A stretch of 64,000 nucleotides of DNA from positions 6,936-70,935 of the forward strand of contig RDOA01000007.1 of assembly GCA_011364925.1 (NCBI GenBank), written 5' to 3'. Shown here one piece after another: positions 1-64,000 of this stretch. The stretch is from Promethearchaeota archaeon (lineage in GTDB: Archaea > Asgardarchaeota > Lokiarchaeia > Sigyniarchaeales > SOKP01). Made by a program: the position numbers and the translations under genes. The notes under the pieces were generated by a model that saw only the letters and a list, made by a program, of their open reading frames with translations, made no database searches and was not told the DNA's origin. The number at the start of each line of letters is the position of its first letter. The first letter of the stretch is position 1.

Positions 1-1524
1 AACTTGAGTTTTTGTGTGTGGAAGTTGAGCAAATTCTATGGAGTCAAAATCGTATTCTACGTCTTTTAGAAAAATTCTCGGTTTTCCCTCACTACAGTCG
101 ATCGTAATGCTTTCAAGCCCGTCTCGTTGTTTTTCCTTTATCTTTTGTATAATATCATCTGCTCCAACAATTGAAGCAATGTTTAACTCTCGAGACACGA
201 TCGCTGCGTGACAAGTTGGACCTCCTTTCTCTGTAATGACTCCCCCTAAATTTTGCATGTAAGAAGTCCAATCAGGATTAGTTTCTTCTGTGATAAGAAT
301 GTCGCCTTCTTCTAATAAGTGTGCGTCATTAATAGATTCAATGATTTTAATTTTACCGTATCCAATTCTACGACCTATAGCAGTGCCAGTATTTTCTATA
401 AAAAGTCCATCCTCAGTGAGTTTTAAAGGATCCTCTAGTAGATAAAAAATGTCTTCAGTATCCCCCTTTTGTGAATGCACTGTTTCAGGTCGAGCTTGAA
501 CAATATACACTCTACCATCATTACCTAAAGCCCATTCGATGTCCATAGGACGGGCGTAGTGTTTTCGAATCTTGATGGCGTACTCTGCTAAAATTCTTAC
601 TTCATCTTCTGTTAAGCAAAATTGTTTTTGTTTTTCTGATTCAACAGGTAAAGTAACAGTTCCCCCTTTTTCAGTATCAAAGATCATCATTTGTTCCTTT
701 TTAACCAGTTCACGACTAATTATTCTCAATTTGGGACCGTGTTTAAAAACAATAAACTCGTCTCCTTTTTCTGCTCCTTGGACAATAAGCTCTCCAAGAC
801 CAAAGGTACCACGAATCACTACTACGTTTGGATTTCCAGAATCGGGATCTTCGCTAAACATAACACCAGATGATTTAACCCCTTGTAGCCCTCCTGCAAT
901 TTCTTGGACGCCCACGCTTAACTTGACTGTAAAATGATCGAAACCAGCCCTTTCTCGATACATAGTAGCTCTCGTCGTAAAAATGGAGGCCATATCTTTA
1001 AGAATGTATTCTAAAATCTGGTTTTCTCCCGAAATATTTAAGTGTGTATCTTGCTGTCCAGCGAACGAGGCGTCTGGTAAATCTTCAGCAGTCGCAGAAC
1101 TCCTAATTGCAAAAGTACTTTCAGCTCCAATTCGATCTAATAAGATATGGTATGCTTCTAAGATTTCATCAGCCAAACTATCGGGTATTTTTGCTTGTTC
1201 AATTACGTACCGGATATCAGCGCAAAATTTATCGACTTTTTGAATCGATTTTATATCTTCATGCTTAATTTCTTCAGCAATCTTATCAATATCTCGCTTT
1301 ATATAATCTTTTAATGTTATTTCTTCATCTTTAATCCGAAAATAGTTTGTTTCCAAAATATAATCGTAAGCATTAGCTGTAACTGCAAAGCCTAAAGGCA
1401 CAGGGATTCCAAAGGAAAGAAGCTCTCCTAAAGATGCGTTCTTCCCTCCAACGATACCTACATCGTGGGATCTTACATCATCGAAGAATTTAATGTAGCG
1501 GAACCGTGGTTTCTCTTCCTCCAT
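1..1524 (-). CDS. ppsA: Phosphoenolpyruvate synthase (pyruvate, water dikinase), first ~508 codons; the 3' end runs off the window edge
   Basis: Absent from the ORF track because there is no stop in the window. Hand translation of the minus strand from ATG (1524..1522) gives MEEEKPRFRYIKFFDDVRSHDVGIVGGKNASLGELLSFGIPVPLGFAVTANAYDY... and IRSSATAEDLPDASFAGQQDTHLN. In frame at 240..181 it gives VITEKGGPTCHAAIVSRELN, the phospho-His swivel motif of PEP-utilising enzymes. Confidence 0.85.
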   Translation of the reverse strand, partial: MEEEKPRFRYIKFFDDVRSHDVGIVGGKNASLGELLSFGIPVPLGFAVTANAYDYILETNYFRIKDEEITLKDYIKRDIDKIAEEIKHEDIKSIQKVDKFCADIRYVIEQAKIPDSLADEILEAYHILLDRIGAESTFAIRSSATAEDLPDASFAGQQDTHLNISGENQILEYILKDMASIFTTRATMYRERAGFDHFTVKLSVGVQEIAGGLQGVKSSGVMFSEDPDSGNPNVVVIRGTFGLGELIVQGAEKGDEFIVFKHGPKLRIISRELVKKEQMMIFDTEKGGTVTLPVESEKQKQFCLTEDEVRILAEYAIKIRKHYARPMDIEWALGNDGRVYIVQARPETVHSQKGDTEDIFYLLEDPLKLTEDGLFIENTGTAIGRRIGYGKIKIIESINDAHLLEEGDILITEETNPDWTSYMQNLGGVITEKGGPTCHAAIVSRELNIASIVGADDIIQKIKEKQRDGLESITIDCSEGKPRIFLKDVEYDFDSIEFAQLPHTKTQV

Positions 1525-1684
1525 CGTAAACTCACGAAAAAATTATTTTTTTTCTACTTCTTTTTTAAGTTTTTTAGGCTTAATAAAATTGTTAATTTAT
1601 TTTTGAAACTATTCAAAGAATCAATATACCAGTCGTCTGGTCTTTCCACAAAAGTAAAAGATAATTAAAATTTTAGATTTTGAT
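1430..1684. repeat. Direct repeat copy A: first ~31 codons of ppsA plus ~160 bp of its upstream region
   Basis: Aligns by eye with 3361..3564, e.g. aaagaYgcgttcttYcctccaacgatacc, atttaatgtagcg, cttaataaaattgttaattt and aaagataattaaaatttt. Copy A carries an extra ~52 nt (about 1598..1650). Confidence 0.8.
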
Positions 1685-1733
1685 AAATCATATATATAGA
1701 TTTCATCATAAAGAAATAGGAATTTTTTTTCCC

Positions 1734-3293
1734 TTAAAAATAGTGTTCCTTAAGGATTAAAATTTGATTGTACAAATCATTACTTTTCAAAATTTCATAA
1801 ATATACACTTCATTTTCATAAACAAAAGGAAATGGCGCCTTAATTTCTAATGGCTTCTTTAAAATGAATTCTAAACCATATTTGTTATTATCTTCTTTAT
1901 AATTTATGTAATCTATATTCTGATAGTTTATTTTCATAAGTTTTTTAGGGAATTTTATCACAAGATTTTGAGTAGTGAAAATGTATAATGTACTATTTAT
2001 TACTTTTTTTCCCCAAACTACAAAAAAAAAAATTACACTAGCAATACACATAAAAATCGTTCCCACAGATATACATATACCTAACAAAGTAAAAAATTCA
2101 ATTGAATATAAATCACCTAAAGAATAAAGTATTATAGAACAAGGTATTAATAGAAGAGATAGTCCAATAAAAATATAGTAACCCAAAAGTTTGAATTTGG
2201 GTTTATAAAATATTAAAATCTCTTCATCTTTTTCAAGATGACTAATAACTAGTGCAAACTGAGGTAAAGTTTTATCTATTGGTTCAAAAAAGGTTGTTTG
2301 TAACTTTTTATTAACAAGACTTTCCTTCGAGTCTCTAATTGATGGTGTACTTTGAAATCGAATTTCTTTTTCAGTAGTGAGAAGATTATTTGCATTTTTC
2401 CATCTTAAATATGTTATAAAAATTCTTTCGATAATTTCAATGAATTGTGAAGAGGGACCGAATTCAAGTTCAGAGTGCAAAGATCCTGGAGAAATTTTTA
2501 TTATTCCAAACTTATAAATACCCCAATCTCCTGAATGAAGACGAATAATTGATGATCTTATGGACATAAGGATATTCTGGTTAAATTCAATTTCTAATTG
2601 ATTGGATCGAATCCTATTTTGATATAAAACTAAAGAATTTTCTCTGGATCTCAAAATCGTGGAAAGCGATAAAGAGGCAACCCCATATGTTAAAATTAGA
2701 CCAATACCCAAGGCAAAAATTATTAACCACGTTATGCTAATCAGTGAAGGGAATGTTTGAAGTGAAGTTGCAAAGAGTATTACTCCGATAATAAAGATTG
2801 GAAATCCGATTAAAGCCCATCTTCGAAATACTCTATATTTTTTGTTTATCATGGTAAGATTATTAGAAGAAAGTTGAAACTCGTAGGGAAATTCTATATT
2901 CAATTCTCGACTTTCAAAACCTCCATAGTGCCATAAAATGGATTCCACCTTAGAAATGGTGCTTAAAGCATTTGACACATTCGGGATGATCAGCAAATTT
3001 TTGGGTATTCCAAAACTTTTATCAAGATAAATGATCAGATCGCCATCGTCCTTTTTTCTTATACTTTTCCTTTTTCGCTTTAACGAAATAGCTTTAATTA
3101 ACGAATATTCAATTAAAACTAGATAGCCTTCTGGTTTACGATAAGCATATACTTTCTTGTCAGTCATTACGATATTATAAATACTACGCTCTTTATATCC
3201 AATAGCCCTATAAAGAATTGTTTCGTTCTCTTTCAAATTGACAGCAATTTGCTCAGGAATCTCTTCATTTGTTTTGTTATTTCTATTAAACAT
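1734..3293 (-). CDS. Multi-pass membrane protein with three PH-like (bPH_2/YdbT-like) modules separated by TM hairpins
   Basis: 519-aa ORF. PH-like strands: ILYRAIGYKERSIYNIVMTDKKVYAY, LVLYQNRIRSNQLEIEF and LYIFTTQNLVIKFPKKLMKINYQNIDYI. Two hydrophobic hairpins: WALIGFPIFIIGVILFATS...WLIIFALGIGLILTYGVASL and YYIFIGLSLLLIPCSIILY...LGICISVGTIFMCIASVIFFFVV. The family assignment is from pattern only. Confidence 0.4.
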   Translation of the reverse strand: MFNRNNKTNEEIPEQIAVNLKENETILYRAIGYKERSIYNIVMTDKKVYAYRKPEGYLVLIEYSLIKAISLKRKRKSIRKKDDGDLIIYLDKSFGIPKNLLIIPNVSNALSTISKVESILWHYGGFESRELNIEFPYEFQLSSNNLTMINKKYRVFRRWALIGFPIFIIGVILFATSLQTFPSLISITWLIIFALGIGLILTYGVASLSLSTILRSRENSLVLYQNRIRSNQLEIEFNQNILMSIRSSIIRLHSGDWGIYKFGIIKISPGSLHSELEFGPSSQFIEIIERIFITYLRWKNANNLLTTEKEIRFQSTPSIRDSKESLVNKKLQTTFFEPIDKTLPQFALVISHLEKDEEILIFYKPKFKLLGYYIFIGLSLLLIPCSIILYSLGDLYSIEFFTLLGICISVGTIFMCIASVIFFFVVWGKKVINSTLYIFTTQNLVIKFPKKLMKINYQNIDYINYKEDNNKYGLEFILKKPLEIKAPFPFVYENEVYIYEILKSNDLYNQILILKEHYF

Positions 3294-3353
3294 AATATTA
3301 TATCTTTCTCTTGAACTATTGTTATCTATGTTATTTATGACAATATTAATTTT

Positions 3354-3455
3354 TCAATCTAAAGACGCGTTCTTTCCTCCAACGATACCAACATCGTGAG
3401 ATCTAACATCATCAAAAAATTTAATGTAGCGAAACTTCGGTTTTTCTACTTCCAT
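3354..3455 (-). pseudogene. Truncated duplicate of the ppsA 5' end (33 codons, then TGA)
   Basis: Hand translation from ATG 3455..3453 gives MEVEKPKFRYIKFFDDVRSHDVGIVGGKNASLD*. The genuine ppsA starts MEEEKPRFRYIKFFDDVRSHDVGIVGGKNASLGE. The fragment lies 60 nt upstream of the 519-aa gene start. Confidence 0.8.
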
Positions 3456-3564
3456 CTCAAAATCACTGAAAATTAATTTTTATATTCCTTTTTTTTTAAG
3501 TTTTCGATGCTTAATAAAATTGTTAATTTGAAAAAAAAAGATAATTAAAATTTTGAATTTTGAT
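3361..3564. repeat. Direct repeat copy B of the ppsA 5' end and upstream region
   Basis: See copy A (1430..1684). Same orientation, roughly 80-90 percent identical by eye in the alignable blocks. Confidence 0.8.
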
Positions 3565-3612
3565 GTTCCGATAACTTTAACTCCTTAAAGTTGAAAGCAA
3601 ATCTCTTCTCTA

Positions 3613-3927
3613 TTAGCCTTTTATTTGTTTTTTTAATTTCACCATTATTGGGAGCATTTTAACAACTTCCATGGCAGGAGTGGATTTCATAAATCTAATA
3701 AAACCGGGTTTAGAGATTCTCCACATGTTGACATTCCTTGCAAGAGCTTCTTCGCTATCGGCTTCATCTATGCCAATACCCCAGTAATCCGAGGTGCTCA
3801 TATAAAAGGCAAGTTGTTTAACACCTTCACCAGGGAAGGCTTTTTTACTAATAAGCTCTTGAGCAATTTCAGATAATTCTGCCGGATCAAAATCAGGATT
3901 TAACTCCCAGTATGAAATAAATATCAT
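3613..3927 (-). CDS. Small conserved hypothetical protein (possibly DUF3303-like ferredoxin-fold)
   Basis: 104-aa ORF, MIFISYWELNPDF...PGEGVKQLAFYMS...EALARNVNMW. It resembles small DUF3303-type proteins only at pattern level. Confidence 0.35.
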   Translation of the reverse strand: MIFISYWELNPDFDPAELSEIAQELISKKAFPGEGVKQLAFYMSTSDYWGIGIDEADSEEALARNVNMWRISKPGFIRFMKSTPAMEVVKMLPIMVKLKKQIKG

Positions 3928-4256
3928 TTTCTTCTTCCACCTTTATGATTTAATTCATTAAAAATTTTTTTTGGGTTAGATTTCGATACGAAGTATAAAT
4001 TAATGACAAAACATTTAAATTTTACAAAAATGGTAAAAGAAAAAACCTTAATGCTTCCTTTAACTTAGGATTCACTTTATTTATTGTAAAAAAAGTCAGA
4101 AAAAAATAGCTAAAAGAGTTATTCTTATGAGATGTGAATAAAAAAAAGAGAAAAATGAAAATTAAGTGATTAAAAAATGGAGTTACAAAAATAATCAATT
4201 TCGATTTTTTAAATGTTGATTTATGCAAATTTGTACTTTATAAGTGGACAAATAAA

Positions 4257-4775
4257 TCAGTATAAATCATTGTTAAAAACTTCGTAATCTGGACTTGAAT
4301 ACAAGCAAAAAATGACTTCCTCAATTTGAGTATCCCCAGAAAGATATTCTTTCACGGTAGAAATCATTACTTTAGAGCATCTTTCGATAGGATATCCAAA
4401 AATCCCGGTTGATATTGCTGGGAACGCGATGGTCTTTAACCCATTCTGATCCATCAATTTAAGACTATTAATAACAGCGTTACGCAATTTTGTATCTTCT
4501 TTTCCTTCTCCCATACGGGGTCCAACTGCATGTATTACACGCTTTGCTTTTAAATTTCCTCCCGTAGTAATAACCGCACCACCTACGAATGTGCCTCCTA
4601 CCTTATTACATTCTTCTTGAATGTCAGGACCACCTTTTCGCCGGATTGCCCCAGCTACTCCTCCACCTAAAATTAGTTGAGCGTTCGCTGCGTTGACGAT
4701 AGCATCCGTTTCTAATTCAGTAATGTCTCCTTTAGTTAACTTGATTTTTGCGTTTCCTACAGTAATTTCTTTCAT
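4257..4775 (-). CDS. Macro domain protein (ADP-ribose binding / O-acetyl-ADP-ribose deacetylase, Af1521/YmdB-like)
   Basis: Motifs: GDITELETDAIVNAANAQLILGGGVAGAI, VIHAVGP and IAFPAISTGIFGYP. Confidence 0.9.
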   Translation of the reverse strand: MKEITVGNAKIKLTKGDITELETDAIVNAANAQLILGGGVAGAIRRKGGPDIQEECNKVGGTFVGGAVITTGGNLKAKRVIHAVGPRMGEGKEDTKLRNAVINSLKLMDQNGLKTIAFPAISTGIFGYPIERCSKVMISTVKEYLSGDTQIEEVIFCLYSSPDYEVFNNDLY

Positions 4776-4823
4776 TAAAGGTTAAACTCGTAAATTATAA
4801 TTTTAAAAAATATAGGAATTAAA

Positions 4824-5567
4824 TTATTCTGCTTGTGGTTCCTGCCCCTTTCTTAAGATTTCATCAAGCTTCGATCGATCTTCATCACTCATCTTGCTCA
4901 TCGCTTCCATATTTTGCCTCATTAAATCCATCATGACTTTCTGTGAAACCAATTGAGTCAAAACCGGTAAGGCGATTCTCATCCGAGTGAGTTCGTAAAA
5001 CATTTGCTTGGCAGTATCTCTCATATCTTTTAAATCTTCTTTAGACATCCCTTCTTCGCCTATCCCTGGACATTCGACATCAACCACGGTAAAGTTTTTA
5101 CCATCAAATTCTAAGGGATAAGTGCGACAGCTTAAAGGACGATTATCGTATACTAGACATTCACTTTTCTCTTTATTGTAGAGTGGGCATTTTACTTCTA
5201 ACAATTCTTCAATTGGGACCGTTCCAAAAGGATCTCTGGGTTTTTCTTCCTCGCCTTCTTTCTGAGGAGGAGCTAAAGGTTTCAGAACTAAGTCAATGCC
5301 ACCATCTGGTTTGTTATATATATCTAAATAAGGCATGAAATTAGCAACAACGCCGTTTCTTGCCCATAGTTCTAAATCCCAGAATGTAATTGGAATCGGA
5401 CCTCGCGTAAGGCAACATTTATCAGAACGGGTACATTTAAACGTAAATTTAGCTTTAGGTTCTTCAGATTCAGCTTTCGCTTCAGTTTCTTCTTTTGGTT
5501 GTTCTTCTTCCTCTTTAATTTCATCTTTTATTTCAGATTCTTCTTCATTTTTATTATTTTCAGTCAT
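4824..5567 (-). CDS. YkgJ-family (CxxCxxCC, UPF0153) zinc/iron-chelating domain protein with an acidic low-complexity N-terminus
   Basis: Motifs: FKCTRSDKCC...CPLYNKEKSECLVYDNRPLSCRTYPLEF...VECPGI. The N-terminal ~45 aa are E/K-rich. Confidence 0.7.
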   Translation of the reverse strand: MTENNKNEEESEIKDEIKEEEEQPKEETEAKAESEEPKAKFTFKCTRSDKCCLTRGPIPITFWDLELWARNGVVANFMPYLDIYNKPDGGIDLVLKPLAPPQKEGEEEKPRDPFGTVPIEELLEVKCPLYNKEKSECLVYDNRPLSCRTYPLEFDGKNFTVVDVECPGIGEEGMSKEDLKDMRDTAKQMFYELTRMRIALPVLTQLVSQKVMMDLMRQNMEAMSKMSDEDRSKLDEILRKGQEPQAE

Positions 5568-5792
5568 TTTGATCCAGATTTAGTATTTTGTTTTACTAAT
5601 TTAATTATTGTTTTTCAAGTTGGGTAATACAACTTTGAAAAAAAATTTTGTTTTTTTAATTGATAAATTTTTAGAATAATCTTTAACCTTTAGGGGAAGT
5701 CGCTTTATTCGATTCTTTAATACTAATATATGAAAGGTTCATTATCCTACTAAATTTACAATTTGATTTTGAATATTTTATAGATTATTTGA

Positions 5793-7040
5793 GTGAATGT
5801 TAGAATGCCCGGACCAGGAATGGATATTATTGGTAAAGAAGAAAAAGAAGCTCTCTTAGATGTTATCGAATCTGGATATATCTATCGGTATGGAGATTTC
5901 CAAAATCCTAATTTTAAAGCAAAAGTTTGGACACTAGAACAAGATTTTGCTAAATATACAAATTCGAGTTATGCTTTAGCAGTAAGTTCTGGAACAGCTG
6001 CTTTATTAACGGCCCTATGGGCGTTGAAAATAGGGCCAGGAGACGAGGTAATAGTTCCAGGCTATACTTTTATCGCTAGCATTACCTCAATTATTTTTTC
6101 AAGGGCGATACCAATTTTAGCTGAAGTAGATGAAACTTTGACCTTGGATCCAGCAGATGTGAGGAAAAAAGTTACCCCTCGTACTAAGGCTATAATGCTT
6201 GTTCACATGCTAGGAAATCCCGGGCATTTAGACGAGATCGTTAAAATTGCTGAAGAGAACGAACTTATTTTGATCGAGGATTGTGCCCAAGCTTGTGGCG
6301 CTTCTTATCATGGGAAGTCAGTAGGAACTTTCGGTCGAATGGGGACTTTCAGCTTAAACATCTATAAAACGATCACGGGGGGAGATGGAGGCATGGTAAT
6401 CACAAACGATGAGGATTTGTATAAGCGAGCGTTTGCGGTGCACGATCAAGGCCACCTTCCTTTGCGACAAGGAGTAGAACAAGGTAATAGAACCGTATTA
6501 GGAATTAATTTTCGAATGAACGAGTTTACAGCAGCTGTGGCGGGTGCTCAACTAAAAAAGTTAGACTATATCAAAAATAAGCTGAAGGAAAATAAAAAGT
6601 ATTTGAAATCAATACTTTCAACAGTAAAAGAGATTAAATTTCGGAAAATTTTAGACGAGGACGGTGATATTGGGACTTTATTAACGTTTTTTATGCCAAA
6701 TAGAGAAGGCGCTGAAACGTTAGCAGAAAAATTAGGATGTACCACAATTTCTAAGTCTGGATGGCATTATTATAATAACATGGAACACTTTCTAAATCAA
6801 AGCACAGTAACAGACGAGGGATGTCCTTTCAGTTGTCCTTATTACAAAGGAGGTCCTGTCAAATACAGTAAAGGGATGCTACCACAATCTGACGATCTTT
6901 TGAATAGAGCTATTAACATTGGTGTCGGTGTGTCTGATGTAGGTCTTGGTTCTAACTATGGTATCACGATTAATAGTTCGAAAGAAGAAATCGAAGTAAG
7001 AGGTCGTAAAATCGTAGAGTTGATTAGATCGAGTCTTTAA
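5793..7040 (+). CDS. DegT/DnrJ/EryC1/StrS-family PLP-dependent aminotransferase
   Basis: Motifs: ALAVSSGTAALLTALWALKIGPGDEVIVPGYTFIAS, DCAQACGA, and FSLNIYKTITGGDGGMV (PLP lysine context). The track start is GTG 5793; ATG 5805 is an alternative. Confidence 0.85.
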   Translation: MNVRMPGPGMDIIGKEEKEALLDVIESGYIYRYGDFQNPNFKAKVWTLEQDFAKYTNSSYALAVSSGTAALLTALWALKIGPGDEVIVPGYTFIASITSIIFSRAIPILAEVDETLTLDPADVRKKVTPRTKAIMLVHMLGNPGHLDEIVKIAEENELILIEDCAQACGASYHGKSVGTFGRMGTFSLNIYKTITGGDGGMVITNDEDLYKRAFAVHDQGHLPLRQGVEQGNRTVLGINFRMNEFTAAVAGAQLKKLDYIKNKLKENKKYLKSILSTVKEIKFRKILDEDGDIGTLLTFFMPNREGAETLAEKLGCTTISKSGWHYYNNMEHFLNQSTVTDEGCPFSCPYYKGGPVKYSKGMLPQSDDLLNRAINIGVGVSDVGLGSNYGITINSSKEEIEVRGRKIVELIRSSL

Positions 7041-7195
7041 TTAGCATATTGCCTAATCAAATTGGAAACATTTTAAAAATAAGAGCGAAAGGAATTTAAC
7101 AAATAATCTTAAATATTATTAACATTTAACAATAGCATCTAGCCATTTAGCAATTAATCATTAAACTGTCTTGTTTACGCAAGAATCTGGTTAAC

Positions 7196-8272
7196 ATGAA
7201 ATTAAATTTCTTTCATAAATATTCAGTCTGGGTCGAATTATCTGTAGTCTTAATCTTAGGATTTATCTTTAGTATTTATATAGCTATTTTTTCTCTTGAG
7301 TTGACAAGTATTTTGTTTTTAGTTTTAACGATCTTGTTATTTGTTGCTCAAGCATTTATATTACTGGGTTTTTCGAAAGGAAAACTTGAGAAAAAGAAGA
7401 AATTTGGACTTATCCTTTATCACTCGTTAAATCTGCTGTTCATTGATGTTATAGGTTATTCAATTCCCTTAATGGAATCAAATTATAACTTTAATGCTGG
7501 AGTCGTCATGGTTCCGTTAATTTTAATTTTAGGTTTAATTATAACAGACAAATATGATAAGGACATCAAAAATATCCATTATGTGAGTAAACCGGACGAA
7601 GATAAGGAAAGAAATAAGCCAGTTATTGAATTTAATGAAAAAAAGTACATTTTCTCCACTAATTCGTTAATTATATTAGCCATCGGTACTCCTCTACTTG
7701 CCATTGGAATATATTTCTTTTTTGATAATAAAGCTCAATATTGGTTACACGAAATCGTGGTAAAACAAACAGTTTACTTTCTCAATCTCTTGTTCAATAT
7801 GGATGTTTCAGCAAGTTATTTTCCCGTAGGAAAATATTATTGGAGTTTCAAGTTTCTGAGTGGTAATATTAATGGTGATCCATTAGGAAGCATTTATTTT
7901 GAGACTTTCTGTACTGGGATTCAAGCTATCTGTGTTTTCGCCGGTATTATAATATGCACTCCTCATTCTCAGGACAAAAACACAAATAGAGATATTATTT
8001 GGAGAAAAGCAAAAGCTTTAGTCGTTTCATCGTTTATCTTTTATGTAGTAAACATCATTCGGATGATAATTCAAATCGAATTATATTATCTCGGTTACCC
8101 TTGGGAAAGTATCCACGTTTCTATTAGCGCTGCAAGCTCGTTTATTGCAGCCATAATTATTTTACTGCTTCATAAGTGGATTCCTGAGTTCATAATTAGC
8201 ATCATTTACATCGGCACATTAATTAATAGAAAATTTAAAAAACTAAAGAATCCAAAAAAAGGTTTAATTTAA
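7196..8272 (+). CDS. Exosortase/archaeosortase-family integral membrane protein (putative archaeosortase)
   Basis: Polytopic membrane ORF. The C-terminal half shows the family Cys/Arg/His pattern: FETFCTGIQAICVFAG, then FYVVNIIRMIIQ, then ESIHVSISAAS. Confidence 0.55.
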   Translation: MKLNFFHKYSVWVELSVVLILGFIFSIYIAIFSLELTSILFLVLTILLFVAQAFILLGFSKGKLEKKKKFGLILYHSLNLLFIDVIGYSIPLMESNYNFNAGVVMVPLILILGLIITDKYDKDIKNIHYVSKPDEDKERNKPVIEFNEKKYIFSTNSLIILAIGTPLLAIGIYFFFDNKAQYWLHEIVVKQTVYFLNLLFNMDVSASYFPVGKYYWSFKFLSGNINGDPLGSIYFETFCTGIQAICVFAGIIICTPHSQDKNTNRDIIWRKAKALVVSSFIFYVVNIIRMIIQIELYYLGYPWESIHVSISAASSFIAAIIILLLHKWIPEFIISIIYIGTLINRKFKKLKNPKKGLI

Positions 8273-8297
8273 AGAAATTTGAGTTCTTATAATCGAA

Positions 8298-9089
8298 TTA
8301 TTGTTCATGTCTTAATCTAACTAATTTCTTATCTACAAATTCTTTAAATCTTTTCTCTCTCTTAAGATCGATCTCATCAAACTCAATCCCAAAACCGGGT
8401 TTTATTATTTTATGAAGGATGAAAGGTATTGCTACGATTGATAAGAGATACAATCCCAAGATTGTGTAGAAGATTAAGTTGTAATTAGCATAATCTAAAT
8501 TGCCATATGGAATAATGTAATCAATATAATAATTAACCGTCTTATTAAGGACAACAGAACCCATCTGAAAGAGATAGGTAACTAGACCTGTTGAATTACA
8601 TACACCGTCTTTTCCAAGGCTAATACCTGTTGTGAATTTTAAAGATTCACGAGGCGGATTATAATATCCTGCATCGTGTTCCATTGCTTGTTTGTTTTGA
8701 TAGTGTATTAGAATTCTGTAAACGAATCCTATCGGTACTACATTCTCACTTGTTATCATGGAAACGGTGGTAGTTACATAATATCCATACGTTACATCCC
8801 TTTGACCACTAACTATATCTACATCAGAGAATTCTGTCAGTTGAAGGTTAAGTCGTACATCAATACCTACAGTTTCATTTCCATAAGCATTAGTTAATAT
8901 TTTTTCGTTATGGTATGTACCTATCCCGAATGCCGACATAGCACCAGAAATGTTATACCAAAATGGAATGTAGGGAAGTAACATTAAAACTGCGAAGAGT
9001 GTGGTTACAATGTAAATTCGATTTCGAGTCTTAATCTTTTTATTCAATCTTCTAATAATTTCTTTTGAACTCTCAGTCAAATTTATCAT
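8298..9089 (-). CDS. Hypothetical membrane protein (N- and C-terminal TM helices, beta-rich middle)
   Basis: 263-aa ORF. TM helices are IYIVTTLFAVLMLLPYIPFW and LIFYTILGLYLLSIVAIPFIL. No recognisable motif. Confidence 0.55.
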   Translation of the reverse strand: MINLTESSKEIIRRLNKKIKTRNRIYIVTTLFAVLMLLPYIPFWYNISGAMSAFGIGTYHNEKILTNAYGNETVGIDVRLNLQLTEFSDVDIVSGQRDVTYGYYVTTTVSMITSENVVPIGFVYRILIHYQNKQAMEHDAGYYNPPRESLKFTTGISLGKDGVCNSTGLVTYLFQMGSVVLNKTVNYYIDYIIPYGNLDYANYNLIFYTILGLYLLSIVAIPFILHKIIKPGFGIEFDEIDLKREKRFKEFVDKKLVRLRHEQ

Positions 9090-9260
9090 ACGCTTATCTT
9101 TATTAATAAGAAATATTTATAGTAAACTTTTAAACTTAATTTTTATGAAAAAAGTTGCTTTAAAATAATCACGAATTTTTTATAACTCAAATAATTAGAG
9201 CTAAATATGTGATGTGCTTAAGCAAATATATTAATACTTCAAATTTTCTAAAGGATTATT

Positions 9261-10163
9261 ATGCTAAATTTTGAACAAGAACAAAAAGTATTAGAAATTG
9301 GATCGGTACGAATTGGAGGGCAGCCAGGAGAAAACCCAGTTGTTATGATTGCTACCGTTTTCTATACAAATCACGCTGCCTTATTAGACGAAAAAAAAGG
9401 GGAAATTGATCGAGATCTTGTTGAACAAGAATTAAACGAATATTCAGAAATCATAGAGGAAACTGGAATGCAAGGGATAGTTGATATAGTAGGAGGTTAT
9501 CCAGAAGCTTTACTGAAAGAATGTGAATTTGTTGCTGATGTTATCGAATATCCGTTTTTAGTAGATGGCTTAAACGACTCTTCGCGCATTCCAGCTATGG
9601 AAGGGTTAAAAGAAGTGGGACTCTTAGATCGAGCTATTTTAAACAGTATAGATGAATCTACAACAGAGGAGAGCTTAATCAAATTAAAGGAAATTGGAGT
9701 AAAATCCACGGTTTTATTAACTTTTGGAAATAAATATATATTTCCTCAACAGAAAATCGATTTCCTAAAGAATGTATTAATTCCTAAAGCGCAAAAAGCC
9801 AATATTGAAAATATTATTGTTGACACTGCCGTGTTAGATTTACCTTCTATCGGAATCAATGCCGAAACAGCAAGGAGAGTAAAAGCAGAGTTAGGGATCC
9901 CCGTAGGATTTGCTCCTGCTAATGCTATTTATGGTTGGAATTTTGTTAAAAAGTATGGAGATAAAGCTAGATGTGGTGGAATTGCTTCCTTAATGGCTTA
10001 TTGTGTCAATGCTGGAAGTGATTTTGTGCTTTTTGGACCTATTAAATTTTCAAAATGCGTTATACCAGCTATCTCTCTTATCTCAGGCATAAATTCATAC
10101 TATCGAAGGCGAATTTTACGAAAACCTATTTCCGATCGAACCCCATTGAAGCAGATCTTTTAA
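9261..10163 (+). CDS. mtrH: MtrH-family (tetrahydromethanopterin S-methyltransferase subunit H-like) methyltransferase
   Basis: FEQEQKVLEIGSVRIGGQPGENPVVMIATVFY...YPFLVDGLNDSSRIPAMEGLKEVGLLDRAILNSI follows the MtrH N-terminal pattern closely. Confidence 0.8.
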   Translation: MLNFEQEQKVLEIGSVRIGGQPGENPVVMIATVFYTNHAALLDEKKGEIDRDLVEQELNEYSEIIEETGMQGIVDIVGGYPEALLKECEFVADVIEYPFLVDGLNDSSRIPAMEGLKEVGLLDRAILNSIDESTTEESLIKLKEIGVKSTVLLTFGNKYIFPQQKIDFLKNVLIPKAQKANIENIIVDTAVLDLPSIGINAETARRVKAELGIPVGFAPANAIYGWNFVKKYGDKARCGGIASLMAYCVNAGSDFVLFGPIKFSKCVIPAISLISGINSYYRRRILRKPISDRTPLKQIF

Positions 10164-11671
10164 GATATGTATCTAATTAACAAATCTTGTGTTCGATCCA
10201 AGAATTCTTTTACATGTTGATTAATGCTTTCTTTTTTGCTTTCATCGTCTAACAAAAAAAGGATGTACATATCGTAATTTAACACAAGTATTTTCTTGAA
10301 TAAAATAATTGAATCTGAAACTCTAAATGTCGCTTCATCTTTCTCGGTAGCCTTAAAGTTAGAAAATATTTTAAATAACATTGTAAACTGTGGAGCAACT
10401 ACTTCAAAAACATTCAATAATTCTTCAGAATTTTGCATTTCAGTAATTTGCAGTGCTTTAGAATTAAACGATTCTGCTAGCACTAATCCATCACTGCTTA
10501 GGAGTAGGATTAGAGAAGCGTCTGTGGCTAATGAAAATTCTCCAAGGTTATGTTCAACTAAATCTCTATTTGGACTAAGTTTTGCAATACCAGAAGAAAA
10601 GGCTCGCAAAATTGAAAAGATTTGAAAGAGGCTTGTGATAAAAATCTCAGGAGCTCTTTCTGGGGTCAATTTAATTAATTCACTTGTTATGTTTTTAATG
10701 TTCGCTTTGATTTCTTCTGATTCGAGTATGTCAGAATCCCCCTTCGATAATATGTAAATTATTGGTGTGTTTTGTTCCAAATCTGCTAATGCAAGTTTCA
10801 TTTTTTTTAGATACTCTATGCTCTCTTCAAAACGTTTTTTATCGCGGATGTCAATAAAATAGAAAAGCAGGTCTGCTTCGAATAGGTAAATTTGAGCTTT
10901 ATTAAGATATCGTTCGTGATATATTTTTTGTCCACCTAAGTCCCAAATAAATATGGTTGCTCCCAGTGCCTCTATTGAACTTACATCTGCTCCTCTTGTT
11001 GGGCTTAACCCTATCAATTTTGAAAATTTTCTGTCAATAGAAAGTAAAAAACTTGTTTTTCCGCTATTATCTAATCCTGCAAATAAGATTTTCATTTTTC
11101 TCTGAGATGAAATCGGTGTGGAAGGCGTCTTTTCAATGGTTATAATTTTTTTCACTAGATTTCTAAAATCTGATTCTACTTTTTTTTGTTGTGGAATCTG
11201 TTTAGTCAGTTTTTTATCAAAATTAGAGAAGAAATCAATAATGATGTTTTTGAGTCGATTAATATTATTGTAAAGAAAACTCCTTTTTTTCTCGTCAATT
11301 AATATACAAAAGGCACTTGCTGCGGGAATCTCTGTCGTTTCAGTTTCGAAGAAGTGGAAAAATGTGAGAGAAGTTAGTTTAAGATCGGGAAAGGGTATAA
11401 TCCCAAAGTATTGGTAATTTTTTAATACTTCGACCTCTTTATTGTAAACAGCCCCATCTCCTATTAAGAGAGAAATGTTTTTTATTGCGATTTGAGTATA
11501 ATCCCTTAGGGAAATTGCAAGAAGATCTCTCTCTTTTTCCTCTTGACTCATGCTTTCTAACTCTTCGACCTCAAATGGTTGAGGAAACATATAAACTGGT
11601 TGAGGTCCCAGTTTATCGAAGGCGGAAAAGACCATTCCTTTAATGATTGACGATTCGATTAGCTTGTCCAT
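10160..11671 (-). CDS. Three-domain protein: longin-like (uDENN-type) N-domain, Arf/Rag-like small GTPase, C-terminal Roadblock-like domain
   Basis: Longin-like part: VFSAFDKLGPQPVYMFP...IAIKNISLLIGD...YFGIIPFPDLKLTSLTFFHFF. G1 is KILFAGLDNSGKTS, G2 is SPTRG, G3 is IWDLGGQ, and G4 is atypical (ILSKGD). The tail SLILLLSSDGLVLAESF...IILFKKILVLNYDMYILFLL is Roadblock-like. Paralog of 17255..18667. Confidence 0.8.
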   Translation of the reverse strand: MDKLIESSIIKGMVFSAFDKLGPQPVYMFPQPFEVEELESMSQEEKERDLLAISLRDYTQIAIKNISLLIGDGAVYNKEVEVLKNYQYFGIIPFPDLKLTSLTFFHFFETETTEIPAASAFCILIDEKKRSFLYNNINRLKNIIIDFFSNFDKKLTKQIPQQKKVESDFRNLVKKIITIEKTPSTPISSQRKMKILFAGLDNSGKTSFLLSIDRKFSKLIGLSPTRGADVSSIEALGATIFIWDLGGQKIYHERYLNKAQIYLFEADLLFYFIDIRDKKRFEESIEYLKKMKLALADLEQNTPIIYILSKGDSDILESEEIKANIKNITSELIKLTPERAPEIFITSLFQIFSILRAFSSGIAKLSPNRDLVEHNLGEFSLATDASLILLLSSDGLVLAESFNSKALQITEMQNSEELLNVFEVVAPQFTMLFKIFSNFKATEKDEATFRVSDSIILFKKILVLNYDMYILFLLDDESKKESINQHVKEFLDRTQDLLIRYIS

Positions 11672-11755
11672 TCGTTGGAGTTTCTTGTTTATAATTGCTA
11701 ATAATAAAAGGTAGTAAATTTAATTATATATAGCTAGCTTTATTCTAGAACAACA

Positions 11756-12724
11756 ATGCTGGAAAAAATTGCGAACTACATTCGGAATAACAGAAACATC
11801 ATTGAAAAAGAAGAACTTAATCCCATTGTAGAGTTTATCAACGCTAACTCTTACAAGAGTTCCCACATTTTTTCAGACATGGGACAAGATTCTGCGGCAA
11901 TTAAAAGAAACGACGATACGCTTACGTTAGTAACCACCGATAGAATACGAACGAGTTTTATCGAAAGATTTCCATTTGGAGCCGGATTCAGTTCTATATT
12001 GGTTGGTGTTGACGATATTTACGCTTGTGGGGGAACGCCCTTAGCAGCAACGGTTATCATATCTTTCAAGGATAAAAGTGTAGGTCAAAAAATGATTGAA
12101 GGGATTAGTAATGGCTCTCACAAGTTTAAAGTTCCGATTATTAGGGGTCATACCAATACAAAAGATTACTACGAACTAAGCTCTACTTTAATCGGTGAAA
12201 TTAATAAGAACGATTATATTCCTGCTAACACTGCTAAAGAACTTGACGAGATTATTTTGGCTGTGGATTTTGATGGAAAAGTAGGTAGAGCAAGTAAGTT
12301 GCATTGGGATACCGTTACGTATAAATCATCTGAAGAAGTCTTAAACAAAAGGTATGCCATGAATCTTATTGCTCAATCTCATCTTGCCCACTCTTCTAAG
12401 GATGTATCCAATGGTGGAATATTTGGCACGATTTTACAATTATTAAAGTATTCAAGGGTAGGAGCAGCTATCAACATAAATCAAATTGAAATTCCTTCTA
12501 AATTAGTTGCAAAAGGATATGATCTCGAAACTTATGTTCAAATGTTTTTAACTACCTCTTATGTCTTGACCGCAGTTAGCAAAAATTGTCAAAAAATATT
12601 AAAAATATTCCAAGATCACCATATGAACGCGGTTGTTATTGGAAGTATTAAAAATGAGTTTGATTTATCTATTAATAATGGTCAGAATTCGATTAAAGTA
12701 ATTGATTTTAAACATAATATATAA
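11756..12724 (+). CDS. AIR synthase-related protein (PurM/ThiL/HypE superfamily)
   Basis: Motifs: GQDSAAIKRNDDTLTLVTTD...VGVDDIYACGGTPLAATVIISF and SKDVSNGGIFGTILQLL. Confidence 0.7.
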   Translation: MLEKIANYIRNNRNIIEKEELNPIVEFINANSYKSSHIFSDMGQDSAAIKRNDDTLTLVTTDRIRTSFIERFPFGAGFSSILVGVDDIYACGGTPLAATVIISFKDKSVGQKMIEGISNGSHKFKVPIIRGHTNTKDYYELSSTLIGEINKNDYIPANTAKELDEIILAVDFDGKVGRASKLHWDTVTYKSSEEVLNKRYAMNLIAQSHLAHSSKDVSNGGIFGTILQLLKYSRVGAAININQIEIPSKLVAKGYDLETYVQMFLTTSYVLTAVSKNCQKILKIFQDHHMNAVVIGSIKNEFDLSINNGQNSIKVIDFKHNI

Positions 12725-12759
12725 AATTTTAAGAAGAAAATTTAAAACAGGCAATTGCT

Positions 12760-13320
12760 ATGGATTTTGATTTTAAAAAAAGTTTTAAGGGGACAATCTC
12801 CGTTATTGGGACAAGTGAGATCGACGTAGTCACTAAAAAGATAACAATTGAGCTAGGACGATTATTGGCTGAGAATCATTATGCTATTTCTTGTGGAGGG
12901 TTATCTGGAGTAATGGAAGCTGTTTGTAAAGGAGCAAAGCTGGCTAATGGCCTTACAATCGGAGTTATTCCATTTGAAGATAAGTCTTATGCAAATAAAT
13001 ATGTAGATGTTGTAATTCCAGTTCCATTTTCTCAAGCTCGAAACATTATCGTCGTATTGAGTGGTGATGCGTGTGTCGCTGTAGGTGGAAAAGCAGGGAC
13101 GCTTTCTGAAATGTGTTTCGCTTGGATATACGGAAAACCAATTATTGCATTAACAGGTGAAGTTGAGGGATGGTCATCGAAGATGGCAGGAAAAAAAATA
13201 GATGATAGGAGGGGTGACGTAATTTACGAAGCCAAAACTCCTCAAGAGGTAGTTGATAAGTTAAACGATCTCTTTAAATCTCAATCTAAAATAATGTATA
13301 AAATGCCTACCGAATTTTGA
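12760..13320 (+). CDS. TIGR00725-family protein (LOG/SLOG, Rossmann-like, lysine-decarboxylase-like)
   Basis: Motifs: ISVIGTSE...LGRLLAENHYAISCGGLSGVMEAVCKGAK...IGVIP...VAVGGKAGTLSEM. Confidence 0.75.
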   Translation: MDFDFKKSFKGTISVIGTSEIDVVTKKITIELGRLLAENHYAISCGGLSGVMEAVCKGAKLANGLTIGVIPFEDKSYANKYVDVVIPVPFSQARNIIVVLSGDACVAVGGKAGTLSEMCFAWIYGKPIIALTGEVEGWSSKMAGKKIDDRRGDVIYEAKTPQEVVDKLNDLFKSQSKIMYKMPTEF

Positions 13321-13492
13321 TGCAATGAATTTTATTAAAATGCTAATAAAGGCACCTTTTTGAAGGAGTAGTGTGTTTCTTTTTTGAACTTAACAAATGT
13401 TTTTAATATTTAAGTTAAAGATAATTTTATAAGATTGTTTGCAATATTATTCTACATAAGAATATATACAAATATTTTCTTGTGTAGTTCAA

Positions 13493-13497
13493 GGTGA
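13493..13497 (+). promoter_or_regulatory. Shine-Dalgarno-like GGTGA 7 nt upstream of the TTG start at 13505
   Basis: The sequence caaGGTGAaacttttTTG is read directly. Confidence 0.35.
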
Positions 13498-13504
13498 AAC
13501 TTTT

Positions 13505-14473
13505 TTGACAATTCAATATTTAACGAAAGATGAGAAAGACAAGAAGAAAGTTGTTTCAGCGTCAAAGTTGCTCTTTACAGGCTTAGACAACGCCGGAAAG
13601 ACGACAATTATCTACGGATTACAACGAGAATTCTCAAAAATTGCTTTTCTTAAGCCAACACGGGGAGCTCAAAGAAGAATATTTGAATTCATGGGTAAAG
13701 AAATCGCAGAGTGGGATTTAGGAGGACAAGTTTCGTATAGAATTTCCTATTTAAAAAATCCAGGAAAATACTTCGATGACACGGAAATCGCAATTTATGT
13801 GATCGATGTTCAGAATCGAGTGAGACTACCCGAGGCAATAAGTTATCTCAAAGATGTTGTAGCGACATTCAAGAAACTTGAGATTGCGCCCCCGATCTAT
13901 GTTTTTCTCCATAAATACGATCCTGCATTAAGAAGAAATGCTTTAAATGAAATGAAGAATCTTGAAGTAGAAATTAAAGATAAAATAAAACAAACCATAG
14001 ATTATAAACAAATTTTTTATTACAATACAAGCATTTACGAGCTTTCTTCAATTATAAAAGCTATATCAGAGATCCTATTAAGTTTATATTCAAAATCTGA
14101 ATTAATTGAAAAAACTATCGTGGAATTTGGTAAAAAGACATATTCAGATGGAATCGTCCTGCTTGACGATAATTCGTTGATTATCGGTAGTTATTATAAG
14201 GATGAAGAAACTAAGAATCTATTGTCTGCAAGCACGCCTTATTTTCTAACTCTTAACGATAGTTTTATTTTTACCGAGGTTCAACCCAGTCGTCAAGAAG
14301 AGGAAAACCATATGATTGTTCAAAGATTTGGAAGAAATTTCTTATTTAAACAACTGACTTTAAAAGAAGGAATTAACCCATATTACATTCTCATGCTTAA
14401 ACAAGACACTAATATTAATAAAGACGATATAAATTCCTTTTCTAACCTATTAAAAGAGATCTTATACAGTTAA
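13505..14473 (+). CDS. Rag/Gtr-like small GTPase (Arf-like P-loop, HKxD G4) with C-terminal Roadblock-like domain
   Basis: G1 is LLFTGLDNAGKTT, G2 is KPTRG, G3 is EWDLGGQ, followed by IYVIDVQN. G4 is VFLHKYDP (HKxD, as in Rag/Gtr1). The C-terminal ~130 aa (GIVLLDDNSLIIGSYY...YYILMLKQD) are Roadblock-like. TTG start. Confidence 0.75.
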   Translation: MTIQYLTKDEKDKKKVVSASKLLFTGLDNAGKTTIIYGLQREFSKIAFLKPTRGAQRRIFEFMGKEIAEWDLGGQVSYRISYLKNPGKYFDDTEIAIYVIDVQNRVRLPEAISYLKDVVATFKKLEIAPPIYVFLHKYDPALRRNALNEMKNLEVEIKDKIKQTIDYKQIFYYNTSIYELSSIIKAISEILLSLYSKSELIEKTIVEFGKKTYSDGIVLLDDNSLIIGSYYKDEETKNLLSASTPYFLTLNDSFIFTEVQPSRQEEENHMIVQRFGRNFLFKQLTLKEGINPYYILMLKQDTNINKDDINSFSNLLKEILYS

Positions 14474-14599
14474 CTCTTTTCTTTTTTATCTTTGTTTTTG
14501 TCAATATTAATAAAATTGTGTTTTCATACTACTATTATAGTTAAAAGTATAAAAAATTAATAGTTCTGATTTTAACGATAAAAAGAAGAGATAAATAGT

Positions 14600-15598
14600 A
14601 TGATTATTTGCTCTAACTGTGGAACTACAAACAACGAACAAAACGGTCATATATGCAGGAAATGTGGTGCATTGCTCCCAATTTCTGTTAAACCCTCAAG
14701 AACAAAAACTTCATCGAAAAAGTCAGAAAAACCAAAAATTAAAGAGCAAAGAACTCCACCAGAAAAAAAGACGCCTACTACTAAACCAGAAAAGAAACCA
14801 GTTAATAAGGAGTTTAATACGGTGCCCAATGTTTTAGACCTTCACGAAATTCCTAAACCTAATGATCAAACCGAGGAGAAGTACTTGAGAGTTAACGATG
14901 AAAGCGATTTTAGCGAACCTGAAGATGATGGTGAAATTTTGAGAGAAATTCAACCACAACCATTCAGAGGCTCAATAATAGCAGAGAAAGGTGTTTATGG
15001 CCATCACCAGCAAACAGAGGGAGTGACAACTTCAAGGACCCAAGAAATTCCTTCTACTCCTAAAACCGAATCTAGTCTTATAAAACAAAAACAATTAGAA
15101 GAGGACATGACCAAGGTGCTTTCCTTTCTCTCAAAAAAAGTTACAGTTAAACCTCTCGAGTCCGCGAGAAAAAAGGAGGAAGTTAAAAAGAAACCGGAGG
15201 AGGTCATTCCTCCCTCTAGCATGACTGAAATTTTAAAAGATCTTTTAAAACTGGATTTGCATATCGAGGCGTCCGCTATTATAAAGAAAGATGGTACGAT
15301 TTTAGCTTCCGCGATTAGCTCAAGGATATCTGATTCACTTTTTGCTACGATTGGTCAAAATCTATCGATGATTGGTAATGATATTATTAATGGATTGAGT
15401 GCTGGGAACTTATTAAATATCTCAATAAGAGGGACAAATGGCGTTTTAGATTTAGCACCGATAGGATCAAAAGAAACTTTAGGAGACGATATGATTTTAA
15501 TTATTTTCTCACACCCACGAGTTAAAAGCGGAATCATAAATCTTGCCGCATCCAATGTTAGGAAACAGGTTACTCAATATTTAGGCTTGTCAAAGTAA
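14600..15598 (+). CDS. Zinc-ribbon, K/P/E/T-rich disordered linker, Roadblock/LC7 (MglB-like) domain protein
   Basis: N-terminus: CSNCGTTNNEQNGHICRKCG. The linker is ~190 aa. C-terminus: MTEILKDLLKLDLHIEASAIIKKDGTILASAIS...LFATIGQNLSMIGNDIINGL...LLNISIRGTNGVLDLAPIG...MILIIFSH. Confidence 0.8.
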   Translation: MIICSNCGTTNNEQNGHICRKCGALLPISVKPSRTKTSSKKSEKPKIKEQRTPPEKKTPTTKPEKKPVNKEFNTVPNVLDLHEIPKPNDQTEEKYLRVNDESDFSEPEDDGEILREIQPQPFRGSIIAEKGVYGHHQQTEGVTTSRTQEIPSTPKTESSLIKQKQLEEDMTKVLSFLSKKVTVKPLESARKKEEVKKKPEEVIPPSSMTEILKDLLKLDLHIEASAIIKKDGTILASAISSRISDSLFATIGQNLSMIGNDIINGLSAGNLLNISIRGTNGVLDLAPIGSKETLGDDMILIIFSHPRVKSGIINLAASNVRKQVTQYLGLSK

Positions 15599-16387
15599 TT
15601 GTTTTTGCGAGATTATTTTTGAAAGTTTCTCAGTTTTGAAAAAGGGCAAGTTTACTTGCAACTCTTGTAAAAAAGAATTTAAATTATAAACCCCGACTAA
15701 TGGAACTGAATTTTCATTTATCTTAATCCAATTTGATTCTAATGTTACCATTATTGGAATTAGAGTAAATGGTAATCTTTTTCGTAAATCATAATTGATT
15801 CCTAATATGTTCTGGATTAAGTTGGAGAGTACTTCGGGATTTTTTTTTAACGCCACCACTCTTTGGTATTGTAAATTAGCGGCTTTGTTAATCGCGCTGT
15901 AAGAATCTTTCCTTTTCCATTGCTTTGCGTCTATGACGAGTATAATGTTTTGGTGTATACCGATTACATCAATCTCGTATCTTTTTTGAGATGTTTCGTA
16001 CTTCAATGTTGATTTATCAGAAAATCTAAAATTTTTAGTAGTTTTATAGTTATTTTTTGAGAGAATATCTTGGATTAAAGCTTCAAATCCGTCGTAATCC
16101 AATAAATACGACAATTGATTAATATCTACCTCTAGGAATTGCAAACATATAGTAATAAATAGTATTTTGTCAACAACAATGTAATTAATATAGTTCCCTT
16201 TTTGAATAGAAATAAAATCAAACATACTTAAGAATTCGCGGAGCTTGAATTCGCTAAAATCCTTTAAAAAATCAATTTCAGAGATTTCTAACCAGACTTC
16301 GGTTATTTCTGAATTCCCCTCTCTAAGAAGATTATATATTTCTAAGAAAAATTGCTTAATTGAAGGAGAAGAATACAAATCAGACAT
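15590..16387 (-). CDS. PD-(D/E)xK nuclease-fold protein (NERD/Mrr-like)
   Basis: YEIDVIGIHQNIILVIDAKQWKRKD gives the D...(D/E)xK pattern. The 3' end overlaps the convergent gene by 9 nt. Confidence 0.4.
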   Translation of the reverse strand: MSDLYSSPSIKQFFLEIYNLLREGNSEITEVWLEISEIDFLKDFSEFKLREFLSMFDFISIQKGNYINYIVVDKILFITICLQFLEVDINQLSYLLDYDGFEALIQDILSKNNYKTTKNFRFSDKSTLKYETSQKRYEIDVIGIHQNIILVIDAKQWKRKDSYSAINKAANLQYQRVVALKKNPEVLSNLIQNILGINYDLRKRLPFTLIPIMVTLESNWIKINENSVPLVGVYNLNSFLQELQVNLPFFKTEKLSKIISQKQLL

Positions 16388-16456
16388 GATCTATCTTATA
16401 ATAATTATATAAAAGAATGAAAAGAGAGTAATGATATAATGATTATTTCATTAGGA

Positions 16457-16903
16457 TTAATTAGCGTTATTCGCGCTATCAATTAATTTTTTAACTTCCT
16501 TAAACTCGTAGATGACTCCTGAGTAAATGAATTCTTTCAGTTCCTCCTCATCGTGGCATTCTTCTATTTTTTTTTCTAAATCTTTGAATGGAAAGCCTAT
16601 TCGTGTATTTTTCAGGCGTGCAATCTCAAATCCAAATTTTGATAGCGTATAACTAACTAATTCTCTTATAAGAGGTGCTGTAAGTATCTTAAGGTTGGAA
16701 GAAGTGATAAAGCGAAACACATCAAGCGTAACTTTTTCAGCATCCTTCTCAGAAAGGTCTGTCTCTTTTAACAAAGACATGTATATCCGATTTGGGTCAA
16801 ACTTGTTTTTTTTCACTATTCCTGATTCTTTATCTTTATAAAGCACCTCTGGTAAAGAATCATAGATTTTTTCTTCAAACATAATAAAGGATTTTTTATA
16901 CAA
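16457..16903 (-). CDS. Hypothetical protein, possibly ATP-cone-like
   Basis: FDPNRIYMSLLKETDLSEKDAEKVTLDVFRFI...LIRELVSYTLSKFGFE resembles the ATP-cone helix pattern. Weak. Confidence 0.3.
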   Translation of the reverse strand: MYKKSFIMFEEKIYDSLPEVLYKDKESGIVKKNKFDPNRIYMSLLKETDLSEKDAEKVTLDVFRFITSSNLKILTAPLIRELVSYTLSKFGFEIARLKNTRIGFPFKDLEKKIEECHDEEELKEFIYSGVIYEFKEVKKLIDSANNAN

Positions 16904-17254
16904 TTTGATGAAAATTAGTTAAAATAGTAATTATTACCAAATAAAAGCTATTATTAATTTTTTATTAATATAGCATAATCGGCGGAATAACTGTTTTCTA
17001 AGAGCATATTAGTATATATTCAAAATTGCGATTAGTTTTAGAGCGCTTATCTAGATTTTGTTGATTTGAGAATTTTTCTTAAAATATAAGTTATATTTAA
17101 TAGAAAATTCTTTCATAATATATTAGAATAATATAATATTTTAAATCGGTTAAAAAGAATAAGGAAAAGTATATTTTTATGCTAAGAATTGAAAGCAGTG
17201 TTCTTCAGTTATTTCCTTTTAAATCTATAGTAATGTAATGAACTTCATCGAAAT

Positions 17255-18667
17255 ATGACAAAACAAAATAACGGAATCATCAAATCAATCGTATTGAGCG
17301 TGTTTGATGACGATGGTCCAACCCCTAAAATCTATTGGCCAGAGACAATGGACGAGTCTTCAAGATTATTGATTGCAATGAAGACTATCTCTCTTTTGAT
17401 GGGAGATACTGTCTATCAAAATGGAGAATCTACCGAGGATGTTAATTACTTTGGAATCCTACCTTTTCCCGATTTAAAGTTAAATGGATTGACTTACTTT
17501 TTTTTAATCCTAGATCCAACAGCTAGAGGTAACGCTAAAGCAGCGACCGTAACTATCTTAATTGATGAAGACGATAAAATTTTTTTTTATGAAAATATGA
17601 AATACCTCCGGGTTATAATAGATAGCGCGGCATCAAAAATTCAAACGAATAAGAATCTTGATGAACTACGTACTATCATGAATGAACTAAAGGAAGAGCT
17701 TTTTGATTTTACAAGCGAGATGAAAGATCCTTTTTCTTTTAAGCGACAAATTAAAATTTTAATGACTGGACTGGATCGTGCTGGGAAAACGAGTTTTCTT
17801 CACGCAGTTAAGAAACGATATTCTGAAATTATAAAAACATTACCTACAAAAGGGATTGCGAGAAGCGAAGAAAAAATTTTCGAAGAACAAAATTCTACGA
17901 TTTCAGTGTGGGATCTTGGCGGTCAAAAGGCCTATCGAGAAAAGTTCCTTGAGCAAAGAAAGGTCTATTTATACAACATAGATTTGCTCTTTTACTTCAT
18001 AGATGTTCAAGATTCCTCAAGAATTGAGGAGTCAATGGAATTATTTGTTAAAGTTATTGACTCACTGGTAGAATTAGAGGAGTTTCCTCCAATCGTTGTT
18101 TGTTTAAACAAATGCGATCCAGATATACAAGAAAAAGAGGATATCAAGAACAATATTACAGGTTTAATTGAAAGAATTAATAAATTCTCAGAAAGATTCT
18201 TTGTAAAAATTTTTGAAACATCTATTTTCGATGGATTTTCGTTAATCTCTGCTTATTCATATGGATTATCACAATTATCTCCTAACAGAGAGCTATTCGA
18301 AAATCAATTAAAGCATTTCGCGAAAAAAATCACCTCAGATGCGATCCTTTTGTTAAATGAAAAGGGAATTATCCTTTCAAACTTCTCAAATATCGATATC
18401 TCTGAGAAGCTTTTCGAAATATCTGCACCTCATTTTCAAACTTTATACAAAACATTTAAGGAATTTAAGTTACTCAAGCAAGATTTTCTAATTTCCTCAG
18501 GAATTACCGATGAATCAAAAAAGATTATCTTTAAGAGGATTACGGTTGATAAACACAACTTATACTTGTTACTTTTTATGGAGAGAGATTTGAATCTAGA
18601 TAAAATAGAAAGGCATTTACCCAAACTCTCTAAAAACCTTAATGAATTAATTCAAACATACATTTAA
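17255..18667 (+). CDS. Three-domain protein: longin-like N-domain, Arf-like small GTPase, Roadblock-like C-domain (paralog of 10160..11671)
   Basis: Longin-like part: IVLSVFDDDGPTPKIYWP...IAMKTISLLMGD...YFGILPFPDLKLNGLTYFFLI. G1 is ILMTGLDRAGKTS, G2 is LPTKG, G3 is VWDLGGQ, G4 is CLNKCDP. The tail is AILLLNEKGIILSNFS...IIFKRITVDKHNLYLLLFM. Confidence 0.8.
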   Translation: MTKQNNGIIKSIVLSVFDDDGPTPKIYWPETMDESSRLLIAMKTISLLMGDTVYQNGESTEDVNYFGILPFPDLKLNGLTYFFLILDPTARGNAKAATVTILIDEDDKIFFYENMKYLRVIIDSAASKIQTNKNLDELRTIMNELKEELFDFTSEMKDPFSFKRQIKILMTGLDRAGKTSFLHAVKKRYSEIIKTLPTKGIARSEEKIFEEQNSTISVWDLGGQKAYREKFLEQRKVYLYNIDLLFYFIDVQDSSRIEESMELFVKVIDSLVELEEFPPIVVCLNKCDPDIQEKEDIKNNITGLIERINKFSERFFVKIFETSIFDGFSLISAYSYGLSQLSPNRELFENQLKHFAKKITSDAILLLNEKGIILSNFSNIDISEKLFEISAPHFQTLYKTFKEFKLLKQDFLISSGITDESKKIIFKRITVDKHNLYLLLFMERDLNLDKIERHLPKLSKNLNELIQTYI

Positions 18668-18723
18668 CTGAAATAAATTAAAAATAAAAATTAAAATAAC
18701 TTTTTTAGAAGAACGTTATATTT

Positions 18724-19941
18724 TTAGAAACTTTCGTAAGCCTTTCTTTTCTTTTTATTAGATCTAACTACTAATACAATTCCTATTATTACCGCTCCAA
18801 CAATCGCTGCGATTATAGCTATAACAACAATCTGAATAAAGTTTGAACTAGACTCTAAAACGGTTATTTTCATGTTGTAAGAGAAAGTATATGCGCTGTG
18901 ATCAGAGGCTACTGGAGATGGTATGTGAGGAAATTCCGAAATATAATCGTATCCTGGTGATGCTCCTGGGACAAAAAACCACGCGCCTACGTTCAAATTG
19001 AACCGAAAGCAGTCGATCTTTTTGTAAGAACTTGCGATTTGTGGTTCACAGGCAACCCAACCGATCTCAGGAATGTAATATTCGACCCAAGCGTGACCTA
19101 AAATATTAGTATCTCCATTATCCGTAGCGTAAAAATTGAACACCCTCCCAACTTCAGGTACAACATTATCATCGCTTTTTAATAAAAAGCCTGTTACTTT
19201 TCTCGCGGGTATCCCTTGAATGCGTAAAAGCGTAATCATTAAGGAGGAGTATTCGCTACAATCTCCTCGTTTATTTTGGAATGCCCATAAAGCTCCCATT
19301 TCTTGAGCTGGAAGATTACCGTCATAAGTTAAATAACTTGACACGTTTTCACAAATCTTCCTTGCTTTTTCGAGAGGATTGTCGCTTGGACTTACAATTC
19401 GATTTGAAGCAGCAATTAACTCTGGATCGTCTCTTTCATAGTAGGTTTCTGAATGATTACAATACAGATCGAACATTTCATCAGCTGTGTTGTACACCCC
19501 TATATCCGAACTTTGGATTGCACCAAACTCAACCCCGTTTAGCTTGATAAGGTATTTCTGATTTAAAGTAATCGTATCAGATGTGCTTAGTGTTGCGTTA
19601 AATAAATCATAGGTATTGTTAAATTTGTCATGATAGCCCATAATAAGGGAATTATATCCCGTAATTGAATTGTATAAAAGGCTAGCTTCTTGATAGGGAG
19701 GACAGTATTGAGTAAGTGTTGAATTCGGTTGACGATCGTTTAATCGAGCTACTTTGAAATAATACTGTTGGGGAGTAAGCCTTGTATGCGTAAATGTATA
19801 GTTCATTTCAACTTGATAAGTGACACTTTGATTTATGTGATAATGAGATACCCCCTCGAAGGTGTTCAGATCTATTCGAGCAGTCACGCTAGTAGGTATT
19901 AAAAAAATGAGCAAGAAAAATGCGACTTTATACGTTTTCAT
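18724..19941 (-). CDS. Secreted/anchored transglutaminase-like (Cys-His core) protein with signal peptide and C-terminal TM plus basic tail
   Basis: Motifs: RGDCSEYSSLMITLLRIQGIPARKVTGF...LGHAWVEYYIPEIGWVACEPQ. N-terminus: MKTYKVAFFLLIFLIPTSVTA. C-terminus: IVVIAIIAAIVGAVIIGIVLVVRSNKKKRK. Confidence 0.8.
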   Translation of the reverse strand: MKTYKVAFFLLIFLIPTSVTARIDLNTFEGVSHYHINQSVTYQVEMNYTFTHTRLTPQQYYFKVARLNDRQPNSTLTQYCPPYQEASLLYNSITGYNSLIMGYHDKFNNTYDLFNATLSTSDTITLNQKYLIKLNGVEFGAIQSSDIGVYNTADEMFDLYCNHSETYYERDDPELIAASNRIVSPSDNPLEKARKICENVSSYLTYDGNLPAQEMGALWAFQNKRGDCSEYSSLMITLLRIQGIPARKVTGFLLKSDDNVVPEVGRVFNFYATDNGDTNILGHAWVEYYIPEIGWVACEPQIASSYKKIDCFRFNLNVGAWFFVPGASPGYDYISEFPHIPSPVASDHSAYTFSYNMKITVLESSSNFIQIVVIAIIAAIVGAVIIGIVLVVRSNKKKRKAYESF

Positions 19942-20161
19942 AGAAATCTTTTTTTAAATTTTTTTACATAGAGTATAATAATCTCTCTTTTTATTTGTTC
20001 TGATAATTTTAGAAAAAAAGAACATTATTAAGACAGAATTTTTATTATGTAAGTAATTAAAATTTGCAGCAGTACAACGGGTAAGGACTATTATCTACAA
20101 GATATTTCTCATTGATAGTGAAAATGGCATCTCTCTTTTAGAAGCCACATTTAAAGAATTA

Positions 20162-20731
20162 GTGGGAGACATTAAAGTTAAAGGGGTGATTCCTGGATTT
20201 TTTAAAGAGATCAACGAAATCATAGATAAAATACAAGAGGCTATGGTAAAAGGTGGCTATAAAGAAGATTTAACCCGAATTGTAGAATCTGAAAATTCGA
20301 CTATCGTTATTATCCACCATCCACCTTCAAGAATATTATTTTGCTCAATTTCTGATCCCGATGACGATGTAGATAAAACTATCGAAGTAATCCGTAAAAT
20401 TTCAAGCCGTTTCTGGAAAAAGCATGAAGCGGAAGTTAAATTATTTAGAAGTACTTCGCAAAAGTCTCGTTTTCAGACGATAATTACTGATATAGAAAAT
20501 TTATGCCAAGGCGGTAAGATAGCTGAAATATTCCCAAAATTGTTAGTAGTAAAGAGTGTTTTAGAGAAAATCAAAAGCATGGGAATGATTAACGAAGATG
20601 ATTTCCAAGTCGCCTTAAAATGCTCTGGTGAAGCGTCCCCGTTAAAAATCGCAAGAATATTATCTAAATCTCGCAATGATGTAAATAATGTACTTAAAAA
20701 GTTAGAGGAATTAGATATAGTATCTTTTTAA
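20162..20731 (+). CDS. Soluble longin-like + C-terminal winged-helix protein; the coding sequence very likely starts upstream (open frame from 20057)
   Basis: The track ORF starts at GTG 20162. The in-frame upstream sequence reads ...IIYKIFLIDSENGISLLEATFKEL, which gives typical longin beta1-beta2 strands. These are followed by FFKEINEIIDKI, STIVIIHHPPSRILFCSIS and a wHTH (SPLKIARILSKSRNDVNNVLKKLEELDIV). Confidence 0.6.
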   Translation: MGDIKVKGVIPGFFKEINEIIDKIQEAMVKGGYKEDLTRIVESENSTIVIIHHPPSRILFCSISDPDDDVDKTIEVIRKISSRFWKKHEAEVKLFRSTSQKSRFQTIITDIENLCQGGKIAEIFPKLLVVKSVLEKIKSMGMINEDDFQVALKCSGEASPLKIARILSKSRNDVNNVLKKLEELDIVSF

Positions 20732-20827
20732 TTACTTTTAGGTTTCTCCTTTTAGGCTTTTGTAATAGAAAAAAATAAAAGCTTTCTTTATTTACCTCAT
20801 TTACCTTACAATCAATTTGGTGATGCT

Positions 20828-21439
20828 TTGATTATGGAAAATAATAAAAATATCGAATCAATAGTAATATCTCCGGCAAGAGATGCTCATTTACGAAAAG
20901 GAAAGGGATTTTCGTTATTAGAGATAAAAGAAGCCGGTAAAACTGTAGAACTGCTAAGAAATCTGAATATGAATATCGATTATCTTAGAAAGTCTAAACA
21001 TGAAGCAAACATTGAAACCCTTAAAAAACTAAAACCAGAAATAAAGAAAATTAAAAAGAAAAAACCATATGAATTCAAAGAAAAGAAAAGAACTCCTTTC
21101 ATTCCTGAAGAAGAAAAAGTAAAAAAGAAAACTGTTAAAGCTAAGAAAGTCACTCCCGTAGCCAAAGCTGTTAAAAAAGCACCACCTATAAAGAAAGAAA
21201 AAGTCAAAAAAGAACTAAAACCAGAGAAAGAAACTATACCTTCGGCTGAAAAGACAAAATTAACTATGCTATCCGGCTTAGGGCCTACAACCGCTAAGAA
21301 ATTTGAAGAACTTGGCGTAAATAGCGTAGAAGATCTTGTCAATGAAGACCCGGCAGAACTTGCAACATTAATTAAAGGAGTATCTGAAGAACGAATAACA
21401 AACTGGATCCAAGAGTGCAAAGAAATACTGAATAAATAG
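20828..21439 (+). CDS. Ribosomal protein eL13-like N-domain fused to a Lys-rich linker and a C-terminal helix-hairpin-helix module
   Basis: RKGKGFSLLEIKEAGKTVELLRNLNMNIDYLRKSKHEANIETLKKL matches the eL13 core pattern (GRGFSL.ELK.AG...D.RR...N...L). C-terminus: LSGLGPTTAKKFEELGVNSVEDLVNEDPAELA (HhH). Confidence 0.5.
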   Translation: MIMENNKNIESIVISPARDAHLRKGKGFSLLEIKEAGKTVELLRNLNMNIDYLRKSKHEANIETLKKLKPEIKKIKKKKPYEFKEKKRTPFIPEEEKVKKKTVKAKKVTPVAKAVKKAPPIKKEKVKKELKPEKETIPSAEKTKLTMLSGLGPTTAKKFEELGVNSVEDLVNEDPAELATLIKGVSEERITNWIQECKEILNK

Positions 21440-21484
21440 CATCTAAACTTTCATTGAAAAAATTCATTAAGTCGTGAGTTAGCA

Positions 21485-21976
21485 ATGGAATACAATTACT
21501 ACAGTTATGAGAAACCAGAAGCTAAAATAGAGATTCAAAAGTTACCCAAATGGTTCAAAGAGGTCAAATTTGAGGGCGATCAAAACGAAGGAAATATAAC
21601 ATTTAATTCTCATAACGATTACGACGAGATTTATGGCTCTAACGCCAAAATGGAGATTTCTTGGGAGAAAAAATTCAAAAATAGTCTGTATTTTGGAAAA
21701 GAGGTTCAACACTCAATCGAAGTGTATAATGCTATTGATTTTGCTATAACTCAACGAGAGAATACTTGGCTTCTTTCGCACGAATTCGTATCTTGGTTTG
21801 GTCAAAGAACTAAGATGATGAGGAAGCGCTTTTATCGAGAGAAATGCATGCATGGTATTTTCTATTGTGATATAACTGAGCGATTATTTAACATTCATGT
21901 AAATGTGATTGATAAATTTTACGAGAACTTTAAACCTTTTATTGAAAAATCGTTTGCAACGTTCATCTGCCATTAA
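21485..21976 (+). CDS. Hypothetical protein
   Basis: 163-aa ORF with no recognised motif. Confidence 0.5.
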   Translation: MEYNYYSYEKPEAKIEIQKLPKWFKEVKFEGDQNEGNITFNSHNDYDEIYGSNAKMEISWEKKFKNSLYFGKEVQHSIEVYNAIDFAITQRENTWLLSHEFVSWFGQRTKMMRKRFYREKCMHGIFYCDITERLFNIHVNVIDKFYENFKPFIEKSFATFICH

Positions 21977-21987
21977 TATACATCGTT

Positions 21988-22740
21988 CTATTGTCTGTTC
22001 TTATTTACTTTTTGAGTTAAAATGAAGAAGTTATCTTTTTTATTAGGGCCTCCTTTCTTTGAGATAATCATCAATTTATATGTTTTCAATAAGGTTTTAA
22101 TTTCTTTTTGAGAAAAGAAGTGATAAAATCGATTGTAGGTTGCTTTTCTACTTGATAAAGTCCAAGGAATATATTTATCACCATAGTTAGACAAACCTAA
22201 GCGCTCTTGTGTTCTGCTATATCGAGGTATAAAGAGTCTTTTAATTTTATCCGCAATAAAATAATATCGATATTTTTTTTGGTAACGTCTCCATACGGTA
22301 AGCAGTAAAAATCCGTTCTTTTTCAAAATACTGTAAAGTTGGGAGAGTACATTCCTTCGGTCAATTTCATTGTTCAAATGATGGAAAGTAGCAATCGAAA
22401 AAGCATTAGTAATAGAAAAGGGTCTTAGGGGTAAGGCATTTATATCACTTAATATCAGGTCAATAAATTTTGTGTTTACTTTTAGACCTTGATTTTGGTT
22501 TTTCAATCTTTCACGCGCAAGGTTTAACAACGCTTTTGATTTATCGATTCCAATTAACCTACTATCAGAATGTAGAAATAAATTAAAGTTTCTACCATTT
22601 GCGCATCCTAAATCTAAATTAAATCCATGGAATCTGAAATTTCTCCTTTTTAGATCATCAAGAAACTCTTCAAGATCTCTCCAATGATACTTTCGCTTAC
22701 GATGATAATCTACCGCGAAAAAATCGTAGGAATTTTTCAT
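21988..22740 (-). CDS. Class I SAM-dependent methyltransferase (Methyltransf_11; Trm9/ALKBH8-like features)
   Basis: Motif I is NLDLGCANGRN. It is followed by SIATFHHL and, late in the protein, RFYHFFSQKEI, which resembles Trm9 RYYHxF..GEL. Confidence 0.6.
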   Translation of the reverse strand: MKNSYDFFAVDYHRKRKYHWRDLEEFLDDLKRRNFRFHGFNLDLGCANGRNFNLFLHSDSRLIGIDKSKALLNLARERLKNQNQGLKVNTKFIDLILSDINALPLRPFSITNAFSIATFHHLNNEIDRRNVLSQLYSILKKNGFLLLTVWRRYQKKYRYYFIADKIKRLFIPRYSRTQERLGLSNYGDKYIPWTLSSRKATYNRFYHFFSQKEIKTLLKTYKLMIISKKGGPNKKDNFFILTQKVNKNRQ

Positions 22741-22809
22741 TACTTGATTTATGACTGATTTTTTAATTATAAAATTTTATTAATAATAATATCACTGAAC
22801 AAGAATAAT

Positions 22810-24384
22810 ATGGACGACTTAAAAACTCTTATTTTACAACTGGTTGAAGTCTTAGAAGAAGACATAAAAAGATTCTATGAAATTTTTGAATCCTACTTGA
22901 CAGATTTAATTCTATCAAAAAATATTCAACTATCCTTCGTCATTGATCCAAACGCGCAAAAGGAAACAATGGATATTATATTATCTATTATCACAGTTTG
23001 TAATTCGGCATTGAACACAATAGGCGTTTCTAAAGAAAAATTAACTCCAAATCGTGAGCTTTATCAAGTCGTGTACGAGCAAAAAGAAGGTGCTTTTAAC
23101 ACCTATCAATCTTTTCTCCAGTTAGGATTAAAAGACTATATTAATAAACACCTTTTTATTGTGATTTTAGATTACATAATTGAGAAGAATAGCAAGGTTA
23201 TCGAAAATTTAGATCTCTTTGATTTATTACCTCATGACCTTCGCAATAATTTAGCTAAATTTCGAAACGAGAGAGATATCTCACTGAAAATCAAAGAAGA
23301 AAAAATTATTTTTGCCAAAGATTTATTAAAATACTTTGATCCATCTAATTTTACATTTAAATCGGAAGATTTCGGTTTAGAAATTAATCAGAATCCGATA
23401 TCTGAAGAAGATATTTTAAAACAACTACATGAAGCTCGCCAAGAAAATATAGAAGTTATTAGCAAAACTTCCAATCAATCGCCTGATGTAAATCAAAGAA
23501 AAATACCCTCATTTTTGAATTACTTCATGAAATTTCCCCTCTTAGATCCATCTATTATAGATAAAATAAAAATTAACATTAAGGGATTAAAAAAATTTGT
23601 CAAGAGTTCTCCGGATTTTTTAGATTTAGAGAATTTGTTTTATGTAGTAAGCATTTTTAAAATGATGGGCGAAGATTCACAACTAGAATTAGGGCACATT
23701 AAAAATGTCGCAAGTGAATTCATTAGTGGAAATATTTTCAGCACAGGGAGGTATCACAAACCAAATCCAATAACAATATATCACGGTCTTTCAGTCTTCT
23801 CGGAGTTAGGTTTATTAAATTCCTCAGATCTTATTGATTTATTGGATGTAGAAATGTTCCTTGAAAACGAACTCAATCCGCTCTTCCCCGAAAAATTGAT
23901 TCTCAATTTCTTCACAATTTTAAGCTTGAGGATGATAAAAAAGAGTGGCGGAATTATAACAGATAAAAAACATCTTATTGAGCCTTTAGTAAATCTCAAT
24001 TTATTCAATTTAGAAAATTTTAAACCATCTACAGACATGTTTTTTTATCTAGCTTCACTTAAACTTTTAGACGAAAGATTCAATTTCAATAATTTACAGG
24101 AACATTATTTAAATGAATTACGAAGACAGATGCTTCCAAATGGATCCGTGAATGATAATACGACAGATACATCACGAACCTTATTAACATTAGCTCTTCT
24201 TGATTCGACAGGTAAAGAAACAGAAATAATTCCCGGTTTGTTAAAATATTTAAACCGAAATATAGAATTTTTTTCGGAAAACCACGATTTCGATAATTTT
24301 AATTGGACTCAGAACAAAATCGCATTTAAAATCGAATTACGCATGTTGTTTTGGATGTTAATAGCACTCTCGCAATATTTTTAA
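22810..24384 (+). CDS. Hypothetical protein; the C-terminal half may form alpha/alpha-toroid (prenyltransferase/terpene-cyclase-like) repeats
   Basis: 524-aa ORF. Repeat-like segments are FYVVSIFKMMGED, GRYHKPNPITIYHGLSVFSELGLLNSSD, FFYLASLKLLDE and LPNGSVNDNTTDTSRTLLTLALLDSTG. Weak, pattern only. Confidence 0.25.
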   Translation: MDDLKTLILQLVEVLEEDIKRFYEIFESYLTDLILSKNIQLSFVIDPNAQKETMDIILSIITVCNSALNTIGVSKEKLTPNRELYQVVYEQKEGAFNTYQSFLQLGLKDYINKHLFIVILDYIIEKNSKVIENLDLFDLLPHDLRNNLAKFRNERDISLKIKEEKIIFAKDLLKYFDPSNFTFKSEDFGLEINQNPISEEDILKQLHEARQENIEVISKTSNQSPDVNQRKIPSFLNYFMKFPLLDPSIIDKIKINIKGLKKFVKSSPDFLDLENLFYVVSIFKMMGEDSQLELGHIKNVASEFISGNIFSTGRYHKPNPITIYHGLSVFSELGLLNSSDLIDLLDVEMFLENELNPLFPEKLILNFFTILSLRMIKKSGGIITDKKHLIEPLVNLNLFNLENFKPSTDMFFYLASLKLLDERFNFNNLQEHYLNELRRQMLPNGSVNDNTTDTSRTLLTLALLDSTGKETEIIPGLLKYLNRNIEFFSENHDFDNFNWTQNKIAFKIELRMLFWMLIALSQYF

Positions 24385-24402
24385 AGCATCCTTACGAACA
24401 TT

Positions 24403-25017
24403 TCATTTTAAATTAAAAATAGTTAAGATAAAATTTTTAACGAAAGGTTTAATTACTCCTTTTTTGACACTCTCGTTCCATTTATTTATCAAAATTGTGT
24501 TATTACTTAAATCATTAATCACAGCTTGACCTAACTTAATCCATTCATTCAGTTTAATTGAGGGTGAATCATTCCCAATTCCTTGACAATATTCAAGTCC
24601 TTTTTTAGTAAAGAATACCTTCAGACTTTGTTTATTTGAATCTTTTTTGTTTACAAATATCTTGAAAGAAAAGGGAAATGTTCTACAGAAATTAGGTCTC
24701 ACATTATAAACGGAACATCGTTTCCTTTTATTGTCATAAAAGTAACATAAACCGTCAGATTTCTTCTTTAATCCAACAAACGCCAACCCTCTTTCTGTTT
24801 CTATTGGTGGGATAACCAGTTTCTCTTTTTCTTTAGCTGTGGGCTTCTTGTCAAAAGTATAAAACCCTAAAACTTCAATTACTTCATCTTCTGTTAAGTT
24901 TAGCCCATCCTTGATCCGAAGAATATCTGTATAAGTAGTATTTACTAGTGTATTTGGGTCGGTACAACACTTACCACAGTGTATACATTCAAACCTCAAA
25001 TCATTTGTGTTACTCAT
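24403..25017 (-). CDS. YkgJ-family (CxxCxxCC) zinc/iron-chelating domain protein
   Basis: Motifs: FECIHCGKCC...GLCYFYDNKRKRCSVYNVRPNFCRTFPF...EYCQGIG. Paralogous in type to 4824..5567. Confidence 0.7.
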   Translation of the reverse strand: MSNTNDLRFECIHCGKCCTDPNTLVNTTYTDILRIKDGLNLTEDEVIEVLGFYTFDKKPTAKEKEKLVIPPIETERGLAFVGLKKKSDGLCYFYDNKRKRCSVYNVRPNFCRTFPFSFKIFVNKKDSNKQSLKVFFTKKGLEYCQGIGNDSPSIKLNEWIKLGQAVINDLSNNTILINKWNESVKKGVIKPFVKNFILTIFNLK

Positions 25018-25056
25018 AATTAGATTAAGAAAAAATAGGAAAAAAAAACATATATT

Positions 25057-28000
25057 TTATTTTGTTGATGGTACAATAACTTTCTTTTTTATTAGGCTTT
25101 CGATACCTTCGATTACTATATCTTTATTCTTTTCGTGAATCAGCTCAAAGATGGTCTCTAAGTTAAATTCTTTCTTGCTTTTCGCAATCGAATAAATGAC
25201 GTTCAAGATACGAGTCTCCATTGAGTTCAGTTCTCCTTCTTTGCGGACCTTTGCTATATAATCAGCGCTATTTATCACAAATGGTTCCTTTAAGTAAAGT
25301 TCAATGTAATTATTTATAACAGGCGGAAATAGGTCTTCAAATTCGTGAATGGCGCCGTCCCAATTACCGATTTGTTCTGATAATTCTAGCATCGCTCCTA
25401 AAGATAGATCAGAGATCAAACTCTTCAATCGGTCTGAAGCCCGCTCAGTTAAAATAAAAATTATCCGTAATTCTTGCCGATCACAGATTAAACAATAGAA
25501 ATACTTGAAATCGAGCTCTAAGATGGTACGAGTTCCGTCTTCTTCGTCTATATTTACTAAATCGCCGCTCTCTCCTCTTTTTCCAACCATTTCTTCTCCG
25601 ACGGTGATGATAGCCTGTATGAATCCCGCAAAAATCTCCTTTTTTTGTTTCTCTAAAATGGAATAACTCTTAGTATAAAGTGGAATTCCACTATCCTTAT
25701 GAATCGCAACAATAGCCTGAATGTTTTCAATATCTTTAAACCTCTGTGTCCTTGATAGCAAATCTGCTTCTCTCCTTCTCCTTCTTGGTAATATAACATA
25801 CGATCTAATACTCAAAGCCCCCAAAATAGCTATAACAGATATCGAGATTATTGTAATCAAGATTAACAAAAATGGGTTTGCTTCGCTTGGAGGTGGTGGA
25901 TTTACAATATTAAATTGGTAGATATGACTCTGAGGTTCATATCCAGGAGCTGAAAATTCGAAGAAAAGTTGATATGTTCCTGTACTATCAAGAAACACTG
26001 TATTAATTAGAATACTATAAGTTCCTGGCGTTGTTTCTGTGACGCTATAATACATTGGATTAGAAATATTAACTGCTACTGTGGCGTCAGTTATACCCTC
26101 CTCACTAATTTTTGAGTAGTAAAAGAATGTGATAGTGCTATTCTGGTTGATGATAATCGAAGAATCAGAACCTAATCTTTGTAAAACGGTATCTTCACCT
26201 AAATTAATCTCTAAAATTAATGTACTATTCTCAAATCCTATTTTATAAGACGAAATGATAATAGTATATAATCCTAAAGAACCCAAATCTGAAGTGTCCA
26301 ATATTGCGTCGTATATGCCTAATCCAACCTCGACCAGGTACCTTGTACCGCTTGTCCAATTAAATGATAAAATTGCATTTGATATTGATTCATTATTCTC
26401 TGTATCGCGAAGATATATTCTTAACGGTAAAATGTCACCTACAACACCACCCGTTCGATTGTCTGATTTTGCGTCATCTGGACGTAATAATTTAATATAA
26501 GAATCATGTCTTATTACAAAATTAGAGTCGATTCCTCCTACAGAAGTGCCGTTTCCCCAAAATATTTTAAAATTATATATTCCTCCTGTTGAATTCTGAG
26601 CTGCGATATTGAAATTTGAGAATACAACTGTACCATTCGTCATAGGTATTGCGCTATCTTCAAACCAAAGGTCCCCCTCTGGACTATATATGGTTAAATT
26701 TGCTATAGTTTGTTCGAGTCCTGGTGGTATTTCATTGGTTTTATTAATTTGTGTTTTGATCTGGGCTATATCACCTGTTTGGAATTCTGAAACCCCCCAT
26801 TGACCATTCCTTGAAATTTTTACATTTTCTTCTTGGATGAAATTAGGAGATGTAGCTTTGAAAGACCACCAACCAGAGTATAGGGCGTTTGTTTTATTGA
26901 TCTTTAAAAAGGATTCACCAATATTTCCATTCTCAAAAGGACGAGAAAGAAGCGTTGGATCTAACGCATATAATATTTGCCAATTCGAAGGTTTGCTTAT
27001 GATAAACTCAAAATCTGAGTACTGTGAAGGCATAAAGAAGTTATGCGTAAAGTACCAATACACAGTTCCGTTTTCTAAGATTTCATACGAGGTTCCTTCA
27101 AGTAGAGTTTGCCCTATCCGCGAATATGCTTCGTGATATCCATATAAGTAGGTATCTAATTCAAACGAAAGCGAAGGTGAACTTGTATTTACCGTAAGAA
27201 TGACTGGATTAACAGTCCAAGTCCCCGTTAAGTTTAAATCAGAACTACCCCATTCATTTCCCTGATTTAAAGAATACCCATCAATGGTAAGATTTATATC
27301 ACTTTGGCTAGAGTTTGCGAGAGTTGTAAGCTCTAAAGACAAGTTATCAAACCAGAAAATTTGCTGATGCAGTTCGTCAAATCCAGAATAACTTATTGAC
27401 GCACCGCTCATTATTCCAAGCGATATTCTGAACTCTTGATCATTCTTAATATCTTCAAAAATGTTCGAGGTATTTAACCATAAATCTAGATTAATACTCC
27501 CAGTACTCAACCATGTTCGTCTTCCCCCATATACTACGATATCACGAATGCCCTTAGAATAAATAATTTGATCATTGATAGCACAATACATAAAATTTTC
27601 GTTCGTTGACATAGCTGATTCTGCATAATAATCAAAACTTATATATCCATCTATTACTTGACCACGTGGGATGGTTATGTTTTGATAAATTTCTGAAAAA
27701 TCGTTTTCGTAATATGTGGAACCAAAGTATCCAGTTCCAGTTCTATATGGTTCTCCTACTAAACTAACATACATTGCTGTTTCATTATCTATACTATTCG
27801 AACCATAATTATCAACTCCAGTAGCACTATTATTTCCCCAAAGGTCGTAACTATCATAATATTCTGAACCATCATGAGTATATTCGTAATAATCTATATC
27901 ATAGCCCCACCATTGAATTGAACCATCTGAATCCATCGTAATTTTTAGATGGTTAGTTTTAATCCAGGGACTAAAAAAAGCAGGTTTATTACCGGTATCA

Positions 28001-28632
28001 GTATATTGTAAAACATTACTCTCGTCGTAAAAACAGACTATATCCCAATCTGTTTCTATCTCAAATCTACTAAAATGAACTCGTATTAACGATGCGTTAT
28101 TTTGAATTATTTCGCTGTGAATGTTTGAGGGATTTGATGGGTCGTGGTTGAGATCTGCAGTGTAGTTATGTCGAGGCGGAGAAGTGTCTGGTATATTTGA
28201 TAAAGTTACATAGACTCTGTAAACATCAAGTTCGGAGAAATCTCTGTTTCTTACCCATTCTCTCGTATCTTGAATATTATTGATCTGAGTTGATATTTTC
28301 GATACTTTCCAATCGTGAACATCGTCAAGATAATAATTTAAATTGAGTTCTGCTTGATTATCTAATGATACATCTTGACTATCAACATATAGATTTCCAT
28401 AATCGGTTATATTTAGCGGAACTTCACTACCCTCAAATGCAACAGAATCTGGATCTGATAGTGTTGGACTTTGAAAGCGGTCAATTAAATCTTTATTTAT
28501 CGCTTGTAAATTCTTATTCGATTGTGGAACGAAAAAGCTACTTGAAATAATTATTACAAATAGAATCATTAGAGATGTAATCCTTAGAATTAAGCTTCTT
28601 TTTGTATGTTCGAAGTGTGAAAAAATTTTCAT
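25057..28632 (-). CDS. Single-pass surface receptor-like protein: N-terminal anchor/signal, ~890-aa sequon-rich ectodomain with CUB-like module, internal TM, cytoplasmic longin-like + winged-helix tail
   Basis: N-terminal TM: LILRITSLMILFVIIISSSFFV. The ectodomain has many N-x-S/T sequons. The CUB-like stretch is SLIRVHFSRFEIETDWDIVCFYDES...NHLKITMDSDGSIQWWGYDIDYY. The internal TM is FLLILITIISISVIAILGALSI, followed by RSYVILPRRRRRE. The tail reads IQAIVAIHKDSGIPLYTKSY...FAGFIQAIITVGEEM...TILELDFKYFYCLICDRQELRIIFILTE...METRILNVIYSIAKSKKEFNLETIFELI. Confidence 0.7.
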   Translation of the reverse strand: MKIFSHFEHTKRSLILRITSLMILFVIIISSSFFVPQSNKNLQAINKDLIDRFQSPTLSDPDSVAFEGSEVPLNITDYGNLYVDSQDVSLDNQAELNLNYYLDDVHDWKVSKISTQINNIQDTREWVRNRDFSELDVYRVYVTLSNIPDTSPPRHNYTADLNHDPSNPSNIHSEIIQNNASLIRVHFSRFEIETDWDIVCFYDESNVLQYTDTGNKPAFFSPWIKTNHLKITMDSDGSIQWWGYDIDYYEYTHDGSEYYDSYDLWGNNSATGVDNYGSNSIDNETAMYVSLVGEPYRTGTGYFGSTYYENDFSEIYQNITIPRGQVIDGYISFDYYAESAMSTNENFMYCAINDQIIYSKGIRDIVVYGGRRTWLSTGSINLDLWLNTSNIFEDIKNDQEFRISLGIMSGASISYSGFDELHQQIFWFDNLSLELTTLANSSQSDINLTIDGYSLNQGNEWGSSDLNLTGTWTVNPVILTVNTSSPSLSFELDTYLYGYHEAYSRIGQTLLEGTSYEILENGTVYWYFTHNFFMPSQYSDFEFIISKPSNWQILYALDPTLLSRPFENGNIGESFLKINKTNALYSGWWSFKATSPNFIQEENVKISRNGQWGVSEFQTGDIAQIKTQINKTNEIPPGLEQTIANLTIYSPEGDLWFEDSAIPMTNGTVVFSNFNIAAQNSTGGIYNFKIFWGNGTSVGGIDSNFVIRHDSYIKLLRPDDAKSDNRTGGVVGDILPLRIYLRDTENNESISNAILSFNWTSGTRYLVEVGLGIYDAILDTSDLGSLGLYTIIISSYKIGFENSTLILEINLGEDTVLQRLGSDSSIIINQNSTITFFYYSKISEEGITDATVAVNISNPMYYSVTETTPGTYSILINTVFLDSTGTYQLFFEFSAPGYEPQSHIYQFNIVNPPPPSEANPFLLILITIISISVIAILGALSIRSYVILPRRRRREADLLSRTQRFKDIENIQAIVAIHKDSGIPLYTKSYSILEKQKKEIFAGFIQAIITVGEEMVGKRGESGDLVNIDEEDGTRTILELDFKYFYCLICDRQELRIIFILTERASDRLKSLISDLSLGAMLELSEQIGNWDGAIHEFEDLFPPVINNYIELYLKEPFVINSADYIAKVRKEGELNSMETRILNVIYSIAKSKKEFNLETIFELIHEKNKDIVIEGIESLIKKKVIVPSTK

Positions 28633-28777
28633 AATATCCCCTGTTGTAGATTAGAATAATTATAAAATGTATAAAAGCTTAAATTAATAAATTTAAGTTT
28701 TAAGCTAGACAGAAGACCTATAGTGTTAGTAACTTATATTCAAGTTTACTATGAAAAATAACCAGCTAATTCTTTAC

Positions 28778-29101
28778 TTAATTAAGGATATCGTTCCTAA
28801 ACTCTGATTTTAGAATATTTAAAAAGGAAACGCGATCTTCGTTCGTTAAGGCGTTTGGGGTAATCCCCTTATTATTAAAGCTATCTGGAGGTAAATCGTC
28901 AAAAAGTGACAAAATAAGGATAATAGCGTTTTTTACGAACTCCTTTCTTCTGGTTCGTTTTAGGACTTTCATTAAATGAATAAACGATTTATTTCTCCAC
29001 ATGGCGGTTGCTTCCCGTTCGGAACTTTGGTTTTGGTAGAACTCAATAATACTCAGATAATAATCAAGCTCATAGTCTTCGTTGTTATTTGACACTTTCA
29101 T
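28778..29101 (-). CDS. Hypothetical protein
   Basis: 107-aa ORF with no motif recognised. Confidence 0.45.
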   Translation of the reverse strand: MKVSNNNEDYELDYYLSIIEFYQNQSSEREATAMWRNKSFIHLMKVLKRTRRKEFVKNAIILILSLFDDLPPDSFNNKGITPNALTNEDRVSFLNILKSEFRNDILN

Positions 29102-29351
29102 TATTCTTAAACCGTATTCTTAATTATCTAATCTTAGAATTTGCTTTTAAATTAGATGAGAATTTTAATTTTTTGTTGTATTAATTTGCGCATCTATTTT
29201 TATTCAAAACTTCTAATCCAATTGTTTTGAAAATTGTATTCTTCTTAATTCAGTTTAAGAATATATAATGGTATTTTATGTTTTTATGTGATATTTAGAT
29301 AATATATCCATCTAAAGAGCATAAATAAAAATTGACTCTAATTTAGAAAGA

Positions 29352-30353
29352 TTATACATTTTCTAATTCTGGAGGAATATACCCAAAGGTTTTTTGAAAT
29401 CGTGATTTTACACTTTTAATGTCATAAGTTTGTGTCTGAGCGCCATTTGTCTCTACAACAAAGGATCCTAAAATGGATCCTAACCGGCATGAGTCAAGAA
29501 GATTCATACTAAGAATTAATCCCGTAAGAAGTCCTGCACGATAACCGTCTCCCGCACCTGTAGCATCAGCGATGTTATTAGGTATCGCAATAGGTATTAC
29601 TTCGCTTTTTAAATCTCCAGAATCTGTTTTAGAAATTAATTCAGAGCCTTCTGAGCCTTTTGTTTTTATTATGGCTTTCACATGCTCAAGAATGTTTTGC
29701 TCGCTTAAATTTGTTTTTTTAATTACTTGACTAATTTCAAACGAGTTTCCAATCAAAATTTCTGATCTTTTTAGAATATCTATTAGATCTTCTCTTGAAA
29801 ATAGAGGGCTAACTTGGCCAGGATCAAAGATCATAGGAATTTTCAGGCGACTTAGTTGCTCCGCAAAATTCTTCATTGCCTCAACACTCTGCGTTGAATT
29901 AATCGCATAAGCGTATTGTTCAGGATCGGTAATCTTCTTACCTAAATCAATGTTTTTATTCTCGTCCAAAGCGCCACCATGAAAGATTATCATTTGGTTT
30001 GCTTTATTATCGTTTACTATATAACATGCCGCCGTAAAAAGATCAGACTGGACATCTAGGTTCAAATCGATGTTTTGGAATTGTGTTATATGGTCTTTAT
30101 AACCTAAACTATAGAAGTCTTTTCCTACTGAACCAAGTAAAGCAACCTTTGATATGTTGAGTAATCCTAAGTTATACGCTATATTTCCCGCAGTTCCTCC
30201 AAAAAATTGGATACGACTATTAGCGGTAATTGTGCTTTGATATTCTTCTCTTTCTACATCTATTGAAACAGCATTAACAAAATTTTCTTCGAAACTCATG
30301 ATGTAGTCAAATGCTAATGAACCCAGAACGATAATTTTATCTCGCTTCAACAT
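29352..30353 (-). CDS. PfkB-family sugar/nucleoside kinase (ribokinase/adenosine-kinase-like)
   Basis: Motifs: FGGTAGNIAYNLGLL, KTKGSEGS, and ATGAGDGYRAGLLTGL (the PfkB C-terminal signature context). Confidence 0.85.
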   Translation of the reverse strand: MLKRDKIIVLGSLAFDYIMSFEENFVNAVSIDVEREEYQSTITANSRIQFFGGTAGNIAYNLGLLNISKVALLGSVGKDFYSLGYKDHITQFQNIDLNLDVQSDLFTAACYIVNDNKANQMIIFHGGALDENKNIDLGKKITDPEQYAYAINSTQSVEAMKNFAEQLSRLKIPMIFDPGQVSPLFSREDLIDILKRSEILIGNSFEISQVIKKTNLSEQNILEHVKAIIKTKGSEGSELISKTDSGDLKSEVIPIAIPNNIADATGAGDGYRAGLLTGLILSMNLLDSCRLGSILGSFVVETNGAQTQTYDIKSVKSRFQKTFGYIPPELENV

Positions 30354-30486
30354 GAAACTTACCTTATTATTATTTTAAGAAAGCTATACGAATATAATTC
30401 AAAGATCAATTATAGATTTTATGAATATTGAAACTTATCAAATTAAAGAGTATTACTTTTAAAATATCAATAGTTTCTTAAATTGT

Positions 30487-31113
30487 ATGGAAAACCTCAT
30501 AAAATCGATCGAAACCTTAAAAAAGAGAGAGATATCCACCTTTATAAGTGAACGCATCACACAGTTTTCCTCAATACCTAGATTGGGAATTAAAGAGATT
30601 TTTAAAGAACTGTGCTTTTGCATAATGACTGCTAATTGTGGCGCCAAGAAATGCATAGAGGTCCAAGAAAAGATTGATGATGGCTTTTTGACATATTCAA
30701 AGGATGAGTTGAAAAAAAAATTCAAGGAATATGGCTATCGCTTCCCTAACATTAGAGCGGAGTATATTGATGACGCAAAAAGCAATATTCCAGAGTTAAA
30801 GCGCGTTTTAAACTCAAACTTAGAAGAAACAGATAAACGGGATTGGATTGTGAAAAATATCAAAGGATTGGGCTATAAAGAGGCTAGTCACTTTTTAAGA
30901 AACATCGGTTTTAGAAATTTAGCGATCATCGACTTCCATATTATTGATCTATTAGTTAAATCCAATATTATTGAAAAACCCAAAAGCCTTACGAGAAATA
31001 AATATCTTGAAATTGAATCTATTCTCAAACAATTGGGAACTGAGTTAAATTTAGATCTGGGAACTTTAGATTTATATATGTGGTATCTAGAAACTAAGGA
31101 AGTTCTTAAATAA
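30487..31113 (+). CDS. ogg: Archaeal Ogg2-type 8-oxoguanine DNA glycosylase / AP lyase (HhH-GPD)
   Basis: Motifs: ELCFCIMTANCGAKK, GYRFPNIRAEYI, IKGLGYKEASHFLRNIGFRNLAIIDFHIIDLL. Confidence 0.85.
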   Translation: MENLIKSIETLKKREISTFISERITQFSSIPRLGIKEIFKELCFCIMTANCGAKKCIEVQEKIDDGFLTYSKDELKKKFKEYGYRFPNIRAEYIDDAKSNIPELKRVLNSNLEETDKRDWIVKNIKGLGYKEASHFLRNIGFRNLAIIDFHIIDLLVKSNIIEKPKSLTRNKYLEIESILKQLGTELNLDLGTLDLYMWYLETKEVLK

Positions 31114-31128
31114 AAGTTGAAATTGTTT

Positions 31129-31395
31129 CTATAGATTCCCTAAAGGTAAATCTAAATCTACTTCGGCTGTTTTGAGTTTTTTCATAAATTCTATTGTTCC
31201 ACGGTCGTTTATCATCAATTCTAAGAAATTCTCGTATAAAGCTTCAATGTTGTCTTGTCCCAAATTAAAGTACATGTTTTCAGAAGTGAGAGCTATATTT
31301 AGAATATCGTAAAGCCCTTGGATACACTCTTTTATGTTCTCAAAGTTATCAAAGGCTCTCTTGGTTAATTCAGCTAAACTTTCAGTATTTGTCAC
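31129..31395 (-). CDS. Hypothetical small helical protein
   Basis: 88-aa ORF with a GTG start. No motif. Confidence 0.4.
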   Translation of the reverse strand: MTNTESLAELTKRAFDNFENIKECIQGLYDILNIALTSENMYFNLGQDNIEALYENFLELMINDRGTIEFMKKLKTAEVDLDLPLGNL

Positions 31396-31651
31396 CGCTA
31401 ATTCTTACACCATCAAATCTTAACCTATTAAATAATGAAATTGTTAGAAATTTAAAAATTGCGAGAAAATTACGGATTTCCGTGACTAAAGAACAAATTT
31501 TTTGAAACTCTAAAATGATAATAACCCTAAAGGAGCTAAACCATTTATCTAATAACTCAAGTATAAATAATTAAAATTTTTTAGATATATATTACCATTC
31601 GAATGGAAATTATTGAGTTACAATTTCTAATTACCTCTAATATCATAAAAT

Positions 31652-32695
31652 ATGAGAAAGTTAATTGATGCGGTAATTTACACGGATATTCACGATGAAT
31701 TAGGGCCAGATCCTATTCATTGGGCGCCTCCAGATTTACCTGAATCAATAAGGATGTTAGTGGGAATTAAAACAATGACCTTGTTAACGGGAGACCAAGG
31801 AACTGTGCCTAATTCCTTATTAATCATTCCATTTCCTTCTTTAAAACTAAAAGGACTAATAAGATACATAGAAAGAGAGGATAGCAGCAAACGGGGTGGT
31901 TTTGCGCGATCAGCTATAACGTTCTTATTCAAAGAAGCCGATGATGTAATATTTTACAAGTATATGAGCTTTCTTAAAGCTCCATTTGATGAAACCGCAA
32001 GAAGGATTATCGAACTTGAGAATAATGAGGTAGAAAAAGAAAAAGTCTTTGAAGAAATCAGCTACTTAAGAGATAGTGTAGGTCAATTATTAGATGATTT
32101 CAGAGCTAAAGAAATTTCCTTCCCATCTGCTAAAGAATTTCCCGAAAGAATTATAAGAGGGGATAAGATTGTTGATTATAGATTCAAGCTCGTTGTAGTA
32201 GGTGATCCAGGTGTAGGTAAAACTTCAACAATTTTACGCTTTACCGATAATGCATTTTTAAGGACATACGTTCCTACTTTAGGAGTTAGTATTACCGAGA
32301 AAATCTTTCAAATCGATGAGAAAGCTGTAGAAGCAATCTTGTGGGACATTGCGGGTCAGAATAAGTTTCAAACGATGAGGAGGCACTTCTATCAAGGAGC
32401 CGAGGCAATCTTACTTATTTTTGACTTAACAAATCGAATCTCTTTTAACAGTATTAAAAATTGGTACGAAGATATTATGAAAAATATGGAAAAGCATCAT
32501 CACCAAATGACTGGCTATATTTTCGGAAATAAAAATGATTTGATTGATGTGCGTAAAGTTAAATTGGTTGAAGCGTTAGCATTAGCTAAAGAATTAAACT
32601 TAAAATACATTGAAACTTCTGCTATGACTGGAAGAAACGTGGAATACGCTTTTTACGACATGGCAGAAACTGTAATAAAATTAAGAATAGAATAA
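31652..32695 (+). CDS. Longin-like N-domain fused to a Rab/Ras-like small GTPase
   Basis: N-domain: VIYTDIHDELGPDPIHWAPP...LVGIKTMTLLTGD...LLIIPFPSLKLKGLIRYI, the same family as in 10160 and 17255. G1 is KLVVVGDPGVGKTS, G2 is YVPTLGV, G3 is LWDIAGQNKF, G4 is FGNKNDL, G5 is ETSAMTG. Confidence 0.9.
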   Translation: MRKLIDAVIYTDIHDELGPDPIHWAPPDLPESIRMLVGIKTMTLLTGDQGTVPNSLLIIPFPSLKLKGLIRYIEREDSSKRGGFARSAITFLFKEADDVIFYKYMSFLKAPFDETARRIIELENNEVEKEKVFEEISYLRDSVGQLLDDFRAKEISFPSAKEFPERIIRGDKIVDYRFKLVVVGDPGVGKTSTILRFTDNAFLRTYVPTLGVSITEKIFQIDEKAVEAILWDIAGQNKFQTMRRHFYQGAEAILLIFDLTNRISFNSIKNWYEDIMKNMEKHHHQMTGYIFGNKNDLIDVRKVKLVEALALAKELNLKYIETSAMTGRNVEYAFYDMAETVIKLRIE

Positions 32696-32713
32696 GAATA
32701 ATGGTTAAGAAAT

Positions 32714-33286
32714 ATGGATCTTGAAGAAGTTATATTTAGAAGAAGAACAATTAGGAGATTTAAACAGGATCCTATTCCTAGCGAAGAATTAAAAAAGTTA
32801 ATCGATTACGCTCGAGTAGCACCTGCAGGGAGCAATATTCAATGCGTAGAATACATTCTTGTAGAAACTCCTTCTATGAGAGAGCAAATGTTTCCTTTAG
32901 TTAAATGGGCTTCCTCCCTTCCAAAAGAGGAAAGAACCCCAGAAAGCGGGCGAGAACCAGCAGCGTATATTATCGTTCTGGTAAACACAGATATTAAAAA
33001 ATCTTACTTTGACTACGATGTAGGAGCAGCGGTCGAGAACATTTTACTCGGCGCTGTTAACTTTGGGATAGGATGTTGTTGGATGGGTAACATAAATGCC
33101 GGTAAAATCAGGAGATTGCTAGAAATACCCGAAAACTACGAAATCAAGCATGTAATTAGTTTGGGTTACCCTGACGAAACATCAAAAATGGAACCATATA
33201 AGGATTCTTTTAAGTACTGGAAAGAAGGAAACGAAATGCACGTTCCAAAGCGAGATTTAGCTGATATAATTTTTAAGATTTTATAA
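32714..33286 (+). CDS. Nitroreductase-family protein
   Basis: RRRTIRRFKQDPIP...LIDYARVAPAGSNIQ...VGAAVENILLGAVNFGIGCCWMG. Confidence 0.85.
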   Translation: MDLEEVIFRRRTIRRFKQDPIPSEELKKLIDYARVAPAGSNIQCVEYILVETPSMREQMFPLVKWASSLPKEERTPESGREPAAYIIVLVNTDIKKSYFDYDVGAAVENILLGAVNFGIGCCWMGNINAGKIRRLLEIPENYEIKHVISLGYPDETSKMEPYKDSFKYWKEGNEMHVPKRDLADIIFKIL

Positions 33287-33511
33287 GAGAAAAAAATTGC
33301 CCTCTAAAAATTCTCTCTATCTATTAAAATCATCAGATTGAGATTTTAATAGACTAAAATTACCTAACCCCACCCTAGATTTTTGTTTTTAGTCTTAAAC
33401 TAAATTAAAATGTCAAACTATCTTAATATTATATCATTAACGTAAAATTTAAGCTTTATTCACCAAAATTGAGGAAAACATTCTGGGAACAAATTAATTT
33501 ATTTAAATACA

Positions 33512-33529
33512 TTCCTCAATGTTGAGGAA
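33512..33529. promoter_or_regulatory. Perfect 8-bp-arm palindrome TTCCTCAA-tg-TTGAGGAA in a ~440-bp intergenic region; an extra TTGAGGAAA half-site lies at 33469..33477
   Basis: Read directly from the sequence. Candidate operator upstream of 33728..34354. Confidence 0.3.
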
Positions 33530-33727
33530 ATAAAAGCTTGTACTCATAATATGTGGCTCAGTTCTTTAGTTAAATAGAATATTTTACTAACATTAATGAA
33601 ATATCTGTTTAGCTCAAAGATAAATTTAAATTTGATTAGTCGTATTTATTTATTGCAGATTTACTAATTTGATTAAGATTTTATCTTTTAATAAAAACAA
33701 AAAATCGACTACAAATTACAATTTATT

Positions 33728-34354
33728 ATGAATGATAACAAATCTTCTCAAAAAAAAAAAAAAACTAAGCTCCCAACTTTAAAAGAAAATCCTTTTGTGT
33801 TTAGAACATTATCGATGCGAGAATTTGAAACACTTCTTATATTACTTCGAAATGACGGAATAGAGCAATCAATTTTGAAGATTTTAATTGATCAGGAATT
33901 TGGTTATGAAAGTGAAACTAAAGGATACGATCACATTCGCATTTTATGTAAAAAAAAGATCAAGGATCCCGATAATGCCGAAAAATATATTACGAATCCT
34001 AAATGCTTTGCGCAGAAGAAAAAAATCAAAGAAAATGGTAGAAATGTAACAAGAATATATGTTGAAGCTGAATTTAAGAAGAAGTACGAGAAGTATATGC
34101 TTTCCACGATAAGTAATTTAGATGATTCTGTAAATGAAATTATACAAGAATACATCGAAGGAATCAGAGAAGAAGACAAAGTGCGAGAAAAATTTAAAGC
34201 GTATACAGAAACCATTATTTTAGCACTTGGTAAATTAATTTCAGAATCATCGAGTAAAAGTATGAGCAGTGAGCGCTTTCAGAAAAAAGTTTACGATACA
34301 ATTATGAGATATTACCGATCTGAAGTATTGAAGTATGAAGTGTTTTCAAGATAA
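33728..34354 (+). CDS. Hypothetical Lys-rich protein (possible DNA-binding/regulatory)
   Basis: 208-aa ORF with a basic N-terminus (SSQKKKKTKLP). No family recognised. Confidence 0.45.
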   Translation: MNDNKSSQKKKKTKLPTLKENPFVFRTLSMREFETLLILLRNDGIEQSILKILIDQEFGYESETKGYDHIRILCKKKIKDPDNAEKYITNPKCFAQKKKIKENGRNVTRIYVEAEFKKKYEKYMLSTISNLDDSVNEIIQEYIEGIREEDKVREKFKAYTETIILALGKLISESSSKSMSSERFQKKVYDTIMRYYRSEVLKYEVFSR

Positions 34355-34534
34355 AAAATAGATTTTGATCTCTCAAAAATATTGATTTTTTTATTTATAT
34401 ACATAGGACTGCTAGTTTAAATTAACAAAATCTAATAATTTTATAAGAGACAAAATTTTTGAAACCATTTTATTTAATATCGAAAAAAAGTTAACACATA
34501 ATTATAATTCATTTATTTACTCAGACATCAGAAA

Positions 34535-35257
34535 ATGTTGCTTCAAAGTATTCTTATTCAGAGAATTACTCTTGTCTTGATGTTCCAGGTATGGCCAATT
34601 TTTTTTTTATCGTACCTTGCTTACAAATTGTTAAAGAGAGCAAGAAATAGGGCCACATATTCTCTGAGTACCGTTTTTATTTTTATCGCATTTGCGTATG
34701 CGTTAATCTCATTGTCAGCATTTCTTTTTTTTCTACCTATGTCTTATTTTTTGTATATTGTTGGATTGTATTTCTTCGTTTTGGGCAACTGTTTTTTTGT
34801 CATTTTTAGTTGGGTGTTGGTAAGACTTGAGGAAAAATCTCCCTATTGGATGTATTCGTTGTGGGTCACATTTTATGGAGTACTCTCTTCATATATTATA
34901 TTATTAGGATATTTCTTTGACGGGATTAGATATGATTCTAGTACGGGATGGATTCCGACTTATAACTGGTTTTTTTTAGCGTTAAGTTGGTTAATTTTCT
35001 CGGTTTTTATAGTAATTCCTCAGATTCCTCTTTCAATTAGGTTAATAAAAGTTTTTGAAGGTAAAGTTTTAAAAAAGAGAATATATTGGTATTTAATTTG
35101 CGTATTTTTTGAATTTAGTCTGGCATTTGCTGCATTTCTCTATAACACGTGGGTAGATAATCAAATTTATAGGTTCGTTTATGTGTTTATTTTTCCCCCT
35201 TTAGGTTCGATCGGAGCATATCTAATTTACCGGAGTTTTATCAAAGAATTAGACTAG
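34535..35257 (+). CDS. Seven-TM membrane protein, tandem paralog 1
   Basis: Seven hydrophobic segments. Collinear and about half identical by eye with 35344..36063. Shared blocks: QVWPIF, LAYK.LKR..NR.TY, CFF.I.SW.LVRL, GIRYD.ST.WIPTY, LYNTW.DNQIYR. Confidence 0.65.
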   Translation: MLLQSILIQRITLVLMFQVWPIFFLSYLAYKLLKRARNRATYSLSTVFIFIAFAYALISLSAFLFFLPMSYFLYIVGLYFFVLGNCFFVIFSWVLVRLEEKSPYWMYSLWVTFYGVLSSYIILLGYFFDGIRYDSSTGWIPTYNWFFLALSWLIFSVFIVIPQIPLSIRLIKVFEGKVLKKRIYWYLICVFFEFSLAFAAFLYNTWVDNQIYRFVYVFIFPPLGSIGAYLIYRSFIKELD

Positions 35258-35343
35258 GCGCCTATAAATTATGTCCAAGCTTTTTTAACTCTTAAAAAGT
35301 TATCTTTAAATTATTGATAGTTTAATTATTATAAAGAGACAAA

Positions 35344-36063
35344 ATGCTTCTTCAAGATGCTCTTACTCAAAGAATAATTATTGTTTTAATTGTTCAAGTT
35401 TGGCCAATTTTTTATGGGTCAATTTTAGCTTATAAAATATTAAAACGTAGAAAAAATCGGTCGACCTATACACTTGCTACCCCTTTTATTTTAAATTCCA
35501 TAACATATTTCTTAGCTACACTTTCAATCCTTTTTCTAAATACACCCTTCGCATACATCTTATATATAACTGGAATATATTTTTACGCATACTGCCATTG
35601 TTTTTTCATTATTTTAAGTTGGATTTTAGTAAGACTAGATGACCAAGCTCCCTTTTGGAAATTCATCTTAATTGTTTCTTTTTATGGAATTATCTCAACT
35701 TACGTTTTTTGGATTGGATTTTATTTTAAAGGGATACGCTATGATGCGAGTACAACATGGATACCTACTTATAGTCTGTTTTTTCTCCTCTTCAGTTGGA
35801 GCTTTTTAGTAATTTTTATACTTATACCCCAAATCTATTTCTCATTTAAATTAAAAAAAATATTTGAAGGTGCAACATTAAGGCGTAGAATTAACATGTA
35901 TTTAGTTAGTTTTTATTTAGAATTTCTTGTAGTCTTTTCAGTATTTCTATATAATACTTGGATAGACAACCAGATTTACCGAATATTTTATCTTGTAATA
36001 ATGCCAGCAACTTCAACCATTGCCGCCTTTTTAGTCTATAAAGGGTTTGGTAAAAATCTATAA
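35344..36063 (+). CDS. Seven-TM membrane protein, tandem paralog 2
   Basis: See 34535..35257. Confidence 0.65.
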   Translation: MLLQDALTQRIIIVLIVQVWPIFYGSILAYKILKRRKNRSTYTLATPFILNSITYFLATLSILFLNTPFAYILYITGIYFYAYCHCFFIILSWILVRLDDQAPFWKFILIVSFYGIISTYVFWIGFYFKGIRYDASTTWIPTYSLFFLLFSWSFLVIFILIPQIYFSFKLKKIFEGATLRRRINMYLVSFYLEFLVVFSVFLYNTWIDNQIYRIFYLVIMPATSTIAAFLVYKGFGKNL

Positions 36064-36065
36064 GA

Positions 36066-36793
36066 TTAGCTTAGATACTTTAAAGCTACTTCTGTAGAAT
36101 TCTTAGCTTCCTCAACAGAAACCATTCCAATAGTGACACAACAAATATTATGGTGAGAAATATAATCATAAGCTTGGTTCACATCTAATTTTCCGGCTGC
36201 TAGAGTCTTCATGCCAATAAAGTATTTATCTTTGTTCTCGTTTACAATGCCTTCTAACTTAGTTGGATTTCCCATCAAGAATCCTTTGGCATTAAAGGGA
36301 ATTAAAAATGTCTTTACAGAGGGAAGGTTTTCGAATGCATATTCCAAAGTGGGAATAGGATTATGAACCGCTATCCCCGGAATTATACCTAGTGATTCAA
36401 TATCATTAATTAATTTTCCTAATATCTCATCTTTTCGATCTGAAATCATTCCATGGGCAAAAATTATCTTTGCGTCAAGAGCTGCTAAAACATCAATCAT
36501 CGGATCAGGACCTGGATATGTAGACCCAGTTATAATAAAGTCGTCGTGAGTTTCTGCCATAGTTTTTGCAGCTTCACCAACTTTTCCTGCCGGAACCAAC
36601 TCAATTCCACGTCCTCCAGCCTCATAACTAGCATTTAATATTTCTAAAACAGCATCCTTATCGTTTAGAAATTTCTTACGATAAAACCACGCATTTACAC
36701 CAAATTGTCCAGCTCCTAAAAAGGGGGAAGTTCCAACAGATACAAGTGGGATTTTCTTTCCGTCTATCTCGTAAAAAATAATCTAACCACCAT
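36066..36793 (-). CDS. Conserved hypothetical protein; the reading frame is interrupted near the start (apparent -1 frameshift in a T6 run) or it uses a non-canonical start
   Basis: The track ORF (TTG 36599) is N-terminally short. The same frame stays open up to 36782 and encodes IIFYEIDGKKIPLVSVGTSPFLGAGQFGVNAWFYRKKF...GGRGIEL. An ATG at 36793..36791 sits in the neighbouring frame: ATG GTG GTT AGA TTA TTT TTT ACG AGA TAG. Confidence 0.55.
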
Positions 36794-36930
36794 AAAGTTT
36801 TATATTTTTTAGCAAAATTTTTCAATCATTATAAACCTTTATGTGAATTTGATTAATCACCTAATTAATAAAAAGTATAAAAATTCTACAATCTAAATTA
36901 TATTAATTCTCAAATAAAGGTAACAAAAAA

Positions 36931-38769
36931 ATGACAGATCCAAATGCGATAAAGAACAATCCATTTATAGAGTTAGGTGAGATCCCCGAAAAAAAGTATA
37001 AAGAGGGGTATATCATTGAAACAGCTTATATTACAGTACGGGATGGAGTGAAGATTGCTGCTACAATTTGTCTTCCTAAAGGACTTCCTCCCAACGCTAA
37101 AATTCCTACTGTTTTAACTCAAACTAGATATTGGAGAGCTATGGAATTACGAATTCCGTTTAGGTGGATCCTTGATAGTATGGTACCGAACGCTCCAAAT
37201 CCAGAAGTTGTAACTAGTCGGGGTTATGCCCTTATATACACTGATGTTCGTGGAACGGGAGCTTCAACGGGATCAAGAACTACTCCTTTTTCTGAAGAGG
37301 AAGTTAAAGACGGATACGATATTGTGGAGTGGATTATTGCTCAACCTTGGTCAGATGGAAATGTGGTCTCCAAAGGTATTTCTTATACAGGAATTACGGC
37401 AGAAATGTTTGCGAGGAACTTGCATCCAGCAATTAAAGCAGTAATTCCCGGTCATGGATTTTGGGATCCATATACAGATGTTGCGTTTCCCGGTGGATGT
37501 TTTGACTATGGTTTCATTCAGATGTGGTCGTTTATTGGCAAGAATCTAGATTTAAACAACCCTAAAGTATTTAGGCAAGTCATGCCCGATGCGTGGCTGG
37601 TTGTGAAGGGCGTAAAATCCGTTAAATCAGATAAAGATTTAGAATTGTTGAATGAAGCAATAACACAGCATAAATCTAATCAATATGTTTACGAACATAC
37701 TCTTGATAAGAGTTATCGAGACGATCAAATTTTAGACGGTTCTTCTTTTGATGACTTCAGCGTTTTCGCCCATAAACAAGAAATCGCGCGTTCTAATCTA
37801 CCAATTCTTGCTTGGTGTTCGTGGTTAGATTCTGGTTATGGAGATGCTATTATCCATAGATTCATGAATACTCCTAATCCTCATATTGCTATTTTAGGCG
37901 ATTGGAGTCATGGAGCAATTCTACCTGCGAATCAATTTTTTCCTAACAGAACTACAGTAACTCCTGCACCAAGAGATAAGGTGAATGCTTGGATTAATTT
38001 CTATGACAAGTGTATTTACGGTGAAGGTATCCAAGGAAAAGTGATATATTATTATACCTTAGTTGAGGAAAAATGGAAAAAATCTAATGTTTGGCCACCA
38101 TTTGGGCATAATTACCAAAAATGGTATTTTTCTGATAATTTTACATTAACTCAAGAAAAACCTGAGAGCACTGTTGGAGAAGACTCGTATAAAGTTAATT
38201 TTCGCGCAACAACGGGGAGAAATAACCGATGGTGGGCTTTATTAGGGCTTCCGATAACCTACGAAAATAGAGCGAAAGTCGATGAAAAGTTAATATGCTA
38301 CACCAGCCAACCATTAGAAAGCGATACTGAAATTACTGGGCAAATAATACTTTGTTTATATCTGAAATCAACGCACGATGATGGGTCAATTTTCGCCTAT
38401 TTCGAGGATGTAGACGAGAACGGTAAGATCACTTATATAACAGATGGTGAATTTCGAGTAATTCACAGAAAAATTTTAACTGAGAATCCCCCTTACAAAA
38501 TATTGATTCCATATCATAGCTACAAAAAAGAGGATGCCGCTCCTCTCGTTCCGGGGGAAATAACAGAGATAAAGTTTGGATTACACTCAACTTCAGTTCT
38601 CATAAAAAAGGGTCATCGAATTAAGATTGGTATTGCTGGTGCAGATAAAGATACCTTCATCAGGTATCCTGCTGAAGGAAGACCGACAATCACTATTTCG
38701 AGAAATAGTACCTATGCTTCATATCTTGAGATTCCAATTATCAAAAAACAACAGGAGGGTGAAAAATAA
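36931..38769 (+). CDS. CocE/NonD-family hydrolase (peptidase S15 / X-Pro dipeptidyl-peptidase-like)
   Basis: Motifs: ITVRDGVKIAATICLPKG, GYALIYTDVRGTGASTGS, EEVKDGYDIVEWIIAQPWSDGNVVSKGISYTG. Confidence 0.85.
   Translation: MTDPNAIKNNPFIELGEIPEKKYKEGYIIETAYITVRDGVKIAATICLPKGLPPNAKIPTVLTQTRYWRAMELRIPFRWILDSMVPNAPNPEVVTSRGYALIYTDVRGTGASTGSRTTPFSEEEVKDGYDIVEWIIAQPWSDGNVVSKGISYTGITAEMFARNLHPAIKAVIPGHGFWDPYTDVAFPGGCFDYGFIQMWSFIGKNLDLNNPKVFRQVMPDAWLVVKGVKSVKSDKDLELLNEAITQHKSNQYVYEHTLDKSYRDDQILDGSSFDDFSVFAHKQEIARSNLPILAWCSWLDSGYGDAIIHRFMNTPNPHIAILGDWSHGAILPANQFFPNRTTVTPAPRDKVNAWINFYDKCIYGEGIQGKVIYYYTLVEEKWKKSNVWPPFGHNYQKWYFSDNFTLTQEKPESTVGEDSYKVNFRATTGRNNRWWALLGLPITYENRAKVDEKLICYTSQPLESDTEITGQIILCLYLKSTHDDGSIFAYFEDVDENGKITYITDGEFRVIHRKILTENPPYKILIPYHSYKKEDAAPLVPGEITEIKFGLHSTSVLIKKGHRIKIGIAGADKDTFIRYPAEGRPTITISRNSTYASYLEIPIIKKQQEGEK
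38754..38762 (+). promoter_or_regulatory. Shine-Dalgarno-like GGAGGGTGA inside the end of the upstream gene; stop and start overlap (TAATG) at 38767..38771
   Basis: The sequence acaGGAGGGTGAaaaaTAATGg is read directly. It suggests translational coupling of 38769..39128 to the hydrolase gene. Confidence 0.5.
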
Positions 38770-39128
38770 TGGAAGAATTACTACCCAGTCTAAAAGGAAT
38801 GCTTAAAGAAGCGATAGACATCGATAATGATGCATTAAATTTAACGATCACATTAACAGTTAAAAACAAAATTAATGGAGTTATCGCTGAGCCCGAAGAA
38901 GTCGGTATAATGTTGAAAATGTATGGCGGTTTAACAGAAGAAATCCCGATGGAAATCAATATAGACAATGAGAATCAAAAAATCATTTTAAAGTTCAAAA
39001 ATGAAGAAGATTTTATGGAAATCGCTGAAATTTTTAAGAAAATATGGGATAACGCTATTGATCTGCTTTATCAAGCAATAAAAAGCGATTTTAGTCGCAT
39101 TAAAAACATCCCTGATATCGACGATTAA
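38769..39128 (+). CDS. Hypothetical acidic protein, translationally coupled to the CocE/NonD hydrolase gene
   Basis: 119-aa ORF, TAATG overlap, SD-like element upstream. Confidence 0.55.
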   Translation: MEELLPSLKGMLKEAIDIDNDALNLTITLTVKNKINGVIAEPEEVGIMLKMYGGLTEEIPMEINIDNENQKIILKFKNEEDFMEIAEIFKKIWDNAIDLLYQAIKSDFSRIKNIPDIDD

Positions 39129-39137
39129 ACTTTTTTT

Positions 39138-40130
39138 TTACTTTTTCTTTATTAATTGGCTTGAAGTCTGAGAATCTTTTTGTAATACTTCAAAAAATTT
39201 TGATAAATCGATATTGCCACCACTGATTATTAATCCAACTTTTTTATTCTTTATTAATGATGGTTCGATGTTGCCTGATAATAATCCTGCTAAAGGTACT
39301 GCCCCTGAAGGTTCTACAACGAGTTTCATGCGTTCCCAATAGAATTTCATAGCGTCAATAATTTGCTCTTCAGAAACGGTAACGATATCATCGACATATT
39401 CTTGAATTATTGGAAATGTCTTTTCTCCTACAGAAGTCCTTAATCCATCTGCAATTGTATTTGCGTTTACAACTGGTAAGCGCATTCCCGATTGAAATGA
39501 ACGATAGGCATCATCCGCGTTTTTGGGTTCTATACCTATAACTTTTATTCTTGGAAGTAATCCTTTTGCTGCAATCGAGCACCCACTAATCAAACCACCA
39601 CCTCCTATTGGAACAAGTAATAAGTCGATTGGTTTTATCGAAGTTAAAAATTCGTACGCAGTCGTACCAGCTCCAAATATAACGTTGTAATCATCGAAAG
39701 GATGAACTAACCTGTAACCGTATTGTTCCACGAGTTCTTCAGCCATCTTAGCTCGATCACCAGGATTATTTCCACAGAATATTACATCTGCTCCATAACC
39801 TTTAGTAGCTTGGATTTTGGAAGGAGTTGCATTATTCGGCATAATTATCGTAGCCTTTATTTTCAGCATTGCAGATACTAAAGCAACAGCTTGAGCGAAA
39901 TTTCCCGAAGAGTGAGCTATAATCCCTTTTTTTCTCTCATCATTCGATATGTGGCTAATCACGTTCCACGCTCCTCTAAACTTAAAGGAACCTGTACGTT
40001 GAAAGTTCTCGCACTTAACAATTACATCTTTTGCGCCTGTAATTGAATCTAAAGTCCTACTAGTCATAACTGGTGTTGCATTTGCCACATATGAGATTAA
40101 CTTAGCTGCGTTTTTAATACTTTTAAAAAT
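39138..40130 (-). CDS. PLP-dependent threonine/serine dehydratase (serine-racemase-like fold type II)
   Basis: Motifs: ENFQRTGSFKFRGAWNVI, HSSGNFAQAVAL, PIGGGGLISG. The N-terminal helix FKSIKNAAKLISYVANATPVMTSRTL lies upstream of the only canonical start (GTG 40088). The open frame begins with ATT at 40130..40128, right after a TAA. Confidence 0.85.
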   Translation of the reverse strand: MFKSIKNAAKLISYVANATPVMTSRTLDSITGAKDVIVKCENFQRTGSFKFRGAWNVISHISNDERKKGIIAHSSGNFAQAVALVSAMLKIKATIIMPNNATPSKIQATKGYGADVIFCGNNPGDRAKMAEELVEQYGYRLVHPFDDYNVIFGAGTTAYEFLTSIKPIDLLLVPIGGGGLISGCSIAAKGLLPRIKVIGIEPKNADDAYRSFQSGMRLPVVNANTIADGLRTSVGEKTFPIIQEYVDDIVTVSEEQIIDAMKFYWERMKLVVEPSGAVPLAGLLSGNIEPSLIKNKKVGLIISGGNIDLSKFFEVLQKDSQTSSQLIKKK

Positions 40131-40232
40131 TTAAATCAACTCGCTATTTAGTTTAAAGGACAATTTGATTGTATTAATTAGTATAATAATATTAGTAATC
40201 TTAAAAAAAATGTTAATATGAGTTGAGAGCTT

Positions 40233-41340
40233 TTATTGCTGTTGAGCTAGTTGTAGGGGAGGAATAAATACTTCCCGAAGCCCAGTTCTTTCTAATTTCC
40301 TTGCTTTCTCAGGGCAATGATGAGCACAGAGGCCACAACCTATACATTTATTAAGAATTGTTGAGGAAAGAGCATCTACTAATTCAATTGCGTCTATTGG
40401 GCATTTGCTTATGCAAGTTCCACATCCTGTGCATTTATTTTTATTGACTCTTGCGATATAGTAAGTTAAAGTATGAAAAGGGAGTATTCCTCTCTTATAT
40501 AGTTGGAAAAACTGACAGCAACAATCACAACAGTTACAAAATGCATTTTCTTCTTGGTCTGGATTTTTCAGATGAATAGCTTTGTGGATAAGCCCATCTT
40601 CTTCAGCTTCTTTCAAGATTTCTAAGGCTTTTGCTTTAGATATTAGGGTACTAAACTTGTGATCTATAAGAAATTGAGCGTATCTTCCGAATTGAAAGCA
40701 ACATAATTTCGGGCTTTCTAATTTACATTCTTGTTGTAAGTTATTTTTCCAATTTCTACAATAACAATAATTAACAGCTATAATTTCATTTCTTTCTATA
40801 ATACTTTTAGCGTTTTCATAAGGTAATACTACATCTCGATATGCTTCGACTTCTTTATTAACAGGAACAACTCTATCTATTGGTTTACGAGCCTTAAACT
40901 GCTCTACAATTACATTATAATTACTTTGAGTCAAGTCCCTTAACTCATCTAATAATTTATCTATCTGTTTAGCTACTTCCTTCTGCTTATTGCCTTGTTC
41001 ACCTCTCATAAAAGGATATTCAATAAGCCCTGGAAGGATTGAGATTAATGAGTATACCATACTTCCCGTACTCCTACTTGGAATTCCCATTATTATTCCA
41101 TTATCCATTAATTCATTGAGCATCTTTTTTAGTTCTAGATCGTTTAACTCAGTTTTAGATTTAATCTGTTCCAAATTTAACGACCGTTTCCTAAAGAGTG
41201 ACAGAAATTTTGCTTGATCTTCATTTACTAAAGTCTGAATTAGCTTAATTAATGTATCACTTATGGGGATAGGTGCACCTCCAGCATTAACAAAATTTCT
41301 CGCAACTTTTTGCCATAATTTCTCTGAAATTTTTAATCAT
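40233..41340 (-). CDS. Cys-rich Fe-S protein (N-terminal helical/wHTH-like region, CNCCxCCC motif, C-terminal 2x[4Fe-4S] ferredoxin domain); apparent +1 frameshift 3 codons after the ATG
   Basis: Motifs: CYCRNWKNNLQQEC...CCFQFG...GLIHKAIHL...FCNCCDCCCQ...CTGCGTCISKCP...CIGCGLCAHHCP. The frame is open upstream of the track start (TTG 41174) to 41336 and encodes SEKLWQKVARNFVNAGGAPIPISDTLIKLIQ, which is homologous to the N-terminus of 50639..51820. ATG 41340..41338 is out of frame by one nucleotide across an A5 run. Confidence 0.7.
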
Positions 41341-41542
41341 CTTTTAATTATAATTCAAATTACGCATATTATCTATTCTCAAAATCCTAAATTATTTCAA
41401 GTGTCTGCTCCATCTTTCCTTTATACATTAGTTTCTCCACTTGTACTAGTAATTACTTGTACTAATGAGTCTAATAATTTTTTTAATCTTAAAAAAAATG
41501 CCAATACAAATTATAAATATGATAATAACAAATACCATAATT

Positions 41543-42355
41543 ATGCCATATGTAGAGATTGACAAGGGTTATAAAGTCTATTATATAGAAAAAGGCAAAG
41601 GAAGGAATCTTGTATTTATCCATGGTTTTTTAGGCTCTTCTTGGTTATTCGAAGCTCAACTCGATTATTTCTCAAGCAATTTTCATACGATTGCTATAGA
41701 TCATTTAGGTCATGGCAAAAGCGATAAACCAGAGTCAGAATCCTACGAGTTAACGGATTTAACTAATTTTTTGGATGCCACACTCTCAAAAATCATTGGC
41801 GACGAAAAAATCATCTTGGTGGGACACTCAATGGGTGGCATGATAAGTTTGCTATATACTTCAAATCCAAATTTAGCTAAAAGATTGGATGGCCTAATTT
41901 TAATGTCAACAGCTCCTAAACTTAATAATCCTGGTTTAGTTCAATATATTAAAGATTTAAAATCAGGTGAAATGTCTCTCAAAGACAGGGAAACGATTGA
42001 GACAGTTTTTGTAGGACTCTGTTTTCAACGCAAAGCCCGAAAAGAACAAACTAATTTAATAAAAGAATTCGCAGATTTGACGTTACAAAATGAGGAGTAC
42101 GTTGGTTTAAGAACGATGGAGTCAATTGTAAATAATTATAATGTAGAAGATAAATTATCAAGCATTAACATACCTACATTAATTCTTACTGGAGACAAAG
42201 ATATATTTATTCTTCCAGACGAATCGAAATTGATGAATCAGAAAATTCCTAATTCAAAATTAGTAATATTAACGCCAAAAATAGGACATATGATTCAATA
42301 CGAAGCTACAGAAGATTATCATAAAGCAATAGAAGATTTTCTAGGAGAAATATAG
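41543..42355 (+). CDS. Alpha/beta hydrolase
   Basis: Motifs: MPYVEIDKGYKVYYIEKGKGRNLVFIHGFLGSS, DHLGHGKSD, LVGHSMGG, IGHMIQ. The track ORF starts earlier (41465), but the M at 41543 fits the family N-terminus. Confidence 0.85.
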   Translation: MPYVEIDKGYKVYYIEKGKGRNLVFIHGFLGSSWLFEAQLDYFSSNFHTIAIDHLGHGKSDKPESESYELTDLTNFLDATLSKIIGDEKIILVGHSMGGMISLLYTSNPNLAKRLDGLILMSTAPKLNNPGLVQYIKDLKSGEMSLKDRETIETVFVGLCFQRKARKEQTNLIKEFADLTLQNEEYVGLRTMESIVNNYNVEDKLSSINIPTLILTGDKDIFILPDESKLMNQKIPNSKLVILTPKIGHMIQYEATEDYHKAIEDFLGEI

Positions 42356-42431
42356 CCCTCCTGTAAAATAGATATTCATTTAAAATAATGGATATAAAAA
42401 AAATATAAAAAATATTTAATTCATTCTTTTT

Positions 42432-43157
42432 TTAACCTCTTACTCCTAAGTACATGAGTGAGATACTAGCAACTAGACCTATTCTAATAAAGAATGTATA
42501 TATTCCAGGGTCAAATAATCCGTCGAGAGCACCACAAATTATGAAAACGATCCAACCCAAAGAGAGATATAAAAATTTTCTTCTAATAGCACCAGCGGCT
42601 TTCCGACTCTTACTTAAAAATCCAAATCCGTTAAAAATAAGACCTGAAATTAAAAATACCAGCATTAAAATGAATGCTATCGATCTAGGATTCATGCTAG
42701 TATTGAGTAGAGCGGTTCCATGGGGATCTTCTGGAAGTCGGTAAATGGCTTCGGGGTTAGTCAAAGAGTAATAAAAAACGATTATTTCAAATATTACGCT
42801 CAAAACTGCGTAAATTGAGACAATTAATTTCTTTCTATTAGGTGCCAATAGTTCTGCACCAATATAGAGTCCAAATATAGTAATTGGTGCTGTCCAAGTA
42901 TAACTAAGAAGTCCATATAGCCAATATGGATCCAAATTATCTTCGGTAAAAAGAATATGTATCAGATCTACGGAAGCTCCTAATAATATAAAACCAGCAC
43001 TCATAGTTGCCAAACCTGTTACGATTAATAAAGTAGATTTTAGCTTCGTACCTTTATAGAAACTCAATATTCCAACTATAATACCCGCACTGACAACAGC
43101 TAAAGCTGTTAATCCATCTAACCAGCCAATTGGATTAAGATTAATATCAAAAAGCAT
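42432..43157 (-). CDS. Hypothetical polytopic membrane protein
   Basis: 241-aa ORF with about 7 hydrophobic segments. No motif. Confidence 0.55.
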   Translation of the reverse strand: MLFDINLNPIGWLDGLTALAVVSAGIIVGILSFYKGTKLKSTLLIVTGLATMSAGFILLGASVDLIHILFTEDNLDPYWLYGLLSYTWTAPITIFGLYIGAELLAPNRKKLIVSIYAVLSVIFEIIVFYYSLTNPEAIYRLPEDPHGTALLNTSMNPRSIAFILMLVFLISGLIFNGFGFLSKSRKAAGAIRRKFLYLSLGWIVFIICGALDGLFDPGIYTFFIRIGLVASISLMYLGVRG

Positions 43158-43267
43158 ATTATCACATTAATAAAGTGATTTCATTTTTTATAAATATTTG
43201 ATGTTATCCTTTTTAAAACTATTTCTTTCACATTCTATAAGACTTTTTTATCCTTGATCGGATTTCT

Positions 43268-44452
43268 TTAATGTTCTAAAATTATAGTAGAACCCGTCGA
43301 GTATTTGTTCAAAGCCTGTTCATCAAGCTTGATACCCCATCCTGAATTTTCAGGAACTTTAGCCATTCCATTACTATAATCAATAGGATCTAAAATTAAA
43401 TCATCCTGTAGCATTTCTTGACCAAATAACTCGGTGGCATGGTCAATATAAGGATACTTTGCGGCTGTAAAATGAATATGCATTGCCGACGCTATTCCTA
43501 GGGGTTGATTATGCAAAACCACATCTAATCCGCGCATTTTCGCATAGTTTAAGGCTTTTAATGCTTTCGTAACTCCTCCTGGTCGTTCAGAGTTCAGTCC
43601 TAATACCTTTACAGCTTTCATCTCAACTAATGTTATAAAATCCTTTAAAGAAAAGAAACCTTCGTGAGCCATCAATGGAGTGTTGACTCTTTCCTGAACA
43701 AATGCCATTCCTACATAATCTGATGCTCTAACTGGTTGCTCTACAAAATCAATTACATATGGTTCAATGGCTTTAATAGCTCGAACAGCCATGTATGGTG
43801 TGTAAGCTTGGTTATAATCGACTCTTAACCTAATTTCGTTGCCAAACGTACTTCTGATGAGTTGCACGATTTCAAGATCTCTTTCCACGCTACTTCCTAG
43901 TTTTAATCGAAAATTTCTAAAGCCTTTTTTATAATAAGATCGAAGTATCCCTTTAACTAATATTGGTTCTGCGAGAGGAATTAAAGCCGCTAGAGGGATT
44001 TTCTCCACAAATTTCCCTCCCATCAAATAACATGCGGGTAAGTTTAACAATTGCCCCATTAAATCATAGCAAGCCATATCAATCAAACCTTTAGCTACTT
44101 CGCTTCGAGCTAAATTAAGATCCATCCGATGATTTATTCTTTCAATATTAAACGGATTTTCTCCTAATACATATTTGGACAGTGAATTTTTTATCGCGTC
44201 AATAACTTGATATGGTGACACTCCAGTTTCAGGTAACCAGACAAATACCTCACCTAATCCTACTTCTCCACTTTTACTAAACAATTTGCAAATGACAAAA
44301 TCACCACCTGGCCAAGCTTCCTCTGCTCCAAGCATGAAACCTAAACCACCTTCACCTTCACTCATTGCCTTTATTACAGCTTCTTTGAACGGAACATGCA
44401 AAGGGGTAAGTTCACATCTTTCGATTTCAAACTTCAAATTATTCACTAACAT
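43268..44452 (-). CDS. Enolase-superfamily enzyme (mandelate racemase / muconate lactonizing enzyme family)
   Basis: Motifs: FRLKLG, IRLRVDYNQAYT, IDFVEQP, MAHEG, GLNSERPGG. Confidence 0.8.
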   Translation of the reverse strand: MLVNNLKFEIERCELTPLHVPFKEAVIKAMSEGEGGLGFMLGAEEAWPGGDFVICKLFSKSGEVGLGEVFVWLPETGVSPYQVIDAIKNSLSKYVLGENPFNIERINHRMDLNLARSEVAKGLIDMACYDLMGQLLNLPACYLMGGKFVEKIPLAALIPLAEPILVKGILRSYYKKGFRNFRLKLGSSVERDLEIVQLIRSTFGNEIRLRVDYNQAYTPYMAVRAIKAIEPYVIDFVEQPVRASDYVGMAFVQERVNTPLMAHEGFFSLKDFITLVEMKAVKVLGLNSERPGGVTKALKALNYAKMRGLDVVLHNQPLGIASAMHIHFTAAKYPYIDHATELFGQEMLQDDLILDPIDYSNGMAKVPENSGWGIKLDEQALNKYSTGSTIILEH

Positions 44453-44544
44453 TAATTAATTATTTCTCTATTGAGTAAATAAAATTGAAGAAACATTTAT
44501 AGTTTTAAAATACTTTAAATAAACAAAAACTCAACATAGAAAAA

Positions 44545-45379
44545 GTGATATTTATGGTGGTTGATGTAATAAAACTAAGGGAAGAGTTTAAAGAGCCTTT
44601 CGATTTAGTTACGACTTCTGATGGGATTACATTATTTTTAAGGAAATGGGAGCCTCCGAATCCTTCAAATATAGCTGTTCTTATTTTGCATGGGATTACA
44701 TCGTATAGTAAACCTTACGAGATGTGGGAATCCAGTCTCCCAAGCAGGATTTACAGTAATTGGCTTAGATCTGAGAGGTCATGGATTATCTGATGGAATT
44801 CGAGGTGATTACCCCAGTAAAGAGAGATTAATCAACGATCTTGTTGAAACCATTTCATTTTTAAAGAATCAATTCAAATCTCTAATAATATTCGGTCATA
44901 GTTTAGGTGTTCTTAACGCTCTAATCGCAACTACAAATATAAGCGAAAAAGTTGACGGTTTAATTTTATTAAGCGCCGGGAAAACGGTTAATCCTGGAGT
45001 GTATAGAAAACAGTCGTTTACCCAGAAATTAAAGATCCTGTTTAGTTCGATCGTGCATCCAAGTAAACCTGTTATAAAGTATTATCGAGAAGGCATTTTA
45101 GGTTTGGATGATCCATTGTTTAATTTTAATTACACATTCAGATTTATGAGACTAATAAATTTTAAGATTATAGACCGTTTGGATGAACTACACTGTCCTT
45201 TATTTTTTGGTATCGGAGAACACGATGAGATTTTTTCTATTGAATCAGCTCAATCACTATTTAACGATATACCTTGCCAAGATAAGCAATTTTTTATAAT
45301 GCCCGGTGCTAAGCATGCTGTGGGATTTACTAAAGAGACATTCAATGAAATAATATCTTGGTTGAAAACCAAATTCTAA
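44545..45379 (+). pseudogene. Alpha/beta hydrolase (lysophospholipase/monoglyceride-lipase-like) split by a +1 frameshift near 44725
   Basis: ORF 44545..44793 ends its homologous part at AVLILHGITSYSKPYEM. ORF 44690..45379 continues in the next frame with GNPVSQAGFTVIGLDLRGHGLSDG...IFGHSLGV...GAKH. Confidence 0.7.
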
Positions 45380-45415
45380 TAATTTACCCAAATTAACTCT
45401 ATTATTTTTATAATT

Positions 45416-46261
45416 ATGGAAACCAAAATTCAAAAGGTTGCGATAATCGGAGCTGGTTTTACGGGAAAACAAATCGCAGCCCAAACAGCTTTATACGATT
45501 TTAAAGTGCAAATCTACGATATTAATTCTACAACCTTAAAGGAAGCCGAGAAATACATTGTTGGAGTGTTAAAACGAAATAAGCGAAAAGAAGCAATTCA
45601 AAAAGTCTTATACTATTCTGATTTAACTCAAGCATTAGAAAATACCGATCTAGTAATCGAAGCTGTTCCGGAAAATCTTGAGTTAAAAAAAGAAGTATTC
45701 TCACAAATAGACAACATTGCTCCAACACACGCTATAATAGGGACTAATAGTTCTTCTTATCCAGTATCAAGAATTGAATCTGCGGTCAAGAGAAAAGATA
45801 AAGTCCTAAACTTGCATTTCTATCCTCCTATTCCTACCCGTCCAATGGTAGATATTATGCGTGGTTCCGAAACAAGTGAAGAAACGTTCGAAAAAGGTAA
45901 AATATGGATAACAGAAATTGGATGCGAACCGATTATTGTTAAAAAAGAATGTTTAGGTTTTGTGTTTAATAGAATCTGGCATACGGCAAGAAGAGAGGCT
46001 TTAAACATGTGGGATAAAGGAAACGCTGACATAGAAACCATTGATAAAGCGTGGAAGATTTTTACTGGGATGAAAATGGGTCCATTTGTTCTAATGGACG
46101 GGATTGGATTGGATACTGTATATGCGGTACAAATGTCGTATTACAATGAAAGCGGAGATCCTCGCGATAAACCACCAGATAGGCTTAAAGAAATGGTTGA
46201 AAAAGGCGATCTCGGTATAAAAACAGGAAAAGGATTCTACACTTGGAAAAAAAGGAAATAA
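45416..46261 (+). CDS. 3-hydroxyacyl-CoA (3-hydroxybutyryl-CoA) dehydrogenase
   Basis: Motifs: KVAIIGAGFTGKQIA, EAVPENLELKKEVF, NSSS, GFVFNRI. Confidence 0.85.
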   Translation: METKIQKVAIIGAGFTGKQIAAQTALYDFKVQIYDINSTTLKEAEKYIVGVLKRNKRKEAIQKVLYYSDLTQALENTDLVIEAVPENLELKKEVFSQIDNIAPTHAIIGTNSSSYPVSRIESAVKRKDKVLNLHFYPPIPTRPMVDIMRGSETSEETFEKGKIWITEIGCEPIIVKKECLGFVFNRIWHTARREALNMWDKGNADIETIDKAWKIFTGMKMGPFVLMDGIGLDTVYAVQMSYYNESGDPRDKPPDRLKEMVEKGDLGIKTGKGFYTWKKRK

Positions 46262-46269
46262 ATTTGTTT

Positions 46270-47205
46270 TTACCCGTTTAATAATAAAATCAAGACCCAA
46301 ATAAGACCAAAACTGATTAGAATTGTTAAATTCACAGTAATCGTAACTAATCTCTTATCGTAACCGTTTTCTACTGAGAAGGGAATAACTGCAAGACCAA
46401 CTGGTAATATTAAAGCCAAACAAATTATAATTCTAAAAAGAGAGTTGAAAATGTTTGGTGGCAATAAAAAAAATATGGAAAGACCTGTAATGAGACCTAT
46501 TATGTACCTTAATGCTAAAACTTTAATTATTGATATCCATTCTGATTTAGAGAATTTAAATTGAAGAAATATTCCTAATAATAACAACGCTAAAGCTGAA
46601 TTTGCCCTTGCTATAATGTCGATAAGGTCAGAAATAAAGCTTGGGAACACAAATCCCGCGAAATTGAGAATCAAAGCGACGATATAACTTATAAGTGGAG
46701 TAGATTTAAGTAAACGTCTTAAAATAAATTTGAAATTTATTTTCATTTCGAGATTCTGATTATTTGGGGAATATATTGTTGCTAGAATGTAACATAACAC
46801 GAATATTGTAAAACCGTTCCCTGCATCGACAAGAATTATGTATTGCATTCCTGCTTGCCCCCATATCCCCTCTACTAAAGGAAAGAAGAAATTTGCGATG
46901 TTAAATCCCACTGTTGTCATAATCATAGCTCCTTTCAAGTAAGAAGGATCTTTTCTAAAAACCAAAATTGCAACGAAAGCCATCAAAAAACCAAAAGAAA
47001 TACTAATAAAAGGTAATAAAGCCATTGAAAAATCAAATTGGATTGTTGTCGTAAACTTAAAGATAACTGCGGGGAGTGTGATATTGAAGATGATTTTCGC
47101 AATTGTATCACCATCTGATTCCTTCAATACTTTTAATTTTTTAATTAAATACCCTATTATTATTATTGTAATAGAGATTAAAAAAACTACATTTACATCT
47201 GCCAT
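46270..47205 (-). CDS. AEC-family (auxin efflux carrier-like) membrane transporter
   Basis: 10-TM-like profile. N-terminus: VFLISITIIIIGYLIKKLKVLKESDGDTIAKIIFNITLPAVIF. Confidence 0.7.
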   Translation of the reverse strand: MADVNVVFLISITIIIIGYLIKKLKVLKESDGDTIAKIIFNITLPAVIFKFTTTIQFDFSMALLPFISISFGFLMAFVAILVFRKDPSYLKGAMIMTTVGFNIANFFFPLVEGIWGQAGMQYIILVDAGNGFTIFVLCYILATIYSPNNQNLEMKINFKFILRRLLKSTPLISYIVALILNFAGFVFPSFISDLIDIIARANSALALLLLGIFLQFKFSKSEWISIIKVLALRYIIGLITGLSIFFLLPPNIFNSLFRIIICLALILPVGLAVIPFSVENGYDKRLVTITVNLTILISFGLIWVLILLLNG

Positions 47206-47431
47206 GCTTACATAATTCTAATACTTGTATTTTTGGTTATTAAAATATTTAAAACAATTAAATAATTATCGACCTTGTTTTTATTCAGAATCAAAATATA
47301 TTTTTTAGAGTTAAAAATCGCACTACATCGAATTCAAAGTTTATAGGGGCGAATTTAGATTAGAAAAAGACTTATAAGAAAATGGAATACAACATAGATT
47401 AATAATAACATTTAAACAAAAATGAATTAAA

Positions 47432-48796
47432 ATGTCATCAGACGAAATTAATGAAGAAGTTGAGTATGAAACCACTACATCTAAACGCAATATATTCTTT
47501 TGGGCAATGTACGACCTCGCAAATACGATTTATTCTATGGTGATTGTTAGCTTAATAATAAATCGTTACATATTGGTCATAGGACAACTTGAATATGGTA
47601 TGACTTATGGAACTGCCAGTTTTCTCTTTGGAACAGTCTCATTTGCAATGCAAATTGTTATAGCTTTATGTATACCGTTTTTAGGATCGTTAAGTGATAA
47701 CATAGGTAAGCGTAAACCTTTCGTTATAAGTCTGACGGGAATTATCCTTATCTTCGCAAGCTTGATTGGATTTTCCCATAACCTCACATTAGTTCTATTA
47801 TTTTACATCATAGCAAACATTGCATATCAATTTAGTTTGCTATTCTATGATGCTATGCTTCCATTTATTGCTAAAAGAAAGGACATTGGTAAAGTTGCGG
47901 GATTTGGTGTTGCTTGGGGTTATTTAGGTACGATTATTTCGCTTTTGATCATGATGCCTTTGATCCTCATATTAGGCGATATGGATTCAACACCTCCAGG
48001 TTTAACTTATGGATATACCGGATCTTGGATGCCATTTGTTATATCTATGATACTTTTTTTGGGTTTTGCGATTCCTTTTCTATTTGTTCGCGAAAAGCAA
48101 AAAAAAATGAAAAGACCCCCGATTGGTAAATTAATTAGTAACTCGTTTAAGCAAATAGGTAACACATTTAAAGAGATCAGGACGCATAAGTATATGTTTA
48201 TTTTTATACTAGGGTATTTTTTTGTTGCAGATATTGCTAATGTAATAGTTCTATACATGACACCAATTATTACTGATGGATTAGTTGTTGGAGGAGGATC
48301 TACAACATTCGCAATACTCTTTATAATTATCGCTACTTTCTCGGCTGTATTATTTACTTTTTTTGTTGGATGGTTTGGTGAGAAATTCGGAGCAAAAAAT
48401 ACGTTCTTCCTTGTAGGGCTATTGTGGGGTATAGCATTAACTATCGGTGTCGTTTTAGTTTTTACAACTACTTCTATTGATATTGGTGGGAACGTTCCAT
48501 TTATATTTACGCTAATAATGGGCATAGTAGCTGGTCCTGCTTTAGGAGGAACATGGACGGCACAAAGAATCATGGTCGTAGAACTTGCTCCTAAAGAAAA
48601 GTTTGGTGAATTTTTTGGATTTTCTAAGCTGACTGGTAAATTCTCATCCGCGCTAGGGCCTTTAGTTTGGGGTCTTGTATTGTTATCTTACGACATAATA
48701 GGAAAAGCTGCATACGGTTGGGCTATGATCTCTGTAGGGGTTATCATGGCAATTGGAATCGTTATCCTAAGCTTCGTAAAGACGAAATCAGAATAA
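47432..48796 (+). CDS. MFS transporter (UMF1 / Atg22-like family)
   Basis: FWAMYDLANTIYSMVIVSL is typical of the family. The protein is polytopic with a central basic loop (REKQKKMKRPP). Confidence 0.6.
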   Translation: MSSDEINEEVEYETTTSKRNIFFWAMYDLANTIYSMVIVSLIINRYILVIGQLEYGMTYGTASFLFGTVSFAMQIVIALCIPFLGSLSDNIGKRKPFVISLTGIILIFASLIGFSHNLTLVLLFYIIANIAYQFSLLFYDAMLPFIAKRKDIGKVAGFGVAWGYLGTIISLLIMMPLILILGDMDSTPPGLTYGYTGSWMPFVISMILFLGFAIPFLFVREKQKKMKRPPIGKLISNSFKQIGNTFKEIRTHKYMFIFILGYFFVADIANVIVLYMTPIITDGLVVGGGSTTFAILFIIIATFSAVLFTFFVGWFGEKFGAKNTFFLVGLLWGIALTIGVVLVFTTTSIDIGGNVPFIFTLIMGIVAGPALGGTWTAQRIMVVELAPKEKFGEFFGFSKLTGKFSSALGPLVWGLVLLSYDIIGKAAYGWAMISVGVIMAIGIVILSFVKTKSE

Positions 48797-48811
48797 ATCA
48801 GTATCCAATAC

Positions 48812-48820
48812 TTTTTTTTT
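48812..48820 (+). terminator. Oligo-T tract (T9) about 16 nt after the MFS gene stop; archaeal-type terminator candidate
   Basis: The sequence caatacTTTTTTTTTatttttattt is read directly. It lies in a convergent intergenic region. Confidence 0.3.
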
Positions 48821-49047
48821 ATTTTTATTTGAAAATAAATATAAAATTAGTTATTAAGCTATTTTTTACATTATTTCCCCATTCTAAAATCTAAAATTAC
48901 TGGCTAATCCAGTATTACTCTTAATTGCAGAAGAACAAGCACAAAAAAAACAAGAGAAATCCTAGGATTAAGCTAGTTTTTATACTATGAAACTTTAATT
49001 CTTGAAAGTAATAAAAATAAAAGAAAAGAAGGAAGGAATAAGTTAAA

Positions 49048-50463
49048 TCATTGTAGATATGGATGTTGTTTTAATTCTTCTCGCATTTTTTTAAGTTTTT
49101 CACCATGTAATGGAAATCGTGATAAAATTATAATCGCTATTCCACATCCAATTGCAGGAAAAACAAACATTATCGTTTTGATTGCAAACTCTACTTCACT
49201 GAGAGGTATAAGAGGGTTATAATCATTCGCCCAAGATGTTCCTTGAAACACAATTCCAATAGTTAAGATGGCAAATATGGTAGAAAACCTATGAATGAAT
49301 GCGTTGACGCCGTAATAACTCGCAGATCGTTTTACACCGAACTTAAGAGCATCCTCATCAATTACATCACCATGTATTATATCAACATAGAAAAGAGCAC
49401 CTGATAATGCGATCCCTTGAATAGCGGTCACTATAATTCCAAAGACTACATTTCCAAGTGGTATAAGCACAAAGAAGAACAGTAAGACGATCCATATTCC
49501 TAAAGTAAGCATGAAAGCATTTCGCATACCTAGTTTCCTACCAAGTCTCATGTGGAGTGGCAACAATAATGCTGCTATAATTAATGCTGAAGCTAACGAT
49601 ATCGTAATAATAAATCCTTGGTCTATAAGTAATATGTAGACCCCAAATAATGGTAATATTAGTATTAGAGTATTAAAGACATACCATACAAGCATATTAG
49701 TGAATGTAAACTTAAGGAACGTCGTATTCTTAGCTGTAATTTTAAGCGATTGATAAAATGAAGGTCTCTTTTCGAAAATTTCTTGATCTTCGTCTTTTTC
49801 CTTAATGCCTTTGAGCAGAAAAGGAATTGCGGTTAAAATCGTTATCACTGCGACCATTGTTCCACCAATTATATAGTTAATTTTAATAATATTAAGTCCA
49901 GCAGGAGTAGTTGTCTCATCTGGTACTAACGGAGAAAATAAAAGAGAAGGAAGACTTGCAATAATGATGCCTAAGACAGTTAAAGCTTTTACAAAAACAT
50001 TTGTTTGTGATCGGTGACTTTCAGTTGGGAACATTTCCGGAAATAATGCATTTACATTTACATCCCATAAGGTGTAAAAAAACTCAAATAACATGATAAT
50101 GAAAAGGAAATATATATATTGAAGAATTTTTTCACTCGCCGCAAAGGGAACGGTAAATAAGAAAATCATCATTAAAGATAATGGAATAATAGTTATAATT
50201 AGATAAAATTTCCGCTTCCCTAATTTACCCTTATGTCTTGTTCTTTCAGAAAGACCGCCCAAGATTGGATCATTGATGCTATTCCATAAAGACCAAACTA
50301 TAAATCCAATCATCACTGGAACTGTACCCAAATTTACAACAGCAAAGTAATAAGTGAACACAAAGAGATTAAAAAATTGATATACCATCTGATCGGGAAT
50401 TGCAGAGAGAGCAAATAAGAATTTCTTTTTAAACGGTAATCGTTCGTCGCTCATACTTTTCAT
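49048..50463 (-). CDS. GPH-family (glycoside-pentoside-hexuronide:cation symporter, MelB-like) transporter
   Basis: 12-TM-like profile. NDPILGGLSERTRHKGKLGKRKFYLII matches the GPH loop 2-3 pattern. Confidence 0.7.
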   Translation of the reverse strand: MKSMSDERLPFKKKFLFALSAIPDQMVYQFFNLFVFTYYFAVVNLGTVPVMIGFIVWSLWNSINDPILGGLSERTRHKGKLGKRKFYLIITIIPLSLMMIFLFTVPFAASEKILQYIYFLFIIMLFEFFYTLWDVNVNALFPEMFPTESHRSQTNVFVKALTVLGIIIASLPSLLFSPLVPDETTTPAGLNIIKINYIIGGTMVAVITILTAIPFLLKGIKEKDEDQEIFEKRPSFYQSLKITAKNTTFLKFTFTNMLVWYVFNTLILILPLFGVYILLIDQGFIITISLASALIIAALLLPLHMRLGRKLGMRNAFMLTLGIWIVLLFFFVLIPLGNVVFGIIVTAIQGIALSGALFYVDIIHGDVIDEDALKFGVKRSASYYGVNAFIHRFSTIFAILTIGIVFQGTSWANDYNPLIPLSEVEFAIKTIMFVFPAIGCGIAIIILSRFPLHGEKLKKMREELKQHPYLQ

Positions 50464-50638
50464 ATCGCTATTTTTTTTTTAAACATTATAAATTGTAATT
50501 AAGGTTGATTACGCTATATTGTATTTAAAATTATGCTTAAGAGTATAATACAAAATCTTCATAAGAATAAGCCTTATAAGATGATGGAATACAAAATCTA
50601 TCAATTTTTTATTTGAGATTAAATTTAAAATTAGATTT

Positions 50639-51820
50639 TTAAGCCAATTTCTTCTCAGGCAAAATATTAACGCGACGATATGGACCTTCGATTAACGAAA
50701 TAGCATTCTCGGGGCACAAATACGCACACACACCACATCCAACACATTCTTCTCCTATTCTCTCCGCTAATCCTTCTTCGTTTAACTCTAACACTTGATT
50801 AAAACATTTTTCGACACATGTTCCGCAACCTATACATAAATCTTGATCAATATTAACAGTATATTTTGCGATATTAACCATCGGAAACTTTACGGACACT
50901 TTACTAGTTGGACAGCAACAACTACAGCAATTACATATTGCTACTTCATCTTTGCTTAGATCTGAATTGAGATGATAAACTTTATGAACTAAACCTGCGT
51001 CTTCGATATCTTTTAAGATAGATAACGCTTCTTCTTTAGAAATAAGTCTTGTAAAACCGTGTTTGGCTGTATGTCTTGCACTTTTCCCGAGCGTGAAACA
51101 ACTTTCTCCGGGTGGATTCTGTTGGCATTTATGCCCTAAAAATTCCTCTTTTTGGCGACAATAACATTGACCAACAGCTATATCGTCGAATTTGTTAACG
51201 ATTTCCCTAATATCTTGAGCAGTGACAACTTGTTCTTCTGGTACTTCCAAGTCCTGATTAACTATTATTTTAATCTCATCTCCAGTTTCTTTATTCTCTC
51301 TAATTGGAACTGTTCGATCCATTGCTGGTATAGTTTTCACCATGTTGGGAAGATTGTCGTAGTCATTTTGAGCGAGTGTTCCTAATTCCTTCTCTGTTTC
51401 GTGGAATAACTTTGCTAATCTTACCATTTCGTCGGTTTTTTCTAATTTTTTCATGAAAGTATACTCAAATTGACGGTATATAGGAGCTAGACGAAAAACC
51501 ACTATACCTTGACGATTAGGTTGATCAAACATTACACCATGTTTCGCTAGACGGTCTACCATTTTCAAAATCTCTTCTTCAGAATAGGATTTCTCACAGT
51601 ATTTTGCTATGCTCTCCTTTAGTTGTTCCATCGTTTGAGAGATGTTCCTTTTAAACGCCAGTAAAAAATCTAAATATTCTTCCGGTATAGCATACTTTAA
51701 AATCTCAATCACATTATCTGAAACGATGTATGGTCCAGCTTGATTTAATATGTTGCCAATTTTTTTATATTTTTCATTAATATCTTCTGTCATTTTTTTC
51801 TCTCTTAAGCAATTATTCAT
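50639..51820 (-). CDS. Cys-rich Fe-S protein, paralog of 40233..41340 (CNCCxCCC motif plus 2x[4Fe-4S] ferredoxin domain)
   Basis: Motifs: CYCRQKEEFLGHKC...CFTLG...GLVHKVYHL...ICNCCSCCCP...CIGCGTCVEKC...CVGCGVCAYLCP. Confidence 0.75.
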   Translation of the reverse strand: MNNCLREKKMTEDINEKYKKIGNILNQAGPYIVSDNVIEILKYAIPEEYLDFLLAFKRNISQTMEQLKESIAKYCEKSYSEEEILKMVDRLAKHGVMFDQPNRQGIVVFRLAPIYRQFEYTFMKKLEKTDEMVRLAKLFHETEKELGTLAQNDYDNLPNMVKTIPAMDRTVPIRENKETGDEIKIIVNQDLEVPEEQVVTAQDIREIVNKFDDIAVGQCYCRQKEEFLGHKCQQNPPGESCFTLGKSARHTAKHGFTRLISKEEALSILKDIEDAGLVHKVYHLNSDLSKDEVAICNCCSCCCPTSKVSVKFPMVNIAKYTVNIDQDLCIGCGTCVEKCFNQVLELNEEGLAERIGEECVGCGVCAYLCPENAISLIEGPYRRVNILPEKKLA

Positions 51821-51955
51821 TACTTACTATCTCGCTTTCCATTTAATAAAAAATTATGGATATTGTTATAAACATTCCTCTGCATTCCCTAAATTAGGAG
51901 TAATCAAAAACTGGAGTGCCCAAGCCTTAAATTTATTTAAAAAGAAATACTCAAA

Positions 51956-52549
51956 TTGCTTATAATGTCAGATATGAATATAGAAGTTTATTATTTTGAG
52001 AAGGGAGGACCCCAAAATACAGATAAAGCATTGGAAGTAGCGAAAAAATATGCTCAACAATTTGGTGTAAAGGATATAATAATTGCTAGCACAACAGGGA
52101 TGACAGCTCAAAAAGCTAAAGACGTGTTTGATCTTGACAAATTCAAACTTATAATCGTAACTCATTCGTATTTTTTTGGTGGACCAAACAAGAGGCAGGA
52201 GTTTCCCGAAGATTTGATTGAAAGTTTGAAAAAAGAAGGTTTAATAGTGTTTTCCGCAACACACGCTTTTGCGTCAATAGAAAGAAGCTTTCGAGTGTCT
52301 TTAAAGCAGTGGGCACCTGTTGAACTAATGGCGAAATACCTAAGAGAAAATTTTAGCCAAGGCGTCAAAGTTTGCATGGAAATTGCAACTATGGTTTCTG
52401 ATGCGGGATTAATTTCGAATCTTGAAGATGACATCATTTGTATAGGTGGGACGGGAAGAGGAGCGGATACTGTCTGTCTGATTAAACCTGCAACTACCAG
52501 CTTATTCCATGAATTAAGAGTTAAAGCAATTCTTGCAAAACCACTGTAA
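51956..52549 (+). CDS. Pyruvate kinase C-terminal (alpha/beta) domain-like protein
   Basis: Motifs: VYYFEKGGPQNTDKALEVAKKYA...IIIASTTGMTAQKA...IVTHS...GVKVCMEIATMVSDAGLI...CIGGTGRGADT. Confidence 0.65.
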   Translation: MLIMSDMNIEVYYFEKGGPQNTDKALEVAKKYAQQFGVKDIIIASTTGMTAQKAKDVFDLDKFKLIIVTHSYFFGGPNKRQEFPEDLIESLKKEGLIVFSATHAFASIERSFRVSLKQWAPVELMAKYLRENFSQGVKVCMEIATMVSDAGLISNLEDDIICIGGTGRGADTVCLIKPATTSLFHELRVKAILAKPL

Positions 52550-52645
52550 TTATAAGAATAAAATAAAAATTAAAGTATAATTAACTTTTTTTCCAAATTT
52601 CATTATTATATCCAGTCAAAAAAAATTTTATTCTCAAAATCATAA

Positions 52646-53638
52646 ATGAGTACTATGGGTAAAAAAATAAAGTGGGGAATCTTAGGTTGTGGAAAAATTG
52701 CCCATAAATTCGCTGAAGGATTAAAAGTAATTCCTGATGCAATATTAGAAGCTGTTGCGTCAAGAACGGAAGGAAAAGCTGAAAACTTTGGAAAATTATT
52801 TGGAGTAGAAAATAGGTATGATAACTATGAAGATCTGGTAGAAAACGCCGAAATAGATGTTATATATATTGCAACAACTCATAATTTTCATCATGAGAAT
52901 GCATTACTCTGTTTAAACCACGGAAAACCGGTTCTATGTGAAAAGCCTATTACACTGAACGCTACACAAACGGAGGACCTAATTAACTCTGCTCGTAGTA
53001 ATAATTTATTTTTAATGGAAGCAATGTGGATGAGATTTATACCATGTATAGTTAAATTAAAGGAACTTTTAGAGCAAGGTATAATTGGAGAAATTAAGCA
53101 TCTAACAGCTAATTTTGGAATTAAAAAGGAATTGGATTCTAAAATTCGGTCGTTTAACCCTGATTTAGGTGGTGGCGCATTACTTGACCTTGGAATTTAT
53201 CCAATTTCATTTGCTAGAATGGTTTACAAGCAACCTCCTTCAAAGATACAAAGTAGTGCCTATATTGGAACAACATCAGTCGATGAAAAATCTTGTTATT
53301 TATTTGAATACGAAGATGGACAGACTGCTATGCTCTCTTCTTCGCATAGATTAATTATGCCACACGATGCTTTCATTTATGGAACTAAAGGATATATACA
53401 AGTTCCTGACTTCTATCACCCTTCAGAAATGATTCTGAAATTAGAAGGCGATAAAAAGAAAACGATTAATGTACCTTTTAAATCTACGGGTTATAATTAC
53501 GAAGCTATGGAAGTCATGCATTGTCTTAATACTGGAAAACTCGAAAGCATTCTCATGCCTTTAGATGAAACTTTAGAAATTATGAAAACTATGGATACAT
53601 TACGTTCTCAATGGCATTTAAAATATCCAGGAGAATGA
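52646..53638 (+). CDS. Gfo/Idh/MocA-family NAD(P)-dependent oxidoreductase
   Basis: Motifs: IKWGILGCGKIAHKF, VIYIATTHNFH, VLCEKP. Confidence 0.85.
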   Translation: MSTMGKKIKWGILGCGKIAHKFAEGLKVIPDAILEAVASRTEGKAENFGKLFGVENRYDNYEDLVENAEIDVIYIATTHNFHHENALLCLNHGKPVLCEKPITLNATQTEDLINSARSNNLFLMEAMWMRFIPCIVKLKELLEQGIIGEIKHLTANFGIKKELDSKIRSFNPDLGGGALLDLGIYPISFARMVYKQPPSKIQSSAYIGTTSVDEKSCYLFEYEDGQTAMLSSSHRLIMPHDAFIYGTKGYIQVPDFYHPSEMILKLEGDKKKTINVPFKSTGYNYEAMEVMHCLNTGKLESILMPLDETLEIMKTMDTLRSQWHLKYPGE

Positions 53639-53656
53639 ACCTAAGGGGGAATTCCA

Positions 53657-54046
53657 TTGAAAATAGAACATATTGCTATTTGGGTTAAAGACTTAGAAAA
53701 GATGAAAATTTTTTATGAAACTTATTTTAATGCAAAATCAAATGAGAAATACTTCAATAATACCAACAAATTTTCATCGTATTTCTTAACCTTTGAAGGT
53801 GTGACAAGATTGGAACTTATGCAAATGCCCTCAATTCCAGAGTCATCAAATAATCCATATATACAATCGATGGGTTTAGTTCATCTCGCAATCTCTGCAG
53901 GATCTAAGGAAAAAGTGATTAATTTGACTAAACGTTTGGCTAATGACGGCTACGAAATATTAGATGGTCCAAGATATACAGGTGATGGTTATTTCGAAAG
54001 TACGGTATTAGATCCCGAAAACAATCGAATTGAAATTACTGTATAA
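53657..54046 (+). CDS. Glyoxalase/VOC-family protein
   Basis: Motifs: MKIEHIAIWVKDLEKMKIFYETYF...HLAISAG...DPENNRIEI. TTG start preceded by an AGGGGGA SD-like element (53644..53650). Confidence 0.8.
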   Translation: MKIEHIAIWVKDLEKMKIFYETYFNAKSNEKYFNNTNKFSSYFLTFEGVTRLELMQMPSIPESSNNPYIQSMGLVHLAISAGSKEKVINLTKRLANDGYEILDGPRYTGDGYFESTVLDPENNRIEITV

Positions 54047-54083
54047 TTTGAGACATTAATAAAATTAGAATAGGATTTTATTT

Positions 54084-55202
54084 TTATTTTCGAGATTCGT
54101 AATATGTGTTTTCTCCAGTTTCTTTGTTAAAGAAATGAAGTTTTTCTTCATCAAAAATAAGATTAACTACGTCATTGATCTTAAAGTTTTCAATATTTCT
54201 GATAAGTGCTATTATTCTCTCCTCTTCTACTTTTAGATGAACTTCGAATTCTCTCCCAGTTAGCTCAATAATCTCAATGGTTGCCTTAATTGAGTTATCA
54301 GATTCATTTTTAGACAACTTAATATCTTCAGGTCGAATACCTAAAACGATTTCTTTGCCCTTCAATTCTTTTACGATACTGAATTCACTAGGTACTTTAT
54401 AATTTATCTTCTTTGTAGTAAAATATACTGTTCCATTTTCTTCTTTCACAGATCCATCAATTAAATTCATTGGAGGACTTCCAATAAATCCAGCGACGAA
54501 TAAATTTTTTGGAAGGTCAAATATCGTTTGTGGTTTGTCGATTTGTTCAATTTCTCCCTTATTCAAAATAGCTATTCTATCTCCTAAAGACATAGCCTCA
54601 ATTTGATCGTGGGTTACGTATATAGTAGTTATGCCCAATCTTCGATGCAATTTTTTTAGTTCTGCTCGAGCAAATATTCTCAGTTTTGCATCGAGATTTG
54701 AAAGAGGTTCATCCATCAGGAACGCGTTAGGTTCCCTTACAATTGCTCTTGCTAAAGCTACTCTTTGTCTTTGACCTCCGCTGAGTTGCTTTGGTTTTCT
54801 GTCTAAAAGCTCTTCTATCCCCAAACTTTTTGCGGTAGAGTGAACTAATTTCTCAATTTCTTTCTTATCCATATTCTTTATTTCTAAGGGAAATGCTATA
54901 TTTTTAAAAACCGTCATATGGGGATATATTGCGTAGTCTTGAAAAACCATCGCAACATTTCTATCCTGAGGTCTTTCGTAATAGTTTTTTTCCGCACTAG
55001 TAACAATTTGTTCGTCAAACCATATTTCACCTTCTTCAGGTTTAATCAATCCAGCAATGCACAAAAGGGTAGTTGTTTTTCCGCATCCAGAGGGACCTAA
55101 TAAAATAAATAATTCTGAGTTTTTTATATCTATATCAACATTATTTACAGCATTACTTTCTCCATATTTTTTAACTAAGTTACTTATTCTTATATTTGTC
55201 AA
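54084..55202 (-). CDS. ABC transporter ATP-binding protein (MalK/UgpC-type sugar importer ATPase)
   Basis: Motifs: GPSGCGKTT, LSGGQRQRVALARA, FLMDEPLSNLD. A C-terminal TOBE-like domain is present. Confidence 0.9.
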   Translation of the reverse strand: MTNIRISNLVKKYGESNAVNNVDIDIKNSELFILLGPSGCGKTTTLLCIAGLIKPEEGEIWFDEQIVTSAEKNYYERPQDRNVAMVFQDYAIYPHMTVFKNIAFPLEIKNMDKKEIEKLVHSTAKSLGIEELLDRKPKQLSGGQRQRVALARAIVREPNAFLMDEPLSNLDAKLRIFARAELKKLHRRLGITTIYVTHDQIEAMSLGDRIAILNKGEIEQIDKPQTIFDLPKNLFVAGFIGSPPMNLIDGSVKEENGTVYFTTKKINYKVPSEFSIVKELKGKEIVLGIRPEDIKLSKNESDNSIKATIEIIELTGREFEVHLKVEEERIIALIRNIENFKINDVVNLIFDEEKLHFFNKETGENTYYESRK

Positions 55203-55212
55203 AATATCACCT

Positions 55213-55998
55213 CTATCCTTTAACTGCTCCCGCCATTAGACCTTGCATTAGATATTTTCCTAATAATACAAAAATTATAATAACTGGTAGTGAATAGAGA
55301 AACGATCCTGCCATTACATTATTCCATGCCGTTTCTGTACTCCCTGCTATATTGGAAAGTGCAAATGAAGCAGGTTCAAAATTTATATTTGTTAATGTTA
55401 ATGCAAATAGATAATCATTCCAAATGCTAGTAAATTGAAATACTCCTGCGACGACGAATGGTAATGGAGATAATGGTAAAATAATTCGTTGATAAATTGT
55501 CATAATTCCTGCTCCATCAACTTTTGCCGCCTTAAAAAGACTTTCTGGAATGGATTCATAATAACTTCTAAATAGAAGAGTAGTCATCGGTATTCCGTAG
55601 ATAGTATGAACTAAAACCATGACCCATAGTGAATCATATATCCCTAGATTTCTTATTGTGATAAAAAGAGGAATTATAATGGATTGATAAGGTAGGAAGA
55701 TTCCTATTGTTAATAGTAAAAATACTGTGTTTGATCCTCTAAATTTTAACTTTGCCACTACAAATCCACAAATCGATCCGAGTAAACAAGATAAGATTGT
55801 AGCAATAGAAGTAAACAGTATAGAATTAAATAAGGGTCCTATTAATTCGTTATAGGATGCTATAAAACCATCAAATACTAAAGTGGTTGGTGGTGCGAAA
55901 GGTAAAGTCTGTGCTAAATCTGCTTGAGTCTTAAGGGCAGACATAATACCTGACCATAATGGTAAAATCATTATTATCGCAATTATTATTAAAATCAA
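55213..55998 (-). CDS. ABC transporter permease (MalG/UgpE-type); the N-terminus probably extends to about 56034
   Basis: EAA-loop region: ESLFKAAKVDGAGIMTIYQRIILPLS. The in-frame upstream sequence IIATLTKHSILY continues the first TM, but it has no ATG/GTG/TTG. Confidence 0.8.
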   Translation of the reverse strand: MILIIIAIIMILPLWSGIMSALKTQADLAQTLPFAPPTTLVFDGFIASYNELIGPLFNSILFTSIATILSCLLGSICGFVVAKLKFRGSNTVFLLLTIGIFLPYQSIIIPLFITIRNLGIYDSLWVMVLVHTIYGIPMTTLLFRSYYESIPESLFKAAKVDGAGIMTIYQRIILPLSPLPFVVAGVFQFTSIWNDYLFALTLTNINFEPASFALSNIAGSTETAWNNVMAGSFLYSLPVIIIFVLLGKYLMQGLMAGAVKG

Positions 55999-56134
55999 GT
56001 AAAGGATCGAATGTTTTGTTAACGTCGCAATAATAAAATTAAGTTAAATTAGAGATAGAATATTAGAACAAAGAAATTAAATTATATTTTTTTTAAAAGA
56101 AATTATTAATAACAAAAATAAATAAAAAAATGAA

Positions 56135-57322
56135 TTAAATAATATCTAACTTCTTTCCAACTTTCTCTATTGCGTTTAAAGCCATGTTTAAATCGTCTTT
56201 TGTTAACAAAGCATTCATTTGAACACGAATTCTTGATAATTCTCTCGCAACCATAGGGAAAACTATTGGAGTTCCATAAATGCCTTCATCTTCGAAAAGA
56301 ACTCTTGCCAATTCTTGCGCTTTCCCAGGATCTCCAATAATCAAGGGAATTATAGGAGTTGATGAGTTTCCAGTATCATATCCCATACTTTGAACTTCTT
56401 TCTTAAAATAATTAGTATTCTCCCAGACTCTTTTTACATGTTGAGGTTCAGTTTCAACTACATCAATCGAAGCAATGTTAGCGGCTACTACACCTGGAGG
56501 ATGTGCTGTACTAAGTAAATAAGTTCTACTTTTATTTGCGCAAAATTCGATTAAATCTTTTGAGCCAGCAACAGTCCCTCCGAACACTCCAAAACCTTTA
56601 CTCATCGATCCACCTTCTACATGAACTTTCCCTTGTAGATTAAAATGAGCAACTATACCACGCCCTTCCCCAAGTACACCTTCCCCGTGGCAATCATCTA
56701 CAAAAATCATGGCTCCAAATTCCTCTGCAACTTGTGCGATACCGTCTAATGGAGCCATATCTCCATCCATTGAGAAAACTCCATCAGTGATAATACAAAT
56801 TCTACGAGCACTTTCCTTTTCCGCTTCTTTTAGTTGATTTTCTAAGTCTCCAACATCGGTGTGTTTATAAATAATTCTTTTTGCTCCAGATAACCTAACA
56901 CCATCGATTATTGACCCGTGATTTAATTCGTCTGAAACCACAATATCGGGTTTTCCAACTAACATAGGAATTAACCCAGAATTAACAGCAAAACCGGTCT
57001 GGCATAAAAGCGATGCCTCAACCTCTTTAAATTTCGCAAATCTTTCTTGAAATTCTTTTGTTAAGTTAAAACTTCCAGCGATAACTGGAACTGCCCCAGC
57101 TCCAGCACCGTATTTTTTAGTTGCGTCTATTGTTGCTTGTATAATTTTTGGATGTGTTGCCAATCCAAGATAATTATTAGTGTTTAGCATTAAGACTTCC
57201 TTGCCATCTACAATGGAATGAGGTTTAGAACCTTCTTCTAAGTATCTAATAATCCACTCAAGGTTATTGTTTCTTAATTCTGTCATATCTTCTTTAAGAA
57301 AAGCAACCGGATCTCTTTTCAT
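56135..57322 (-). CDS. kbl: 2-amino-3-ketobutyrate CoA ligase (glycine C-acetyltransferase)
   Basis: Motifs: NNYLGLATHP, SDELNHGSIIDG, ITDGVFSMDGDMAP, DDCHG, SMSKGFG. Divergently paired with a threonine dehydrogenase gene. Confidence 0.85.
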   Translation of the reverse strand: MKRDPVAFLKEDMTELRNNNLEWIIRYLEEGSKPHSIVDGKEVLMLNTNNYLGLATHPKIIQATIDATKKYGAGAGAVPVIAGSFNLTKEFQERFAKFKEVEASLLCQTGFAVNSGLIPMLVGKPDIVVSDELNHGSIIDGVRLSGAKRIIYKHTDVGDLENQLKEAEKESARRICIITDGVFSMDGDMAPLDGIAQVAEEFGAMIFVDDCHGEGVLGEGRGIVAHFNLQGKVHVEGGSMSKGFGVFGGTVAGSKDLIEFCANKSRTYLLSTAHPPGVVAANIASIDVVETEPQHVKRVWENTNYFKKEVQSMGYDTGNSSTPIIPLIIGDPGKAQELARVLFEDEGIYGTPIVFPMVARELSRIRVQMNALLTKDDLNMALNAIEKVGKKLDII

Positions 57323-57494
57323 AAAATCACCTTATCTTTTTGAAACATATGTGTAAATTAATACTTTAAGTGTATATAGAAACCTATATTAGTTTTTCCT
57401 ATAATAATTATAGGGGTTAAAAGTGGGAGAAATTTGGATAAACCTTTTTTAATTGGTTGAATTATGAATGTCACTATATTTATGAGCTTAAGAA

Positions 57495-58451
57495 TTGATG
57501 AAATTGAATAGAAAAATACTTGTAATAGGTTCAGCGGGGCAAATAGGATCTGAATTAGTACCCGCGTTAAGAGAGAAATACGGTGGAAACAATGTTATAG
57601 CAACTGGTAGAAGGACTCCACTTCCCGACACTATTAAAAATTCTGGACCAGTGATTTATCTCGATGCGTTGGATAAAGATTCATTAGCAAAGGTTATCTT
57701 TGAGTATGAAATTGATACAATTTTTCATATGGCTTCAATTTTATCAGCAACTGGAGAAAAAATGCCTCAAACGGCGTGGAATATCAACTTGAATGGTTTA
57801 ATCAATGTCCTTGAAGTTGCGAGAAGTTATAAAATTGATCGCGTCATTTGGCCGAGTTCAATTGCTTCTTTTGGTCCTACGACTCCTCGAGAAAATACAC
57901 CTAACACTACGGTGTTACAACCGACTACGATGTATGGTATAACCAAAGTAGCTGGTGAACTCTTAGCAGAATATTACTACAATAAATACCAGCTCGACGT
58001 TAGGTCAATGAGACTACCCGGGATCATAAGTAGCGAAACATTACCTGGTGGGGGAACAACAGATTACGCTGTTGAGATATTCTACGAAGCCATTAAAAAG
58101 AAAAGATACACATGTTTCTTAAGAGAAGATACGGTGTTACCTATGTTGTACATGCCAGATTGCAATAAGTGTATGATGGATTTATTAGAAGCAGATAATT
58201 CGAAATTAAAAAGACGCGTGTACAATTTAACTGGTATCAGTTTTTCCGCGGGTGAGATCGCTGCAGAGATTAGAAAACATATTCCTGAATTTGAGATCGA
58301 GTATAAACCAGATTTTAGACAGGCGATAGCAGATTCTTGGCCTAAAACGATTGATGACTCTCCCGCACGGGAAGAATGGGGTTGGAATCCTGAATACGAC
58401 CTTGAAGCTATGACAAAAGATATGATCGAAATTCTAAGTAAAAGACTATAA
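57495..58451 (+). CDS. tdh: L-threonine 3-dehydrogenase, SDR/epimerase-type
   Basis: Motifs: KILVIGSAGQIGSELVPALREKYG, MYGITKVAGE. Context with kbl. Confidence 0.75.
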   Translation: MMKLNRKILVIGSAGQIGSELVPALREKYGGNNVIATGRRTPLPDTIKNSGPVIYLDALDKDSLAKVIFEYEIDTIFHMASILSATGEKMPQTAWNINLNGLINVLEVARSYKIDRVIWPSSIASFGPTTPRENTPNTTVLQPTTMYGITKVAGELLAEYYYNKYQLDVRSMRLPGIISSETLPGGGTTDYAVEIFYEAIKKKRYTCFLREDTVLPMLYMPDCNKCMMDLLEADNSKLKRRVYNLTGISFSAGEIAAEIRKHIPEFEIEYKPDFRQAIADSWPKTIDDSPAREEWGWNPEYDLEAMTKDMIEILSKRL

Positions 58452-58519
58452 AAGTTAAAAACCATAATTCCCAATTTCTTTTTGTATTTCAAAATTAATC
58501 TGAATTAGTGTGATTTTAG

Positions 58520-59290
58520 ATGAAAATTGTATTTCACGAGCGGTACTTTAATTCGAGTTATGCGATGGATCCAGCAGCGTCCCAAGGACGCCTAGAAGGC
58601 ATTATAGAGACATTGTCAGGTAAGAGTGAGTTTGAATTTATCGAACCAAAACCAGCAACAAAAGAAGATATTTTAAGAGTTCACTCGGAAAGACACTACA
58701 ACTATGTCCACCGGGATACTTTATTGTATGAGTTAGCCTCACTTGCTGCAGGGGGAGCAATTTTAGCGGCTGAAGAAGCTTACGAAGGCAATCCAACTTT
58801 TGCTGTTATCCGACCTCCGGGGCATCACGCGTCAGCAGATTCGTGTTGGGGCTTTTGTTATTTCAATAATATCAGTATTAGTTTACTTAAACTATACGCG
58901 GAAGGAAAAATCAAATCTGCGTTTGTACTCGATTTTGATCTGCATACTGGGGATGGGAACATCAATATCTTAACATTCAGAAGTGATAATTTACGTGTCA
59001 AAATACTCAATCCTGAATCTAATGATAACTCAAAATATATTAAAGAAGTCAAAACTTACATGGAAGATTTAAAAGATATTGATATTTTTGTAGCCTCAGC
59101 GGGATTTGATCAAGCAATTGAAGATTGGGGGAACCTATTATACCCTGAGGATTATAGAGAGTTAGGAAACTTAATGAAAATATACTCAAATAAATTAAGC
59201 AAAGGGAGGAGATACGCACTCTTAGAGGGTGGTTACAATCACGATGTTCTTCCCATTAATGTTAACTCTTTCATTCAAGGTTTTAAATAA
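58520..59290 (+). CDS. Histone deacetylase-family (HDAC/AcuC-type) deacetylase, compact form
   Basis: Motifs: VIRPPGHHA, GFCYFNN, VLDFDLHTGDGN, ASAGFD. Confidence 0.85.
   Translation: MKIVFHERYFNSSYAMDPAASQGRLEGIIETLSGKSEFEFIEPKPATKEDILRVHSERHYNYVHRDTLLYELASLAAGGAILAAEEAYEGNPTFAVIRPPGHHASADSCWGFCYFNNISISLLKLYAEGKIKSAFVLDFDLHTGDGNINILTFRSDNLRVKILNPESNDNSKYIKEVKTYMEDLKDIDIFVASAGFDQAIEDWGNLLYPEDYRELGNLMKIYSNKLSKGRRYALLEGGYNHDVLPINVNSFIQGFK
59225..59290. repeat. Direct repeat copy A: last ~21 codons of the HDAC gene
   Basis: ttagagggtggttacaatcacgatgttcttcccattaatgttaactctttcattcaaggttttaaataa aligns with 62449..62514 (about 80 percent identity by eye). Confidence 0.75.
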
Positions 59291-59509
59291 CCATAGGTAT
59301 TATTTTTTCTTTGTTTATTGATTTTGTACTCATTTACGCCTTTATTTAGATTTTTTACGAAAGAGGGATTTTTGACAGAGAAGTACATATTGAACACTCT
59401 AAGGATCTCTGATATTTAAAATATTCCAAGGATTAATCTGTAAAATTGGGTGCTTTAACTTAAATCCTTTTTTTTTGATATTTAAAATACAGTGGATTAG
59501 ACAACAATT

Positions 59510-62005
59510 TCATGTGTTTTCTAGATCTTGTCCGCAATATACGCAAAACTTGTAAGTGGGTTGGACCGGAATTCCACAGTTTGGACAAAAGTTACTTTTT
59601 TCTTCTTTTATAGTGCTTTTATCATCGATAGGAAATCTATCGCGAAGGTTTATCCTAGGTTCATGACGAATAAATATCTTTTTTCTGAAAACAATCAAAA
59701 TGATTGCTAGCAGTGCTACTATCCCAATTCCTATACTAATTAAAATATAGGGAATTAAGAAGGGTTTTATAGGAATTAATGGTGGTATCGGTGGTTCTTG
59801 GATATTGATTGCAAAATACATCAAATCGGAAGTAATAGATTGTCCCATAGATGATATTCCACTTAGAATCAATGAATGAACGCCATTTTCGGGAATAGGA
59901 ATAACTTGATTTCCGGAAATTGATACGTTATAACCACCATCTAAAGAATAACCTACCCAGTTTAAAGTTGTTGTGCTTGTATAGCTTATTAATATACCCT
60001 CTTTTTGATTATCTCCCAAGACATAATCAAGGTCTTGACTCTCTCCTATTGCATCAATCCAAAAACCACTTGTAGAAGCAGAAGATGTGAAAATTCTAAT
60101 TCGTTCTATAGAATTACCTACATTTCGAAAATTAATCGGTCCAGAATCAAAACCATCTATAATGAGTTTAAATTGATTTTCATTCAATCCTTGATAAGCT
60201 GGTGCACCAAGTCCTCTAAAGTGAATCGTTAAATGATACCAAGTATTATCTTGAGGATCATAAACACTATCAAATGTAGGAATTGGAATTAAATCTACAC
60301 CATTATAATATTTCCACTTATAAAAATCTAAACTTATGTGAATTAGAGGAAGATAAGTATCATCATCCCACCATTGTATTGCTATCCCATCTGAAGCATC
60401 TTCAGCGTATAACCAAAATTCAGTGAATCCATAATCGAGATCTGTAAAATTGTAGTTTAATCTAACTCTTCCAGAACTACTCTCATCATCAATATGAACG
60501 ACTTTATTATGGCCAGATTTTTCAGAAACTACAAACGCATGGCAATTCGAATCTGAAGGAAGGTCATCCATATTAAAAGGTAATAATCCATCCTCCGTGT
60601 CTTCAAATCCTGTCGTTCCAACATAATATCCGACCATAGGTTCATAGTATGTTTTATTTTCAGGATTGATAATATTGATATTGTCTATTGGGGATTGTGG
60701 CGTATAGTCATACTTTAAGGTAAGAATATCTTCTACCCCAGCACCTACGCTTGTTGATCCTCCAACAGCGTAAATATTTAACTCAGAATCGTAGGTAAGG
60801 CTACGTATAGCCTCGACACCTGTGTCACCCCACGATTTATACCAATTTAAGTTCCCTGATGTATCATAATTAAGTAAAATACAATCCCCATTTGTAGATA
60901 CTCCGTGAGTTGAAGTATATCCACCAATAAACAATTCATCATTCGGCAGAATAGTCATTGACCACCAGCTATTTCCATACACACCACTACTTCCAAAAGT
61001 TCGATACCATTGATAATTACCGTTTTTGTCGTATTTGAGCAGTAAACCTTTCATACTGCTAGCTGGGTGCCCAAAAGTGTAACCTGTGAGATAGATGTTG
61101 TTATTAGAATCAATAGCTAAGGCTCTACCTCTTTGAGTCCAGTCAGCGTCCCAATCTTCTGCCCATTGAAGAATACCTGAGGAATCATACTTCAAAATAT
61201 AATTATCATACTCTCCTGAAGATGGATCCATACTATCAGAATGACCAGCTACATATATATAGCCTTCTGAATCGATTTCGACATCCTCAGTCTCTTCAGC
61301 GAGGCTACCTCCCCATGTGTTATTCCAAATCTGATTAAGCGAACTATTAAATTTTATGAGAACCGAATCTCCATCGGTATCACCAAAGCTTTTAGTTTTT
61401 CCAGCCACATAGAGATTTCCCGTTGAGTCTCCAACTATTCCGCGAGCTTCATCCAGATCGTTACCACCCCATGTTATATTAGATTGATAATTACCTAAAT
61501 TATCAAATTTTACAACACATAAGTCCCCGTAAGGATCTCCCGCATTAATAGTATACCCTGCGATATATATATTATTTAGTATATCGATAGTAAGGCAATT
61601 TGCGACATCATTATCAGGTCCACCCCACGTACGAACCCATTGTTCTACTCCGGAAGTGTTATATTTTATTAAAGTCATATCGGTATTTCCAGAATTATTT
61701 ACATTAGTATATCCGCAAACATACAGAAAATTGTCAGAACCAATTACTGCACCAAAACCATAATCTTCATATGACGATCCCCAATCTTTATACCAGTCAA
61801 AAACATATTCACTTGATAAACTGGTAGTATTAGGGTACTTGTCCAATTCAATAGAAGTCGAACAATTACTAATAGACATTGAATTGATTAGGAAATACAA
61901 GACAAATAAGATACTTATGAAACAAAATTTTTTTCGAGCGATTTTACGCATTCTAAATCTTGCAGCAAGATTTCTGTTTATTACTATCAAATAGATGTGG
62001 AACAA
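59510..62005 (-). CDS. Surface protein with SBBP-type beta-propeller repeats, internal TM and cytoplasmic C-terminal zinc ribbon
   Basis: Repeats have the form D.G..I..D..GNIY.AG.T.....D..L.KY...G...W...WGG. The TM is PYILISIGIGIVALLAIILIVF. The tail is CPNCGIPVQPTYKFCVYCG. The likely true start is ATG 61951 (MRKIARKKFCFISILFVLYFL). Confidence 0.8.
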   Translation of the reverse strand: MFHIYLIVINRNLAARFRMRKIARKKFCFISILFVLYFLINSMSISNCSTSIELDKYPNTTSLSSEYVFDWYKDWGSSYEDYGFGAVIGSDNFLYVCGYTNVNNSGNTDMTLIKYNTSGVEQWVRTWGGPDNDVANCLTIDILNNIYIAGYTINAGDPYGDLCVVKFDNLGNYQSNITWGGNDLDEARGIVGDSTGNLYVAGKTKSFGDTDGDSVLIKFNSSLNQIWNNTWGGSLAEETEDVEIDSEGYIYVAGHSDSMDPSSGEYDNYILKYDSSGILQWAEDWDADWTQRGRALAIDSNNNIYLTGYTFGHPASSMKGLLLKYDKNGNYQWYRTFGSSGVYGNSWWSMTILPNDELFIGGYTSTHGVSTNGDCILLNYDTSGNLNWYKSWGDTGVEAIRSLTYDSELNIYAVGGSTSVGAGVEDILTLKYDYTPQSPIDNINIINPENKTYYEPMVGYYVGTTGFEDTEDGLLPFNMDDLPSDSNCHAFVVSEKSGHNKVVHIDDESSSGRVRLNYNFTDLDYGFTEFWLYAEDASDGIAIQWWDDDTYLPLIHISLDFYKWKYYNGVDLIPIPTFDSVYDPQDNTWYHLTIHFRGLGAPAYQGLNENQFKLIIDGFDSGPINFRNVGNSIERIRIFTSSASTSGFWIDAIGESQDLDYVLGDNQKEGILISYTSTTTLNWVGYSLDGGYNVSISGNQVIPIPENGVHSLILSGISSMGQSITSDLMYFAINIQEPPIPPLIPIKPFLIPYILISIGIGIVALLAIILIVFRKKIFIRHEPRINLRDRFPIDDKSTIKEEKSNFCPNCGIPVQPTYKFCVYCGQDLENT

Positions 62006-62145
62006 TATAAATCTAACTCTCCAATATAGATATCATATTCGTCCTCTAGGAGTTTTTGCGAAAATTCTAGATTTAAAACCACTGAGACAAATTTTATATA
62101 ACGGTATAAATTCAAATTTTCAAGAATAAAACGAGGTCCTATAAA

Positions 62146-62514
62146 TTGAAAGATCCTATTATTCAGACTTTTAGTTTGACTAAAGTTTTTAAGGACGTTA
62201 CAGCGGTTAAGAATTTAAACTTAAAAGTCTAGGGGGGAATATATGGACTACTGGGACTTAATGGAGCGGGAAAAACGACCACGATAAAAATGATGGTCGG
62301 TTCGGTGTTTCAGATGTCTATCCAAGATACTAAGAGAAAGATAAGTGAACTCCTTAAGCTTGTAGAATTAAATGATGCGAAATCACGCATAATCGCAAAG
62401 TATTCTGCTGGTATGAGACAAAGGATTGGTATTGCTCAGGCGTTAATTAGAAGGAGGTATAATCACGATGTCCTTCCTAACAATGTGAACTCTTTCTGTC
62501 AAGGTTTCAAATAG
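62146..62514 (+). pseudogene. Degenerate ABC-2-type ATPase fragment (in-frame TAG, internal deletion, 3' truncation) fused to a duplicated HDAC 3' end
   Basis: Hand translation from TTG 62146 gives LKDPIIQTFSLTKVFKDVTAVKNLNLKV*GGIYGLLGLNGAGKTTTIKMMVG|SVFQMSIQDTKRKISELLKLVELNDAKSRIIAKYSAGMRQRIGIAQALI|RRRYNHDVLPNNVNSFCQGFK*. Walker A and the signature motif are present. Walker B is missing, and the tail equals the HDAC C-terminus. Confidence 0.75.
62449..62514. repeat. Direct repeat copy B of the HDAC 3' end
   Basis: See 59225..59290. Confidence 0.75.
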
Positions 62515-62662
62515 GGATCGTTGTTAACATCTCTATAATAAATCAACCTTTCTATTTATTGTTATTTGACAGAAAAGTATAAATATTCTGCTTCAAGTAT
62601 TAACTGTAGGATGGTTTTTACGAAATCCTATCTATCGAAAATAACAATCTAAAGGTATAATT

Positions 62663-64000
62663 ATGAATAATGCAAGACATATTTCAATCTTGGGAATCAT
62701 CTCTCTCGGATTAATCTTTAGTTTATCGTTCTTTAATTTCGCGACGTTGATTCCCGATAAAAAAACTGATACTTTAGCCCTAATTAATCCCAAAAGTTCT
62801 TCAATTGATCCTTTCCTTTATGAAGACTATTTAACAATAGGAGGGAGTTACATCGCAATATCTAGCGATATCAAATTGGATAGCTCAAATAATATCTACA
62901 TTACCGGTTCACTACAACTCGATGAAACTGAGGATACTGAAGCTTTTCTAGCTAAATTTGACAATACTGGATCTCAATTGTGGTTTATAACATGGGGTGG
63001 TGATTATGCTGATTCTGGAGGGGGAATTGCGTTCGATTCCACGGGCAATGTATACATGGGAGGATCAACATCCAGTTTTGGTCCGGCCGTACCTGATGCA
63101 AACTGGTTTTTAGCAAAATTTGATAGTTCAGGTAATCAACTGTGGAATTATTCATGGGGAACTGGTGAAGGAGAATGGGGAGGAGCAATAGTCGTAGATT
63201 CAGCGGATTATATTTATTACACTGGTTCCACTTGGGGTCACGGAGGACCTTCGGCAAATGTAGGATTAATAAAGTTCAGTAGTGCCGGAGTACTTCAATG
63301 GGACCGTTATTGGGGTCCCGGTGGTTATGACTCCCCTAGAGATATAGCCATTGATGCTTCAGACAATATTTACATTATTGCTGGTTCTGATACAAGGAGT
63401 CTCGGAGGCAGGGATGTAGCACTGATTAAATACAATAGTGCGGGAACGTTACAATGGGATACAGCGTGGGGCGGCACTGGTTACGACGATCCAAGAGGAA
63501 TGACACTTGATACTTCAGGTAATATCTATATCACAGGAATGACGGATAGTTTTGGAGTTGGTGATTACGATATTTTTGTTACGAAATTCGATGGAACACC
63601 TACTCAGCTCTGGAATTTCACATGGGGAGGTGTCAATTCAGATATTCCAAGAGCAATCGCAGTAGATACGGCTAACAACATGTATATTGGCGGTCATACC
63701 GAGAGTTTTGGTTCTGGAGATAGCGATATAGTTACAATTAAATACGACAATACTAGAGTTCAGCAATGGAATAAAACTTGGGGAGGAACTGGTTACGAGG
63801 AATGTACAGATTTGCAGATTGATTCTTCAAATTATACGTATATCACAGGGCAAGTTAATAGCTTCAATACGGTATCTACAAATGTTTTGTTACTTAAATA
63901 CAATAATTCAGGTAATGAAGAATGGTATAAATCTTGGGATGGAGAAAGTAGGGATGAATGTCGAGAAATAGCTTTTGATTTGCAAGGAAATTATTATTTG
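62663..64000 (+). CDS. SBBP beta-propeller repeat surface protein, 5' part (runs off the window end)
   Basis: Not in the track because there is no stop. Hand translation from ATG 62663 gives MNNARHISILGIISLGLIFSLSFF..., followed by repeated GGIAFDSTGNVYMGGSTSSFG...FLAKFDSSGNQLWNYSWG units. Paralogous to 59510..62005. Confidence 0.8.
   Translation, partial: MNNARHISILGIISLGLIFSLSFFNFATLIPDKKTDTLALINPKSSSIDPFLYEDYLTIGGSYIAISSDIKLDSSNNIYITGSLQLDETEDTEAFLAKFDNTGSQLWFITWGGDYADSGGGIAFDSTGNVYMGGSTSSFGPAVPDANWFLAKFDSSGNQLWNYSWGTGEGEWGGAIVVDSADYIYYTGSTWGHGGPSANVGLIKFSSAGVLQWDRYWGPGGYDSPRDIAIDASDNIYIIAGSDTRSLGGRDVALIKYNSAGTLQWDTAWGGTGYDDPRGMTLDTSGNIYITGMTDSFGVGDYDIFVTKFDGTPTQLWNFTWGGVNSDIPRAIAVDTANNMYIGGHTESFGSGDSDIVTIKYDNTRVQQWNKTWGGTGYEECTDLQIDSSNYTYITGQVNSFNTVSTNVLLLKYNNSGNEEWYKSWDGESRDECREIAFDLQGNYYL

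Follow-up and report, generated by a model that had tools for sequence, protein, structure and literature searches.

Dimers of longin and Roadblock domains serve as platforms for small GTPases (Levine 2013, PMC3747258; Tran 2024, PMC10933270). In NPRL2 and NPRL3 of GATOR1, an N-terminal longin domain is followed by C-terminal winged HTH repeats (Levine 2013, PMC3747258), and GAP-type longins (FLCN, NPRL2, SMCR8) have a GP motif before β2 and an adjacent catalytic Arg finger (PMC12290439). Asgard genomes encode dozens of Roadblock domains, some of them fused to GTPases (Tran 2024, PMC10933270). They also carry small GTPases by the dozen, together with longin/Roadblock families that number well over a hundred, and the two can seldom be paired from gene order (PMC10933270). 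Here we describe a predicted surface protein, encoded in a 64,000-nt stretch of Asgard contig RDOA01000007.1 (the window), whose cytoplasmic tail appears to combine a domain of this superfamily with a winged-helix-like unit. The initial annotation of the gene had proposed a receptor with a tethered longin-like module and knew of no published example; no description of a TM-tethered longin/Roadblock architecture was found in the literature searched.

Architecture of the surface protein and its family

The gene occupies the initially annotated positions 25057..28632, lies on the minus strand, and encodes 1191 aa with an ATG start (stop codon 25057-25059). A chance ORF is excluded, because the frame stays open over 1191 codons in DNA of 33% GC and homologues exist along the full length (P0166, 65% identity; P0168, 58%). 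A Kyte-Doolittle scan detects just two hydrophobic segments: residues 13-36 (28525..28596; minus strand, like all features of this gene), a hydropathy peak that may represent a signal peptide or a signal anchor, and a predicted TM helix, residues 919-945 (25798..25878). The latter is followed by P-RRRRR-E, in which RRRRR (residues 950-954; 25771..25785), read from the translation, would be a stop-transfer/positive-inside stretch; a P-R/K-rich stretch is conserved here in the family alignment. The N-terminal anchor and the single internal TM segment before RRRRRE, both noted previously, are thus borne out, and the tail after RRRRR comprises 237 aa. As judged from its sequence, the gene product is a type I single-pass surface glycoprotein of a Lokiarchaeia-type Asgard archaeon.

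The ectodomain (residues 37-918; 25879..28524; ~880 aa) is predicted to be β-rich and contains 25 N-x-S/T sequons versus 13.7 expected from its composition, which agrees with the long, sequon-rich ectodomain reported before. The sequons are confined to this region, with none in the cytoplasmic tail. Membrane-proximal repeats of the ectodomain look like Ig-like/β-sandwich units. Pfam has no match in the ectodomain of the window copy; Big_1, Big_3_5, MG4, Laminin_G_3 and PKD domains are found in the ectodomains of other family members. Of the CUB-like stretch in the initial annotation (residues ~180-260; 27853..28095), a weak resemblance survives and an above-threshold match does not: searched alone, the segment scores 13.9 bits against Pfam CUB (E=0.068), below the gathering cut-off of 21.4, and a second homologue has no match. 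With a 9-sequence profile, MASP-2 CUB2 is matched at E about 0.3, and the pattern R/H/F...D...G...PW...SD...GY is kept in 9 homologues. The resemblance, sub-threshold throughout, remains a lead only.

The TM segment and tail together define a large, so far unnamed family, for which neither Pfam nor NCBIfam has a model: clustered at 50% identity, it comprises 628 clusters with E<=1e-3, 270 of them with E<=1e-10. The TM segment directly precedes the module in essentially all complete members, the ectodomain varies in length between 0 and ~1900 aa, and C-terminal extensions occur in a subset of the family. The layout of the family is a variable β-sandwich ectodomain, one TM helix and a constant ~235-aa cytoplasmic module. 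We regard this architecture and the family assignment as highly probable.

Predicted fold of the cytoplasmic tail

The tail was modelled with AF2 on a 26-sequence alignment (pLDDT 79, pTM 0.73). In the model, tail residues 1-130 (25381..25770) follow the order α1, β1-β2, α2, β3-β5, α3. DSSP assigns E17-24, E30-35, H44-63, E81-87, E92-98, E101-107 and H113-129, and these segments match the longin-like start of the tail read in the initial annotation. Helix H2-16, which precedes β1 and ends in the conserved D13/N16, may just continue the TM helix; after H113-129 come H131-135 and H141-155. Each of the 50 PDB matches listed by Foldseek is from an entry with longin/Roadblock-fold components (probability 0.98-1.00), among them LAMTOR3/2, dynein LC7, σ-adaptin, ζ-COP, Ego3, TRAPP, Sec22b and the Thorarchaeota Roadblock 7f8m. 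For residues 1-130, E-values within the superfamily are 4e-4 to 5e-3, and target-normalised TM is about 0.5-0.6 for most single-domain targets; Roadblock (E 4e-4) and longin (E 1e-3) matches are not separable by Foldseek. At the sequence level, Pfam has no match for the receptor tail, a PDB profile search with it returned nothing, and one of 32 family members matches Robl_LC7 at E 0.005, below the Pfam threshold. Aligned by hhalign with the longin domains and the C-terminal extensions of the GTPases nearby, the tail module reaches prob <1%. The profile signal to longin or Roadblock sequence families that had been anticipated did not appear. As sequence profiles do not connect the tail significantly with Pfam Longin or Robl_LC7, the fold is assigned from a single predicted structure, whose Foldseek E-values are moderate. 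On this model, the N-terminal domain of the tail is predicted to fold as a member of the longin/Roadblock superfamily.

Residues conserved family-wide in this domain are D13, N16, S27, G28, G49, F50, Q52, A53, I54, E85, F91, D97, R102 and S112. G28, in the β1-β2 loop, is 100% conserved and R102, at the start of β5, 92%; they align with the conserved G21 and R89 of a soluble paralogue described below. G28 and R102, whose closeness is deduced from the strand order, are candidates for a functional site at an edge where the predicted sheet ends; the soluble paralogue has both. A Gly of the β1-β2 loop and an Arg just before β5 occupy what we take to be the places of the GP motif and the Arg finger in NPRL2 and FLCN; the ‘GP’ motif, however, is matched imperfectly, its Pro lying at +2, as G-x-P, with a conservation of no more than 55%.

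A helical linker (tail residues 131-182; 25225..25380), delineated from the model and conservation and carrying a conserved W/F-x-G motif, leads to the tail's C-terminal portion; its pLDDT is lower (59-68) when modelled without the N-domain. Tail residues 183-237 (25060..25224) are modelled with pLDDT above 90 as H1, short β, H2, H3, β. The winged-helix-like end proposed initially holds for topology and not for a significant match to known winged-helix domains: the best Foldseek E is 0.65, which is not significant, and most of the better-aligned matches are winged-helix-containing proteins, the list including Rio2, ORC/Cdc6, DnaD_N, LexA, MarR and RRE domains. Furthermore, sub-threshold Pfam matches across members all fall in winged-helix families (DnaD_N x4, Rio2_N x3, DsrD x3, RPA_C x2, RuvB_C, Rpc34, TBPIP), and DsvD is matched at E=0.08. 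Pfam gives no TrmB, MarR or OmpR match for the tail, and neither Pfam nor Foldseek a significant match of this domain to a DNA-binding family. The ‘recognition’ helix is acidic, the mean net charge among 44 diverse members being -2 for the turn plus H3 and -1 for the whole domain; the helix has conserved E/N/D and hydrophobic residues and no conserved basic residue. We describe the segment, as modelled, as a winged-helix-like three-helix unit.

Soluble paralogue and genomic context

A soluble distant paralogue is encoded 4.3 kb from the receptor gene (20090..20731, plus strand). Its start codon is uncertain: the earlier start at 20057 is a TTA right after a stop codon, an ATT at 20090 is what the start of the orthologues aligns to, and no canonical start occurs before a GTG at 20162. 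As had been noticed, the protein has the same two-module order as the receptor tail, a longin-like N-domain followed by a TrmB-type wHTH. Indeed, TrmB wHTH matches the C-terminus in 19 of the 26 members of its family, and the tail module (93-sequence alignment) aligns with the soluble family over 104-124 columns of the longin-like domain (hhalign prob 58-63%, E 7e-5 to 1e-4). The best PDB sequence match of the N-domain, the longin domain of VAMP7, is weak (E 0.46), and H2/H3 of the wHTH are mildly basic. Of the loci, 56 extend far enough to be judged, and in all 56 the soluble paralogue neighbours the longin-RagA-like GTPase in the same direction. Direct adjacency of the two genes goes with gaps of 120-340 nt; in L136 the gap is 19 nt. 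This pairing lends indirect support to a GTPase link for this type of module.

The four small GTPases with extra domains counted initially within 15 kb are present in the window: three Gtr1/RagA-Arf-like GTPases (10160-11671, 13505-14473 and 17255-18667) and one Ras/Rab-like GTPase (31652-32695). The neighbouring GTPases have weak SRPRB Pfam matches. The third, given here as context only (17255..18667, plus strand; 470 aa; FLCN-like longin, RagA/Arf-like GTPase and C-terminal extension), is the only one consistently syntenic with receptor orthologues, 4.4-8.2 kb and about 7 genes away. The orthologue neighbourhood is a >20-kb synteny block across about 70 Lokiarchaeia genomes, which also holds housekeeping genes (L13e, Ogg, PfkB, methyltransferase) on mixed strands. 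Eight paralogous loci in other contexts (tail identity 37-53%) contain one small GTPase in ~101 kb, and 51 loci of distant subfamilies contain two in ~508 kb; the homologues thus come close to never lying near GTPase genes, which the initial annotation had named as evidence against its own proposal. No neighbour is conserved between paralogous contexts. Because the synteny is general among Lokiarchaeia and neither paralogous nor distant loci are enriched in GTPases, the GTPase neighbourhood of the window gives no support for a receptor link. Overall, the evidence of gene context is neutral to negative, and the coupling of receptor and GTPases that had been proposed from proximity is not supported. 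This result does not disprove GTPase binding. For MK-D1, Tran et al. (PMC10933270) report that genes of GTPases as a rule do not share operons with those of Roadblock or longin proteins.

Possible functions and comparison with known platforms

Our reading as a whole is tentative, held with somewhat less than even confidence: the family comprises receptor- or adhesin-like proteins that share a single cytoplasmic docking module, probably a dimer. The tail domain would probably dimerise, like other longin/Roadblock domains, into a flat docking platform at the inner face of the membrane, and the acidic winged helix would probably be a protein-binding unit, not a DNA-binding one. From such a platform and such a winged helix it would follow that many ectodomains, acting in adhesion or sensing, signal to a cytoplasmic partner common to all of them, or have their anchor in it. 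MglB, Ragulator, SRX and longin GEF/GAPs suggest, by analogy, that this partner is most likely a small GTPase; the GTPase step itself we consider possible but doubtful. The way in which Rag C-terminal domains stack on LAMTOR2/3 could be open also to Rag/Arf-like Asgard GTPases, which have longin and Roadblock domains of their own, with the tail as their support. It is an unlikely extension of this reading that the hundreds of ectodomains of these Asgard TM receptors share one membrane-tethered platform with an FLCN/NPRL2-like Gly/Arg site, which recruits or regulates Rag/Arf-like GTPases. If true, it would represent a prokaryotic forerunner of the Ragulator/GATOR logic, a GTPase switch run from the membrane, wired directly to the cell surface.

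GTPases are not the sole partners of longin/Roadblock domains; others include SNARE motifs, coat subunits and dynein intermediate chain. The protein may be an adhesin or other surface protein tied by its tail to a non-GTPase partner, for instance the cytoskeleton, sorting machinery of ESCRT- or coat-like type, or a scaffold of membrane domains. The tail would then set placement (e.g. on protrusions) or turnover, as LC7, adaptin σ and longin SNAREs use the fold without regulating a GTPase. We give this anchoring role a limited chance. It is consistent with the generic Ig-like, MG, laminin-G and PKD ectodomains of very variable length, including almost none, with LC7, σ-adaptins, ζ-COP and Sec22b scoring at the same Foldseek level as GTPase platforms, and with the lack of GTPase enrichment near paralogues; however, no candidate partner was identified, paralogous contexts share no conserved neighbour, and among prokaryotic Roadblock proteins those that have been characterised mostly work with a GTPase, as MglB does. 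A purely structural role, in which the domain merely dimerises or clusters the surface protein, the winged helix stabilises the assembly and there is no signalling partner, appears quite unlikely. Although dimerisation is the best-conserved property of the fold and the module is always juxtamembrane, D13, N16, S27, G28, D97, R102 and S112 are polar, charged or in loops, beyond the usual need of a dimer interface, and a 235-aa two-domain module kept in 628 clusters is large for such a task. Very unlikely is a membrane-tethered transcription factor, with the winged helix binding DNA while tethered (ToxR/CadC-like) or after proteolytic release and extracellular cues relayed to transcription. The wHTH-like tail domain, the TrmB-type wHTH of the soluble paralogue with its mildly basic H2/H3 and the lack of a nuclear barrier in archaea would suit it, whereas the acidity of the putative recognition helix (-2 for turn plus H3, -1 for the domain, no conserved basic residue) argues against it, as do the lack of a significant match to any DNA-binding family and of any identified protease or cleavage motif.

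Joined to a TM helix behind a surface-exposed domain, the module has a fixed membrane address. The module is, moreover, a soluble, highly conserved ~235-aa bait for partner hunting, with the conserved G28 and R102 offered for mutation. Were the partner a GTPase, the family would offer the first example, among the archaea most closely related to eukaryotes, of a GTPase switch of eukaryote-like type that is connected directly with the cell surface; whatever the partner, the family, with its 628 clusters at 50% identity, is a major, unannotated class of Asgard surface proteins.

Among described systems, SR-α SRX/SR-β also places a longin-like domain at the membrane with an Arf-like GTPase, but in the opposite arrangement, with the TM segment on the GTPase and the longin-like domain soluble; the likeness is drawn here at the level of fold class. 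Longin SNAREs (Sec22b, VAMP7, Ykt6) have a membrane-anchored cytoplasmic longin domain, and the receptor a membrane-anchored cytoplasmic domain of predicted longin/Roadblock fold; the SNAREs are, however, tail-anchored, their longin domain being followed by the SNARE motif and then by a C-terminal TM segment, and have no ectodomain. In the receptor, the TM helix comes before the domain, after which there is no coiled coil of SNARE type, so that its layout is not that of a longin SNARE. MglB and other prokaryotic and Asgard Roadblock proteins (e.g. Thorarchaeota 7f8m) have the same fold as that predicted for the tail domain, but MglB-type proteins are small soluble dimers or GTPase fusions, whereas here the domain is the juxtamembrane part of a giant surface protein, is joined to a winged-helix-like unit and falls below the Pfam Robl_LC7 threshold. 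With NPRL2/NPRL3 the tail, as modelled, shares the order of fold types, longin-like then winged-helix-like, although its winged helix is single and the module membrane-tethered. Pfam gives no NPR2 or Folliculin match for the tail, and no NPRL2, NPRL3, FLCN or SMCR8 chain is among the best 50 Foldseek matches listed, though 7t3a_O and 8fw5_D come from GATOR1-Rag assemblies. Finally, Ragulator (LAMTOR1-5), with no sequence-level relationship to the receptor tail, is a membrane-held Roadblock-type platform, as the receptor tail would be, and the parallel extends to the abundance, in the same genome as the receptor, of Rag/Arf-like GTPases with extra domains of their own. The anchor differs: Ragulator is held by lipidated LAMTOR1 wrapped around soluble dimers, whereas the receptor would be held by a TM helix that belongs to its own polypeptide and lies behind a large ectodomain.

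Receptor architecture and topology

The receptor is encoded on the minus strand (25057..28632) by an open reading frame of 1191 aa that begins with ATG. Because the GC content of the window is only 33%, a frame of this length would not stay open by chance; together with its full-length homologues P0166 and P0168 (65% and 58% identity, respectively), this indicates that the gene proposed in the initial annotation is real. A hydropathy scan reveals two hydrophobic segments and no others, at residues 13-36 and 919-945, in agreement with the N-terminal anchor and single internal transmembrane segment (TM) originally described, and the second is directly followed by P-RRRRR-E. The region between them, previously described as sequon-rich, indeed contains 25 N-x-S/T sequons versus 13.7 expected from composition, and the 237-aa C-terminal tail contains none. 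According to the positive-inside rule, the arginine-rich side of a TM faces the cytoplasm. Taken together, the two hydrophobic segments, the arginine cluster, the sequon distribution and this rule predict a type I protein with a signal or anchor sequence, a glycosylated ectodomain of ~880 aa, one TM and a cytoplasmic tail. For ectodomain residues ~180-260, the CUB-like character remains a resemblance rather than a finding, with a sub-threshold Pfam CUB match (E 0.068) and a match to MASP-2 CUB2 at E about 0.3.

Several MAGs encode the receptor orthologue as two ORFs, the break falling within the TM/tail region or immediately ahead of it, as in loci L001:3-1648 (230+326 aa), L002:7281-10807 (858+268 aa) and L080:3-2780 (736+189 aa). 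Frameshifts, assembly errors or genuine pseudogenisation could be the cause.

Fold and family of the cytoplasmic tail

No Pfam or NCBIfam family matched the whole receptor or its tail, and a PDB sequence-profile search with the tail alignment gave no match. The tail was therefore assigned from its AlphaFold2 model, based on an alignment of 26 homologues (pLDDT 79, pTM 0.73). In the N-terminal part, helix 2-16 is followed by strands 17-24 and 30-35, helix 44-63, strands 81-87, 92-98 and 101-107, and helix 113-129; beyond residue 129, the model contains short helices and then helix 183-196, strand 202, helices 204-210 and 213-228, and strand 232-234. All 50 matches listed by Foldseek against the PDB come from entries with longin/Roadblock-fold components (E 4e-4 to 6e-3, probability 0.98-1.00), including LAMTOR3/MP1, LAMTOR2/p14, dynein LC7, Ego3, sigma-adaptins, zeta-COP, TRAPP subunits, Sec22b, Mon1-Ccz1 and the Thorarchaeota Roadblock protein 7f8m, and most single-domain targets have a target-normalised TM-score of about 0.5-0.6. 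The longin-like start of the tail, suggested earlier from sequence, thus agrees with the predicted fold. Since the core is flanked by a helix on both sides and Roadblock and longin matches score alike, the modelled domain is assigned to the longin/Roadblock superfamily, either subtype, for which 'longin-like' is an acceptable label.

The C-terminal 107 residues of the tail were modelled separately from 44 diverse sequences. In this model, the final 55 residues display an H-beta-H-H-beta arrangement with pLDDT above 90. A Foldseek search with this model gave no significant match, the best E being 0.65, which is common with such small domains, and the better-aligned matches are mostly winged-helix-containing proteins (Rio2, ORC/Cdc6, DnaD-N, LexA, MarR-type, RiPP recognition elements). 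Moreover, the sub-threshold Pfam matches over the 44 members are all winged-helix families (DnaD_N x4, Rio2_N x3, DsrD x3, RPA_C x2, RuvB_C, Rpc34, TBPIP), and among PDB sequences the winged-helix protein DsvD matches best (E 0.08). Collectively, these observations support, but do not prove, the winged-helix-like end of the tail that was originally proposed.

With a cut-off of E<=1e-3, the tail profile retrieves 628 clusters (representatives at 50% identity), of which 270 also pass E<=1e-10. Where a source is named, it is an Asgard (Promethearchaeota/Lokiarchaeia) MAG. Among the 150 best of the 628 clusters, the module is C-terminal or nearly so in proteins of about 250 to 2275 aa, every complete member has a hydrophobic segment immediately before it, and the portion N-terminal to the TM can be almost absent or as long as about 1900 aa. 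Some members continue for as many as 409 aa beyond the module, and ectodomains of family members other than the receptor include Big_1, Big_3_5, MG4, Laminin_G_3 and PKD domains. Residues conserved over 93 diverse modules, numbered from the start of the tail, are D13, N16, S27, G28 (100%), G49, F50, Q52, A53 (100%), I54, E85, F91, D97, R102 (92%), S112, G139, F202 and L226. More remote relatives, which carry only the longin/Roadblock-like part, are found as proteins of 2000-3200 aa and as tandem proteins of ~620 aa, which places the domain in additional architectures. This part covers profile positions ~50-190, without the winged helix, both in the giant ORFs of loci L111, L114, L116 and L118 (2062-3203 aa) and in the tandem ORFs of L120, L125 and L126.

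Asgard longin and Roadblock proteins and their GTPase fusions are already well known. For a TM-tethered longin/Roadblock plus winged-helix module behind variable ectodomains, we found no Pfam (2025) or NCBIfam (2026) model and no description in the literature searched, the asCOG tables (Liu et al.) apart, in which the module may have been catalogued.

Gene neighbourhood and the soluble paralogue

Four small GTPases with extra domains are indeed present within 15 kb of the receptor, and this proximity had been taken as a sign of possible coupling. The block is kept around receptor orthologues (tail identity 45% or more) in 80 species-representative genomes, in the order receptor, CxxCxxCC protein, ~540-aa protein, methyltransferase, 163-aa protein, L13e-HhH, soluble paralogue, (transglutaminase) and 470-aa GTPase, with Ogg and PfkB also retained upstream. 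The genes lie on mixed strands and the 470-aa GTPase is 4.4-8.2 kb from the receptor; the block represents general lineage synteny, not an operon. The Rab-like gene at 31652 is syntenic in the closest relatives only. Eight paralogue loci (37-53% tail identity, ~101 kb) have different contexts and one small GTPase, and in the ~508 kb covered by 51 metagenome loci of distant subfamilies there are two. Small GTPases occur in Asgard genomes at roughly one per 50-70 kb, and against this general density, used as the baseline in place of a genome-wide count, they are not enriched near paralogues or distant members. Since the whole block, including housekeeping genes, is syntenic and homologues elsewhere mostly lack nearby GTPases, we rejected the neighbourhood as functional evidence for a receptor-GTPase link.

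Several features of these loci deserve mention. L112 (1625-5700) is the one distant locus with an adjoining small GTPase: directly downstream on the same strand, at a distance of 750 nt, is a Rab-like ORF of 355 aa that has an N-terminal extension. In a more divergent lineage, an extra 337-aa Ras/Arf-type GTPase gene lies within the receptor-to-soluble-paralogue block (L134:2830-3843, L135:2220-3233). An entirely different, GTPase-free context surrounds a paralogous receptor whose ectodomain is similar (L031, L032, L036, L038); its conserved neighbours are a Zn-ribbon protein and two proteins of 552 aa (beginning MNSKFVCDTSVIF...) and 244 aa. In the window, the synteny block includes a conserved fusion of ribosomal protein L13e, a Lys-rich linker and a helix-hairpin-helix domain (20828-21439, +), and two very similar, tandem paralogous multi-pass membrane proteins without annotation (240 and 239 aa) are encoded at 34535-35257 and 35344-36063 (+). 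A recent copying of the tail from a domain of a neighbouring gene was also considered and rejected: hhalign gave no signal between the tail N-domain and the longin and C-terminal extension domains of the four GTPases or the Zn-ribbon-Roadblock protein.

The soluble paralogue (~20090..20731, +) belongs to a highly conserved Asgard family (>424 matches). A TrmB wHTH is found at the C-terminus of 19 out of 26 members, and the N-domain has its best PDB sequence match, a weak one, in the VAMP7 longin domain (E 0.46). Direct comparison with the tail is weak (BLASTP E 0.14; narrow profile-profile probability 2.9%), and a usable signal comes only from the broad 93-sequence tail alignment (hhalign probability 58-63%, E about 1e-4, 104-124 columns), in which G28 and R102 align with the conserved G21 and R89 of the soluble family. 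The TrmB and VAMP7 matches and the hhalign signal thus support the earlier suggestion that both proteins share the two-module order, as distant relatives. By contrast, the start assigned at 20057 had to be abandoned, as this codon is TTA directly after a stop codon. The N-terminus (IIYKIFLIDSENG..., invariant in homologues) precedes the first canonical start, GTG at 20162 (20057-20165, +), and the Met/Leu start of orthologues aligns with ATT at 20090, which points to a non-canonical or recently lost start codon. Gene callers shorten the protein to 189 aa (P0046).

The soluble paralogue is a co-directional neighbour of the 470-aa GTPase, a longin-RagA/Arf-like protein (17255-18667), in 56/56 loci with enough sequence, all of which form one synteny group. 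The two genes are directly adjacent in eight loci (gaps of 120-340 nt) and separated by an opposite-strand transglutaminase gene elsewhere; in L136:1-2081, the gap is 19 nt. We consider them a better candidate regulator-GTPase pair than one involving the receptor. The 470-aa GTPase has a weak Pfam Folliculin match. The first hairpin of the N-terminal extension contains Gly-Pro in three GTPases, 10160-11671 (-), 17255-18667 (+) and 31652-32695 (+), as KLGPQP, DDGPTP and ELGPDP. Such a motif has been reported for FLCN/SMCR8/NPRL2-type GAP longins and some Asgard longins (PMC12290439).

Possible functions of the tail

The architecture of the receptor and the fold class and family of its tail stand as established, whereas the GTPase coupling read from the neighbourhood does not. 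We propose that the tail probably forms a dimeric docking platform on the inner face of the membrane, in which the acidic winged helix would serve to bind proteins. Analogies with MglB, Ragulator, SRX and longin GEFs and GAPs allow a small GTPase to be put forward, tentatively, as the leading candidate partner. The tail might just as possibly function as an adaptor or in sorting, with no GTPase involved. A purely structural role in oligomerisation seems doubtful. The winged-helix-like domain could also suggest a membrane-tethered transcription factor; however, the putative recognition helix is acidic (mean net charge -2 over 44 members), which argues against DNA binding and makes this reading improbable.

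Returning to the GTPase as the candidate partner, we take the positions of the tail glycine and arginine to be equivalent to the NPRL2 and FLCN sites. Because of this assumed positional match, and because the proline of the tail is poorly conserved and displaced, a kinship between the sites would be a lead only. As such a lead, two residues of the tail, the conserved Gly in its beta1-beta2 loop and the Arg at the start of its beta5, recall the GP motif and the Arg finger of GAP-type longins (PMC12290439).

Follow-up and report, generated by a model that had tools for sequence, protein, structure and literature searches.

Folliculin (FLCN), GATOR1, and C9orf72-SMCR8 are the eukaryotic longin GAP complexes, which control nutrient signaling and are products of disease genes. 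Their folliculin-type longins turn small GTPase switches off: FLCN serves RagC/D, NPRL2 serves RagA/B, and SMCR8 together with C9orf72 serves Arf and has also been reported to act on Rab8a/Rab11a. A GP motif has been described for FLCN, NPRL2, SMCR8, and C9orf72, and in combination with an arginine finger it forms the signature of GAP longins, found also in FLCN/SMCR8-type longins of Asgard archaea (PMC12290439). The 2025 survey that recorded this signature in Asgard longins poses the question of which GTPases they serve (PMC12290439). The Rab paralogs of the Asgard archaeon Ca. Prometheoarchaeum syntrophicum MK-D1 are said to require a GAP (PMC10933270), and the alignment of its Rabs includes WP_147663426.1-LG, where "LG" denotes longin-GTPase (Tran et al. 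2024, PMC10933270, Suppl. Fig. 5). That study gives the architecture label only; the longin subtype, GP/Arg motifs, paralogs, and distribution are not described in it. Here, we analyze a longin-GTPase gene in a 64,000-nucleotide stretch of DNA (the window) from a Lokiarchaeia-type Asgard archaeon.

Domain organization of the longin-GTPase

The gene, an open reading frame with an ATG start (31652..32695, forward strand, on which all features within it are also read), encodes P0001, a conserved two-domain protein of 347 amino acids from a Lokiarchaeia-type Asgard archaeon. A longin domain (amino acids 1 to 155, 31652..32116) is followed by a linker (amino acids 156 to 175, 32117..32176) and a Rab-like G domain (amino acids 176 to 347, 32177..32692). 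The AF2 model of the full-length protein, built from a 59-row alignment, has an overall pLDDT of 87.9, with values mostly >90 across residues 1 to 150 and of 52 to 64 in the linker, and it places the two domains relative to each other without confidence (pTM 0.54). The linker is flexible, and within it F163 and P164 are conserved in 86% and 80% of 59 Rab-fused homologs, respectively. The chain ends at residue 347, directly past the last G-domain helix, leaving nothing after the G domain where a Roadblock domain could lie. There is not one cysteine in the whole protein, and thus the C-terminal Cys prenylation motif of eukaryotic Rabs is absent; only 1 of the 59 homologs has a Cys among its last 6 residues. 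A previous reading of this DNA from its sequence alone (the sequence-only reading) had likewise found neither a Roadblock domain nor a prenylation motif at the C terminus. Since P0001 carries no lipid anchor, its localization would rely on partners. The receptor tail at 25057..25790, which the sequence-only reading had offered as an example of such a partner, is not connected with P0001 by any of the results presented here.

P0001 is a Ras-superfamily small GTPase of Rab-like type, matching Pfam Ras (PF00071) over residues 179 to 342 with an E value of 8.8e-48 (162 bits). This agrees with the sequence-only reading, which had called the G domain Rab/Ras-type and whose quoted motifs are all there. 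Every one of the 60 PDB sequence matches listed for the G domain is a Rab or Rab-type protein; the top match among those listed is Rab8A (E value of 2.7e-37), followed by Rab1A, Rab10, Ypt1, and a Thorarchaeota Rab, and the top structural match to the model is Rab3C (Z 25.3). Resemblance to the RabF motifs, judged by eye in the switch I, interswitch, and switch II segments, is only partial. Pfam yields no Gtr1_RagA match to P0001, and its layout is not that of Rag/Gtr proteins.

The core of G1, G3, G4, and G5 (GxxxxGK, D232, G235, NKxD, and S323) is invariant in the 59 homologs. In the P-loop, GDPGVGKT (G184 to T191, 32201..32224), this applies to G184, G189, and K190; Pro186 occupies the position of Ras Gly12 and is Pro in 47 of the 59. 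The switch II motif DIAGQ (D232 to Q236, 32345..32359) combines invariant D232 and G235 with the catalytic Gln, which is found in 54/59, and in the G4 motif NKND (amino acids 293 to 296, 32528..32539) N293, K294, and D296 never vary. With P-loop, switch I Thr, DxxGQ, NKxD, and SA intact, the G domain is complete and apparently catalytically competent. Gln236 is retained, and the G domain itself provides no arginine finger.

In the predicted model, residues 1 to 155 adopt a longin fold, with a beta-beta-alpha-beta-beta-beta-alpha-alpha topology and a long C-terminal helix (residues 129 to 155). Chain 8yqg_B superimposes on this N-domain over 144 amino acids (VIA-align Z 18.0, rmsd 2.1), and the N-domain family profile matches 8yqg at an E value of 1.5e-15. 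The structure search was run with the full-length model, so that G-domain matches prevail and 8yqg is the only match to the N-domain; FLCN, NPRL2, and SMCR8 are not listed, which is uninformative because the G domain dominates such a query. Our literature search found no paper on 8yqg or "LokiRagO." A predicted P0001 homodimer with GTP and Mg scored 0.23 (mark, 0.42), a value that weighs neither way on dimerization.

A folliculin-type signature in the longin domain

Two short motifs stand out in the N-domain. Gly18-Pro19 (31703..31708), at the start of strand beta2, agrees in position with the published GP motif (PMC12290439); its Gly and Pro are conserved in 93% and 90% of the 59 Rab-fused homologs, and the Gly is invariant across all 54 N-domains of alignment A3. 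Arg81-Gly82 (31892..31897), in the loop between beta4 and beta5, is conserved in 92% (Arg) and 88% (Gly) of the homologs and makes Arg81 a candidate arginine finger. Among the exceptions, one orthologue of genus g4 lacks the Arg, and genus g3 has GT in place of GP. Two further lineages, paralog group C and the Rag clade of the P0002 type, have lost the Arg. The closest solved longin, 8yqg, retains the GP motif but has no Arg at the place of Arg81.

Comparison with Pfam links the family to folliculin. Matches to the Folliculin model (PF11704) at an E value of ≤0.1 occur in 16 of the 54 N-domains, the family member P0253 reaches 24.5 bits against a cutoff of 23.3, and more distant Asgard relatives, which profile A3 recovers in a genome search with E values of 1e-6 to 1e-12, score 27.7 to 28.3 bits. 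Arg81 aligns with the "ARG" of Asgard proteins above the Pfam Folliculin threshold. Residues 1 to 175 of P0001 themselves match nothing in Pfam, and hence the link between P0001 and folliculin is transitive. The N-domain profiles A3 and A4 do not reach PDB chains of FLCN, NPRL2, or SMCR8 at E values of ≤10, and no DENN domain match follows the longin in P0001, where the Rab-like G domain stands instead. The nearest named ESM-Atlas cluster carries the name NPR2, which is a lead only. Judged by its GP motif at strand 2 and its conserved Arg81-Gly82 loop, the N-domain of P0001 can be classed as a folliculin/SMCR8/NPRL2-type longin. Its motif position and its alignment to Folliculin-positive Asgard proteins make Arg81 a candidate equivalent of the catalytic Arg of FLCN, NPRL2, and SMCR8. 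The "regulatory or localization cassette" of the sequence-only reading can therefore be narrowed: the idea of a module holds, but the module is more specific than that wording, as its GP motif and its conserved Arg are features typical of the GAP longins of folliculin, SMCR8, and NPRL2.

Paralogs, genomic context, and evolution of the fusion

The same longin family fronts two further GTPases in the window. P0003 (17255..18667, forward strand) keeps the Arg, P0002 (10160..11671, reverse strand) has lost it, and both continue into a Rag-like G domain and a Roadblock-like C terminus. The N-domain of P0001 shares 34% identity with that of P0003 (BLASTP E value of 4e-21) and matches that of P0002 at an E value of 3e-6; profiles of the Rab-fused and Rag-fused N-domains align with an hhalign probability of 99.85% (E value of 7e-31, 119 columns). 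The homology of the three N-domains, claimed by the sequence-only reading, is thus strongly upheld, also in the profile-profile comparison that it had proposed as a check. Its label "Arf-like" for the two paralogs needs correction: Pfam Gtr1_RagA matches the two at E values of 4e-20 and 2e-25, above Arf, and they are therefore better named Rag-like. Both lie in the same 35-kb neighborhood as P0001, and in relatives, too, the genes are found linked on single contigs.

Directly downstream of P0001, 18 nucleotides past its stop codon as noted before, lies a gene of the nitroreductase family (32714..33286, forward strand; PF00881, E value of 6.5e-26). The 18-nucleotide gap contains no T-run, and the nitroreductase gene is probably cotranscribed with that of P0001. 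It is a conserved neighbor: of 12 loci from relatives, 6 have a nitroreductase gene immediately after the orthologue and a seventh has one after a partial copy, and these loci span two genera.

P0001 has 622 homologs, many of them ~350 amino acids long with 55 to 90% identity and 98 to 100% coverage. We counted their distribution without the taxon labels given by submitters, which disagree with one another (among the homologs, Lokiarchaeota, Promethearchaeota, Hodarchaeota, and Thorarchaeota all occur) and were therefore set aside. The fusion is present in all 54 genomes of the GTDB family of the window, so that its conservation in related genomes, another check proposed earlier, is borne out; it is also present in one sampled genome from a second family of the same class, and a search of about 190 further genomes sampled across the phylum did not recover it. 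Could two genes simply have been joined by faulty assembly or gene calling? This is scarcely credible and we reject it: the reading frame is uninterrupted, hundreds of full-length homologs of equal length come from independent assemblies, the fusion recurs throughout the family, and at least 0.89 of the sampled words of the stretch are present in two DNA studies. Among sequencing runs, no RNA data set was listed as containing the stretch.

Within the Rab-fused set, paralogs A and B are mostly in tandem in relatives. Arg-bearing and Arg-less paralogs coexist in this set (groups A and B versus group C) and also in the Rag-fused set. In the N-domain tree, a Rag-fused clade (support, 100/98) is separate from the Rab-fused group (93/87), indicative of a single ancient event for each GTPase class and subsequent codivergence rather than continuing shuffling. 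The sequence-only reading had pictured domain shuffling across GTPase families; frequent exchange between GTPase classes is rejected by this tree, which points to a single old split between the Rab and Rag fusions. Its other suggestion, a portable module for different GTPase classes, fares better, as both Rab-like and Rag-like fusions are seen. The longin family also precedes PAS-GAF-histidine kinase, TrmB/wHTH, TPR, and unknown C-terminal regions, stands behind a Roadblock domain in other proteins, and is part of a longin-Rab-TIR protein. Since it fronts Rab-like, Rag-like, and non-GTPase partners, the longin is a reusable module.

Possible role of the longin domain

What does a folliculin-type longin do in the same chain as a Rab-like GTPase? 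The best explanation, by analogy with the eukaryotic proteins and with a probability of roughly 0.5, is that it dimerizes and serves as a built-in GAP-type regulator of the fused G domain. The longin of P0001 would dimerize as its closest solved relative, 8yqg, does; the longin dimer would offer a docking platform to the G domain; and Arg81 would accelerate GTP hydrolysis in the role of an arginine finger, comparable to the action of FLCN on RagC, of NPRL2 on RagA, and of SMCR8 on Arf. As the GAP and the GTPase are parts of a single chain, the most plausible trigger of hydrolysis would be contact in trans inside a homo- or heterodimer, with paralog B, in tandem, or paralog C, which lacks the Arg, as candidate partners, and the outcome would be a self-timing switch. 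The candidate GAP site gains support from the coexistence of Arg-bearing and Arg-less paralogs, which mirrors FLCN/FNIP, NPRL2/NPRL3, and SMCR8/C9orf72.

Other roles of the longin can be envisaged. It might be an exchange-factor or scaffold platform in the manner of TRAPP, Mon1-Ccz1, DENN, or Ragulator, with the G domain kept nucleotide-free or offered to effectors and the conserved Arg being structural. Longin and roadblock dimers are indeed mostly GEF platforms or scaffolds (PMC10933270), and what P0001 matches in fold is a generic longin dimer in which the Arg is missing. However, non-GAP longins, among them TRAPP subunits, adaptins, and DENND proteins, reportedly have neither GP nor Arg (PMC12290439), and members of the family match Pfam Folliculin, neither TRAPP nor Sybindin, so we regard such a role as doubtful. 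A module for dimerization or localization only, which pairs Rab-like domains or tethers them to a partner, for instance the tail of a membrane protein, and leaves the nucleotide cycle unaffected, would suit the missing lipid anchor, the dimeric state of the closest structure, and the presence of the module in front of histidine kinase, TrmB/wHTH, and TPR regions, where a GAP role makes little sense. Yet dimerization requires neither a strongly conserved Arg-Gly in a surface loop nor a GP motif, and group C has lost both together, which suggests that they belong to one functional site; we consider a module of this limited kind rather unlikely.

It is also conceivable that the longin is a GAP on another GTPase in trans, either the Rag-like paralogs or stand-alone Rab-like proteins, and that the attached Rab-like domain regulates it. 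Eukaryotic longin GAPs do work on separate Rag or Arf proteins (PMC12290439), and the two neighboring Rag-like longin-GTPases, with their recurrent linkage, would be at hand as substrates. But these have longins of their own, and a covalent fusion conserved in 54 of 54 genomes with codiverging N and G domains better fits a cognate pair, which makes action on a separate GTPase improbable.

The built-in regulator might also be seen in a wider, more tentative light, as an unlikely idea: a forerunner, in archaea and in a single chain, of the longin GAP complexes of eukaryotes, in which Arg-bearing and Arg-less paralogs pair via their longins to form one composite catalytic pocket. In the Rab-like set C would pair with A or B, and in the Rag-like set P0003 with P0002; the pocket would be composed as in FLCN-FNIP, NPRL2-NPRL3, and SMCR8-C9orf72, and the fused G domain would hydrolyze GTP only upon dimerization. 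If this were true, the longin GAPs of eukaryotes would share with the GTPases they serve an origin in one polypeptide, with Rab-like proteins among the earliest clients.

By a Rosetta-stone argument, the conserved longin fusions to Rab-like and Rag-like G domains name candidate clients. A small, soluble, cysteine-free protein of 347 amino acids is also handy for testing a built-in off-switch.

Comparison with known systems

P0001 resembles FLCN, NPRL2, and SMCR8 in its longin fold, in the GP motif of strand 2, and in having a conserved Arg within a longin loop. In contrast to them, it carries its GTPase in cis, lacks a C-terminal domain of the DENN or NPRL2 kind, and would have a Rab-like client instead of Rag or Arf. 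The Asgard proteins that bear the label "Folliculin/SMCR8 longin domain-containing" have a GP motif and an arginine finger (PMC12290439, section 2.6), to which the GP motif and the candidate arginine finger of P0001 correspond; they are described as stand-alone or FLCN-like, notably in Heimdallarchaeia (PMC12290439), whereas in P0001 a covalent link connects the longin with a Rab-like G domain. The dimeric longin of 8yqg, from a Lokiarchaeota Roadblock-Longin protein, has the same long C-terminal helix and GP motif but follows a Roadblock domain, while that of P0001 precedes a GTPase. The Rag-like LGR paralogs carry a homologous longin but combine it with a Gtr1/RagA-type G domain and a C-terminal Roadblock-like domain and form a separate N-domain clade. 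The closest counterpart by architecture label is WP_147663426.1-LG of MK-D1, likewise from a Lokiarchaeia-type organism, in which a longin is followed by a Rab-clade G domain with neither Roadblock nor prenylation cysteines. Hence, P0001, with a longin, a Rab-clade G domain, and nothing else, has the Asgard "LG" architecture, a layout already cataloged for MK-D1.

A Rab-like GTPase with an N-terminal longin domain

The open reading frame at 31652..32695 (+) of the window (G+C, ~32%) encodes P0001, a 347-aa protein with a Ras-family G domain at residues 179 to 342 (Pfam, E 8.8e-48). All 60 PDB sequence matches listed for this G domain are Rabs or Rab-type proteins; the best among the matches listed is Rab8A (E 2.7e-37), followed by Rab1A, Rab10, Rab2, Ypt1, the solved Thorarchaeota Rab, and Rab11, and the structural matches include Rab3C (Z 25.3) and NRAS (Z 22.3), in line with the Rab/Ras-type assignment of the sequence-only reading. 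The P-loop, G-D-P-x-V-G-K-T, is encoded at 32201..32224 (+); 47 of 59 full-length Rab-fused homologs have proline at the residue equivalent to Ras Gly12. Since G184, G189, K190, D232, G235, N293, K294, D296, and S323 are invariant in these homologs, and T209 and Q236 are retained in 56 and 54 of them, respectively, the G domain looks catalytically competent. P0001 contains no cysteine at all and only one of the 59 homologs has one within its last six residues, confirming the reported lack of a C-terminal Cys prenylation motif; judged by its sequence, P0001 is without a prenyl anchor, in agreement with what has been reported for Asgard Rabs (PMC10933270).

A Pfam scan of residues 1 to 175 gave no match. 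The AF2 model of P0001, computed with the 59-row alignment (pLDDT 87.9), predicts for the N-domain the order β (7 to 14), β (18 to 25), α (31 to 47), β (57 to 61), β (66 to 76), β (84 to 94), α (95 to 103), α (105 to 124), and a long helix (129 to 155), followed by a low-confidence linker (156 to 175) and the G domain; at a pTM of 0.54, the model makes no prediction of where the two domains lie relative to each other. An exhaustive structural search aligned 8yqg_B with residues 1 to 152 over 144 residues (Z 18.0, rmsd 2.1 Å). This entry, entitled [quoted passage not shown] is also matched by a profile of 54 N-domains (E 1.5e-15). Because structural search and family profile both reach 8yqg_B, the earlier description of the N-domain as longin-like is right.

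Relationship of Rab- and Rag-fused longin domains

The N-domain was described as shared with the proteins encoded at 10160..11671 (−; P0002) and 17255..18667 (+; P0003), and this is indeed the case: P0001 matches P0003 with 34% identity (E 4e-21) and P0002 with E 3e-6, the latter two match each other with E 5e-23, and a profile-profile comparison of 18 Rab-fused and 21 Rag-fused N-domains yields a probability of 99.85% (E 7e-31). These two paralogs had been called Arf-like; since the top Pfam score of both G domains is Gtr1_RagA, they are Rag-like instead. Maximum-likelihood analysis of the 54 N-domains places the Rag-fused sequences in a clade of their own (support 100/98), apart from the Rab-fused group (93/87). 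The Rag-fused clade subdivides into well-supported Arg-bearing P0003-type and Arg-less P0002-type sequences, and N-domains that have another partner, or none, fall inside the Rab- and Rag-fused groups. This topology points to a single old divergence for each GTPase class, after which N and G domains coevolved and the C-terminal partner was occasionally replaced. Thus, the original observation stands, as does the interpretation that a homologous longin domain occurs on GTPases of the Rab-like and the Rag-like type, but frequent domain shuffling across GTPase families is not indicated.

Only 199 proteins among 1.84 billion representative proteins searched match the longin-family profile at E ≤ 0.001. 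Among the best 150 of these 199, 48 combine the N-domain with a Rab-type G domain (mostly 334 to 364 aa), 31 with a Rag-type G domain (23 of them with a Roadblock-like end), and 3 with a partial G domain. No G domain was detected in the other 68; the majority of these are short, perhaps fragments or stand-alone proteins, and a few have other partners, among them a TrmB wHTH domain (P0185), an N-terminal Roadblock domain, and unknown C-terminal regions. The Roadblock-bearing class, of ~287 aa (P0215 type), carries this longin family behind its Roadblock domain and matches both 8yqk (Roadblock) and 8yqg (Longin); Arg is retained in most members and absent from the crystallized protein. A 525-aa metagenomic representative, P0155, joins longin, Rab-like G, and TIR domains (TIR_2, E 7e-19), and its N-domain falls among the Rab-fused ones in the tree; it would be an unusual GTPase switch with TIR output.

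The window's own genome has six longin-family copies: three longin-Rab proteins (P0001; L001:3791-4828 [−], 2.1 kb ahead of the window on the same contig; and L002:1591-2616 [+], on contig C36), the two longin-Rag-Roadblock proteins P0002 and P0003, and an 826-aa longin-PAS-PAS-GAF-histidine-kinase ATPase (L003:1347-3827 [−], contig C6). The last, whose reading frame includes a short X run from masked bases, retains Arg-Gly with GP cut down to G, and corresponds to what Liu et al. mention as "NPRL2-like longin + two-component" fusions.

Distribution and gene order

The fusion is conserved in related genomes: each of the 54 genomes in the window's GTDB family, which were drawn from eight genera, has full-length matches, and so does the only genome sampled from another family within the same class. 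No such match was obtained from the sister family in the same order (five genomes) or from the other families sampled throughout the phylum; these gave G-domain matches only. Submitter taxon labels of close homologs conflict (Lokiarchaeota, Promethearchaeota, Hodarchaeota, and Thorarchaeota) and are unfit for inferring distribution.

Genera g1 and g2 of this family usually have two copies, A (P0001 type) and B (L001:3791-4828 type), in tandem or no more than ~4 kb apart, and the order in relatives is a gene for a PEP-utilizing enzyme, B, A, and nitroreductase. Several relatives carry all four longin-GTPase genes on a single contig within ~20 to 35 kb. We compared contig C91 of the window's genome (3.8 to 39.6 kb, covering the window up to 32695) with loci L012 to L019. 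In the window's genome, 34 kb separates A from B; the two are oppositely oriented and bracket the two Rag-like genes. Since A and B are in tandem in relatives, a rearrangement has taken place.

As first described, a nitroreductase-family gene (32714..33286 [+]; PF00881, E 6.5e-26) starts 18 nt past the P0001 stop, and no T-run is found in this gap. Of 12 loci in relatives, 6 have the nitroreductase gene immediately 3′ of the A ortholog and a seventh has it behind a partial copy; it is a conserved immediate neighbor. On the 5′ side of P0001, the neighbors are of an ordinary housekeeping kind and comprise an 88-aa ORF on the opposite strand and genes for an Ogg-type glycosylase and a PfkB kinase. 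A second gene (L001:275-1201 [−]), 2.6 kb from paralog B, joins a ferredoxin-like Cys cluster to a nitroreductase-like region.

A folliculin-type signature and its possible function

Pfam Folliculin is matched by 16 of the 54 N-domains at E ≤ 0.1, including P0253 (24.5 bits against a cutoff of 23.3), and is not reached by P0001 alone. More distant Asgard proteins score 27.7 to 28.3 bits; the 54-N-domain profile recovers them in a genome search at E 1e-6 to 1e-12, and their "ARG" aligns with Lys80-Arg81-Gly82 of P0001. Among the 59 Rab-fused homologs, Gly18 (93%), Pro19 (90%), Arg81 (92%), and Gly82 (88%) are conserved. Gly18-Pro19 opens strand 2, the site described for the "GP motif" of FLCN, NPRL2, SMCR8, and C9orf72, which is reported to lie beside the arginine finger and to be absent from non-GAP longins; both are present in Asgard "Folliculin/SMCR8 longin" proteins, whose GTPase clients have been asked about (PMC12290439). 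The folliculin-type assignment thus appears well supported at the family level, and Arg81 is a candidate, not a proven, catalytic residue. Another Asgard family has three tandem genes (L004; G038:C1:638800-642800) for proteins of 372, 375, and 166 aa. All three proteins start with a longin domain that is positive for Folliculin, at 27.7, 28.3, and 23.3 bits, respectively; in the two longer ones, the C-terminal half matches no Pfam family and may be DENN-like.

Group C paralogs (L002:1591-2616 type), found mainly in genus g1, have lost both the GP-motif Gly and the Arg-Gly loop in 10 of 10 sequences examined, although their G domain is intact. Both motifs persist in groups A and B, except that GT replaces GP in genus g3 and Arg is missing in one g4 ortholog. 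The joint loss in group C suggests that GP and Arg-Gly form one site.

Given the longin fold, the conserved motifs, the fusion, and the intact G domain, we put at about even odds a mechanism in which the longin domain would dimerize as in 8yqg, the G domain would dock onto the longin platform, and Arg81 would complete the active site around Gln236, with GTP hydrolysis then stimulated inside the dimer. Other roles compete with this one: the longin domain might be a GEF or scaffold platform, might serve purely as a dimerization or targeting module, or might be a GAP for another GTPase.

Comparison with known systems

A 2016 report, cited in PMC4917890, described lokiarchaeal Arf-like GTPases with fused longin domains, and the asCOG survey (bioRxiv 10.1101/2020.10.19.343400) mentions longin-Rag fusions. 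Since L-G, L-G-R, and related architectures were catalogued in MK-D1, and one protein in the supplementary Rab alignment of the same study is labeled WP_147663426.1-LG (Tran et al. 2024, PMC10933270), the longin-Rab architecture is already listed. Added here are the folliculin-type assignment of the Rab-fused longin, motif conservation with loss in one paralog group, and the family-wide distribution, tandem A/B arrangement, and conserved nitroreductase neighbor, giving a sharper, testable mechanistic hypothesis for a catalogued architecture. The Arg-bearing and Arg-less pairs in the Rab- and Rag-fused sets recall the catalytic and noncatalytic longin pairs of eukaryotic GAP complexes, a likeness that holds less well for the Rab-fused than for the Rag-fused set, as group C is both young and restricted in distribution.
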